A stretch of DNA of 64,000 nt, the filler included, from Lama guanicoe (taxonomy: Eukaryota): assembly GCA_013239625.1 (NCBI GenBank). It is 80 parts of 80 records of this genome, joined end to end, with 100 filler letters (N's around TTAATTAATTAA, not from the genome) between each part and the next. Parts side by side here need not be neighbours in the genome. Positions count along the whole stretch, not along the records: positions 11,480 to 12,125 come from PNXV01022272.1; 79 more parts are not named here. One strand, given 5' to 3'. The notes below the pieces were generated by a model. The model did no database searches and had not been told where the DNA came from. It was given only the letters and a program-made list of their open reading frames with translations. The position numbers and the translations under genes are program-made. Below, piece after piece: positions 1 through 64,000 of the stretch. The first letter of the stretch is position 1, and each line of letters opens with the position of its first letter.

Positions 1-119
1 CACAGCATCCCAGTTTGGGTGGTAAGTTGTGGAGGAGGAGGGGGCAGGCTAGCCAGCTAGATTCGTGAAGTCACCACCTTCACGTGTACCCAACCGCAAT
101 GCTTGAGGCCTGAAGTTCA

Positions 120-298
120 GCCGAAACCAAACCAGAGCCTCAACCCGAACCCCTAACCGTGAACCCGAACTTGAACCAGAACCACAACCGTACATGAATC
201 TAAACCGGAATCCGAAACCTGAATCCAATCTTAAACCCCGAACTCAAACATAACGGGCACCAAAACCTGAACCCGAACCCTAAATCTTAACCGTACCT
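120..298 (+). repeat. Degenerate telomere-like hexamer tract (CCCTAA/CCCGAA/CCTGAA variants)
   Basis: About 6-bp periodic CCNNAA units: cccgaa, ccctaa, cttgaa, ccagaa, ccacaa, ccggaa, cctgaa, cccgaa, ccctaaa. Confidence 0.6.
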
Positions 299-915
299 TG
301 CTTAATTCTTTGCCTAGTTCCAGTAGTTTCTTTAGCTCCTGTCTGTAACATATAATCTACATCAATTTGTGACAAATGATTTATAGACAGCTGTTCCATC
401 CCTGCATCAAACATTGACCCTGGGAAGTCAGGTGTGTTTCACAGCCTGCTGATTCCTCATTATCCATGCAGGGTTTATAACAGAGGTAAAGTTAGGCAGA
501 GAACGAGGGAGGATGGGCACTTGGGAGGCTGAGTGCAGGTTTGTACATTTGACAGGGAGTGGAAAGGGGCTGGGATGGGAGTGGCCAAGGGGCTTGAAGC
601 CTGTGTGATTAGGGCTGGTGCCACTGCTCCTAGATCATCTAGTAGGAATCCAGTTCCAGACGTGCTGAATCAGTGGTGAACTTGGGGGATTAAATTAAAA
701 TTAAAGGCAGAAGTGAGGTCCAGGCTGAATGTAGAGCACCAGGGAACAGGCAAAAGTTGATCAGAACTCCTCATTTTTAGATGCACTTGTGTCTTAGGGA
801 GGAGTTGGTTTGGTACCCAGCATGTCTGTCCCCTTCCCTAAATAACAAGCATGCGCCGTCTGAGTTAGGCATCCGCCCCCCAACTCCCCACCTCTGTTTG
901 CAGAGGCAGGGGTCC

Positions 916-1015
916 NNNNNNNNNNNNNNNNNNNNNNNNNNNNNNNNNNNNNNNNNNNNTTAATTAATTAANNNNNNNNNNNNNNNNNNNNNNNNNNNNN
1001 NNNNNNNNNNNNNNN
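916..1015. other. Artificial scaffold linker N44-TTAATTAATTAA-N44 (first of about 79 in the window; last at 63834-63933)
   Basis: The same palindromic 12-mer flanked by 44 N on each side recurs every 0.5-1.7 kb. It places TAA stops in all six frames and contains PacI sites, and the sequence on either side is unrelated. Confidence 0.98.
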
Positions 1016-1745
1016 ATTTCTGTTCCCCTGTCTTCACAGTCATTCACGCATCCCTTTGCATTATGTAGTCTGCAAAGGACTGAATTTTAGCCCTGATATT
1101 ATCACATTCATTGAGTTTTCTGATATTTTTTGGCTCGTCTTTAGACTTTCTCTTCCCCTTTTCTGGTCTTCTGCCTTTGGTGATTCTGAGACACTGTTGT
1201 TCTTCAGTGTTTTCTTGACCACCATTTTCAACACTTGGTCTGGATTGCGTTTTGCAGTCTAGTTGTTTGAAAGCTTATCTTTTGGGCCTTCAATATCTTT
1301 GGAACTGAAAATGGTACTTCCTGTTTCTTTTACTGTACTTCTTCANNNNNNNNNNNNNNNNNNNNNNNNNNNNNNNNNNNNNNNNNNNNNNNNNNNNNNN
1401 NNNNNNNNNNNNNNNNNNNNNNNNNNNNNNNNNNNNNNNNNNNNNNNNNNNNNNNNNNNNNNNNNNNNNNNNNNNNNNNNNNNNNNNNNNNNNNNNNNNN
1501 NNNNNNNNNNNNNNNNNNNNNNNNNNNNNNNNNNNNNNNNNNNNNNNNNNNNNNNNNNNNNNNNNNNNNNNNNNNNNNNNNNNNNNNNNNNNNNNNNNNN
1601 TTCTGAAAGTGCGCAGGACACTTCCTCTTGTGGAAATGAAGCTTCTAAAGGTTCTCAGCTCTGCATTCTGTTCTATGTCATTTTGGAGTGTTTCCCAAAC
1701 AGCAAACTGAGAGTGGGCTTGTGCTTTGTAGTGCCACGGGAATGT
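1016..1745 (-). pseudogene. Unidentified multicopy coding-like family, copy 1 (N gap 1346-1600)
   Basis: Reverse complement of 1016-1345 aligns by eye to ~45505-45835. Reverse complement of 1601-1745 aligns to ~11715-11860 and ~45210-45260. Purine-rich sense strand; all three frames examined carry stops. Confidence 0.45.
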
Positions 1746-1845
1746 NNNNNNNNNNNNNNNNNNNNNNNNNNNNNNNNNNNNNNNNNNNNTTAATTAATTA
1801 ANNNNNNNNNNNNNNNNNNNNNNNNNNNNNNNNNNNNNNNNNNNN

Positions 1846-2339
1846 ATTCTATATTCTAAATTCTGTGTTCTGCATTCCTTTTTCTAAATTCTGGCTTCTA
1901 TATTCTCTATTCTTTATTGTATATTTTGTGTTTTCATTATATATTCTACATTCTACATACTGCATTCGGTATTATATATTCTTTATACTGTGTCTTCATT
2001 CTATATTGTAACTTCTATATTCAGTATTCTGTATTCTATATTCTAAATTCTGTGTTCTGCATTCCATGTTAAAAATTCTGGGTTCAGTATTCTTTATTCA
2101 ATATTCTATATTAGTTCTACATTCTATAGTTTAAACTCTATATTCAGCTTTCTGTATTGTATATTCTAAATTCTGTGTTCCGCATGCAATGTTCAAAATT
2201 CTATATTCAGTATACTGTGTTCTATATACGAAATTCTGTGTTCTGAATTCCATGTTCTAAATTCTGCGTTCTGTATTCTCTATTCTATACTCTGTGTTCT
2301 GCATTGTATATTCTAAATTCTATATTCATATTCTGTATT
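1846..2339 (+). repeat. AT-rich heptamer-based satellite (NNTTCTR units)
   Basis: Tandem TATTCTA/AATTCTG/TGTTCTG/CATTCCA 7-mers fill the scaffold. Confidence 0.9.
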
Positions 2340-3238
2340 NNNNNNNNNNNNNNNNNNNNNNNNNNNNNNNNNNNNNNNNNNNNTTAATTAATTAANNNNN
2401 NNNNNNNNNNNNNNNNNNNNNNNNNNNNNNNNNNNNNNNGATTAAAATAGCCCCCCAATTCCAGTGGGACACCAGTGTTGGTCCTTCTAATAGCCCTGGA
2501 CTGGCTCTAATGAGAACTTGGGCTTTAAGACTTCCTTGTTCTCTTAGTCCTAGCCAACGCCATGCTCAGCCTTATTGTCCAAACATCCTAAACCAGAGGT
2601 CCAGTGCTCTTCAGGTCATCTAGGAGGGATTTTTAGTTATTTATAACAACCCATATAAATGGTTCAACTTGATTCTTCCTTCCAAGGATGTTGGGAGATA
2701 CCCATTATTATGCCCATTTTACAGATGATGTTTTAGGATGNNNNNNNNNNNNNNNNNNNNNNNNNNNNNNNNNNNNNNNNNNNNNNNNNNNNNNNNNNNN
2801 NNNNNNNNNNNNNNNNNNNNNNNNNNNNNNNNNNNNNNNNNNNNNNNNNNNNNNNNNNNNNNNNNNNNNNNNNNNNNNNNNNNNNNNNNNNNNNNNNNNN
2901 NNNNNNNNNNNNNNNNNNNNNNNNNNNNNNNNNNNNNNNNNNNNNNNNNNNNNNNNNNNNNNNNNNNNNNNNNNNNNNNNNNNNNNNNNNNNNNNNNNNN
3001 NNNNNNNNNNNNGTATGCATTTGTACAGCATAATAATTTGTCTTACATATATCATGAAATGATTACCACAGTAAGTTTAGAATATCCATCATCTCATGTA
3101 GATAAAAAGATAAAGGAATAGAAAAAATATATTATATANNNNNNNNNNNNNNNNNNNNNNNNNNNNNNNNNNNNNNNNNNNNTTAATTAATTAANNNNNN
3201 NNNNNNNNNNNNNNNNNNNNNNNNNNNNNNNNNNNNNN

Positions 3239-4015
3239 TCAGAAACAGAATGACAAATGCTGAATGATTTTACTCATATGTGGAATTCAAAACAAATTAA
3301 CATAACAACACAGAAAAGGAGTTATAGTTATAGAAAGCAACAGGTTGTTCACAAGAAGGAGGGAAATGGGGTAAGGAAAAGAAAAAGTTGAGGGAAATTA
3401 AGAGAGAAAATTTTCCAATTGCAAATTAAATGAGTCAGGGACAAGAAATATACTGTATGGGTATTAGTAATTAACAATAAAACTTCTTTACATAGCAACA
3501 AGTCATAACTAGGTATATTCTGGTGAGCAGCTTGAAATGTATTAAAAACTGCAAACAGTATGTTGTGTAAGAGAAACCAACACAGTGTTTAGATTAAAGT
3601 ACACTTCAAAAACAAGGAAACATTTTTATAGAAAAAAATTAGACTTGCAGTCAACAGAGGCAGAGGTTGGGAAAGGAGAATTTGATTAATGCACTCAAAA
3701 TCTACAAACCTCCAGCCATAAAATAAACGTGTTGTAAGGATGTCCCATAGTAAAATGAAAATTACAACTAATAGTGCTTTATGTGCTAAATGAATGTTGT
3801 TAAGAGAGTAGACCATAATGTTTCTCATCACAACCAAAAGACAAGTTGTATTTCTTTCAAATTGTATCTAAAAGAGATAATGAATTCTCCCTAAAGTTGC
3901 TATGATATTTATTTCATGATACTTGTAAATCAAATCACTATCCTGTGCAACCTAAACTTACACAAAGTTTTATGCCAAATATATCTCAAAAAAAGTGGAA
4001 GAAAAAATGGAAAAC
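3239..4015 (+). mobile_element. Old LINE-1 3' end / 3' UTR fragment
   Basis: L1 3'-end motifs (tactcatatgtggaat, atatctcaaaaaaagtggaagaaaaa); homologous to the reverse complement of 15314-15770. Confidence 0.75.
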
Positions 4016-4290
4016 NNNNNNNNNNNNNNNNNNNNNNNNNNNNNNNNNNNNNNNNNNNNTTAATTAATTAANNNNNNNNNNNNNNNNNNNNNNNNNNNNN
4101 NNNNNNNNNNNNNNNCCAAGGCTCACAGCTCCCTAATGTGACACCAGGTACCCCCAGCAAACAGGAGACACTTAATTTATAATTGACTTGAGAATTCTAC
4201 GGCCAAAACTGCCTTCCACCTTCCACTTATGAAGTTCTTTACACTCTGTCCCCTGCTCTGCAGTTGTGCAATCAATCCAGAGCTCCTTCA

Positions 4291-4906
4291 TGAGACAGGA
4301 GGGAAGGGGCCCGGGCACAGCCATTAAAAGAATGGCACAGACGTTAGCACAAAGACGGTGGAAAATTCAACACCCAGTAGAACTTGAGCTTCAATACAGA
4401 CTCACGAACATACAGCAGGATGCTAGATGGCACGCTCAGCTCACAGGTGACAGGTTCAAGGCTGACCATAAAAGGTCAAAGTTTGAGGGGTGGCCCAATT
4501 TCTGGGAGCCCCAACACCTTCCGCAAAGCGGTTGGAAAATTCCTCCCACTTATTAGCATACGAAGATACCGAGTGCATAAAAATTAACAACCCCCCACCT
4601 CGTGGCTGCTCTCTCTGCTGAGGGAGACAGCCCACACTCTATCTGTGGAGTGTGTATCTACTTTTACTTTAAACTGGAGCACCCAACCCCCACACCTCAT
4701 GGCTTTTCTCTTGCCTTTTGAAACAGCCCACTCTGTCTGTGGAGTATATCTCTCTCTGAATAAATCTACATTTACTGAAATGTGGCTCTCTCTTGAATTC
4801 GTTCCTGTGCAAACCAAGGACCCACACTTCACGAGGTGCATATATCACAGGGACCCAAATAGTACCTGGTATACGGCCATCTTCTCCCCCACATTTTCCT
4901 GTATCA
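4291..4906 (+). mobile_element. Solo LTR, ERV1-like, apparently full length (~616 bp)
   Basis: Starts TGAGACAGG, the same 5' terminus as the copies at 24840 and 47017; ends CCTGTATCA. TATA-like CATAAAAA near 4576 and AATAAA near 4759. Flanks TTCA/TACA resemble a 4-bp TSD with one mismatch. Confidence 0.8.
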
Positions 4907-5031
4907 TACATTCCTTCCCAAAGTATCTCACNNNNNNNNNNNNNNNNNNNNNNNNNNNNNNNNNNNNNNNNNNNNTTAATTAATTAANNNNNNNNNNNNN
5001 NNNNNNNNNNNNNNNNNNNNNNNNNNNNNNN

Positions 5032-5777
5032 GTCACAGGTGTTCCCTGTGCGGGGAAGTCCGAGAAATAACTTCCCTGACTTTGGGGAGTCAGCCTCTGA
5101 CCTGGGACTTCCTGCAAACCCCCCTAGCATTCCCTGGCACAGAGACATTAGGAAAACCCTCAGGGGAGACGAGCTTAGTCATTCCATTACAACAAACGCG
5201 CTGCCGACCGTTGGTGGAACCTCCCCACGCTCAGGTTTCCAGAAACTTTGTCAGTGCGGGGGGAGCTCGAGAGACAACTCCACGCAGCCCTTTTCAGTCA
5301 CAGGTGTTCCCTGTTNNNNNNNNNNNNNNNNNNNNNNNNNNNNNNNNNNNNNNNNNNNNNNNNNNNNNNNNNNNCCTGGGACTTTCTGCAAACCCCCCTG
5401 GCATTCCCTGGCACAGAGACATTAGGAAAACCCTCAGGGGAGACGAGCTTAGGCATTCCGTTTGAAAACACGCGCTGTCGACCGATGGTGGAACCTCCCC
5501 ACGCTCAGGATTCCGGAATCTTTTCAGTGCGGTGGGAGCTCAAGAGACAACTCCACGCAGCCCTCTTCAGTCACAGGTGTTCACTGTTTGGGGAAGTCCG
5601 AGAAATACCTTCCCTGACCTTGGGGAGGCAGCCTCTGTCCCTGGGAATTCCTGCAAACCCCCCTAGCATTCCCTGGCACAGAGACATTAGAAAAAACCTC
5701 AGGGGAGACAAGCTTAGGCATTCCGTTGCAACCCACGCGGTGCCGACCGTTGGTGGAACCTCCCCACGCTCAGGATT
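5032..5777 (+). repeat. GC-rich ~265-267-bp satellite, A-type monomers
   Basis: cctggga...gcattccctggcacagagacattagg recurs at 5375 and 5640 (265 bp); same family as five other scaffolds. Confidence 0.92.
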
Positions 5778-5877
5778 NNNNNNNNNNNNNNNNNNNNNNN
5801 NNNNNNNNNNNNNNNNNNNNNTTAATTAATTAANNNNNNNNNNNNNNNNNNNNNNNNNNNNNNNNNNNNNNNNNNNN

Positions 5878-6265
5878 ATGGGGAGGTACAAGCTCCAGCT
5901 CGGTTTTACAGTGAAAACGGCAGACAATTCAAACCAGCCATAGGAAACAGACTGAGAAACCAGAGTAAGTGTTTCTCCTGCAACCCGTTCCTTTTGAGCT
6001 GGATGAACGAACGTCTCTCCACATGTTCAGTTCTGAGAGATAAGTGTGTGTGAAGGCCATTTTTGAACATGCTTGAAGGGAACAAAAAGTTTCCTTTCAG
6101 TTCCTAAATCTAGTACATACATATATATGGGGAGGTTAAGGTACAAGCTCCGGTTTTACAGTGAAAACGGCAGGCACTTCAAACCGGCACTAGGAAACAG
6201 ACTGAGAAACCAGAGTAAGGGTTTCTCCTGCAACCCGTTCCCTTTGTGCTGGATGAACGAAACGA
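5878..6265 (+). repeat. ~249-250-bp satellite
   Basis: taggaaacagactgagaaaccagagtaag at 5941 and 6191. Confidence 0.9.
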
Positions 6266-6365
6266 NNNNNNNNNNNNNNNNNNNNNNNNNNNNNNNNNNN
6301 NNNNNNNNNTTAATTAATTAANNNNNNNNNNNNNNNNNNNNNNNNNNNNNNNNNNNNNNNNNNNN

Positions 6366-7119
6366 ATCTAATGCCTATTTAGGAATAGAACTTAGGGGAA
6401 AAAAAAGAAAGAAATAATAAGAGATAGAGAAGGATTTTTAAAAGAAGGGAGAAAGAGGGTTTGAAAACAGTGTATAATGAATAATAGAAGAGCGGGTTGA
6501 AGCAGAGTATTAATCGGGTGGAGACGTCCTTTTAAAACCTTTAAAAAAAAAAAGGNNNNNNNNNNNNNNNNNNNNNNNNNNNNNNNNNNNNNNNNNNNNN
6601 NNNNNNNNNNNNNNNNNNNNNNNNNNNNNNNNNNNNNNNNNNNNNNNNNNNNNNNNNNNNNNNNNNNNNNNNNNNNNNNNNNNNNNNNNNNNNNNNNNNN
6701 NNNNNNNNNNNNNNNNNNNNNNNNNNNNNNNNNNNNNNNNNNNNNNNNNNNNNNNNNNNNNNNNNNNNNNNNNNNNNNNNNNNNNNNNNNNNNNNNNNNN
6801 NNNNNNNNNNNNNNNNNNNNNNNNNNNNNNNNNNNNNNNNNNNNNNNNNNNNNNNNNNNNNNNNNNNNNNNNNNNNNNNNNNNNNNNNNNNNNNNNNNNN
6901 NNNNNNNNNNNNNNNNNNNNNNNNNNNNNNNNNNNNNNNNNNNNNNNNNNNNNNNNNNNNNNNNNNNNNNNNNNNNNNNNNNNNNNNNNNNNNNNNNNNN
7001 NNNNNCAGCACCTCGGTCAGGGGCTGTGTTCCTGCCCGACAGGCGGGGGGGCCGCTCTTCCCCTGCCTGCGCCGCCCTCCCCCTGCCTGCGCCGCCGGTA
7101 GCTCCGCTGCTCTGTGCGG
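6366..7119 (-). mobile_element. Probable LINE-1 5' UTR fragment (gapped)
   Basis: Purine/A-rich tract followed by a CpG-rich segment with a 17-bp direct repeat (cccctgcctgcgccgcc x2), the layout of an antisense L1 5' UTR. Confidence 0.4.
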
Positions 7120-7219
7120 NNNNNNNNNNNNNNNNNNNNNNNNNNNNNNNNNNNNNNNNNNNNTTAATTAATTAANNNNNNNNNNNNNNNNNNNNNNNNN
7201 NNNNNNNNNNNNNNNNNNN

Positions 7220-8104
7220 AAGAAACATATGGATTTTGTGAGAATAGAAATTTATTAAAAGTAAAAACCTAAGAAAAACAGTAAAATTTGGAGGATAAAT
7301 CATACAATATTAAACAACCTGTGGATTGCTGTAAAAATCAAAGGAAATATATATAAAGAAAAAGGACAACAAAAACAAAGTCCATGGGGTTTAGCAAAAG
7401 CAGAATTAATAGGGATACTTATAGCAAAATAATCCCACTTATAAAAATAAGAAACATCTCTCTCATAACATAATCTTACAAACAAAAGATGTAGCAAAAT
7501 AAGAAATAAATTGTTAGTAGAAGGAAAGAAATCTGAAAGGTCAGAACATAAATAATTAAAATGAAGATTAAAAATAGAAACATTCAATCAAACTAAATAA
7601 TGGCTTTTGAAAGATAAATAAAATAGATAAACGTTAACCAGACNNNNNNNNNNNNNNNNNNNNNNNNNNNNNNNNNNNNNNNNNNNNNNATAATCTTACA
7701 AACAAAAGATGTAGCAAAATAAGAAATAAATTGTTAGTAGAAGGAAAGAAATCTGAAAGGTCAGAACATAAATAATTAAAATGAAGATTAAAAATAGAAA
7801 CATTCAATCAAACTAAATAATGGCTTTTGAAAGATAAATAAAATAGATAAACGTTAACCAGACACGTGAGAAAAAAAGAGTACAGATTAATATGCTCAGA
7901 AATAAATGAGAAGCTACAGTTTATATCAAAGAAATACAAAGCATCATAAGAAGATACAGGAATGAGCAACAGAAAATATGAACAGATTACCACTAACGAA
8001 ATTGAATAAGCAATTAAACAAATTTCCCATGAAACAAATTTCCAGGCCTAGATAGCTTCACAGGTGAATTCTGCCAAACATTTTGAGAAGAGCTATCACC
8101 TATT
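7220..8104 (+). mobile_element. Decayed LINE-1 ORF2 fragment starting at an inversion junction
   Basis: L1 motifs tttgaaagataaataaaatagataaac and ccaggcctagatagcttcacaggtgaattctgccaaacattt; paralog of ~38056-38564. Confidence 0.85.
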
Positions 8105-8307
8105 NNNNNNNNNNNNNNNNNNNNNNNNNNNNNNNNNNNNNNNNNNNNTTAATTAATTAANNNNNNNNNNNNNNNNNNNNNNNNNNNNNNNNNNNNNNNN
8201 NNNNTGGAAAGAAGGAGAAAGTACACAGAAGAATGAGAAAGACCATTGTAGCTCAGGGAATAGACCTCTAACCAGACCCTGATGCCTCCCACTCTTTTTC
8301 TGGACAG

Positions 8308-8583
8308 AAGTGAATGGACAACAGTTAAAGCAAATTCCTGAATTCGTGTCCCTACAAGAGGGAGAGAACTTCACCACATACTGCAATACCTCCAGCACTA
8401 TAGACAGCTTACAGTGGTATAAGCAGCAGCCTGGGGGACGTCCAGTCTTGTTGATGTTATTAACTAAGGGTGGAGACGTGAAGACGCAGGGGAGATTGAC
8501 AGCTCGGTTTGGAGAGACCAGAAAGGACAGCTTCCTACCGGCCGCCCAGACTGCAGATGTAGGAACCTACTTCTGCGCAGAGG
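8308..8583 (+). CDS. TRAV25: T-cell receptor alpha variable gene segment, V exon (TRAV25-like); leader exon not in this scaffold
   Basis: Pyrimidine tract and AG acceptor at 8306-8307 (phase 1). Translation VNGQQLKQIP...FTTYCNTS...QWYKQQPGG...DVGTYFCA has both conserved Cys and the Trp, and follows the TRAV25 pattern (GQQVMQIP, EDFTTYCNSS, DVGTYFCA). An RSS follows directly. Confidence 0.88.
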
Positions 8584-8622
8584 CACAGCGCTCTCAAAGC
8601 ACCTGCTGCCTGTCCCCAAAGC
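8584..8622 (+). promoter_or_regulatory. V(D)J recombination signal sequence, 23-bp spacer
   Basis: Heptamer CACAGCG (8584-8590), 23-nt spacer ctctcaaagcacctgctgcctgt, nonamer CCCCAAAGC (8614-8622) keeping the central AAA. Confidence 0.85.
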
Positions 8623-8714
8623 TTGCTGTGGGGCTCCAGGAGCAGCCCCTCCTCAGCTGTCCTCAGGGCAGGAGACAGAGAAAGTTGAAGTCACAATGTC
8701 TATGAAGAAATGAA

Positions 8715-8898
8715 TTTTTAACTGAAAAAAAAGTTCTGAGGCTCATATGGTGTTACTGGATAATTCTACCAAAGATTGAGGAAAAAATACCGCTAATTCT
8801 ACACAATTTCTTCCAGAAAATAAAAAGAGAATAGTAATTCCTCACCAATTTTTTGAAGCTCGTATTCCCCTGATACCAAAATCAGAGAAAGACCTTAC

Positions 8899-8929
<31 letters not shown>

Positions 8930-9009
8930 CAGAAACAAAAGCCAAACAAAATACTACAGAGAACTATCCTTCATTAATATAGAAACAAAGTTGGTTAACA
9001 AAATATTAG
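8715..9009 (+). mobile_element. Old LINE-1 ORF2 fragment with (CAAAA)n tract
   Basis: aattctaccaaa, ttcttccagaaaat, ccctgataccaaaatcagag and actacaga motifs from the region upstream of the L1 RT domain. Confidence 0.75.
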
Positions 9010-9109
9010 NNNNNNNNNNNNNNNNNNNNNNNNNNNNNNNNNNNNNNNNNNNNTTAATTAATTAANNNNNNNNNNNNNNNNNNNNNNNNNNNNNNNNNNN
9101 NNNNNNNNN

Positions 9110-9796
9110 AGAAAGAACAACACAAAATATAGAATATATAAACGAGAATATAGAAGCCGGAATTTAGATAATGGAATGCAGAACACAGAATTTATAATAT
9201 AGAATACAGAATACTGAATTTAGAATATTTAATATAGAACGTAGAACAGAGAATTCAGACTATAGAATACAGACTACTGAATATAGAATTTAGAATACAG
9301 AATATAGAACACAGAACATAGAACATAGAAAATGAATGCAGAATATAGAATGCAGAACACAATATAAATAATATAAAATAGAGAATATAGAACTTAAATT
9401 TAGTAATGGAATGCCGAACACAGAATTAAAATCTAGAATACGGAATAATGAATTTAGGATTTAGAATATATAATGAAGAACACAGAATATACAATATAGA
9501 ATACGGAATGCAGAATATAGAATGCAGAACACAATATAAATAATATAAAATAGAGAATATAGAACTTAAATTTAGTAATGGAATGCCGAACACAGAATTA
9601 AAATCTAGAATACGGAATAATGAATTTAGGATTTAGAATATATAATGAAGAACACAGAATATACAATATAGAATACGGAATGCAGAATATAGTATGTAGA
9701 ATATAGAATGAAAAACACAAAATGTTCAATAGAATAGAGAATATAAGACACAGAATTTAGAACATGGATTGCAGAACACAGAATTTAGAATATAGA
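9110..9796 (-). repeat. AT-rich heptamer satellite (reverse orientation) with an exact 172-bp tandem duplication
   Basis: TAGAATA/CAGAATT units; gaatgcagaatatag at 9334, 9506 and 9678. Confidence 0.9.
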
Positions 9797-10164
9797 NNNN
9801 NNNNNNNNNNNNNNNNNNNNNNNNNNNNNNNNNNNNNNNNTTAATTAATTAANNNNNNNNNNNNNNNNNNNNNNNNNNNNNNNNNNNNNNNNNNNNGGAC
9901 GGTCAGCGTCCCCGGCTCCTCCGAGCTCCGTCTCCTCATCTGCAGCGCCGGGTTCCTCTTCCGTGTCAACTTAGTAGGGTTGCTGAGAATCACACGTGAT
10001 GGTTGTCAGGTGTGATTTGTGGTTGTCTCTGTGATTGGCTTATATTCAATATTTGATAGAAACACTTGTTTTTTATTATAATTGTGGCTCTTAGATTGCA
10101 GTGGTTTTTAGTCTGCATTTTTTTATAACTGTATTCTTATTTTTAAATATGCAAATTTATTTTT

Positions 10165-10245
10165 TTGGAGGTACTGCAGAATAAAGCCAGGACATTGTGC
10201 ATCCTAAGCAGGTGCTCAACAACTGAGTAATACACACCCTCCTTG
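10165..10245 (-). mobile_element. tRNA-derived SINE (camelid-type), decayed
   Basis: ggaggtactg...ccaggac...tgctcaacaactgagtaatacac matches the reverse complement of the SINE at ~62915. Confidence 0.6.
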
Positions 10246-11479
10246 TCTGCACTTGAAAATAACTATTGCAATAAACATAATAGCTCTTAAACACCATCAA
10301 GATACCTAGTCTCTGTATAGACAATTGAACACGTATGCTATTTCAATACGANNNNNNNNNNNNNNNNNNNNNNNNNNNNNNNNNNNNNNNNNNNNTTAAT
10401 TAATTAANNNNNNNNNNNNNNNNNNNNNNNNNNNNNNNNNNNNNNNNNNNNAACACTGATGTAAATTTATTTAAATCTGCAATGTTTCATCATTACAAAG
10501 GATGGAAATAAAAATGCATTAAGATTAAAGACACCTAGATGCTATAAATAGATAGATGTTTTGCATAAATTAACTGCATCTAAAAACTGTTATTCTCATT
10601 AATGTGTATTAAGAATCACAATTTCAATTTATTTGTCAATTATTCCTGAGTTAAATGAAAAATAAAATTAAAAAGTCACAATACACTGTGTTATATCTTT
10701 CAGAACAATATGGGTCTTTAAACAGAACAACATTCAAGCAATGAATTTGGGGAAGTACACAAGGCAGAAGTCAGAAACCTAGGTAGGAAAGTAGTGTAGT
10801 TGACCAGGAGAGAATATAAAGGGTTATAAAAAGCTGGATTTATCAAGAATTATTAAGGAGATAGAATTGATGGGCTTATGTACTATTTAAAAGTAGGACA
10901 TGAAGTTGACAAGTATAGATTGACTTTCATTCAAGATTCTTGCTGGAGTAACTGAGTCAAAGGAGTGACTTACANNNNNNNNNNNNNNNNNNNNNNNNNN
11001 NNNNNNNNNNNNNNNNNNNNNNNNNNNNNNNNNNNNNNNNNNNNNNNNNNNNNNNNNNNNNNNNNNNNNNNNNNNNNNNNNNNNNNNNNNNNNNNNNNNN
11101 NNNNNNNNNNNNNNNNNNNNNNNNNNNNNNNNNNNNNNNCTGTATATAAAGGACGATCCTCAAGAAGACCAGCATTTTAGGCATTATAGGGGATGGTAAA
11201 TCCAAATTTTTTAGAGACTCTTAAAGAATCATAATAAAGATGAAAGAGCCTGGAAAGAATAGTGGATTTGATAAAGAAAAGAAAAGGCTATATATATATA
11301 CCGATGAGGCCTGCAAAATACCACAAACTCAGTGGCTTAAGCAGCAATTTATTGATTAGGATGCTAAAAGTCTGAGATCNNNNNNNNNNNNNNNNNNNNN
11401 NNNNNNNNNNNNNNNNNNNNNNNTTAATTAATTAANNNNNNNNNNNNNNNNNNNNNNNNNNNNNNNNNNNNNNNNNNNN

Positions 11480-12125
11480 AAGACAAGGAAGAGTGGTCAA
11501 AGGCCAAAGCATGAGAAGATGAAGCATTAACTTCAGCATAATTTCCCAAAAGCAGATGCTACAGTTTGATTGGAACCGGCACGGTACAACAACGAGGACA
11601 CTAAGGTCGGACTGCCGTATCATTCCAGAAGACCCTGATGTATAACATCCATTGGAATGTTCCCACTGGTGTTTCTGTAGTCAGAGAAGCTCTGGGAAGA
11701 ACTGGTTTCATTGGGACATTCCAGTGGCACTACAAAGCACAAGCGCACTCTCAGTTTGTAGTTTTGGAAACACTCCAAAATGAAAAGAGCAGAATGCAGA
11801 GCTGAGAACCTTTAGAAGATTCATTTCCACCAGAGGAAGTGTGCTGTGCACTTTCAGAATTGTGAGATAAGCATAATCAAAGTGAGGTTATGCTAATCGA
11901 AATAATATGGGGTGTTCATCACAACAAAGGCAACAAAAGCAATTGGAGATATACTAGACAACAAACAAAGAAACAGGATATAGCATCAATGTCTAGGAGA
12001 AACTGTCCTCACAGGAATCCCATGGAATTGCATAGATCCAAGATTCAAATGTTTTCATTTAACATAGCCCTAGAATTCTACATTAGATACCGGATATTAC
12101 CTGACCAGTAGAGGTGAAGAAGCAA
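11480..12125 (+). pseudogene. Unidentified multicopy coding-like family, copy 2
   Basis: Overlaps copy 1 (1601-1745, reverse complement) and copy 3 (45210-45510). One frame reads for long stretches with scattered stops (NIHWNVPTG...EPLEDSFPPEEV...NWRYTRQQ...ILPDQ). Confidence 0.45.
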
Positions 12126-13265
12126 NNNNNNNNNNNNNNNNNNNNNNNNNNNNNNNNNNNNNNNNNNNNTTAATTAATTAANNNNNNNNNNNNNNNNNNN
12201 NNNNNNNNNNNNNNNNNNNNNNNNNGTAACCATAGGTATATTTTACCATTTACAAAAGTGTCTGGTTGGGAAGTGTAATACAATGATATTGTAAATTGAA
12301 TTACTCTAAAATTTCAAGGATTTATTTTTAATTCAATTATGATTAATTTTCATTTGTCACTGGCTCTTAATGCTTTATTTTAAAGTGTCTCTCATAGACC
12401 CCCTTCTTTCATCTTCTTCCCTTAGNNNNNNNNNNNNNNNNNNNNNNNNNNNNNNNNNNNNNNNNNNNNNNNNNNNNNNNNNNNNNNNNNNNNNNNNNNN
12501 NNNNNNGCACCAAAAAGCACTTTCCTGTGACTATCCTCTGTTTTGTTCATCATTTATGAGTCCAAATTTTATAGAATTGATTTAAAGAATGTCATATCTT
12601 TCTTATTATTGTGAATGGTTTTTAAAATGCTTTCCTTCTGACTCATTTCTGCGTACTTTAAAATAATAATATGAATCAAATAAGTATGGGAATAAAATCA
12701 CATTTACTTGTATCACATTTGATTCCATTTATATGGCAAAGTCTTATTATTATGTTGTTGTTATGAACGTGCATTTCATAATACACTTATTTAGATGAAT
12801 CAGAGCTTATTCATTAAGGTCATTTACTTTTAGAAATATGTAATTTCTTGTGAACACATGTATATAGAAATGCATGTGTCTTTTTATAATTTAAGCCGCT
12901 TAAAATCCAGATAAAATAAATCCAAGATACAAGATAATATGCCTTGCATTAATTTAAATTCATGTGAGTTAATAGACAATTTGAATATTGTTTCCCATTT
13001 TCTACTAGCTTCTTGATCATATTCAGCAGCACATTTACCTTTACATATAATTAAGGAATCTTTTTTATTTCTACTGTAGCTCTGTCATAATTGAAACTCT
13101 GCTGCAGAATCAGCTCTCATCTATCCCATGTGGTCAAGTGCAGAGGTGAGAATTCTCATTTGTGGNNNNNNNNNNNNNNNNNNNNNNNNNNNNNNNNNNN
13201 NNNNNNNNNTTAATTAATTAANNNNNNNNNNNNNNNNNNNNNNNNNNNNNNNNNNNNNNNNNNNN

Positions 13266-14653
13266 CTACATTCTGTATTCTGTATTCAATATTCTGCATT
13301 CCGTATTCCATATTGTATATTCTGTGAATTACATTCTATATTCTAAATCCTATATTCAGTATTCCGTATTCTATATTCTGTACTTTGGGTTCTACATTCT
13401 ATATTCTAAATTCTATATTCAGTAGTCTGTATTCTATATTCCAAATTCTGTGTTCTGCATTACATGTTCTAAATTCTGGCTTCTATATTCTCTATTCTCT
13501 ATTCTATATTCTGTGTTCTACATTCTATGTTCTAAATTGTATTTTCAGTTTTCTGTATTCTATATTATTAATTCTGTGTTCTGCATTCCATTTCAAAATT
13601 CTGGTTTGTATATTCCCTATTCTATATTCTATACTTTGTGTTCTTCTTTCTATATTCTACATACTNNNNNNNNNNNNNNNNNNNNNNNNNNNNNNNNNNN
13701 NNNNNNNNNTTAATTAATTAANNNNNNNNNNNNNNNNNNNNNNNNNNNNNNNNNNNNNNNNNNNNGGGATCTATAATCTATATTCTATATTCTATACTCT
13801 GTGTTCTACATTCTTTAATCTAAATATTATATTCAGCTTTCTGTATTCTATATTATAAATTCTGTGTTTTACATTCCATATTCTAAATTCTATATTCAGT
13901 ATTATTTAATATATATTCTAAATTCTGTGTTCTGCATTCCATGTTCTAAATCCTGGGATCTATAATCTATATTCTATATTCTATACTCTGTGTTCTACAT
14001 TCTTTAATCTAAATATTATATTCAGCTTTCTGTATTCTATATTATAAATTCTGTGTTTTACATTCCATATTCTAAATTCTATATTCAGTATTCCGTATGC
14101 TATATTCTAAATTATGTGTTCTGTATTCCATGTTCTAAATTCTGGGTTCTATATTCTTTTTTCCATATTCTAAATTCTGTGTTCTACATTCTATATTCTA
14201 AATTCTATATTCAGTATTCCGTATGCTATATTCTAAATTATGTGTTCTGTATTCCATGTTCTAAATTCTGGGATCTATAAAATATATTCTATATTCTATA
14301 TTCTGTGTTCTACACTCTATATTCTAAATACTATATTCAGATATCTGTATTCCATATTGTAAATTCTGTGTTCTACATTCCATGTTCTAAATTCTGGGTC
14401 CTATATTCTCTATTCTATATTCTATGATTTGTGTTCTTCATTCTATATACTATATTCTGCATTCCGTAGTCTATATTCTATACTATATTTTGTACATTCT
14501 ATATTCTAAATTCTATATTCAGTATTCTGTATTCTATATTCTAAATTCTGTTTTATGCATTCCATGATCTAAATTTTGTCTTCTCTATTCTCTACTCTAC
14601 ATTATATATTTTTTGTACTCCATTCTATATTCTACATTCTTTATTCTCTATTC
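13266..14653 (+). repeat. AT-rich heptamer satellite (two scaffolds: 13266-13665 and 13766-14653)
   Basis: 7-bp units; near-exact internal repeats offset by 189 bp (13766/13955) and 126 bp (14091/14217). Confidence 0.92.
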
Positions 14654-14753
14654 NNNNNNNNNNNNNNNNNNNNNNNNNNNNNNNNNNNNNNNNNNNNTTA
14701 ATTAATTAANNNNNNNNNNNNNNNNNNNNNNNNNNNNNNNNNNNNNNNNNNNN

Positions 14754-15213
14754 ATTATGTTGAGATATGGTCCTTCTATGCCCACTGTGATAAGAACTTT
14801 TACCGCAAATAGGTGTTAAATTTATCAAATGCTTTTTCTGCATCTACTGAGATGATCATATCGTTTATGTCTTCTCTTTTGTTGATATGGTGTATCACAA
14901 TTGTTTGATTTGCAAATGGTAAACCATCCTTGTGTTCCTGGGATGAACCTAAAGTGTAAATGGTGCATGATCTTTTTTTATATGCTGTTGGATTCTGTTT
15001 ATTAATAATTTCTTAAGGACATTTACATCTATGTTTATCAATGATATTGGCCTATAGTTTTCTTTTTGGGGTAGTGTCTTTTTCTGCTTTTGGTATCAGT
15101 TTGATATTGGCCTATGGTGTCAGTTTGGGAGTACTCTCTCCAAAAATCTTTTGGAAGAGTTTGCGGAGGACTGGTATGGATTTTTCTTTGTATGTTTGAT
15201 CAAATTCCCCAGT
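14754..15213 (-). mobile_element. LINE-1 ORF2 (RT region) fragment
   Basis: ttatcaaatgctttttctgcatctactgagatgatcata and gatattggcctatagttttctttt are classic antisense L1 ORF2. Confidence 0.9.
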
Positions 15214-15313
15214 NNNNNNNNNNNNNNNNNNNNNNNNNNNNNNNNNNNNNNNNNNNNTTAATTAATTAANNNNNNNNNNNNNNNNNNNNNNNNNNNNNNN
15301 NNNNNNNNNNNNN

Positions 15314-15770
15314 ATCTATAACACTGTGTTAGTTTCTCCTACACAACATACTGTTCGCTATTGTTAATAAATTTCAAACTATTCACCAGAATATATCTAG
15401 TTATGATATGTTGCTATGTAAGTATATTTCATAGTCTTTGACTATTCCCCATACAGTATATTTCTTGTCCCTGATTCATTTAATTTGCAACTGGAAAATT
15501 TTCTCTCTTAATTTTCCTCAAATTTTTCTTTTCCTCACCCCATTTCCCTCCTTCTTGTGAACAACCTATTGCTTTCTATGTGTATAACTCCTTTATTTCT
15601 GTGTTCTTATTTTCATTTATTTAAAATTCAAAATGTGATTAAAATCATTCAGCATTTGTCATTCTCTTTCTGGCTTATTTCACTTAGCATATTACACTCT
15701 TGGTCTACCTATTTGTTGCACATGACAAAATCTTATTCTATTTGGAGCTGAATAATAACCCATTGTATTT
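15314..15770 (-). mobile_element. Old LINE-1 3' end
   Basis: tctggcttatttcacttagcat motif; reverse-complement homolog of 3239-3590. Confidence 0.8.
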
Positions 15771-15870
15771 NNNNNNNNNNNNNNNNNNNNNNNNNNNNNN
15801 NNNNNNNNNNNNNNTTAATTAATTAANNNNNNNNNNNNNNNNNNNNNNNNNNNNNNNNNNNNNNNNNNNN

Positions 15871-16308
15871 TCTATTTCCTAAATTCTGTGTTCTGCATTC
15901 CTGTTTATAAATTCTATATGCTGTATTCTGCATTCTTTATTCTTAATTCTGTGTTCTGCCTTCTATGTTCTAAATTCTATATTTAGTATTCTGTATACTA
16001 TATTCTAAATTCTGTGTTCTGAATTCCATTTTGTAAATTCTGGGTTCTCTAATCTGTTTTCCATATTCTTTTTTGTGTTCTACATTCTATATTCTGGATT
16101 CAATATTCTGCATTCCGTATTCTACATACCATATTCTGTGTTCTAATTCTATGTTCTCAATTCGATATTCAGTATTCTGTATTTTATATTCTAAATTCTG
16201 TGATTTCTATATACCATGTTCTAAATCCTGGGTTCTATATTCTCTATTCAATATTCTACATTTTGTGTTCATCATTCTATATTCTATATTCTATATTCTC
16301 CATCCGTA
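15871..16308 (+). repeat. AT-rich heptamer satellite
   Basis: Same NNTTCTR units as 1846-2339. Confidence 0.9.
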
Positions 16309-16408
16309 NNNNNNNNNNNNNNNNNNNNNNNNNNNNNNNNNNNNNNNNNNNNTTAATTAATTAANNNNNNNNNNNNNNNNNNNNNNNNNNNNNNNNNNNN
16401 NNNNNNNN

Positions 16409-17297
16409 AGAAAGCCTTCCTTCACCTAGCTTGTTGAGAACACAAAGTTTCTTTTCAGTTGTTAAATACACTACATACTTATATATGAGGAGGTACTTGC
16501 TCGAACACATTTTTATGGAGAAAACTGCAGAAACTTCAAACCAGAACTTGGAAACAGGCTGAGAAACAAGAGGAAGTGTTTCTACTGCAACCAGTTTCAA
16601 TTGTGCAAGATGAACGAACATCTCTCCACATGCTCAGTACTGAGAGACAATTGTGTGTGAAAGCCGTCCGTCAAATAACTTGTTTGGAACACAAAGTTTA
16701 TTTTCAGTTGGAAACTACAAAACATAATTAAATATGAGGAGGTACTAGCTCCACCTCGGTTTTGCAGTGAGAACTGCAGGAACTTCAAACGGACACTAGG
16801 AAACAGGCTGAGAAACCAGAGTAAGTGTTTTTCATGCAACCCGTTCCCATTGTGCTAGATGAAAGAACGTCTCTCCACATGCTCAGTTTCGAGAGATAAT
16901 TGGGTGTGAAGCTTCCCTTCACCTAGCTAGATGGGAACTGAAAGTTTCTTTTCATTTGGAAATTACATTATATACATATATATGGGGAGGTACTGGCTCC
17001 AATTCGGTTTTACAGTGAAAACAGCAGGAACGTCATAACAGCACTAGGAAACAGATTGAGAATCCATTGTAAGTGTTTCTCCTGCAAACCATTCCCTTTG
17101 GGCAAGAAGAACGAACATCTCTCCACATGCTCATTTATGAGAGATAAGTGTATGTGAAAGCCGTCCTTCACAAAGAGTTTCCAACACTTTCCCTTTGTGC
17201 TAGAAGAACGAAAGTCTCTCCACATGCTCAGTTCTGAGAGATAAGTGTGTGTGAAAGCCATCCTTCACCTATCTTGTTGGGAACACAAAGCAAAGCT
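16409..17297 (+). repeat. ~249-bp satellite, diverged monomers
   Basis: ggaaacag(g/a)(c/t)tgag at 16550, 16799 and 17047 (249 and 248 bp apart); truncated monomer near 17170-17190. Confidence 0.9.
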
Positions 17298-17944
17298 NNN
17301 NNNNNNNNNNNNNNNNNNNNNNNNNNNNNNNNNNNNNNNNNTTAATTAATTAANNNNNNNNNNNNNNNNNNNNNNNNNNNNNNNNNNNNNNNNNNNNCCA
17401 CTATATTTTCTGGTGCATGGTTCCCAGATAGAGGAGGGGTCAAAACTCAGATCCCTACCTAGGGGCTCCACAACCTCATAGGTGGGAATGAGATTTGTTT
17501 ACAGTCCCAAGAAGAAGGGACCATTACACACCGATGCCTCTCTGAGTTGGCTCTTCTAAGACAAATGCACAAGAAGCAGTGTTCTGGAACAGAGCAGGGG
17601 TGAGGGCTAGTGCAGCTGTTTCCTCTGAGTCCAAGGACCTAATAGGGGAGCTACCTGCCAACTACCTTGCACAAGTGTGGTCCTGGGACCAGGCATCTGG
17701 TGGGGGGTGCAGACCACCCATTTACAGATGCTGGGACACAGACCAGGGGCACGACTAGACGGCCTCTGGAACCAGGAAGTGGAGTTTTCACAGCAGATAT
17801 GGGCAGGAGTGTGACAACCACAGGAAAAAAAGGAGCTCCTGCTCNNNNNNNNNNNNNNNNNNNNNNNNNNNNNNNNNNNNNNNNNNNNTTAATTAATTAA
17901 NNNNNNNNNNNNNNNNNNNNNNNNNNNNNNNNNNNNNNNNNNNN

Positions 17945-18521
17945 AAACTTTATTTAAAATCTATTTTTATATATAGTGGCTAACATTTGTAAACCTGGAA
18001 CTCCCAAATTTATCCCTTCCCATCCCCTTTCCCTGGTAACCTTAAGGTTATTTACTAAGTCTACAAGTCTGTGTCTGTTTTGTAGATGAGTCCACAGTGT
18101 CTTTTTGTCTCTTTTTTTAGATTGCACATATGAGTGGTATCATTTGGTATTTTTCTGTTTCTGGCTGCTTTCACTTAGAATGACGAACTCTAGCTAAAAC
18201 CATGTTGCTGCAAATGGTTTTATTTTGTCCTATTCATGGTAGAGTAGTATTCCAGTGTATAAATATGCCACAACTTCTTTATCCAGTCATCTGTTGCTAC
18301 ATTTAGCTTGCCTCCATGTCTCGGCTATTGTACACCGTGGTGCTATGAATACTGGGGTATAGGTATCTTTTCACATTGGAGTTCCTTCCAGTTATATACC
18401 CAGAAGTGGGAGGGATTGCTGTAAGGTAAGTCTACTTTTAGTTTTTTGAGGGATTTCCATGCTTTCCATAACGACTACACCAAACAGGATTCCCACCAGC
18501 AGTGTAAGAGGGTACCCTACA
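17945..18521 (-). mobile_element. LINE-1 3' end (ORF2 C-terminus plus 3' UTR)
   Basis: catgttgctgcaaatgg, ttctttatccagtcatctgttg, tatacccagaagtggg, ttcccaccagcagtgtaagaggg. Confidence 0.88.
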
Positions 18522-19439
18522 NNNNNNNNNNNNNNNNNNNNNNNNNNNNNNNNNNNNNNNNNNNNTTAATTAATTAANNNNNNNNNNNNNNNNNNNNNNN
18601 NNNNNNNNNNNNNNNNNNNNNGCAAGATGAAGCCTTGGAGACAGAGCACAGGGTTTAAGTCAAAGGAACATATCTAATATGGAGTTAGATTTGTTCTTTT
18701 CTATTACCGTGGCAGAAGCCACTTGAGGATTTAAATCCCTTTAAGTTAAAAATAAGTAAAACTTTAAATGAATTTACATACATTTGTGGGAATGTGCATA
18801 GCATATCTGGAAAAGCACACAAAGGATTGTAATCAGTGGCATCTCAAGGGAGGCGTGTAAGAACAGAGGATGAGGGATAACTTCTTTCACTTGAGTATTT
18901 TTCACTCTGTTTGAATTTTTTTATCCATATGCATATATTTCTTTTTCAGTTACAATAAAAGTATAATGGAGCAAAGGAGTAACTAGCTCACCAAATACAG
19001 CAGCCATGGACTCACTGAGTCATCACTTTTGATTTAAGCCAGGAAGCATTGATTGTCTCTCTCCTATGTGCCCAGTGCTGTTTTAAGACTGCTTTTATAT
19101 ATTTTTTTAATAAAATAATACCATGCTATCCCTCAGCCCTGCCCAGGGCTGGTGGAAAGTTTTTATTGAGTTGTTTTCCAAGGAGTAGAGATTAGTTATA
19201 AACAGAACACATCTTCATGGCAAAAGAGGCGGAGTGCTTTTCCAGCAGGCCAGATAGCAATGACCGGTTTTCAATAGAGGCGCACAGAGACTGAGAGAGA
19301 AAGCCTCCAGGACCCTACAGAAAGCTGCCCAAAGTGCCTNNNNNNNNNNNNNNNNNNNNNNNNNNNNNNNNNNNNNNNNNNNNTTAATTAATTAANNNNN
19401 NNNNNNNNNNNNNNNNNNNNNNNNNNNNNNNNNNNNNNN

Positions 19440-19849
19440 AAATCAAAATCAAAATGAGATCTCATTTCACACCCACTAGGATGGTTATAATGAAAACATG
19501 GACAATAACAAGTGTCATTCAGGAGGCAGAGATACCTCATATTCGGCCAGTGGAATGGGACAATGGTGCAGCTTCTTTGGAGAAGTCTGGTGTTTCCTCA
19601 AAAGGTTAGCGTTATATGGCTCAGCAATTCCACTCCTACATGTAGAGTCATCCCTCAGTATCCTCGGGGGGTTGGTTTCAGGAAACCCCCACCCTGGATT
19701 CCATAATCCAAGGATGTTCACATGAAGTGGACAGATATGGCGGGCCAACTGTACAGCCAACAGAATGAAAATATATTCTCACAAAAACTTGCAAATTAAT
19801 ATTCATAGCAGTATCATTCAGAGTAGCCAAAGGTTACAAAGCAAAGAAT
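19440..19849 (+). mobile_element. Old L1M ORF2 3' fragment interrupted by a MER2-like DNA transposon end (~19644-19730)
   Basis: cacacccactaggatggttataat is L1; agtcatccctcagtatcctcggggggttggtttcagga resembles the MER2/Tigger terminal sequence. Confidence 0.7.
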
Positions 19850-19949
19850 NNNNNNNNNNNNNNNNNNNNNNNNNNNNNNNNNNNNNNNNNNNNTTAATTA
19901 ATTAANNNNNNNNNNNNNNNNNNNNNNNNNNNNNNNNNNNNNNNNNNNN

Positions 19950-20885
19950 TGTGGTTTTGTGTCCTCTCTGTTTTTGATACGATGTATCACAATTGATTCA
20001 TTGATTTACATATGTCAAACCATCCTTGTGATCCTGGGATGAACCTAACCCGACCATGGTGCATAATCTTTTTTACATGCTGTTGGATTCTGTTTGTTAA
20101 GAATTTCTTAAAGACTTTTACATCTATGTTTATCAATGATATTGGCCTATAGTATTCTTTTGAGTTAGTGTCTTTATCTGGTTTTGGTATCAGGTTATTT
20201 TTGGCCTTACGGTGTGAGTTTGGGGGTACTCTCTTCATATCAATCTTTTGGAAGAGTTTGAGGAGGACTGGTATTGATTTTTCTTTGTATGTTGGGACAA
20301 ATTCTCCAGTGAATCTATTTGGGTCTGAATTTTTGTTTTCAGAGATTTTTATTTTGTTGATAATCATAATCTGTTTCTGGTGATCTGTCTGTTCATATGG
20401 TCAATTTCTTCCCAATGCAATTATGGTGGGCTATTTCCAGAAACTTCTCCATGACTTCTTGGTTATCCAGTTTGTTTCAATACAATTGCTCATGGTATTC
20501 CCTTATGATATTATACAAATTTGTTGTACTCTTTGTAGTTTCTCCACTTACATTTCTTATGTTATTTGTGTTCTCTCTCTTTTCGTGTTGGTGAGCCTGT
20601 CCAGAGATTTGTCAATTATGTTTACTTTTTCAAAAATGAGTTTGATTAATTTTCTCTATTTTTAATCTCTTTTTCACTTCTTTCTTCCTTGATCTTTATT
20701 ATTTCCCACTTTCTGGATACTTTTGGTTTTGTTTGCTCTTCTATTCATGAATGCTCTTCTATTCATGATTAGTTTGCAAAGAACATTAGATTATTTATTT
20801 GAAATTGCTCTTCTACATTAAGGAGAACCTTGTCATTATGAACTTCCCTCTTAAGCCATCTTTAACTGTATTCCATATACTTTGT
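19950..20885 (-). mobile_element. LINE-1 ORF2 fragment (disabled)
   Basis: ORF 19987-20367(-) reads FTGEF...[10 protein letters not shown]...LIPKPDKD...[12 protein letters not shown]...PGSQGWF, i.e. the L1 ORF2 Z/RT region. Confidence 0.95.
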
Positions 20886-21199
20886 NNNNNNNNNNNNNNN
20901 NNNNNNNNNNNNNNNNNNNNNNNNNNNNNTTAATTAATTAANNNNNNNNNNNNNNNNNNNNNNNNNNNNNNNNNNNNNNNNNNNNTTTTATTTAGTTTTG
21001 TTTTTTAAATCTCCCTTGAGACTTCCTCTCATAGATAATTTAGAAGTGTGTTTTTAAATTTCTAAATGTTTAGGGATTTTCTTGTCTTTCTGTTATTGAA
21101 TTGTGGTTTGACTAACTTATGGTCAGAGAACTTATTTTGTATGACCTCACTTTAAATTTTTTTTAACTTTAATTTAATTTAATAATTTAATTTCATAAT

Positions 21200-21575
21200 T
21201 TAACTTTTTATTGACTTATAGTCATTTTACAAAGTTGTGTCAAATTCCAGTGTAGAGCACAATTTTTCAGTTATACATGGACATACATACATTCATTGTC
21301 ACATTTTATTTTTTTCACTGTGAGCTACCACAAGATCTTGTATATATTTCCCTGTACTATACAGTATAATCTTGTTTATCTATTCTGCATTTTGAAATCC
21401 CAGTCTATCCCTTCCCACCCCCAGCCCCCTTGGCAACCACAAGTTAATTCTGTGTCGTCTGTTACTGTTTTGTATTTATGTTTTGTTTTGTTTTGTTTTT
21501 GTTTTTTTAGATTCCACATATGAGCTATCTCACATGGTATTTTTTTTTCTCTTTCTGGCTTACTTCACTTAGAAT
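21200..21575 (-). mobile_element. Young lineage-specific LINE-1 3' UTR, inserted next to an older L1 fragment (20986-21150)
   Basis: Reverse complement of the 3' UTR at 49904-50160 and 60123-60440. Confidence 0.8.
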
Positions 21576-21675
21576 NNNNNNNNNNNNNNNNNNNNNNNNN
21601 NNNNNNNNNNNNNNNNNNNTTAATTAATTAANNNNNNNNNNNNNNNNNNNNNNNNNNNNNNNNNNNNNNNNNNNN

Positions 21676-22560
21676 ATCCTAGCGCTGCCGAATGTTGGTG
21701 GATCCTCCCCACCCTCAGGATTCAAGAAACATTGTCTCTGCTTGGGGGAGCTCGAGAGTCAACTCCACGCAGCTCTCTTCCGTCACAGGTGTTCCCTGCT
21801 AGGGGGAAGTCCGAGAAATACCTTCCCTACCCTTGGGGAGGCAACCGCTGACACTGGACATGCCAGCGCAGACCCCCAGCATTTCCTGGCAGACAGAATT
21901 GGAAAACACTCAGGGGAGACTAGCTTAGGCATTCCGTTAAAACCAACGCGCTGCCGACCGTTGGTGGGACCTCCCCCGCTCAGGATTCCGGAACCATAAT
22001 CAGTGCGTGGGGGAGCTCGAGAGACAATTCCACGCATCTCTCTTCAGTCACAGGTGTTCCATGTTATGGTGAAGTCTGAGAAATACCTTCCGTGACTTTG
22101 GGGAGGCAGCCTCTATCACTGGGAATTCCTGAAACCCCCGCTAATATTCCCTGGCAGTGAGATATTAGGAAAAAACTCAGGGCAGACGAGCTTAGGCATT
22201 CCGTTAGAACCCACGCGGTGCCGAACGTTGGTGGAACCTCCCCACGCTCAGGATTCCGGAACCATAATCAGTACGTGGGCGAGCTCGAGACACAACTGCA
22301 CGCAGCTCTCTTCAGTCTCAGGTGTTCCCTGTTCGGGGGAAGTCCGAGAAAAACCTTCTCAAACCTTGGGATGGCTGCTGCTGACCCTGGGCATTCCAGC
22401 GCAGAATCCTAGCATTCCCTGGAAGACAGTACTTAGGAAAACCCTCAGGGGAGACGAGCTTAGGCAATCGTTTAGAACGCACGTGCTGCTGACCTTTGGT
22501 GGAACCTCCCTACGCTCAGGATTCCGGAAACATAATCAGTGCGTGGGGGATCTCGAGATA
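21676..22560 (+). repeat. GC-rich ~267-bp satellite, heterogeneous monomers
   Basis: More than three tandem monomers sharing ccacgcagctctcttcagtcacaggtgttccctg. Confidence 0.92.
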
Positions 22561-23254
22561 NNNNNNNNNNNNNNNNNNNNNNNNNNNNNNNNNNNNNNNN
22601 NNNNTTAATTAATTAANNNNNNNNNNNNNNNNNNNNNNNNNNNNNNNNNNNNNNNNNNNNTGACACAGCTCTCTCATCTATGTCTACCTCTACGCAGGTG
22701 GGTAGACACAGTAAATAGGTTCTTGGCCTCTGGAGGAAACTGCTTATTCTGTTTTATTTTTATTGTTTTATTTCTAAATGATTTTCTAAAATGAATATGC
22801 TGCTTTCAAACTAAGGTAAAGAGAGCCCAGTTGATCTACATTTTACAACGTGCTTAGTGCACGATATCTGAGTCAATCTGTCCATGTCATGAACAGGAGG
22901 TGGAGGAATGACTTATTTTATAAATAAGTCCCTAAAAGTGTGATGTTATACACTTAGGGAATCCCATAGGCAGTCTAATATACCTTGGAAGAAGTCACTC
23001 TTTTTTCTTTTTCCTTAACTGGTGAGGGTCATGGTTCCCTCATAGCCCTTTGACCACCCCCAACTCCAGCCAGATTCTCTGTGCCTCTGTCCTGATCATT
23101 ATGACCTCACATCAGAGTCTGGGCAATCAGCCGGACACCGGTAAAACACTAGTGAAGAAGTTTAAATATGCTCTAATTTCTTCTCTTTCAAGGAATAATT
23201 TATCAAATATTGGTGTTTCTCAAATGTGTATTCATCTTACTATTGCTGCCTTCT

Positions 23255-23332
23255 TAAACATCAAAATACACTGTCAAGAAAAGCCCCGCTATGTATAAAC
23301 ATCAAATACTGTCAAGAAAAGCCCCGCTATGT
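23255..23332 (+). repeat. Local ~40-bp tandem duplication
   Basis: taaacatcaaa(ata)...ctgtcaagaaaagccccgctatgt occurs twice in tandem. Confidence 0.85.
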
Positions 23333-24519
23333 GTCACTGATGCCTCAAAATGAATGTGAAACTTCATTATCCATTATGGAAGGAGGGCTCATTTTGGACT
23401 CACTTCTAATGGTGAAAAGAGAGACTTTAGTTTTATTAAAGATAATTTTAGTCATCATTCACCCACCAGAGAATGTATTTTATGTAGGCCTCAGTCACCC
23501 TAGGGCTNNNNNNNNNNNNNNNNNNNNNNNNNNNNNNNNNNNNNNNNNNNNTTAATTAATTAANNNNNNNNNNNNNNNNNNNNNNNNNNNNNNNNNNNNN
23601 NNNNNNNATCACCTTCAAACCCAAGTCTCCTGTCCGGTTGAGAGTGTGCGTCCAAGAAAAAAAGAGTTTCACCTTTGCTCCTCCATCACCAGGGGTCAGA
23701 CCCTGCACTGGTTTCCATTCCCTGCTTTGCCTTCTCCTGCTTCCAGGTGTTCTGAGGCCTCACCCTGACTTTGGAAGTTACAGACCTCTCTTCGGCAAGT
23801 GTCCTGTGCCAAGGGCTGGGTGAGTGGATGTTTCCATTGCTGTGTACATGGGAGCGAGTATGCACTGCTCCTCTGCCAACTGGGCATCGACTAATCAACA
23901 CTTTCCAGATATATTTCACAGAAATGTGATATTTGTTTAGCTCTTTTTTCTATACAGCCTTGGTGGGAGGTATTAACCGAAGATTCCAGTTTTGACGTTG
24001 TTTTGATATCTCATTTGCAGGCTTTAAATAGTTTAATAGAATTGATNNNNNNNNNNNNNNNNNNNNNNNNNNNNNNNNNNNNNNNNNNNNTTAATTAATT
24101 AANNNNNNNNNNNNNNNNNNNNNNNNNNNNNNNNNNNNNNNNNNNNTTTTAGGCTACAGTCTGTTCCCTTTAAAAAATGGGGTTGGGAAGAAGAAAGAAA
24201 AAGATCAGAAAATTCTGTCCGTTTTAGTCCCGACTGCCTGAAGCAAAGTATTCCTCTAGAAGTGAATGTGCTCTCCGAGACCCTTGGCAATCACCACCCG
24301 GGCAGAAATTTGCTTGGTCCCACAGTGTCATCTAGGGGATGACTGGTGAAATGACAGCCTCCTAATCCTTTTTCTGCTGATATTTATTATCTGCAAAAAA
24401 CACACATTCAGAGTCACAGGGCACAATTTCTACCTTCTCTTCTCAAATCAGCTGGCCTAAGCACCCATAAATGGGAATCCTGTTTTAGGATAGAAGAATG
24501 AAATGATACAATCTGGCAT

Positions 24520-24795
24520 ATTCAAAGGACCCCTCAGGGTACTGAGTGGAAAGTAGACTTAGAGGTGGTGGATGGAATCTGCTGGGAGAAAAGGTAGAAA
24601 ACTACTGCTAAAGTTTAAACAGAGGGTGTGGGGGTCGCAGCCTGAAGTGGCATTTGCAAGAGAAATAACTGGTTGGGGGAGAATTTTGAAGGATTTGCTG
24701 AAGAATTGGACATAGCTCATGAAAGAAAGATAGGTGTCAAGGATGACTCCACAGCTTTTTATCTGAACAACTAAAACAACTCAGTGCCATTTGTT
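24520..24795 (-). mobile_element. LINE-2 fragment
   Basis: aggatttgctgaagaattgga and gtcaaggatgactcc are typical L2 motifs. Confidence 0.55.
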
Positions 24796-24839
24796 CCGTC
24801 AGGCATGACCAAAGGAAACTCAATCCAAGGGCATTCCAC

Positions 24840-25070
24840 TGAAATAGGAGCGAAGGGGCCAGGTCACAACCACTGAAGGAATGACACAGCCACTGAGGAC
24901 AGGACAAAGTGGTTAGAACCAAGATGGCAGAAGTTGCGACTTCCAGTAGACCTTGAGCCTCATGTTGCACCCACAAGTGCAATGACAGTTACGTGGCTGA
25001 CCATAAAAGGTCAAAAAGTGCGCAGGGGGTGTTTCCTGGAAACCCTCACCCCTTCCCCAAAGTAGTTGGA
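24840..25070 (+). mobile_element. ERV1-like LTR 5' part (same family as 4291-4906)
   Basis: Starts TGAAATAGGAGCGAAGGGGCC; shares ccagtaga.cttgagc and ggctgaccataaaaggtcaaa with the 4291 copy. Confidence 0.8.
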
Positions 25071-25170
25071 NNNNNNNNNNNNNNNNNNNNNNNNNNNNNN
25101 NNNNNNNNNNNNNNTTAATTAATTAANNNNNNNNNNNNNNNNNNNNNNNNNNNNNNNNNNNNNNNNNNNN

Positions 25171-25591
25171 GCTGGATAAGTTAAATATATTTTTATTCTT
25201 TTGAGGAATACCCATCCTGTTTTCTCAATGACTGCAACAAACTACATTCCTACCAACAGTGTAGAAGGGTTCCATTTCTTCATAGCTTCCCCAGCATTTA
25301 TTGTTTTTGGACTTTTTATTGACGGCCATTGTGACTAATGTGAGGTGATAATTCATTATAGTTTTGAATTGCCCTTCTCTGATAATGAGAGTAAAACAAT
25401 TTTTTTTCATATTTCTATGTGGCATTTGTATGTCTCTAATGGATAATGTATTGTTTAGGGCTTCTGTGCATTTTCAGATTGGGTTTCTTTTGTTTTGTAT
25501 TATTATTAGGTTGTATGAAATCTATATTTTGGAAATTTAGCTTTTGTCAGTTGCATCATTTCTAAATATTTTCCTTAATCCTGTAGTTAGT
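25171..25591 (-). mobile_element. LINE-1 ORF2 C-terminal fragment
   Basis: ORF 25225-25425(-) LIIREGQFKTIMNYHLT...KKSKNNKCW is the L1 ORF2 C-terminus. Confidence 0.9.
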
Positions 25592-25691
25592 NNNNNNNNN
25601 NNNNNNNNNNNNNNNNNNNNNNNNNNNNNNNNNNNTTAATTAATTAANNNNNNNNNNNNNNNNNNNNNNNNNNNNNNNNNNNNNNNNNNNN

Positions 25692-26548
25692 AACACTCAG
25701 GGGAGACTAAGTTAGGCATTCCGTTAGAACCCACGCGCTGACGAATATTGGTGGAACCTCCCGACACTCAGTTTTCCGTAAAAATTGTCAGTGCGTGGGG
25801 GAGCACGAGAGACAACTCCACGCAGCTCTCTTCAGGCTCAGGTGTTCCCTTTTAGGATGAAGTTCCAGAAATACCTTCCCTGACCTTGGGGAGGCAGCCT
25901 CACTAACTGGGAATACCTGAAACCCCCGCTAAAATTCCTTGGCAGAGAGATATTAGGAAAACCATCAGGGCAGAGGAACTTAGGCATTCCGTTAGAACCC
26001 ACGCGCTACCGAAAGTTGGTGGAACCTCCACACGCTCAGGATTCCGGAACAATAATCAGTGCGTGGGGGATCTCCAGAGACATCTCCACGCAGCTCTCTT
26101 CAGTCACAGGTGTTCTCTGTTCGGGGGAAGTCCGAGAAATACGTTCTCAAACCTTGGGCTGGCTGCTGCTGACGCTGGGCATTCCAGCACAGATCCCTAG
26201 CATTCACTGGCAGCCAGAACTTAGGAAAACCTTCAGGGGAGACGAGCTTAAGCAATCCTTTAGAACGCACGCGCTGCCGACTCTTGGTATAAGCTCCCCA
26301 TGCTCAGGATTCCGGAAACATTGTTTGTGCGTGGGGGAGCTCGAGAGACATCTCCACGCAGCTCTCTTCAGTCACAGGTGTTCCCTGTTCGGGGAGGAAA
26401 TTCAAAGAAATACTTTCCTTGATCTTGGGGGCAGCCGATGACACTGGGAATTGCAACGCAGATCTCAAGCATTCCCTGGAAGCCAGATATTAGGAAAAGC
26501 ATCAGGGGAGACGAGCATAGGCAATCCTTTAGAACGCACGCGCTGCCG
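25692..26548 (+). repeat. GC-rich ~267-bp satellite, heterogeneous monomers
   Basis: About three tandem monomers. Confidence 0.92.
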
Positions 26549-26648
26549 NNNNNNNNNNNNNNNNNNNNNNNNNNNNNNNNNNNNNNNNNNNNTTAATTAA
26601 TTAANNNNNNNNNNNNNNNNNNNNNNNNNNNNNNNNNNNNNNNNNNNN

Positions 26649-27499
26649 ACTGAAGAGAGCTGCGTGGAGTTGTCTCTCGAGCTCCCCCACACATTGAAAA
26701 ATGTTTCGGAAACCTGAGCGACGAGCGGTTCCACCAATGGTCGGCAGCACGTGGGTTCTAAGGGAATGCCTAAGCTCGTCACCCCTGAGAGTTTTCCTAA
26801 TGTCTCTGTGCCAGGGAACACTAGGGTGGTTTACAGGAATTCCCAGAAACAGAGGCTGCCTCCCTAAGTTCAGGGAAGATATTTCTCGGATTTCCCCCAA
26901 ACCGGGAAAGTGACTGAAGAGAGCTGCGTGGAGTTGTCTCTCGAGCTCCCCCATGCACTGATTATGGTTCCGGAATCCTGAGCATGGGAAAGTTCCACCA
27001 ACTGTCGGCAGTGCGTGGGTTTTAACGGATTGCATAAGCTCGACTCCCCTGAGGGATTTCCTAATGTCTGGCTGCAAGGTAATTGTAGGGATCTGCGCTG
27101 CAATTCCCAGGGTCAGCAGATACCACCCCAAGGTTAAGGAATGTATTTCTCTGACTTCCCCCGTATAGGGAACACCTGTGACTAAAGAGAGCTGCGTGGA
27201 GTTGTCTCTCGGGCTCCCCCACGCACTGACAATTTTTCCGGAATCCTGAGAGTCGGGGGGTTCCACCAACGATCGGCAGCGCGTGAGTTCTGACGGATTT
27301 ACTAAGCTCGTCTCCCATGAGGGTTTTGCTAAGTTCTGGCTACCAGTGAATGCTAGGGATCTGCGCTGGAATGCCCAGGTCCAGTAGCAGCCAGCTCAAG
27401 GTTTGAGAAGATAATTCTCGGAATTCCCCCGAACAGGGAACACGTGTGACTGAAGAGAGATACGTGGAGATGTCTCTCGACCTCCCCCACGCACAAACA
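26649..27499 (-). repeat. GC-rich ~267-bp satellite, reverse orientation
   Basis: Repeated actgaagagagctgcgtggagttgtctctcg, the reverse complement of the satellite core. Confidence 0.92.
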
Positions 27500-28095
27500 N
27501 NNNNNNNNNNNNNNNNNNNNNNNNNNNNNNNNNNNNNNNNNNNTTAATTAATTAANNNNNNNNNNNNNNNNNNNNNNNNNNNNNNNNNNNNNNNNNNNNC
27601 AAAACACTCGTGGTTCAGAAGTTGAAAAAGCTAATGAGGAACCAAGAGGAAGCTGGAAGAGGCAGAGACCCAGTGACCCACACCAACAGGGGTGAGCCCA
27701 CTCATCTGTAAGTGACTGTGTACCTGACTTACAACCATCACTGGTACACTTGCTCTGACCTTCCAAACTTAAAAACCTCAGCTTTACATAGTCTATTTTC
27801 TTAAAGTATTGCTTGAAGCCCATGCAATTTCAGAACTATACAGGGAAGGTTAAATCTGAAAAAGAATTCATAAATATGCTAATAAACAATAGCAAGGGAG
27901 AGAGAGTGTTCTTTTTATTAAGTATTTAATAGATTTAAGTATTGTGATAAAAAGCTAAGCATGTATAAGGTTCAGAGAGTTTAATATAATACTGTNNNNN
28001 NNNNNNNNNNNNNNNNNNNNNNNNNNNNNNNNNNNNNNNTTAATTAATTAANNNNNNNNNNNNNNNNNNNNNNNNNNNNNNNNNNNNNNNNNNNN

Positions 28096-29621
28096 AACCG
28101 GCACTAGGAAACAGACCTAGAAACCAGAGTAAGTGTTTTTCCTGCAACCAGTTTCCTTTGTGCTGGATGAAAGTACGACTCTCCACATGCTCAGTTCTGA
28201 GAGATAAGTGTGTGTGAAAGCCGTCCTTCACCTAGCTTGAAGGGAACACAAAGTTCCTATCTGTTGCAAACTCNNNNNNNNNNNNNNNNNNNNNNNNNNN
28301 NNNNNNNNNNNNNNNNNNNNNNNNNNNNNNNNNNNNNNNNNNNNNNNNNNNNNNNNNNNNNNNNNNNNNNNNNNNNNNNNNNNNNNNNNNNNNNNNNNNN
28401 NNNNNNNNNNNNNNNNNNNNCTAGCTTGAAGGGAACACAAAGTTTCTTTTCAGTTGCAAAATCCACTCCATACATATATATGGGGAGGTCCAAGCTCCAA
28501 CTCGATTTTACAGTGAAAACGGCAGGCACTTCAAACCGGCACTAGGAAACAGACTGAGAAACCAGAGACAGTGTTTCTCCTGCAACCCGTTCCTTTTTTG
28601 CTGGATGAACGAACGTCTATTCACATGCTCATTTCTGAGAGATATGTGTGTGTGAAAGCCGTCCTTCAACTAGCTTGAAGGGAACACAAACTTTCTTTTC
28701 AGTTGCAAAGTCCACTCCACACATATATATGTGGAGATACAAGCTCCAACACGGTTTTACAGTGAAAACGGCAGGCACTTCAAACCGGCACTCAGAAACA
28801 GACTGAGAAACCAGAGTAAGGGTTTCTCCTGCAACCCGTTCCCTTTGTGCTGGATGAACGAACGTCTCTCCACATGCTCAGTTCTGAGAGATAAGTGTGT
28901 GTGAAAGCCGTCCTTCACCTAGCTTGAAGGGAACACAAAGTTTCTTTTCAGTTGCAAACTCCACTACATACATATATATGGGGTGGTCCAAGCTCCAACT
29001 CGGTTTTACAGTGAAATCGGCAGGCACTTGAGACCGGCACTAGGAAACACACTGAGAAACTAGAGTAAGGCTTTCTCCTGCAACCCGTTCCCTTTGTGCN
29101 NNNNNNNNNNNNNNNNNNNNNNNNNNNNNNNNNNNNNNNNNNNTTAATTAATTAANNNNNNNNNNNNNNNNNNNNNNNNNNNNNNNNNNNNNNNNNNNNC
29201 CACTCCATACATATATAAAGGGAGGTGCAAGCTCCAACTCGGTATTACAGTGAAAAACGAAGGAAATTCAAACCGGCACTAGGAAACAGACTGAGAACCC
29301 AGAGTAAGTGTTTCTCCTGCATCCCGTTCCTTTGTGCTGAATGAACGAGCGTCTCTCCACATGCTCAGTTCTGAGAGATAAATGTGTGTGAAAGTCGTCC
29401 TTCGCCTAGGTTGAAGGGAACACAAAGTTACATTTCNNNNNNNNNNNNNNNNNNNNNNNNNNNNNNNNNNNNNNNNNNNNNNNNNNNNNNNNNNNNNNNN
29501 NNNNNNNNNNNNNNNNNNNAACTTCAAACCTAGGAAACAGATTGAGAAGCCAGAATAAGTGTTCCTTCTGCCACCCGTTCCCTTTGTGCTGAATGAACAA
29601 ACGTCTCTCCACATGCTCAGT
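28096..29621 (+). repeat. ~249-bp satellite (two scaffolds: 28096-29099 and 29200-29621)
   Basis: ctagcttgaagggaacacaaa at 28421, 28670 and 28919, an exact 249-bp period. Confidence 0.93.
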
Positions 29622-29721
29622 NNNNNNNNNNNNNNNNNNNNNNNNNNNNNNNNNNNNNNNNNNNNTTAATTAATTAANNNNNNNNNNNNNNNNNNNNNNN
29701 NNNNNNNNNNNNNNNNNNNNN

Positions 29722-30242
29722 ATATACAATGGAATAAAGACAGTCTCTTCAGCAAATGGTGTTGGGACAATTGAACTGCAGCATGTAATACAATGAAGCT
29801 AGAACACACCCTTACACCATATACAAAAATCAACTCAAAATGGATCAAAGACTTAAACATAAGACAAGATACAATAAACCTCCTAGAGGAAAACATAGGA
29901 AAAACATAATCAGACATACATTTCAAAAATTTTCTCCTAGAAGAAATAAAAGCAAGAATAAACAAATGGGACCTAATGAAACTTACAAGCTTCTGCAGAG
30001 CAAAGGAAACCAGAAAAACCTATTGAATGGGAGAAAATATTTACAAAAGAAGAGACTGACAAGGGCTTAATTTCCAGAATATATAAACAGCTTATACAAC
30101 TTAATAGAAAAAACAAACAAACAACCCAACCCAAACCTGGGCAGAAGACCTAAACAAGCAATTCTCCAAGGAAGACTTACAGATGATCAAAAAGCACATA
30201 AAAAATTCTCAATATCACTAATTATCAGAGAAATGCAAATCA
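29722..30242 (+). mobile_element. Young LINE-1 ORF2 C-terminal fragment
   Basis: Encodes QWNKDSLFSKWCWDN*...[14 protein letters not shown]. Confidence 0.93.
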
Positions 30243-30342
30243 NNNNNNNNNNNNNNNNNNNNNNNNNNNNNNNNNNNNNNNNNNNNTTAATTAATTAANN
30301 NNNNNNNNNNNNNNNNNNNNNNNNNNNNNNNNNNNNNNNNNN

Positions 30343-31919
30343 CCTCTGTCACTGGGATTTCCTGCAAACCCCCCTAACATTCCCTGGCACAAAGAAATTA
30401 GGAAAGCCCTCAGGGGAGATGAGCTCAGGCATTCCGTTGGAACCCATGCGCTGCCGGCCATTGGTGGAACCTCCCCACGCTCAGGATTCCGGAACCATTG
30501 TCAGTGCGTGGGGAGCTCGAGAGACAACTCCACGCAGCTCTCTTCAGTCACAGGTGTTCCCTGTCCTGGGAAGTCCGAGAAATAGTTTCCCTTACCTTGG
30601 GGAGGCAGCCTCTGTCACTGGGATTGCCTGCAAACACCCCTAGCATTCCCTGTCACAGAAACATTAGGAAAAAACCCAGGGGCGTCGAGCAAAGGCATTC
30701 CGTAAGAACCCACGCGCTGCCGACCTTTGGTGGAACCTCCCCACCCTCAGGATTCCGGAACCATTGTCAGTGCGTGGGGAGCTCGAGAGACAACTCCACG
30801 CAGCTCTCTTCAGTCACAGGTGTTCCCTGTTAGGGGGAATTCTGGGAAATTCCTTCCCTGAACTTGGGGAGGCAGCCTCTGACACAGGGATTGCCTGCAA
30901 ACCCCCCTAGNNNNNNNNNNNNNNNNNNNNNNNNNNNNNNNNNNNNNNNNNNNNNNNNNNNNNNNNNNNNNNNNNNNNNNNNNNNNNNNNNNNNNNNNNN
31001 NNNNNNNNNNNNNNNNNNNNNNNNNNNNNNNNNNNNNNNNNNNNNNNNNNNNNNNNNNNNNNNNNNNNNNNNNNNNNNNNNNNNNNNNNNNNNNNNNNNN
31101 NNNNNNNNNNNNNNNNNNNNNNNNNNNNNNNNNNNNNNNNNNNNNNNNNNNNNNNNNNNNNNNNNNNNNNNNNNNNNNNNNNNNNNNNNNNNNNNNNNNN
31201 NNNNNNNNNNNNNNNNNNNNNNNNNNNNNNNNNNNNNNNNNNNNNNNNNNNNNNNNNNNNNNNNNNNNNNNNNNNNNNNNNNNNNNNNNNNNNNNNNNNN
31301 NNNNNNNNNNNNNNNNNNNNNNNNNNNNNNNNNNNNNNNNNNNNNNNNNNNNNNNNNNNNNNNNNNNNNNNNNNNNNNNNNNNNNNNNNNNNNNNNNNNN
31401 NNNNNNNNNNNNNNNNNNNNNNNNNNNNNNNNNNNNNNNNNNNNNNNNNNNNNNNNNNNNNNNNNNNNNNNNNNNNNNNNNNNNNNNNNNNNNNNNNNNN
31501 NNNNNNNNNNNNNNNNNNNNNNNNNNNNNNNNNNNNNNNNNNNNNNNNNNNNNNNNNNNNNNNNNNNNNNNNNNNNNNNNNNNNNNNNNNNNNNNNNNNN
31601 NNNNNNNNNNNNNNNNNNNNNNNNNNNNNNNNNNNNNNNNNNNNNNNNNNNNNNNNNNNNNNNNNNNNNNNNNNNNNNNNNNNNNNNNNNNNNNNNNNNN
31701 NNNNNNNNNNNNNNNNNGAACCCACGCGCTGCCGACCGTTGGTGGAACCTCCCCACGCTCAGGATTCCGGAACCATTGTCAGTGCGTGGGGAGATCGTGA
31801 GACAACTCCACGCAGCTCTCTTAAGTCACAGGTGTTCCCTGTTAGGGAGAATTCTGAGAAATTCCTTCCATGACCTTGGGGAGGCGGCCTCTGTCACTGG
31901 GATTGCTTGCAAACACCCC
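30343..31919 (+). repeat. GC-rich ~267-bp satellite, A-type array (N gap 30911-31717)
   Basis: cctctg(t/a)cac at 30343, 30609 and 30876 (266 and 267 bp apart). Confidence 0.93.
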
Positions 31920-33989
31920 NNNNNNNNNNNNNNNNNNNNNNNNNNNNNNNNNNNNNNNNNNNNTTAATTAATTAANNNNNNNNNNNNNNNNNNNNNNNNN
32001 NNNNNNNNNNNNNNNNNNNTTACATTGTAGTTTGAGGGTACATTTATATATTTAAAAATTTTTTCTCTTATTTTGAATTTGGCTTATGTTTAATGGATTT
32101 TATATGTAAATAAATAATATAACTTTTGGTTGAACTGGATTTACTGCAGTTTACTGATACAGAACATAGCTATTATTTACAATTAGTGCACAAGACACTT
32201 GCCTTAAAATGTCATATTATACTAACAATGCCAACTGTTTCAGGACTGAGAAATGTATTGTTTCCTATAATGCATTACCTGGTCTTTTCCACCCCAACTG
32301 ACATAAACTGTTATATCTTTGTTTTTTGAATGTTTGTTTGTTTGCCCCTTAATGGAGGCACTGCTTATTGAACCCAGGATCTTGTGCATAAGTGTATTTA
32401 TCAACATAATTTTGGAACATTTAACAGAAGCCCTAAGAGTATGGATTAGAAAGATGACAAGAAAATTTATTACTTCTAGGGACTGAAAAACCTCTGAGTG
32501 AAAGAATGGCAAAAATAAACATTTGTAAATATACAATAAGATTGTCTCTTTTGCAATTTTAATGTAGAATATTAAATTACATTAGTTTCAATTATAGCAC
32601 TGAATTACAATTTAAAACAAAAATTCCCCCTTTCTGATTTCTTAAATTTGATTGATATCATAAATATATTTATTTATAAACATACCAAATAAAATGATAT
32701 TTATTCTACTCATATTTAGAATATAGTGCTACTTATTGTAAAGTACACAGATAAATACCAACTTCCATTTCCAAATCAAATTATGTATCACTTTAATTAT
32801 AAATGATGATGAAATAATTATACCTATTCTGTACAGGTTTTATACAAATTTCGCTTTAAATTCCTAAACTTTAAAATTATTTTATATATTTTCTGCAGTA
32901 TTTATACTCTGTTCACCAATCCGGTATAAATTTCTGTACAAAAGGATGGAGATTGTTTTTATTTAAAAGACCCCAAAATTAAATTCTTTAAAANNNNNNN
33001 NNNNNNNNNNNNNNNNNNNNNNNNNNNNNNNNNNNNNTTAATTAATTAANNNNNNNNNNNNNNNNNNNNNNNNNNNNNNNNNNNNNNNNNNNNGAGCAGA
33101 CCAAGCATCAGGTAGCTTAGAGAGGCTATCATGCAGCACATGATTTGGACGGTTCTCAGTTCTGACCTGCATGCTCTTGAGACCCTTTTGTAACTCCTAA
33201 CACTCTGTTTTCTCATACCTATAGTGATGGTTATTAATGACTGAGTTAATCCTCTTACAATGCTGAGGTGCTATTGTTCCTTGGATAACAGAATATTTTG
33301 AAGGGATCAATTTTTTATCACTTCCCCCTAATGAAGTATGTTTTTAAAACTAGAAATGTTTCGGGGGGACTCAGGTCCTCCTCTTGCACCAGTTCCTGAG
33401 GTGTTGGCAGTTTCTGCTCTGAGCTCCAGATCCTGATCCTGCCGGTGGTCTATGGTGATGCCAGTGTGTACATGCTCTTTTGCACCGGTGTGGAAAGGTG
33501 ACAGCCCTTCCCCTACATGAGGCTGCAACATGCTGACACTCAAAGCAGGCACAATGAAGAAACAGCTGTCCCAGGTAGAAACATCACCTTCACCACAGTG
33601 TTCCTGTGCTCCTATCAGGCCTTAACTACTCCCAGCAGGCCATGCATGAGCAGTGTGACAGGTGACTGCTTGTCCCAGCACAGCATGGTGGTGATGATCC
33701 CACCTTATCTGTTCGTTTTTGGAATGTCCCCACACCTCTCTGAGCTTCACTTTGCTCTTCTCACAGGCAGAGTTGTACAGGCATGAACCTCACAGGGTTA
33801 TGGTAGGTAGTCACGGTAGCTGCTCGCTCAGTGGCAGGCTCTGCCTAGAGGGCTGCTGGGAGTGCTGTGTTTCTTCACACTTGTCCTTCNNNNNNNNNNN
33901 NNNNNNNNNNNNNNNNNNNNNNNNNNNNNNNNNTTAATTAATTAANNNNNNNNNNNNNNNNNNNNNNNNNNNNNNNNNNNNNNNNNNNN

Positions 33990-34695
33990 CCATATTTTAT
34001 ATAACAAATAAAAATTAATTCAAAATAGACCACAGACATAAATGTAAAAACTAAATCTATAATCTTTCTAAAAGAAGACAGAGTATAAATTTTTGTGATC
34101 TTACCATAGGCTTTGGTTTCCTAGTTACAGTATGAAGAGCACAAGTGAAAGAAGGAAAAAGCAGATAAACGGGACTTCATCAAAATTAAAACCCTTTTCT
34201 TACAAAGGACATCATCAAAAAAAATGACAGGGGAAATGGGTATCTCAAGTGATAGAGTGTGTGCTTAGCAAGAAAAATAAAATAAATCAATACATCTAAT
34301 TACCTCCCCTGTAAAGAAATTGTTTTAATGTTTAAAAAACTATAGTGAAAGGACAATGTGCAGAATAGAAGAAAAATTTTGCAAAGCATGTATCTAAACA
34401 GAGAGAAGTATCCAGGATATATAACAAATGCTTACAACTAAACAATAGAAGAAAATAGACCCAGTTTTTAAATTTACCACGAATTTAAGTAGATATACAA
34501 TTGGCCAATAAGCATATGAAAAGATGCTCAGCATCACTAGCCAATTCAAAATTAAAATGAGATCTAATTTTACGCCCACCAGGATGGTTATAATCAAAAC
34601 ATGGACAATAACAAGTGTCAGTCAGGAGGCAGAGAAGCCTCATATTTAGCCAGTGGAAAGGAACAATGGTGCAGCTTCTTTGGAGAAGTCTGGTA
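33990..34695 (+). mobile_element. Old L1M ORF2 3' fragment carrying an internally deleted tRNA-SINE (~34229-34315)
   Basis: L1 motifs gacttcatcaaaattaaaac and aaaagatgctcagcatcactag. SINE head ggtatctcaagtgatagagtgtgtgcttagc joined to tail ctaattacctcccc. Confidence 0.75.
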
Positions 34696-34889
34696 NNNNN
34701 NNNNNNNNNNNNNNNNNNNNNNNNNNNNNNNNNNNNNNNTTAATTAATTAANNNNNNNNNNNNNNNNNNNNNNNNNNNNNNNNNNNNNNNNNNNNGAACT
34801 GTGCTGAGCAAATTACTTCCTGCTGGAACAAAGCTTTATCTCCCCTTACAACAAATCTCTCCAACTCCTGATAAATATCTCTTGGTTAC

Positions 34890-35275
34890 ATTATGATGCC
34901 CAGTTGTTTGGTCAAACTCCAGTTTAGATGTTTCTGTGAACATGTATGTCAGGTGTGATTAGCATTTAACTCAGTTCCTTTGAATAAAGCTGATTACCCT
35001 CCATAATGTTGATGGGCCTCATCCAGTTGAAGGAGCCTTCAGAGAAGAGTGAGGCTCCCCAAAGTGGAGGGAATTCTTTTCATGACTGAAGCGTGGAAAC
35101 CCAATCTGAGTCTCCAGACTATCGTCCCTTGGAATTCAGACTCAAGACTGCAACATTAACCCTTACCCGAATTTCCAGGCTGCAGGCCCACCCTACAGGT
35201 TTCAAACATGATAAAAGCTAGACAGGCAGACAGAGAGTTGGATAATCTCCTATTATTTTCATTTCCCCCTTGGAG
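34890..35275 (+). mobile_element. MLT2-type (ERVL) LTR
   Basis: tgcccagttgtttggtcaaac, gattaccctccataatgt.gatgggcctcatcca and ttcagactcaagactgcaacatt are MLT2 hallmarks. Confidence 0.75.
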
Positions 35276-35375
35276 NNNNNNNNNNNNNNNNNNNNNNNNN
35301 NNNNNNNNNNNNNNNNNNNTTAATTAATTAANNNNNNNNNNNNNNNNNNNNNNNNNNNNNNNNNNNNNNNNNNNN

Positions 35376-35726
35376 ACAGATGACTGGATAAAGAAATTGG
35401 GGTATTTTTATACAGTGGAATACTACGCTACCATGAAAAAGAATAAAATGCTATTTGCAGCAATGTGGATGAACCTAGAGGACATCATTCTAAATGAAGC
35501 AAGCCAAAAAGAGAAAAATACCATATGATATCACTCATATGTGGAAACTAAACAAAAAAAAAGGAGAAAAAGGAAAAAGAAAGAAAAAGGACGCTATGAA
35601 CTCATCTACAATACAGAAACAGTCTTGTACACATAGTAAACAATCTCATGGTTACCAGGCAAAGGGGGTGGGAAGGGATACATTTAGGAATTTGAGATTT
35701 ACAATATGGTAGACGCTATATATATA

Positions 35727-35762
<36 letters not shown>

Positions 35763-35835
35763 TAAAGAATTTTTTTCTTCTGTGTAGCACAGAGACCTAC
35801 CTAAGTTCAATATCTAGTAATATTCTATAACGGAA
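35376..35835 (+). mobile_element. LINE-1 3' end with (GA)n microsatellite (~35730-35759)
   Basis: acagatgactggataaagaaa, tttgcagcaatgtggatgaacctagag, gatatcactcatatgtggaa. Confidence 0.88.
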
Positions 35836-36389
35836 ACACCACTACAGCCACCGCCTTAGGGAGCAAGACAAGAAAGGGAAGGAGAGCCAGTTACCCTAGG
35901 CTAGAACCCAGTCCTTGCTCGTGCCAAAACAGTGCCCGCTGAGGGCACTGCACCCTCCTCTAAGGAGCAGGCTGACCTGAGGACGTGCCTCCAGNNNNNN
36001 NNNNNNNNNNNNNNNNNNNNNNNNNNNNNNNNNNNNNNTTAATTAATTAANNNNNNNNNNNNNNNNNNNNNNNNNNNNNNNNNNNNNNNNNNNNGCGAAC
36101 CCTGCACATGGTGGCCAGGATCGCCCCCCATGTGACGTGTCTCAAGTTCCTTGGCGTCCCTCACTGCTATCAGCTAGCTACAGTAAGTGCATGAGCTGGC
36201 TTCCACAGCGGTCCTTCCTCCTTCCTCTCCAGGCAGGCCCTCCTTTCCCACTAGTTGTCCCTATACCTTCTGTCCTGCGCTACATAAGCTGAAGGAATTC
36301 CTCAGCGTTTTCAGCAGGTAGATGGCGCTCTCCTATGTTTGGACTCCAGTGTTTGCAGTGGAAATTTAAGAGGTGAAAAGGAAGAGCTT

Positions 36390-36735
36390 GGGGGTTCTCC
36401 GTATCTAGGGGCTCCCTATCCAGCAGATTCAACTAACAGTGGTTTGAAAATATTCATGGAAAAACAGAAAGTTTCAAAAAGCAACACTTGAATTTGCCAT
36501 ACACTGACAACTACTTACATAGCATTCATGTTGTATTAGATACCATGCGTAATCTAGAGATGATTTAAAATACACAGGAGGACACAGCAAAAGAGAATGT
36601 GACAATGAATGTACGTGTATATTCATGTATAACTGAAAAATTGTGCATAAGTTCCATGCAAGTCCTATGCCATTTTATACAAGAGGCATAGATGTTGACG
36701 TCAGGGGGGAGTCCTGGAACCAGTGCCCCATGGTT
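36390..36735 (+). mobile_element. Tigger3a-like non-autonomous DNA transposon
   Basis: gattcaactaac...gaaaatattc, cttgaatttgcc, taatctagagatgatttaaa, gccattttata and gtcctggaacca follow the Tigger3a consensus order. Confidence 0.75.
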
Positions 36736-37044
36736 NNNNNNNNNNNNNNNNNNNNNNNNNNNNNNNNNNNNNNNNNNNNTTAATTAATTAANNNNNNNNN
36801 NNNNNNNNNNNNNNNNNNNNNNNNNNNNNNNNNNNTGTCTTCTTCAGGATTAATGTTGTTTTTTTTAATTTCTTTTGTCAGATTACCTATTGTTTTCATT
36901 AGCTACTAGCTACATAAAAGATAGGACAGCATTTTTGTTTTTTTAGTCATGTGTTCTTATTTTGTATACAGTTAAAGTATGTTTACATGACACTTTTTGA
37001 CATCCTATTCCCCAACTTATATTAGAGTCAATAAATATTTTATG

Positions 37045-37256
37045 TGAAAAAGTCAGTAAACTTTTTGTCAAGGGCCAAATAGCAAATTATTCAGGGCTTC
37101 AGGCCACATGTCTCATCTCAACTCTGCAACTGTAGCACAGAAGCAGTTACAGACAATACATAAAGTATGAGCGTGCCTGTGTTCTAGTAACACATTTTTT
37201 GCAAATACAGGCTGTGGGCTAGATCTGGCCCATGGGCTATAGTTTGGTAACTCCTG
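37045..37256 (+). mobile_element. MER58A-like hAT-Charlie MITE
   Basis: aaactttt..gt.aagggcca.atag...ctcaactctgc...atagtttgg.aactcctg. Confidence 0.75.
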
Positions 37257-37704
37257 TAAGTCTAACCTCTCTGTTTCTATATTCTGGGTGCAGAGAACAT
37301 CACTTTGGGTTCCCTGGGTAATTTAAGTATAAGAAACTCTCTATTTCTTACTATTTGGAAGGATGGTTTGGAGGCTCTGAGTAACCCTTACATTGTCTGC
37401 TCATTCCTAATGTCAAAAAACTCTAAAATATAAACTAGACAATGTAAAATTTTAAATCTTTAGGTTTATCTCAGTCAGGATTTTAATATATAGGTTGCAA
37501 CTTCAAACTGTCTATCTATCTATCTATCTATTTATCTATCATTGTCTTTCCTTTGTTCTGTTGAATCTGAATGTTTTCTCATGTTCACTTGTATCACAGG
37601 CACANNNNNNNNNNNNNNNNNNNNNNNNNNNNNNNNNNNNNNNNNNNNTTAATTAATTAANNNNNNNNNNNNNNNNNNNNNNNNNNNNNNNNNNNNNNNN
37701 NNNN

Positions 37705-38564
37705 ACTATGTAAGGAAGTGCTCTTACATCTACTTTTTACATGTAATGTCCAGATTTCCCAAAACTACTTGTTGAAGAGACTGTCTTTTTTCCATTGTAT
37801 ACTGTTGCATCCTTTATTGTAGGCTAATTGACCATATGTGTGTGTGTTTATTTAAGGACTCTTTATTTTGTTCCATTGATCTATGTGACTCTTTTAGTGA
37901 AATATTTTGATGTTTTCTTACTGTATATTTGTAGTATGTTTTAAAGTCAGGGAGGATAATAACCGTAGCTTTGTTCATTTTTCAAAGATAATTTTAAAAA
38001 ATTTGGGTCTTTCAGAATTTAGTAAAAATTTTATTATTTTCCACCTTGTTTTGTGAAGAAACATATGGATTCTGTGAGAATAGAAATTTAATAAAAGAAG
38101 AAAACCAGAGAAAAATTTTAAAGTGTGGAGGATAAATCATACAAGTTTAAACAACCAAGGATTGCTGTATAAATCAAAGAAAAAATACATAAAGAAATAT
38201 AACAACAAAAACAAATTCCATGTGTTATAACAAAAGCAATATTAATAGGGATGTTTATAGCAAAACAATCCGACTTATACAAATAAGAAACAACTCTCTC
38301 TTATAACATAATCTTTCAAACAAAAGATGTAGCAAAATAATAAACAAACTTGTTAGTGGAAAGAAAGACAGCTGAAATGTCAAAACATAAATACATAAAA
38401 TAAAGATTAAAAATAGAAACATCTAAACAAACTACATAATGACCTTTGAAAGATAAATTAAACTGATAAATTTTAAAGAGAATCATGAGCAAAAAAGAGA
38501 GTACATTTTAAAAATCTCCAAAATAAATGAGAAGTTATAGCTTATATCAAAGTAAAACAAAGCA
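37705..38564. mobile_element. Inverted (twin-primed-type) LINE-1: antisense ORF2 C-terminal part to ~38095, then sense upstream ORF2 part
   Basis: ttgttgaagagactgtctttttccattg is antisense L1; after ~38095 the sense L1 segment is shared with 7260-7940. Confidence 0.75.
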
Positions 38565-38664
38565 NNNNNNNNNNNNNNNNNNNNNNNNNNNNNNNNNNNN
38601 NNNNNNNNTTAATTAATTAANNNNNNNNNNNNNNNNNNNNNNNNNNNNNNNNNNNNNNNNNNNN

Positions 38665-38965
38665 AACTTTGGTACACGCAATGTGGATGAATCTCTTCAT
38701 TAATGTTAAGTAAGAGATAAATGCAAGAGTATATTCTTTTGTATGGGACCATTTACAAAATGGCAAACATGGGAATAGAAACCAGAACAGTGTTTGGAGG
38801 TGACTGACTGACAAGAGGCATGGAAACTTTCGGGGATAATGAAAAAAAAATATATATATATATCTCATGATTGGGGTACCAGTTATATAGGTATCCACAT
38901 TTGTAAAACTCAAGTCTTACACTTAACATTTGCTCATTTCAATAAATTTTCCTTTAATATAGAAA
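38665..38965 (+). mobile_element. Ancient L1M 3' end
   Basis: atgtggatgaatctc, ggcatggaaactttcggggataatgaaa, catttgtaaaactca. Confidence 0.65.
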
Positions 38966-39602
38966 TCAATGAAAGGAAATTTAATTATCTTAAAAGCACC
39001 AAATCACAAACCATGAGGCAAAAAGATGACAAATTTTATAATATCAACATTTAGGATTTCCAGTAAATAAAAAATGTAACTAGCATATANNNNNNNNNNN
39101 NNNNNNNNNNNNNNNNNNNNNNNNNNNNNNNNNTTAATTAATTAANNNNNNNNNNNNNNNNNNNNNNNNNNNNNNNNNNNNNNNNNNNNCCCTGGCAGTC
39201 AGAGGGCGAGTGTGTTGCAACGACATGAACCATTCACCGTGGTCTCCAGGGTTTGTGCTCATCTCAGCTCATCCAGGCTCAGGTGATGGCAGAGCAGAGA
39301 GTGGTGGCAAGAGGTCAGCCATGAGTAGGAGGGAGCAACTGGAGTGAGCTGGGGCCCAAGTGGCTAGGAGTTCCAGGTTGAATTCCCAGGACTTCCCACA
39401 GCTCATTCATTCAGCTAATACTTCTCAAGCACCTGTGATGTGCTGGTGTTTCCTTTGTGAACAGAACCAAATCCCTGTCCTCAAGAATGTGATGTTCTAG
39501 TGGACATAAGAAATGATAAAAGCAGAAGCAGATCCAGGTCAGGACACATAAGTACTGTCTACTTTGGAGTGCACAAGGTGAGATCCTTTGGGAAGGAATG
39601 TA

Positions 39603-39955
39603 TGATACAGGAAAATGTGGGGGAGAGGATGGCCACAGGTCTTATTTGGGTCCCTGAGATGCACCTCGTGAAATGTGGGTCCTTGGTTTGCACAGGAATG
39701 AATCCAAGAGAGAGCCACAGTTCAGTAAATGTAGATTTATTCAGAGAGATATATACTCCACAGACAGAGTGGGCTGTTTCAGAAGGCAAGAGAAAGGCCA
39801 TGAGGCGTGGGGGTTGGGTGCTCCAGTTTAAAGTAAAAATAGATACACACTCCTCTGACATAGTGTGGGCTGTCTCTCTCAGCAGAGAGAGCAGCCACGA
39901 GGTGTTGTTGTTAGTTTTTAGGCACTCAGGATTTTCATATGCTAATAAGTGTGAG
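39603..39955 (-). mobile_element. ERV1-like LTR 3' part (same family and flank as 4291-4906)
   Basis: Highly similar reverse complement of ~4550-4906; the spurious ORFs 39559-39861(-) and 4645-4983(+) are near-identical. Confidence 0.85.
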
Positions 39956-42229
39956 NNNNNNNNNNNNNNNNNNNNNNNNNNNNNNNNNNNNNNNNNNNNT
40001 TAATTAATTAANNNNNNNNNNNNNNNNNNNNNNNNNNNNNNNNNNNNNNNNNNNNGAGAGGCATAAATAAGATAAACTGTGAATCTTCCCTACTGAAATT
40101 TCAGAAATGAAACTGTTTTTAAAGTCTACACAGCTTATATTCTGCCTATAACTGTCTTTTAAAATAGCATCATATTTATTAAATGTTAATTAACTCAATT
40201 AACTCCCTTTTGAAACCTTCTATTAAAGAACATGAAATGCACTACGTAAAAGCACCACGCCTGCAGTGACTACCTTAGCTGTCTTGACGGCAGTGCAGTC
40301 AGCACCCACCATCCCGTGGCCCTGAGCTCCTGATGCTGGTAAGAGCACGCTGCCGCCTCAGATGGAGAGAAACTGTGAAAGCATTCTAAGCAGGCTCCTT
40401 TGAGGCTGTCATTTTCTGTTTCTGGCCAACCCCGGTCAATGAGCAGAANNNNNNNNNNNNNNNNNNNNNNNNNNNNNNNNNNNNNNNNNNNNTTAATTAA
40501 TTAANNNNNNNNNNNNNNNNNNNNNNNNNNNNNNNNNNNNNNNNNNNNTCTACATTCACCTTCGGCAGGTGAGTGTATGTCCTTATAGAAGTTGAGGCAT
40601 AACTGCAATTTTCCTGGAAATTTCTCACCACTAGTCCATCTGATTTTTCTGTGCTAGGACTCAGTATGGCCTGCTAAAAACTCTGGAGTCAGATCTTGAA
40701 ACCCCTGATGAAGAGGATTATTTATTTCATTTCCCTATATGATAGACTTTTACTATTAAAATTCAGAATTTTTGCTTCTTTCAGGAATTTTTCGGGGTGT
40801 TGGAGAATCAACTTTGCTCTTACCATCTTTGTGACCTGTCGCTTTGTGCCTCTCAACTGTCTTCTGTCACTTGTGAGGCGGTTCCATTTGTGACCCTGTC
40901 AGGGTTGTTCATTTTATAAAACACAAAGCCTGTAAAAGTACTTTTACTCCGAAGGCATTCCACAAATACTCCTTTAATCTGGGTGTGGTTTTAAGTAGAC
41001 AGAATCATTAGAACATGACATTGNNNNNNNNNNNNNNNNNNNNNNNNNNNNNNNNNNNNNNNNNNNNNNNNNNNNNNNNNNNNNNNNNNNNNNNNNNNNN
41101 NNNNNNNNNNNNNNNNNNNNNNNNNNNNNNNNNNNNNNNNNNNNNNNNNNNNNNNNNNNNNNNNNNNNNNNNNNNNNNNNNNNNNNNNNNNNNNNNNNNN
41201 NNNNNNNNNNNNNNNNNNNNNNNNNNNNNNNNNNNNNNNNNNNNNNNNNNNNNNNNNNNNNNNNNNNNNNNNNNNNNNNNNNNNNNNNNNNNNNNNNNNN
41301 NNNNNNNNNNNNNNNNNNNNNNNNNNNNNNNNNNNNNNNNNNNNNNNNNNNNNNNNNNNNNNNNNNNNNNNNNNNNNNNACTCGTGAGTCCAGGTGGGCA
41401 GTGTTGGTGGCTTCCTCTTGAGCGGTGGGACAGTCAGTGGGTAAAAGGGAACAGATTGAAGGCATGTTAAGATGGTAAAAAGGAAAGGATGAATGCTGTC
41501 TGTGAATGTAGGATGGAGTAAGGCCAAGGTTTCTGTGAGTATTAATGAGGTAAATGATGGTCCTGCTTTTCTGTGAGGAGGGAAAGCTGCAGAGGGATTT
41601 CTGGGGGAAAACTGATGAGNNNNNNNNNNNNNNNNNNNNNNNNNNNNNNNNNNNNNNNNNNNNTTAATTAATTAANNNNNNNNNNNNNNNNNNNNNNNNN
41701 NNNNNNNNNNNNNNNNNNNTGCCTGTGAAATGGAAATGGGAGATACTTCTACCCAATAAAATGTCATACAACTAACCATCAAAATTATATATATTAAAAA
41801 AAAAGCCAGGGCTTTATGCTGTCCAGGGTTATGAATCATTTATTTAATGTGTCAATTGCTACAAGAATAAACTTTTCTAAATGTAAAACCTCCTCAGAAA
41901 TCTTCAACTACTATTCAAGAAAAAATATCTCAGAAAATTTCTGAGAAGTATTTAAAGGAAAATCATTTTAACTGAATCATATTCTATGCACACTGAATAC
42001 ATTCTCTTTAGAGAACTCCTAGTTTTTTTTAAATGACCTATAAAAATACACCCAGTATTAATCAGTAAATCTTCATTCCTTATTTTTAAAATTCTTAAGA
42101 CATGCTATTTTTCTTAAATCAAATGTGTAGGTATTCGCAAGCCAATGGACAACGGAATTACCTAAGAAGACATTATAAAGCAGCAAGAGCAACTAGCACT
42201 TTGCCAAACATCCTGCCTGAGAGCCACTC

Positions 42230-42365
42230 GGATCATCTCATTTTGACCATCCATCAGCCCATTTAACACATGAAGAAACTGAGGCTCTGGGTGGTCATGT
42301 TTCCTGTACTTGATGGAGCCGGGATCTAAACCCGGATCTTTGTCTATAGAGCCTGTGCCTTTACC
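42230..42365 (-). mobile_element. MIR SINE
   Basis: cccattt..cacatgaagaaactgaggctc MIR core. Confidence 0.6.
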
Positions 42366-42691
42366 AGATCACACTTATACTTCTCATAATTCAAATGCAC
42401 TCAGTCCCCGAGGTAAAACACCTTCCTTGCGTTTCTGAGAGTTTTAGGAAGTACTGAATTATGAGGACTAAGCAGATATTTTGTGTGGGCTAATTTTTTA
42501 TTTTCTGATTTTCATGAGTCAGTTCAGGCTGAATTCATACTAACAAGGAGAAGTCCTGAGGCAGAGGAGAGAGGGGAAGATAAGCCAGTCANNNNNNNNN
42601 NNNNNNNNNNNNNNNNNNNNNNNNNNNNNNNNNNNTTAATTAATTAANNNNNNNNNNNNNNNNNNNNNNNNNNNNNNNNNNNNNNNNNNNN

Positions 42692-43618
42692 TTTTTAAAA
42701 TAAAGCTACAGTAATCAGAAATTATGGTATTGATGTAAAACACGAAAACAGAATAATGGAACAGAATAGAACGTTCAGAACTAAACCAACACTTACATGG
42801 ACAATTGATTCTCAATAAGGATGCAGTGGAGGAAGGGTCTTTTCAACAAGCAGTGCTGGAACAATTAGATATCCATATGCAAAAAAAAAAAANNNNNNNN
42901 NNNNNNNNNNNNNNNNNNNNNNNNNNNNNNNNNNNNNNNNNNNNNNNNNNNNNNNNNNNNNNNNNNNNNNNNNNNNNNNNNNNNNNNNNNNNNNNNNNNN
43001 NNNNNNNNNNNNNNNNNNNNNNNNNNNNNNNNNNNNNNNNNNNNNNNNNNNNNNNNNNNNNNNNNNNNCTGATACAGTGAACTTCATCAAAATGAAGACA
43101 CTTCAAAGCTCTTCCTAAACACTGCTAAGCAAGTGAAAAGCCAAGCCATAGATAGACAGAAACTATTTGCAGATCATATATCTGATAAAGGTCTCTCTTT
43201 GTATCTGATCCAGAATAAAGAACTCTAAAAACTCAATACTAAATCAAGGGACAATGAGCCAGACCTGAAAACACACTTCACTAAAGATATCCAGATGGCT
43301 AATCAGCATGAAAAGATGTTGATTAAAGATGCCATTAGTCATTAGTGAAATGCTTTTTAAAACCACAATGAGATACTAGTACACATACAAACTAGAAGGA
43401 ATACAATTACAAAGACCTCACAAAGCACTGGCTAGGAAGTAGAGCAACCAGAATTGATACACACCATGAGGAACTTACAATAATACAATCATTTTGGGAA
43501 ACTGTTCAGCAGTTTCTTAAAAAAAAGGTAAACAGCTATCTACCATACCCAGACCCAGACATTCCTCAACTCGGTGCTTTAAAAAACAAAAGCATACATC
43601 TATACAAAGACTTGTAAC
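42692..43618 (+). mobile_element. Old L1M ORF2 3' fragment (gapped)
   Basis: taaagctacagtaatca, aatggaacagaataga, tgctggaacaattagatatccatatgc, aaccacaatgagatac. Confidence 0.85.
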
Positions 43619-45209
43619 NNNNNNNNNNNNNNNNNNNNNNNNNNNNNNNNNNNNNNNNNNNNTTAATTAATTAANNNNNNNNNNNNNNNNNNNNNNNNNN
43701 NNNNNNNNNNNNNNNNNNAAAAGCCTTGGAAAAAATTTATTGTTCTAATTAAGTAAAATAAAGTTCAATGAAAGGAAAAGTACGCTTTTGGAGAAATTGA
43801 TAGGACATTTAGAACTTTATAGTCTCATTAAAATACCAATAATTCAGCCTCCCCCTACCCTGCAAAACGGGATGGAGTAACAGCTATTCTAGAGAGATTT
43901 TTCAGATTTATTCATTTTCACACTATCTAAATAATAAATAATCTGTAATGAATTAGAAAATTCAATCCATTTCTGAGAGTAGGCAGTCTGTTTTTCTGTA
44001 TTCAATGCTGGAGTGAAACTTATTTTTGTGTTCTTTTCATTCACGGGAGATAGAATTTCCAAGTGTTTTTGAATTCTTTTTGTTCCTCTAAAATTAAGTG
44101 ACTTTGGTGGTAATCTCCTGACCTCAGTTTTCTCCTCCCAGTTTTCCCCANNNNNNNNNNNNNNNNNNNNNNNNNNNNNNNNNNNNNNNNNNNNTTAATT
44201 AATTAANNNNNNNNNNNNNNNNNNNNNNNNNNNNNNNNNNNNNNNNNNNNTGAGTGAGACCTGACCCAGCGCCGGCAGCGTTGGTACAGCCCCTCACTGT
44301 GGGCTTTCCGTGGGCTGCGGCCTCAGGATAATGGGATGCAGCGGAACATGCCTCTGTCTCCAACCAGGTGAGCTGAGTAGGGACTTCTCTATAGAGTGGG
44401 TGCCTGGTGACTTCGGTTCCAAGTTCTGTTGGGCTCTATTGCCAGGGAAGTGAGGTCACTTATATCCAAGCTTCCTCCTGACACAAAGCTCCCCAAGGGA
44501 CTTTCTTGGCTGCCGATCTCTCATTTCTCACTCCATGTTATGTTCACACACAGTGACACCAACTCAGCCCCCCCATAGCCCTGGGGAGGCCTGGATGCAG
44601 CCAGTACCGCAGCTCTGAAGACACAGCTGGGTTCAGACCTGGCTCTCCCCACTCAGCAGTACTATCACCCTCGACAAGCCACGTGCCTCTCAGGGTCTCC
44701 CCAATCCCCCATTGGCACAGTGGATATCATTCTGGCCCCTGCTGTCTAGAGACAGAAGCCATCCTGTCTCTAGACCAAGAAACACCTACTGCATCTGTCA
44801 CCCCCACGGTCTGGCTTCACAGGGAGCTCGTGCACAGACTCAGCAAAGGAAGGACTCCACAGAGGGCTGGCGGAGCTCAGAGCAGATGCCACGCAGGCCG
44901 GGGTCTGCCCTGGGGTCTGGAGAAAGTCACTCTCCTTGCTACTTGATTCCCAGCTCCCAGTCGTGGGAGTGAAATTTAATACAACTCTGACATTGTCCGC
45001 TCTGGCATACAACCTCCTAGGGCATTCTGTCATGTTGATTTGCAGGTCCAGTGTCTCATATCGGCCTCTGTGGTGGGCTGCCCCACAATGTCTTCCTATT
45101 TTTGCCTTCNNNNNNNNNNNNNNNNNNNNNNNNNNNNNNNNNNNNNNNNNNNNTTAATTAATTAANNNNNNNNNNNNNNNNNNNNNNNNNNNNNNNNNNN
45201 NNNNNNNNN

Positions 45210-45858
45210 ACCTTTAGAAGCTTCATTTCCACAAGAGGAAGTGTCCTGTGCACTTTCCTCTTTGCGAGATAAGCGTAATCAAAATGAGGTTATGCTAATC
45301 AAAATACTACGTGGTGTTCATCACAAGTAAGGCAACACCAGCAATTGGAGATATACCAGACAACACACACAGGAACAGGACATGGCATCAATGTCTAGGA
45401 GAAATTGTCCTCACAGAATCCCCATATAATTGCGTAGAAGCAATGGTCTAAAATTTTCACTTAACAAAGCATTACATTAGAGATATTACCTGACCAGGAG
45501 ATATAAAGAAGTACAGTAAAAGAAATAGGAAGTACCATTTTCAGTTCCAAAGAGATTGAAGGCCCAAAAGATAAGCTTTCAAACAACTAGACTGCAAAAC
45601 GCTATCCAGAGCAAGTATTGAAAGCGGAGGTTAGGGAATCACTGAAGAACTACAGTGTCTCAGAATCACAAAAGGCAGAATACCAGAAAAGGGGAAGAGA
45701 AAGTCTAACGATGAGCCAAATAATATCAGAACACTCAATGGATGAGATAATATCAGGGCTAAACACCAGTCCTAAGCAGACTAGATAATGCAGAGGGACC
45801 CGTGATTGACTGTGAAGACAGGGGAACCGAAATCCCTCGGTCAGAAGCAGACATAGGA
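45210..45858 (+). pseudogene. Unidentified multicopy coding-like family, copy 3
   Basis: Bridges copy 2 (11808-12125) and copy 1 (1016-1345, reverse complement); several stops in the frames examined. Confidence 0.45.
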
Positions 45859-46611
45859 NNNNNNNNNNNNNNNNNNNNNNNNNNNNNNNNNNNNNNNNNN
45901 NNNNNNNNNNNNNNNNNNNNNNNNNNNNNNNNNNNNNNNNNNNNNNNNNNNNNNNNNNNNNNNNNNNNNNNNNNNNNNNNNNNNNNNNNNNNNNNNNNNN
46001 NNNNNNNNNNNNNNNNNNNNNNNNNNNNNNNNNNNNNNNNNNNNNNNNNNNNNNNNNNNNNNNNNNNNNNNNNNNNNNNNNNNNNNNNNNNNNNNNNNNN
46101 NNNNNNNNNNNNNNNNNNNNNNNNNNNNNNNNNNNNNNNNNNNNNNNNNNNNNNNNNNNNNNNNNNNNNNNNNNNNNNNNNNNNNNNNNNNNNNNNNNNN
46201 NNNNNNNNNNNNNNNNNNNNNNNNNNNNNNNNNNNNNNNNNNNNNNNNNNNNNNNNNNNNNNNNNNNNNNNNNNNNNNNNNNNNNNNNNNNNNNNNNNNN
46301 NNNNNNNNNNNNNNNNNNNNNNNNNNNNNNNNNNNNNNNNNNNNNNNNNNNNNNNNNNNNNNNNNNNNNNNNNNNNNNNNNNAAAAAAAAGAAACGAATT
46401 CAGCAGTTCGATTCTTATCCTAAAAGGCAGGATGAAAATTCTCCCCTTAATAGAAAAGTAGTAAGATGAAATGGAAAGAAGAAAACCATTATTGGAAATG
46501 CAAGAGGAGAANNNNNNNNNNNNNNNNNNNNNNNNNNNNNNNNNNNNNNNNNNNNTTAATTAATTAANNNNNNNNNNNNNNNNNNNNNNNNNNNNNNNNN
46601 NNNNNNNNNNN

Positions 46612-47017
46612 AGATTAAAAGTGTGTACACACTACACAGACAGAGTGTGGGCCTTCTCCGGAGAGGGAGAGAGCGTGGTGACCGCTAGGTGGTGCTGCGT
46701 TGCTAGTTTTCTTGGGCTTGGTGATTTCATACGCTAATAAGTAGAAGGACTAGCCTTAGGGCAAGGGGCTGGGATTCAAAGGTAGTTGGCCATTTCCCAC
46801 ACTGTGACCTTTTGTGGCTAGCCTTGTTACTGCCATTGTGCCTGGGGCATGTTATTCACCATGTTACTATTACAATGGGTGTTTAATGAAGCTCAAGATA
46901 AAATCTCTTCATCCTGAGCCTCAAGGACTATTGGGGGTTGAATCCTTCACCATTTTGATGTTAATTGCTGTGGCCTTCCTTGAATGGCTGTGCTCTGCCC
47001 CCTTCCATCCTGTCTCA
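46612..47017 (-). mobile_element. ERV1-like LTR, diverged subfamily of the 4291 LTR
   Basis: Ends in cctgtctca (reverse complement TGAGACAGG); shares acagacagagtgtgggc, gctaataagt and tgacctttt.tgg. Confidence 0.75.
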
Positions 47018-47724
47018 CTGTGATGACACAGAGAGAGCAAAGGCCTGGCCCTGCCTGTGCTCCTGCATTTAATAGCGGGAGGTTTGGGGTGGGCTGAGGA
47101 TGACTCTGAGTGGTGAGAAGGATGTTTCAGATTNNNNNNNNNNNNNNNNNNNNNNNNNNNNNNNNNNNNNNNNNNNNTTAATTAATTAANNNNNNNNNNN
47201 NNNNNNNNNNNNNNNNNNNNNNNNNNNNNNNNNACACAGGCCTACCCAGGTCACCCACTTTGTTAGTGCAGAGTCAGGTGAATGTGGGCTTGGGATTTCC
47301 AGGCAGTATCATTATGATGGTCTGTGGGACGGAGCAGCATTCACTTGCTTGTTTATTCATTCATTCAACAAACATTTATTGAGTAAACTCTGTGGGTCAT
47401 ATGCTTTCTTTGGCTTATCTGATTATTCATCACTACTGAGAATCAGGCAATGTTCATATTTTTTAATCTGAGAAAATTAGCTCTGAGAGGTTATATCCCT
47501 CCGNNNNNNNNNNNNNNNNNNNNNNNNNNNNNNNNNNNNNNNNNNNNNNNNNNNNNNNNNNNNNNNNNNNNNNNNNNNNNNNNNNNNNNNNNNNNNNNNN
47601 NNNNNNNNNNNNNNNNNNNNNNNNNNNNNNNNNNNNNTTTTTTTTTAATTGAAGTATAGTCAAGTTTACAATGTTGTGTCAATTGCAAGGTGTTTTTTGA
47701 CTTTTGAATTAAAAAATACTTTTT

Positions 47725-47845
47725 CAGGAGGGTAATTAGGTGTATTTATTTGTTTCATTTTTTAAAATGAGGTACTGGGTTTTGAACCCAGGACCTCGTA
47801 CATGGTAAACATGTGCTGTACCACTGAACTGTATCCTCTTCCCCT
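47725..47845 (-). mobile_element. tRNA-derived SINE (camelid-type)
   Basis: Reverse complement has an A-box-like cagttcagtggtacag, a B-box GGTTCAAAACC and tail ctaattaccctcc. Confidence 0.75.
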
Positions 47846-48227
47846 AGGCAAGTTTTCTTATCCATTATTATGAAGCTTAGGGGTTCAAATAATTTGGATA
47901 GAAATCCAGATCTTTTAATCCTACTGTGGACCTTTTCTTTATATTCTGCTGAAGGGGTTTGGGGAAAGCATTTTTTTGTTCATTTTTTATTCAGCATTTT
48001 TGAGCAGTGAATTTGCATCAGGGCCTTGCTAGGTGCTTAGAAATAGAAAATAAGAAATGATCCTTCTCTGCAGAGGCAGAAAGCCTAGACCAAAAGCTGG
48101 GTAATATGATCCGAGATACATTAGCCANNNNNNNNNNNNNNNNNNNNNNNNNNNNNNNNNNNNNNNNNNNNTTAATTAATTAANNNNNNNNNNNNNNNNN
48201 NNNNNNNNNNNNNNNNNNNNNNNNNNN

Positions 48228-48600
48228 CCTATCCATCCCTTAACAAATCCCCACTTTATTTTCCTAACCTCCACGTCCTGTCTCTGAATTCTTTCTGTGA
48301 TGGAAAGAACCTAGTCACCACCGGCAGCAAACCTAGAACATGAGGTCAGACCACAGTGTTGACCAGAGCTAGCGGTTTTAAGCTTTTGACCCCCCTCCCC
48401 CCCAGTACCTTTGTCTAAAGGGAAAGAATTCACACCTTGGGGGAGGCTGTAAAAAGTGACCACAAGTGACCACAGTGGTGAATTTATTGGAAACAAGACA
48501 CCTGCAGTGGGGCCTCTTGTTAGATAAAGGCATGTACTTGAGGGCATTTGTGCCTCAGCCTCGATGCTTTGAGTTAATAATACTCAATTGGTGTCTAAAG
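48228..48600 (+). mobile_element. Possible ERV/LTR-derived sequence
   Basis: U5-like tgtctctgaattctttctgtgatggaaagaacc followed by LTR-like sequence; family not recognised. Confidence 0.35.
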
Positions 48601-49067
48601 TCTTTTATAAGGAATTTTTTTTAGTCTTTCAACATTTTAAAGGTTTTCTTTTAAGATTTTTAAAGTAATCTTTTTAAAAGTGTATTTCTCTGTACATGCA
48701 ACCATCAGCCCGGGTGGGCGCTGAGCTGGGGCTCAGTCCCCCTGTACCCATCCTACAGGCAGAGATGGGCAAGTTACCAGAGGGTGTCACGGCCTCATCT
48801 CCCAGGGCTGATAAGACAGACTAAACGCATTACAGCCTTTGAACAGGTAGATCCACAGTGTGTATTCAGTAATTGTTAGGTAAATGCGAGGGGCTTAAAT
48901 ACATAGTTGTTTTCAGATGCTTTCATTAGAGCCTTCTTATCATGTGGTCATGTTGCAGAAGAGATGGNNNNNNNNNNNNNNNNNNNNNNNNNNNNNNNNN
49001 NNNNNNNNNNNTTAATTAATTAANNNNNNNNNNNNNNNNNNNNNNNNNNNNNNNNNNNNNNNNNNNN

Positions 49068-49803
49068 TTTCTTATTGAGTCGTATGAGCTGCTTATATAT
49101 TCCAGAGATGAAGCCTTTATCAGTTTCGTTTGCAAAAATTTTCTCCCATTCCGTAGGTTGTCTTCTTGTTTTACTTCTGGTTTCCTTTGCTGTGCGGAAG
49201 CTTGTAAGTTTCATTAGGTCCCATTTGTTTATTCTTGCTTTCATTTCTTTAGGAGAAAATTTTTGAAATGTATGTCAGATAATGTTTTGCCTATGTTTTC
49301 TTCTAGGAGATTTATTGTACCTTTTCTTATGTTCAAGTCTTTGATCCATTTTGAGTTTATTTTTGTGTATGGTGTAAGGGAGTGTTCTAGCTTCATTGAT
49401 TTATGTGCTGCTGTCCAGTTTTCCCAACATCATTTGCTGAAGACACTGTCTTTATTCCATCGTATATTCTTGCCTCCTTTGTCGAAGATTAGTTGACCAA
49501 AAGCTTGTGGCTTCATTTCTGGGCTGTATTCTGTTCCATTGGTCTATTTGTCTGTTTTGGTACCAATACCATGCTGTCTTGATGACCGTAGCTCTATAGT
49601 ATTGTCTGAAGTCTGGGAGAGTTATTCCTCCAGCCTCTTTCTTTCTCTTCAGTAATGCTTTGGCAATTCTAGGTCTTTGATGGTTCCATATAAATTTTAT
49701 TATGATTTGTTCTAGTTCTGTGAAATATCCTGGGTAATTGGATAGGAATTGCAAGTAGATTGCCTTGGGCAGTGTGACCATTTTAACAATATTGATTCTT
49801 CCG
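49068..49803 (-). mobile_element. Young LINE-1 ORF2 C-terminal fragment (frameshifted)
   Basis: ORFs 49452-49781(-) [13 protein letters not shown]...[23 protein letters not shown] and 49020-49244(-) [12 protein letters not shown]. Confidence 0.96.
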
Positions 49804-49903
49804 NNNNNNNNNNNNNNNNNNNNNNNNNNNNNNNNNNNNNNNNNNNNTTAATTAATTAANNNNNNNNNNNNNNNNNNNNNNNNNNNNNNNNNNNNNNNNN
49901 NNN

Positions 49904-50160
49904 TTTATAGATACTGACAGGAATATGTAGAATAGATAAACAAGATTATACTGTGTAGCATAGGGAATAATATACAAGATCTTGTGGTAGCTCACAGCAA
50001 AAATAAAAGAAATGTCACAATGAATATATATGTTCATGTGAAACTAAAAAAATGTGCTCTACACTGGAATTTGACACAACATTGTAAAATGACTATAACT
50101 CAATAAAAATGTTTTAAAAAACACAAAACAAAACAAAACAAAACAAAATAAAAAAGGAAG
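49904..50160 (+). mobile_element. Young LINE-1 3' UTR with AATAAA and (CAAAA)n/A tail
   Basis: aatagataaacaagattatactg...gactataactcaataaaaa followed by an A-rich tail. Confidence 0.85.
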
Positions 50161-50489
50161 AAACAAGGACATGTACTGCTATTCTAGTAATTTTATGTCA
50201 AAAAGCTTATGTGCCCACCTTAAATACGGCTGTTACCAAATCATCCTGCTGCTGAGGTGAAAAGTGCTGGTCCCAGGTAACCTGCCAGCTTAGAAAACTT
50301 TGTTGGGAGAGAAAATCAGATTTGGCAAAGCCTAAGATTCTTCTAATCATAAACTCTTAGAGCATGACTGGGGTGTTTTGTATTTTTTTNNNNNNNNNNN
50401 NNNNNNNNNNNNNNNNNNNNNNNNNNNNNNNNNTTAATTAATTAANNNNNNNNNNNNNNNNNNNNNNNNNNNNNNNNNNNNNNNNNNNN

Positions 50490-51523
50490 AAATTAGGCAA
50501 CAGAGAAGTTAAATAATACAATAGAAATATTACCCTTGATGGATAATTTCAGAGCATTGCAACACACAAAATAGGATATAAATAATTTTGAAGTGCAGTG
50601 GAATATTTTCCAGGATTAATGATGTACTTGGGCACAAAAGAATCCTCAGCAATTTTAAGAAGATAGAAATTACCACAAGCATCTTTACTGAACATAATGC
50701 CATGAAGCTGGAAATCAACAACAGAGAAAGAAAGGAGAACACAAGGAAAACATGGAGATTAAACAATATTTTATTAGAAAAACAATGGTTCAATTAAGAA
50801 ATCAAAGCTGAAATAAAAATGTACCATGAGACAAAAGAAAATGAAAGCAAAACCACACAAAATTTATGGGACACATCAAAAGGGCAGTTTATAGCGATAC
50901 AGGCCTTCATCAAAAGAGAAGAAAAATCACAAATAAACAATGTAACACACCAGCAGAAAGCACTAGAAAAAGAAGAACAAAAAACCCCAAAAGGAAGCAG
51001 AAGGAAGAAAATCATAAATATTGAGGAGGAAACACATNNNNNNNNNNNNNNNNNNNNNNNNNNNNNNNNNNNNNNNNNNNNNNNNNNNNNNNNNNNNNNN
51101 NNNNNNNNNNNNNNNNNNNNNNNNNNNNNNNNNNNNNNNNNNNNNNNNNNNNNNNNNNNNNNNNNNNNNNNNNNNNNNNNNNNNNNNNNNNNNNNNNNNN
51201 NNNNNNNNNNNNNNNNNNNNNNNNNNNNNNNNNNNNNNNNNAAAAGAAATATAACATATGAAAATATTATTAAAAGAATATGGAAATTAACTGGATAACT
51301 AGAGGAGATGTACAAATTTCTGGAAACATACTGCCCACCAAGAATGAATCAAGTAGAAACTGACCACTTGAACAAGCAGATCACTAGAAATTAAATAAAA
51401 ATAGCAATATAAAACCTCCCTAAAAATAGCAGTGCCAGATCGGACGGATTCACCGAGGAATTCTACAAAACATACAGAGGAGAACTCATACCAGTCCTTC
51501 TCAAACTCTTCCAGAAGATTGAA
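50490..51523 (+). mobile_element. LINE-1 ORF2 fragment (end of endonuclease domain to pre-RT, disabled)
   Basis: ORFs GIFSRINDVLGHK...EHNAMKLEINN and TTQNLWDT..GQFIAIQAFIK. Confidence 0.93.
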
Positions 51524-54168
51524 NNNNNNNNNNNNNNNNNNNNNNNNNNNNNNNNNNNNNNNNNNNNTTAATTAATTAANNNNNNNNNNNNNNNNNNNNN
51601 NNNNNNNNNNNNNNNNNNNNNNNATGGAAGAACCCTAAATGTATATTTTTAAGTGAACAAAACAATTCTGAAGAGGCTACATGCCGTATGATTCCAACTA
51701 TATTACATTCTGGAGAAAGCAAAACTATAAAGACAGTAAAAAGATCACTGGTTGCAAAGGGTTAGAGGGAGGAAGTAAAAAAATTTAAACATTTTTAAGA
51801 AGAGAAAGGCTAACTGATAAGTAAAAGTCAAAAAGCTCAGTCATACATAAAGTCTGAGAGAATTTTTTATGTGCTGTTTGTCATCAATTCATCGAAAACA
51901 GCTTCCACTTTTTGCTGGGTTTAGAAAGTGATCATTGCTTGTTAGAAAGAGTAGTGAGAACATAGGTGTCCTTAAATTATAAATGATCTCACTCAGTCCT
52001 CCTATTTCAGCGCCCTCCGTCAGTGCCCGTGACACACGCACGTGCACCCATGAGGGCAACGGCACGTTTCTCAATTACTCACAAATAATTGGTGCTTGTT
52101 TCCTTCAAACCTTTCACAAGTGTCAGCACACACTGCGACGCTTCTCACACTAGGCTTAGGTTCCATCTTCATCCAGTCTGTAAGGCATGTTGTCATTCTT
52201 CCTCAAGCTTCGCACCCACTGACATTTGGTTCACATCCCTGTCTGCCGTTATCTCCTTTTCTGTTCTCTTTGTGTTTGCAGGTTATGAACTTTCCGATTT
52301 CTTTACTACATTTTTAATAGAGTTTCAGAGGGATAAAGAGATAAATGTGAATAAAAATCCCTGTCCTCTCTTTCCATTGTTTGGTTAAACATAAGATTCT
52401 TTTCCTCCTCTTTTCTTCTTTCTACTTCTCTCTCTATTAGAAACCAAGGTTTTTGGAGGCTATACTCACCCAGCACCACCCCTCCCGGACNNNNNNNNNN
52501 NNNNNNNNNNNNNNNNNNNNNNNNNNNNNNNNNNTTAATTAATTAANNNNNNNNNNNNNNNNNNNNNNNNNNNNNNNNNNNNNNNNNNNNACACCCGTTC
52601 CTATATATACCAAATCACCTCCCACCAATTAACACACAGAGGCGGGGTCCATACGCAGGAAACTCAGTACACTTTTCAGCTTTAAGGTGTTCCAGAGGCC
52701 GCTTCTAGCTGTTTAATAAAATCCTGGCTCACTGGTTTCTAACACTGGAAGAAAAGTCCGATTTTGCCATTGTTTGCACAGCAAGTTTGAAATGTTCACA
52801 GTCAGATGACAGAATAAAATTAAGATCAAAGTATAATAATTTTTCCAGGTAGACAGACACAAAGGACATTGTGCTATCCTGAAGCATTAAGCAAAGAAAT
52901 CAAAATAAAATAACGTTGTTTAAGCCTTCTTTTACAAACAGGAAAATTAAGACAGTAAGAAGATCCAACAGCGCCACCTATGGCTAAAAAGCATGTCCAG
53001 GTTGCCGGGAAAGATGCAACACAACACANNNNNNNNNNNNNNNNNNNNNNNNNNNNNNNNNNNNNNNNNNNNNNNNNNNNNNNNNNNNNNNNNNNNNNNN
53101 NNNNNNNNNNNNNNNNNNNNNNNNNNNNNNNNNNGTAGGGCAGTCAAGCAATAGAAATAAAAGCAAGAATAAGTAAATGGGACCTAATTAATTTTACAGG
53201 CTTTGCACAGCAAAGGAAACCTAAGTAAAACAAAATGACAACCTACAGACTCGGATCGGAANNNNNNNNNNNNNNNNNNNNNNNNNNNNNNNNNNNNNNN
53301 NNNNNTTAATTAATTAANNNNNNNNNNNNNNNNNNNNNNNNNNNNNNNNNNNNNNNNNNNNCCCAACCAAAGGACATAGAAATGAGACACCTGGAGATAA
53401 AGAGATGGAATAGAGGTATTAAAAAAACAAGAATATAAAAGAAGTAGTGGCCTTATGGAAACCTGCTCATTTTCTCTGAAATAATTACTTGGTTAAAGGA
53501 ACTCACACGTGAGTATCTGGAAATGCATCAAGAGGAAATCTAGCAGGGTAAAGGAGCAGAAGCAGGCCTCAGTTTTCTCCGAGGCTGCTCCTAAATGAAA
53601 AAAATTTCCTCGGCTTCCAGAATAGACAACGTGCATGGTTCCCTTAGCAGAAGAGTGAGGAGGAGAGAAACCCGAATGTTTGTGCCAACCATCCTTCGCC
53701 AACCCTGTTGGAACACAGAATTTTGGTGTTAGGGGCACTGCCCAACCTATAAATATAAGAGAAGGAACAAGCTCTAACAAGGTTTTTGAGCGAAAAATGC
53801 TTTTAGCTTTAAACAAAATGCTTTTTAAACCTACTCTAGGAAACATGCTGAGAAATCATGGTAAGTGCTTGAGTTGTAGCCTTGCTGTTTAGGTTAGATA
53901 AAGGAATGCTTCCCCACATGTACCATTTTGGGAACGGAACCTGTGTGGAAGCCTCCTTCATCTACGTTTTTGGAAATGCACAGTTTCTGGCCACGGGGAA
54001 TTAGGCTAGTTACGTATCCTAGGGGAGGTAAAAACTCCAGGGCGCTTTTCCATTGCAAACCGCTTTTANNNNNNNNNNNNNNNNNNNNNNNNNNNNNNNN
54101 NNNNNNNNNNNNTTAATTAATTAANNNNNNNNNNNNNNNNNNNNNNNNNNNNNNNNNNNNNNNNNNNN

Positions 54169-55088
54169 CCCAGGGAGGGGTGCGGAGGTGAGGTTCCGGC
54201 CGCGCGTCCGGTTAGGAAAATGAGGCGGGTGGCAGCCTGTGCTGTAGTTCATGGTAATCCCGCTATTAGTAGTTCCTGAACCCCCCGTTTTTGCCGCCGC
54301 TTATACCCGGGTTTAGGAGAGCAGGTACAGCCCCGGGAGGTGGGAGGGCGCCAGACGGCTCCGGAGCATCTCCGACTTGCCCTAAGACCATGGTCTGCTC
54401 CTGGGAGGCGGGTGCGGTGCTGTGAGTGGGCCTCGGATGAAATGGGTGCTGCCCCATGAGAGCCCCTGGATTTGCTCCCATCTTCCCCGTGGCCTGACCT
54501 TGGGGGCGGCCTCTAATTCCCCAGGTAGGGACTCAGTTTACAGGACAGTCGGCTCCTGGGAGGTGGGCGCAGTGCGATCAGTGTGCTGAGATGGCTGCAG
54601 CAGCAGCGGGAAATGGTCGCAAACCCTGCGCTTTCACAGGGCAGCCACAATCCCGCCATTGCAGCCGCCGCGGTTCCCTGACAGCACAGCACCCGCCTTC
54701 CAGGAGCAGGCAGAACTGTAACATGAGTTCCACGAACCTTGGGCAGAGACGCCAAGCTCAGGCCATGCGCTGGGGAGTTTGAAGCAAATCCACAGGCACA
54801 AATGGGCAGACTCCATAACCAGCCACTGCCTTCAACCACACAGCGCCCTCCTCCTGGGAGCAGGCTGACCTGGGGACCGTGCCTGGAGCAGCAGAGGCCG
54901 AGCTCTGGACAGGCCGTGGGGGAGATGAGGGCAAATCGACCAGCTTGCGAAGTCGCTGCCCATCTTCCTGCCGCTGCCCCAGGTTCGTGGATCAGTTGTT
55001 TTCAAGTCAGTGGGTTCCTGAGAGGCAGGCGCAGTGCAATCAGGAGGCGGGGGCTGCGGGGAGGGGTGCTGCCCCAGGGTGAGCAGGT
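54169..55088. promoter_or_regulatory. GC/CpG-rich scaffold, possible CpG-island promoter or first exon
   Basis: High GC and CpG density relative to neighbours; no recognisable repeat or protein. Confidence 0.35.
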
Positions 55089-55815
55089 NNNNNNNNNNNN
55101 NNNNNNNNNNNNNNNNNNNNNNNNNNNNNNNNTTAATTAATTAANNNNNNNNNNNNNNNNNNNNNNNNNNNNNNNNNNNNNNNNNNNNCCCGGAATGCCA
55201 TGTTGATGGAATTCATGTAAATTATATATGTATTAGGATGAATACACTCCAGAAGTTTTCTTCTGTGAAAAATGAACGAATTCGGAACTTGTGTTTGGGA
55301 AAGCTTCTGAAAATGTGTACATGAGTCTATATGAAATTATTCCTTTTATAGAGGATGAAAAATCAGTAATCCACATGCTCACAACTCAGGAATGCATGTT
55401 TGTCGAATCCNNNNNNNNNNNNNNNNNNNNNNNNNNNNNNNNNNNNNNNNNNNNNNNNNNNNNNNNNNNNNNNNNNNNNNNNNNNNNNNNNNNNNNNNNN
55501 NNNNNNNNNNNNNNNNNNNNNNNNNNNNNNNNTTCTTGAAACATAGAAGAAGCAACGAAGTCAAAGGAAATAATTCAAAGTGCATAAGTAAATTGTTTGT
55601 TGGTTGAAACATCTGTCATGCGCATGTTCACAGCTCAGAAANNNNNNNNNNNNNNNNNNNNNNNNNNNNNNNNNNNNNNNNNNNNTTAATTAATTAANNN
55701 NNNNNNNNNNNNNNNNNNNNNNNNNNNNNNNNNNNNNNNNNTATCTAAACAATAATAATTAATGGCCACTGACAACACCAACACAGAGATAACTGCCAAT
55801 GTAGGTTACCTTGCA

Positions 55816-55905
55816 AAGAAAGAAAGGAAAAGGAAGGAAGGAAGGAAGGAAGGAAGGAAGGAAGGAAGGAAGGAAGGAAGGAAGGAAGAAAGAAAGAAAG
55901 AATGA

Positions 55906-55948
<43 letters not shown>

Positions 55949-56013
55949 GTAGGAAGGAAGGGAGAGAGAAAGGAAGGGAGGAAGAAAGGAAGGGAGGAAG
56001 AAAGGAAGAAAAA
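55816..56013 (+). repeat. Compound (GGAA)n/(GAAA)n microsatellite
   Basis: Directly visible purine tetranucleotide runs. Confidence 0.95.
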
Positions 56014-57159
56014 GACAATTTAATCAATTCCTTATCTCTAGCAATTAACGTATGGGAATTGCAGGGGTCACAGGAAGATGATACCACGATTATGCATCCA
56101 GTAAAATCTAGACTATGGGAAACTTCACCACAAACTATCCAGTTTCTACAACAACAAGAAAATTGCAAAATTACAAATAAAGAAAGAAATCTGAACAAAT
56201 TGACCAACTAATATTTAAGAGTCTTATCAGGCAACAGCAAAGAATAGGCCTTATTTTGATCCTAGGTCAGGTAAACACGTTTTCTAAGAACTGATAGGTC
56301 AATTACAAAAATATGAACTCTGAGTAGATACTGGATAGTAATATTTAGGAAGTGTGAATTTTCCACTGGGATAATGTGATTTTCTATTATATACAAAAAT
56401 AGTGACTCTCAAATACATTGTAAAATACGTACAGACTGAACAGTATGAAATATGTGAGGAAATGGGTGGAGGCACTGTTAAATAAGATATGTTATATGTG
56501 TTAATTGTTGAAACTTGGNNNNNNNNNNNNNNNNNNNNNNNNNNNNNNNNNNNNNNNNNNNNTTAATTAATTAANNNNNNNNNNNNNNNNNNNNNNNNNN
56601 NNNNNNNNNNNNNNNNNNTTTCCCACTCACACATTTTTTCCAGGTGGGGGCAGAGAAGGGAGGACATTGGGATGTGTCCCCTGTAGCCCTGGGCTTAGGG
56701 CAGGGGCTTCGGACCCTCCGACCCACCTCTGCGGAGCAGCACTGCTGTGACGGGTTTTACAAGCTGGGGTTCCACAGAAGGCTTAGTTTGGCAAAAGGGC
56801 TCTGCTACTCAGAATGTTGGAACACCATGAAGGGAGTCCTACCCCGAGATTCACGCGTGAGGCTCAGAGAGGGACATCATCTGCCCCGGGCCAGACAGGC
56901 TGCACGGGTCCCCTGGCCCCTGGGCTCCCCCCAAACAAAGGCTCCCTGAAGCTGGGCTCTTAGCTTCTGCAAACCTATGGGGTGGCCTGGTACGGAGCAG
57001 CCTGGCACCTGTCCCATCAGCCCGCACTTGGCCTGGGACCCAGACGGAAGTCCCTGCCGNNNNNNNNNNNNNNNNNNNNNNNNNNNNNNNNNNNNNNNNN
57101 NNNTTAATTAATTAANNNNNNNNNNNNNNNNNNNNNNNNNNNNNNNNNNNNNNNNNNNN

Positions 57160-58151
57160 AAAAATACAAAGCAGAAATTATACTTTTCAAACTATTGAAA
57201 AATAGTGATGTGGGAAACTCACAAATTAATTCTATGAAGCTTTCATCACCCTAATAGCAATGACAACAAACAAAATACAGGCAAAGAGAATTTCAAGCCA
57301 ATATCTTTGATTGATATAGATGCAAAAATTTTAAAAATATCATTAGCAAACTAAATCCAGCAAAACGTAAAATGAATTATACACCATGTAAATTTAATTC
57401 ATTGCAGGGTCATAAGTGAGGTTGAAATTACATGAAATCAATCAGATTGATACACCACATTAATCAAACCAAAAGGGAAAATGATGTGGTCATCCCAATA
57501 AATCCATAAAAACCATTTCACAAACTTCAAATTTTATTCATTAAATAGCAGCAACAACAGCAACAACAACAAGAACAACAGAAACAACAACAAGAGAAAA
57601 CTCTTACCAAAGTAGGATTCAGGAAATATATCTCAACATAACTAAAGTCATTAATTACAGACCCACAAAAAGTCATTAATTACAGACCCACAGACAACAT
57701 AATATGCAAAAGTGAATAACTGAAAGCCAAATTAAGGAATAAGAAAAGGATGTCCACTCTCACCATTTCTATTAAACACAGTATGGGAATTCATAGCAAC
57801 AGCAATCAGACAAGAAAATAAGTTACTCAAGTTGGATTGAATGAAGTAAAACTGTTATTATTTTAGATGACATGATAATCTATATAGAGAACCCTAAAGA
57901 TTCTCCACACCAAAACAACTAAATCTAATATAGACATTTAGCAAAGTAGCATGATTCATGATTAATATACAAAAACTGTCACATTTCTTTACACTAACAA
58001 TGAAATATTCCATAATTTTAAAAAATCAATATTATATCAGATCAAAAATGAAAAACCTAAGAAAAAACCAAGATAGTAAAATCTATAGGACACTGATAAA
58101 TATATTTGAAGATGATGCAAAGAAATGGAAAATAATCTCAAGGTCTTAGTA
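57160..58151 (+). mobile_element. Decayed LINE-1 ORF2 RT-domain fragment
   Basis: ccaatatctttgattgatatagatgcaaaa, ggatgtccactctcacca (GCPLSP) and gatgacatgata (the DD of the RT motif). Confidence 0.9.
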
Positions 58152-58251
58152 NNNNNNNNNNNNNNNNNNNNNNNNNNNNNNNNNNNNNNNNNNNNTTAAT
58201 TAATTAANNNNNNNNNNNNNNNNNNNNNNNNNNNNNNNNNNNNNNNNNNNN

Positions 58252-58773
58252 CGCTCAGGATTCCGGAACCATAGTCATTGTGTGGGGGAGCTAGAGAGAC
58301 CTCTCCACGCAGCTCTCTTCAGTCACAGGTGTCCCCTGCTCGGGGAAGTCCGAGAAATACCTTCCCTGACCTTGGGGAGGCAGCCTCTGTCACTGGGATT
58401 TCCTGCAACCACCCCTAGCATTCCCTGGCATAGAGAAATGAGGAAAACCCTCAGGGGGACGAGCAGTGGCAGTCCGTTAGAACCCACGCGCTGCCGACCG
58501 TTGGTGGAACCTCCCCACGCTCAGGANNNNNNNNNNNNNNNNNNNNNNNNNNNNNNNNNNNNNNNNNNNNNNNNNNNNNNNNNNNNNNNNNNNNNNNNNN
58601 NNNNNNNNNNNNNNNNNNNNNNNNNNNNNNNNNNNNNNNNNNNNNNNNNNNNNNNNNNNNNNNNNNNNNNTTTCCTGCAACCAAGCATTCCCTGGCACAG
58701 AGATATGAGGAAAATTCTCAGGGTAGAAGAGCACAGGCATTCCGTTAGAACCCACGCGCTGCCGACCTTTGGT
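58252..58773 (+). repeat. GC-rich ~267-bp satellite, A-type (gapped)
   Basis: Same core sequence as 30343-31919. Confidence 0.92.
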
Positions 58774-60122
58774 NNNNNNNNNNNNNNNNNNNNNNNNNNN
58801 NNNNNNNNNNNNNNNNNTTAATTAATTAANNNNNNNNNNNNNNNNNNNNNNNNNNNNNNNNNNNNNNNNNNNNCCAACTTCATAAAGGAATTATCTTAAT
58901 CATATTGAAAAAAAATGAGAGGTCTTGAAATATGAGCTCAAATGGAAACTCCAACACAGGGAAGTATAGCATAAATTTCTAGGCACTCAGGCTTGGGATA
59001 TTGCAGGCATGATTCCATAGCTCAACCCCTGAAAGGAATAATAATTACTATTTGGCTATTTGTCAAGGTGAGGGTTCCACTGGAGGGAACGTCTTATTCA
59101 ATTTGGGAGCTGAAATTACAATATTAAATAACAGCACAAAGCTGAAAGGGGAAAGAAGGCGAGCGCGTAGCTGAATTGTAAGTGGGGAGTAAGGAGATAA
59201 AAAGTAGGAGAAGGGCTTGGAGGAGAGGGTGGGTGGCTTCCTGATGCTACTTCGGGGCTTAATCTGATTGCATTCAAATGCTCACGAGTTTTGTTAATCC
59301 ATTTACGTGTCTGTTAATGACAAAGGTGTCAACTTTGCAATTAGCAGGTGTGGTAAATCGATTAATCAGCCAACGGATATTTATTAAGAACCTAATGTAT
59401 TCAAAGTCANNNNNNNNNNNNNNNNNNNNNNNNNNNNNNNNNNNNNNNNNNNNTTAATTAATTAANNNNNNNNNNNNNNNNNNNNNNNNNNNNNNNNNNN
59501 NNNNNNNNNACATGTTTAAACCTCTTGTTTCTCATTAAGCAATGTGTCCTGTTTTATTGTCTCGATAGGATTATGACCAATAAATTAAGCACTGACTATA
59601 TACTTAAGTGCATCAATATAATAATAAGAATTTCAAACCATTACTTAAACATAGCTGCAAAGATCTCTTTTGCTCGTGTTAAGCAAAAGGATCACAGGCA
59701 CTGTTGATTCAAAAGACCACCGAAGAATAAGAGATACTTGAGACCATCTGTAGTTTTTCCAAGACAGTCACAGTAGCTGCAAATAGATGAAGATTTAGAA
59801 ACAAGTGATGCTGAGCACCATACGTAACATGGCATATAGTGCTACACCGATAGATTGTGTGGCCATAGTACTGTCATCAACAGAGTATCTCTGAAAATGG
59901 GATGTTTCTCCCAGTAGGTTTTCTGGATAAAATGAAATATTTTACTTGTGTTGGAGATGAGAGAAACACAAAGCACTATTCTGAGAGATGCAGTCAACCT
60001 AAAAGGGTGCTGTTACTCTAGGNNNNNNNNNNNNNNNNNNNNNNNNNNNNNNNNNNNNNNNNNNNNTTAATTAATTAANNNNNNNNNNNNNNNNNNNNNN
60101 NNNNNNNNNNNNNNNNNNNNNN

Positions 60123-60442
60123 CAAACAAACAAAAACAAAGCATAAATACAGGACAGAAATAAACTCACAGTCAGAGAATACAGACTTGTGGTTACCAGT
60201 TGGGTGGAGGGTGGCAAGGGATAGACTGGGATTTCAAAATTGTAGAATAGATAAACAAGATTACACTCTATAGCACAGGGAAATATACACAAAATGTTAT
60301 AATAACTCACAGAGAAAAAAAAATGTGACAATGAGTGTGTATATGTCCATGAATGACTGAAAAATTGTGCTGAACACTAGAATTTGACACAACATTGTAA
60401 AATGATTATAAATCAATAAAAAATGTTAAAAAAAAAGAAAAA
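60123..60442 (+). mobile_element. Young LINE-1 3' UTR with poly(A)
   Basis: Homolog of 49904-50160; ends aatcaataaaaaatgttaaaaaaaaagaaaa. Confidence 0.85.
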
Positions 60443-60711
60443 TGACCATTCGTGGAAAAAATATGAAAGTCAAATAAAGTCTCTAAATTACTTAAGAATA
60501 TTGTACAAGTCTAAGTTCTTAATTTTTACTTGGTTATGAGGATATTAACATAATATAACTGATTAAATGGTATATGCATACATGCTATAAATTTTTGCAA
60601 ATTTTGAAAATNNNNNNNNNNNNNNNNNNNNNNNNNNNNNNNNNNNNNNNNNNNNTTAATTAATTAANNNNNNNNNNNNNNNNNNNNNNNNNNNNNNNNN
60701 NNNNNNNNNNN

Positions 60712-61282
60712 ATTTGTTTATTCTTGCTTTTATTTGTTTTGTTTGAGTAGAGTTCCATAGAAGAACAGTTCTGAGATGTATGTCGGATAAAGTTTTGCCT
60801 ATATTTTCATCTAGGTGTTTTATTGTGTCTTTTCTTATGTTTAAGTCTTTGATCCATTTTGAGTTTGTTTCTGTGTATAGTGTGAGGGACTGTTTTAGGT
60901 TCATTGATTTACAGGCTGATGTCCAGTATTCCCAACACCATTTGCTGAAGAGACTGTCTTTATTCAATTGTCTATTCTTGCCTCCTTTGTCGAAGATTAG
61001 TTGACCAAAACTTTGTGGGATCATTTCTGAGCTCTTTATTCTTTTCCATTGGTCCATATGTGTGATTTTGTACCAATACCATGCTGTTTTGATGCCTGTA
61101 ACTCTATAGGATTGTCTGAAGTCTGGGAGGGTTATTCCTCCATCCTCTTACTTTTTCTTAAGTAATGCTTTGGAAATTCTAGGTCTTCTATGTTTTCATA
61201 TAAATTTGATTATGATTTGTTCTACTTCTATGAACTATGTCCTAGGTAATTTGATAGGGATTGCATTAAATCTGTAGATTGC
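60712..61282 (-). mobile_element. 5'-truncated LINE-1 ORF2 fragment
   Basis: ORF 60656-61057(-) DQWKRI...LIFDKGGKN...SLFSKWCWEYW; L1 similarity stops at AIYRFNAIPIKLP (~61282). Confidence 0.93.
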
Positions 61283-62913
61283 AAGCACTCTATAGGTCTG
61301 GGAGTGGTGCTCAGCACCCCATGGCAAGGGCATAGAGCAGGGGCCAGCCAGCTTCCACAGTGTTACAAGGCTGTCAGGGTCTGAGGGCCACAGGAGGATG
61401 GGGAGTGAGTCCAGGCACTGCACAAGCGGGAGGCCTCCAGAAGTGGAGTCTGTGCTGGGGCTCTGGTTTCTGGGAAGGGGTGGGGTTGAGGGCGTGGTGG
61501 TGGGTGGCACTGCAGAAAGATGATCGCCAGCTGAGGCTCCTGGGTGGCTTGGGCACTGCGTTCTGGGCCTGTGCCTTGGACAGGCACCACAGGCTAGTCT
61601 CACGAAGCCTATACTGCCTCCCTCTGGCCCATGCCAGATACTGCAGGAAAACTCTTCCTCCCTCCGTGTTCCCCCAGGACTTTCTCAGCTTAACATGGTN
61701 NNNNNNNNNNNNNNNNNNNNNNNNNNNNNNNNNNNNNNNNNNNTTAATTAATTAANNNNNNNNNNNNNNNNNNNNNNNNNNNNNNNNNNNNNNNNNNNNG
61801 ATCAGGAGCAGGATGGAAACCTGTTTTCTTGATCAACTTGATTCTTTTCGGGGGGGAGACAGGGCCAGTTTGAAGTTCAGTGCATCAGGGTCCAGACATC
61901 CCTGATCTCCAAGACCAAAGTCCATCCTTAACTCAGCTCCAAAACTCGGAGAGAAGGAACATAGGAGGTAGTGTAGAAGATAGCATGTGTGTGGTGGAGG
62001 TGGGGGTGGTAGAGTGAAGGAGAGAGGGGTCTTGGGTAGTCCTTACACCTTCTCTCCATTTGAGGCCCTTGGACAGGGCAGGAGGCAGTGTCGCAGGGCA
62101 TGCAGAAGCTGTAGGGAAAAACATTCATTCATTAAGTCCACAGATGTTTGTGCACACACGCTATGTGGCAGGCACTGCTTAGCTTGGGTTCATGGCGCAC
62201 ATCAGAAATGAAGCCCATACTGACTACACCCACTTCCTGAGTTCTGAACCCTCCCCTATACCCACATTCATCTGTGTTACGAGTCACTCCATCCAAGTCC
62301 CCCAGAGAGGCTCCATGTGTTGATTTTTGGAAGACTTTAATCATTCCAAAGATATAACTGAATATACAACAGTTTATGAGGGAGAGGGTTTTTGGAGTTT
62401 GGGTCTCAAAACTTTGATTTTTATCCCACCTTCACACCTTGGACCCAACCTCCAGGGTCCCAGAAAACTTAATTGGAAAACTTCAAATTTCAGGGCTCTA
62501 AATAATGCATGAGAGTTGAAACTCTCTGAGAATTCCAAGACACATTTGGAGAAAATAAGATTGTTCACAACCTTCCCTTGAGGCTGGATCATCGATGTGA
62601 CTTTGTGCGCTCACTCTGGACTCCTCTTGCCAGCCCAGGAAAGNNNNNNNNNNNNNNNNNNNNNNNNNNNNNNNNNNNNNNNNNNNNTTAATTAATTAAN
62701 NNNNNNNNNNNNNNNNNNNNNNNNNNNNNNNNNNNNNNNNNNNTTATAGTAGTGTAGCAATCTCCAATCTTTCCTCATTTTGCTTAGTACATTATATACG
62801 TTTTCTCACAAAATTCTCACAATTATCTTTTAGTATAAGGGTTATACTAAATAAATAAATAAATGTATAAACAGTACTTTAGAGATGTACTATTAATATT
62901 TCTAATTTAGAGT

Positions 62914-63065
62914 TGGGGGTGGTGGATCTAGCTCAGTAGTAGAGTGAGTTGGTTGGTTGGCTTGTGCAAGGTCCTGGGTTCAATCCCCAGTGCCTCTATT
63001 AAGGGGGAAAGTAGTTTTCTTTAAATAAAAAATAAAAAATGTTTTCAAAAAATTAAAATAATAAA
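62914..63065 (+). mobile_element. tRNA-derived SINE (camelid vic-1-like)
   Basis: A box TAGCTCAGTAGTAGAG, B box GGTTCAATCCCC, then an A-rich tail; no tRNA acceptor stem. Confidence 0.8.
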
Positions 63066-63350
63066 GTAAAATTGAGGAAGCAAGGCTTCGCAAGGGTCAA
63101 AGGACTGGTAAATGCTATACTTTGAGAACTGGCCTCATGCCTCAGCCTGAGTCTCAACACTGAACATTGCTGTCTTCCCTTGACTACTCTCTAACCTCCA
63201 CAAGCTGCAACTTCCATCCTTGGTCCTTTGCAGATTAAAGGACATTATANNNNNNNNNNNNNNNNNNNNNNNNNNNNNNNNNNNNNNNNNNNNTTAATTA
63301 ATTAANNNNNNNNNNNNNNNNNNNNNNNNNNNNNNNNNNNNNNNNNNNNA

Positions 63351-63833
63351 ATGGCAATAAACACACATTTATCATTAATTACTGTAAATGTTAATGGAGC
63401 AAATGCTCCAGTCAAAAGACATAGGGTGGCAGACTGGATAATAAAGCAAGAACCTTCAATATGCTGCCTACAAGAGACCCACTTTAGGGAGAAGGACACA
63501 TATAGATTGAGAGTGAAAGGATGGAAAAGGATATTCCATGCAAATGGAAAAGCCAAAAAAGCAGGTGTTGCAGTACTGATTTCAGACAAAAAGTCTTTAA
63601 AACAAAGGCCATAAAGAAAGATAAAGAAGGACATTTTATAATGATTGAAGGAGTGATACAAGATGAGGATAGCACACTCGTTAATACATATGCACCAAAT
63701 TGAGAAGCACCTAAATATATAAAATAATTACTAACAGATATAGAGGGGGATAGTGATGGGAATCTAATAATATGTGGAGATTTGAACACTGCATTAACAT
63801 CACTAGACAGATCTTCTAGACAGAAAATAAACA
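63351..63833 (+). pseudogene. LINE-1 ORF2 N-terminal AP-endonuclease domain, frameshifted
   Basis: LSLITVNVNG...ICCLQETH...KGWKRIFHANG...KAGVAVLISDK, frameshift near 63592, then FKTKAIKKDKEGHFIMI...NTYAPN and a stop, then GDLNT. Confidence 0.96.
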
Positions 63834-64000
63834 NNNNNNNNNNNNNNNNNNNNNNNNNNNNNNNNNNNNNNNNNNNNTTAATTAATTAANNNNNNNNNNN
63901 NNNNNNNNNNNNNNNNNNNNNNNNNNNNNNNNNGGGGGGCAGTGCGTGCTATGGATCCAAGATTTTACTTTGAAGAAAGGAATGGTGTGAGCCTGCATGG

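Follow-up and report, generated by a model that had tools for sequence, protein, structure and literature searches.

Copies of one sequence on several small scaffolds of Lama guanicoe (assembly GCA_013239625.1) raise the question of whether a disabled gene has been amplified in this genome or whether the copies belong to repetitive DNA of a different kind. An earlier note, made from the sequence by eye, had favored the former and described an amplified pseudogene or retrogene with a possible relationship to TOPORS or TOPORSL.

Layout of the family in the window

The window, i.e., the whole stretch of 64,000 nucleotides that was analyzed, consists of 80 small unplaced scaffolds joined by 79 N44-TTAATTAATTAA-N44 linkers. 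Self-BLAST of the window connected three pieces: positions 1016-1343 align with 45833-45506 (90.2% identity over 328 nt, E 4e-126), 1601-1745 with 11859-11716 (91.7% over 145 nt, E 8e-53) and 11808-12122 with 45210-45511 (81.6% over 315 nt, E 3e-83). Copy 2 (11480..12125, plus strand) is read here as a divergent piece of a satellite monomer on the basis of self-BLAST, copy alignment and depth in sequencing runs. According to self-BLAST and alignment, there is overlap between copy 3 (45210..45858, plus strand) and the 3' half of copy 2, beyond which copy 3 continues for about 345 nt. Copy 1 resides on the minus strand in two parts, the first (1601..1745) with 91.7% identity to copy 2 and 97.9% to copy 3 over 48 nt, the second (1016..1345) with 90.2% identity to copy 3. 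Copy 1 is colinear with the others, as its gap of 255 N is close to the 242 nt expected from copies 2 and 3. Tiled together, the three copies span ~990 nt, with 11480 at one end and the equivalent of 45858 at the other. Self-BLAST thus bears out the earlier claim that three pieces overlap and tile to about 1 kb, and the pieces are paralogs, as had also been proposed; identities of 82-92% rule out duplicate assembly as their source. On the scaffold of copy 3, 524 N further downstream, a stretch of 129 nt (46383..46511, plus strand) is probably more of the same monomer, as judged from scaffold linkage; no second copy of it was found within the window.

The three scaffolds counted earlier are confirmed, but a fourth had been missed. 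This piece (23608..24046, minus strand) overlaps none of copies 1-3 and is read as an upstream part of the monomer, based on three primer sites and an identity of 62 nt with VpaSat08-5290 that are described below. The four pieces together account for 2209 of the 51,969 non-linker bases of the window (4.3%). Tandem Repeats Finder listed no tandem array in the scaffolds of copies 1-3, all of which are shorter than 1 kb; on short scaffolds, such programs miss multi-kilobase satellites.

Probable relationship to a catalogued camelid satellite

VpaSat08-5290, VpaSat09-5280, VpaSat11-5308 and VpaSat12-5280 constitute one major tandem satellite family with a monomer of ~5.3 kb (PMC13751797). By FISH, its blocks sit on the short arms of 16-20 alpaca chromosome pairs, and PCR amplification was positive in all camelids examined (PMC13751797). 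Monomers of the family are available as GenBank QB059672-QB059676, with a published AT content of 54-56% (PMC13751797). Our comparison used the eight family primers and, for each monomer, its initial 400 letters.

When the window was scanned with the eight primers, three sites were encountered on the minus strand of scaffold 23608-24046: VpaSat11-F matched 19/20 at 23790, VpaSat09-R 17/20 at 23843 and VpaSat12-F 17/20 at 23634. In addition, inspection by eye revealed that 23780-23841 comprises 62 nt identical to the start of the VpaSat08-5290 monomer. The fourth primer led to copy 2, where the window's best site for the VpaSat12-5280 reverse primer is located (11602..11621, plus strand, 15/20), oriented as a reverse site following the forward primer should be; a match of 15/20 was reached in 9 of 1000 shuffles, corresponding to p ~0.07 after accounting for eight primers. 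A contig from run X16 that continues copy 2 matches this primer 19/20 in the homologous stretch (by eye), part of the stretch is also seen in a contig from run X2, and the majority letters of the runs are those of the primer at 11611 and 11616. The VpaSat12 forward site on scaffold 23608 and the reverse site in copy 2 face each other in amplifiable order. If the 734-bp VpaSat12 amplicon applies here, ~546 unseen bases should lie between the two pieces, and no sequence bridging them was found.

In total, four of the eight family primers have matches in the window (15-19/20) with consistent orientation. Sites for both VpaSat08 primers, VpaSat09-F and VpaSat11-R did not exceed 14/20 in the window, and three motifs from the starts of the VpaSat09, 11 and 12 monomers were absent from it. 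Copies 1-3 are tied to the VpaSat family by one 20-nt site and by geometry. If the satellite reading applies, all four pieces fall within ~2 kb of the 5.3-kb unit. The likeness to VpaSat08/09/11/12 lies in the four of eight primer sites, in the 62-nt identity and in very high abundance across four organism labels (see below). The AT share of scaffold 23608 (54.2%) also compares well with the published 54-56%, whereas copies 1-3 are more AT-rich (59-61%) and represent divergent monomers.

Each of the four pieces is thus very probably a fragment of a different monomer of the ~5.3-kb VpaSat08/09/11/12 tandem satellite, and the family is most likely one that is already catalogued (November 2026). 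The earlier statement that the sequence resembles no satellite does not hold in view of the primer sites and the 62-nt identity, while the heterochromatic setting suggested at the same time finds support in the short-arm FISH signals, provided that the family assignment is correct (PMC13751797).

Tandem layout, monomer size and chromosomal position are taken from the published work (PMC13751797). The satellite would act as bulk heterochromatin from which no protein is made. Its arrays may grow and spread between short arms via unequal exchange and gene conversion. This step draws on general knowledge of satellites and on the discussion in the satellite paper. A short-read assembler would collapse the common monomers and leave divergent ones as sub-kilobase scaffolds, and it is the persistence of the latter that would let pieces of the family recur in the window. 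As a satellite fragment, the family is ordinary; the main text of PMC13751797 does not address the origin of the ~5.3-kb monomer and discusses neither a coding origin nor transposon content. More generally, multi-kilobase satellites in fragmented assemblies can mimic "unknown coding-like families".

Abundance in sequencing runs

Part of copy 2 is contained in 20 of 24 sequencing runs, no single run having more than 27% of the words sampled from it. For four of the 24 runs, one for each of four coded organism labels, contigs were aligned to copy 2 at 80% likeness. These runs yielded 1373, 2853, 659 and 1242 aligning contigs, which covered 30 of 30 bins. The summed depth peaked at 0.47, 1.47, 0.34 and 0.81 million, values that are not equivalent to copy numbers. 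Among the 32 contig records listed (there are 6101 further ones), several longer contigs have depths of 21-47 and a few are lower, one 127-nt contig reaches a depth of 1116, and none spans the whole copy 2 stretch. With depth divided by ~40 and overlap of up to 31-fold, we roughly infer 10^3 to 10^4 copies of the family. The high copy number predicted earlier is therefore corroborated by 659-2,853 contigs per run in all four runs. At many sites of copy 2, nearly all of the run depth carries another letter, often that of copy 1 or copy 3. Since run depth mostly disagrees with its letters, copy 2 is a divergent member of the family. In the small run X1 (59 million letters), depth was very high and the 5' end of 11480-12125 was relatively stronger than in the three large runs; this profile is not taken as a sign of RNA. 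None of the runs listed as containing copy 2 is an RNA run, which speaks neither for nor against expression.

Coding-like appearance and substitution pattern

The coding-like character ascribed to the family proved weaker than stated, both by purine rank and by stop counts compared with shuffled sequences. Among the 76 stretches of at least 300 nt in the window, the copies rank 9th, 19th and 25th in purine share. Stop counts in the best frame were not low when set against 2,000 base shuffles (130/2000 for copy 2, 1208/2000 for copy 3 and 298/2000 for copy 1b). The stop in AACAACTAG was found in both copies 1 and 3, in agreement with the earlier claim that these copies have stops in common. In 17 of 18 frame-by-pair comparisons, stops were common to both copies, the exception spanning 46 codons. 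Any frame had therefore already been broken in the ancestors of the copies. No excess of synonymous changes was apparent in any of the six frames for copies 2 and 3 (5-8 synonymous vs 21-22 nonsynonymous single changes) or in any frame for copies 3 and 1b (3-9 vs 17-21). Coding constraint between the copies is absent over the ~1 kb compared.

In three family pairs, transitions and transversions amounted to 34:54. Among the 267- and 249-bp satellites of the window, four pairs gave 108:190, and the nine other two-copy pairs gave 194:198, with ratios ranging from 0.69 to 1.56; one self-aligned pair of the 63-bp satellite was left out. These are plain counts with small numbers, and they lend weak support to a substitution pattern of the family like that of the window's short satellites. 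As a separate observation, transversions were the more frequent class in each of the four satellite pairs (transition/transversion ratio 0.46-0.85) and in five of the nine other two-copy pairs, and CpG transitions were few. For neutral change in mammals, the ratio of transitions to transversions is near 2, and the ratios in the window are low by comparison. The low transition share across the pairs may reflect a real mutation bias or assembly error.

Alternative origins of the family

In principle, the satellite assignment is compatible with a gene as the source of the monomer: A satellite monomer may contain a long-dead, captured coding exon of TOPORS/TOPORSL or another fast-evolving gene, the frame of which would have decayed before or during spread. 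In its specific form, this would mean that ~2 kb of the monomer represent a decayed exon of the TOPORS/TOPORSL family that multiplied to thousands of copies on 16-20 chromosome pairs before the split of camels and llamas. We regard such an origin as unlikely, be it from TOPORS/TOPORSL or from another gene. If true, it would provide a clear example of bulk heterochromatin derived from a coding exon, possibly with a small number of units still open or transcribed.

Several observations speak for it. One frame of scaffold 23608 (minus strand) has just two stops in 146 codons (43/2000 shuffles, uncorrected), and a plus-strand frame in the overlap of copies 2 and 3 has only one common stop in 98 codons. 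One base that is present in copy 1 and in many run contigs is missing from copy 2 at 11783, and with this base the motifs noticed earlier on either side share a phase there. In their order, these motifs may resemble the C-terminal half of TOPORS. Amplified gene fragments do occur in camelid repeat blocks (PMC13751797).

On the other hand, protein-level searches yielded no credible match, and the earlier idea of an amplified pseudogene, retrogene or TOPORS relative is left unsupported, with the proviso that the libraries may lack TOPORS/TOPORSL. Within the reach of these libraries, the outcome named in the earlier note as refuting the idea, a lack of significant protein matches, was the one obtained. 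Pfam gave no matches at E<=1 when copies 2 and 3 (12 frames) and scaffold 23608 (six frames) were searched. Three word-index searches, which covered longer proteins (376-2000, 217-2000 and 192-2000 aa), remained blank after 145, 973 and 78 candidates had been scored. When the frame of scaffold 23608 was compared with 1.84 billion representative proteins using phmmer, two unnamed tandem-repeat proteins were returned; both are artefacts whose scores were summed over 10-11 repeat stretches. Two PDB searches gave no matches, and Atlas provided nothing usable for two stop-free stretches (best score 0.83). No RING or Topors-type family was detected in 18 read-through frames or in 143 stop-free stretches, with ~3.3 kb of the monomer unseen. 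Outside the satellites, the window has 150 stop-free stretches of at least 62 aa; 143 of these entered the Pfam scan, and those excluded comprise five on a simple-repeat scaffold. A match of the family stretch 1064-1258 (minus strand) to DUF4645 (E 0.004, 17.1 bits vs a cut-off of 27) is attributable to chance among 143 queries. The synonymous and nonsynonymous counts for copies 2 and 3 given above argue in the same direction as the blank searches, and a search of Rfam had no matches. The resemblance to TOPORS/TOPORSL consists of short motifs noticed by eye; it is set against poor motif spacing, no database match and no RING or Topors-type domain in the stretches scanned. A link between TOPORS and camelid repeats was not found in the literature as judged by titles or abstract starts, and TOPORS is not mentioned in the main text of the satellite paper (PMC13751797). 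TOPORSL is named as a horse gene (PMC11350783).

A gene-derived monomer would resemble the class of human macrosatellites such as RS447/USP17 (4.7 kb) and D4Z4/DUX4 (3.3 kb), which encode a known protein in an open frame and have ~1-150 copies (PMC5687341). The kilobase-scale tandem unit is the common feature. The family described here differs by its common stops, by the lack of a protein match and by an apparently far higher abundance. An open frame under purifying selection, as in RS447 and D4Z4, was not found over the ~1 kb compared.

Even less probable is an origin of the family as, or from, the internal part of an unrecognized transposable element or endogenous retrovirus. While such an element would account for high copy number and the lack of introns, no transposon or retroviral Pfam domains were found in the 18 frames, and the same library did find L1-type RVT_1 and endonuclease domains elsewhere in the window. 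IMG/VR contained neither an exact motif match nor a relative confirmed by tblastn, which is weak evidence. In the Pfam and IMG/VR searches of the family, no gag, pol, env, ORF1, ORF2 or transposase domains were recognized. Host-derived copies in metagenomes were likewise considered and rejected, since one motif had no matches and the 17 found for another did not extend beyond 18-26 nt at the seed, as expected by chance.

The alpaca genome offers a further model in the pseudogene-rich blocks of chromosomes 11, 17 and 36, which carry NEK10-, ATF5-, FMN2- and ABHD17A-like sequences (PMC13751797). They resemble the present family in being multi-copy sequences of repeat-rich camelid compartments. 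Yet they consist of 5-19 recognizable gene fragments per family, are dispersed and are absent or much reduced in camels (PMC13751797), whereas our family lacks a recognizable gene and matches a satellite that can be amplified from all camelids. A pseudogene that was amplified through dispersed segmental duplications, with tens to a hundred copies and no relationship to VpaSat, is highly improbable: although NEK10-, ATF5- and FMN2-like blocks do exist in alpaca (PMC13751797) and a tandem layout is not visible in the window, it would leave unexplained the 19/20 match of a family contig to the primer, the contig counts of hundreds to thousands and the missing protein matches.

Further features of the window

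Shorter satellites occupy several scaffolds of the window. One with a unit of 265-268 bp is found at 5032-5777, 21676-22560, 25692-27499, 30343-31919 and 58252-58773, and part of the VpaSat16 start looks related to it by eye. Another with a 249-bp unit resides at 5878-6265, 16409-17297 and 28096-29621. A third, AT-rich satellite has a 7-bp unit with higher periods of 21 and 63 bp (1846-2339, 9110-9796, 13266-14653 and 15871-16308). At 7470-7643 and 7690-7863, a sequence of 174 nt is repeated with 100% identity around a gap of 46 N, probably an unmerged contig overlap. Remnants of L1-type reverse transcriptase and endonuclease are present at 19990-20400 (minus strand) and 63351-63611 (plus strand; Pfam RVT_1 E 4e-6, Exo_endo_phos E 1e-8). 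Finally, scaffold 8205-9009 (plus strand) contains an immunoglobulin V-set stretch at about 8300-8625 (Pfam V-set E 8e-7), which ends in YFCAE followed by a CACAGCG heptamer-like signal and which resembles a V segment of T-cell receptor alpha/delta with a probable truncation close to the 3' end.
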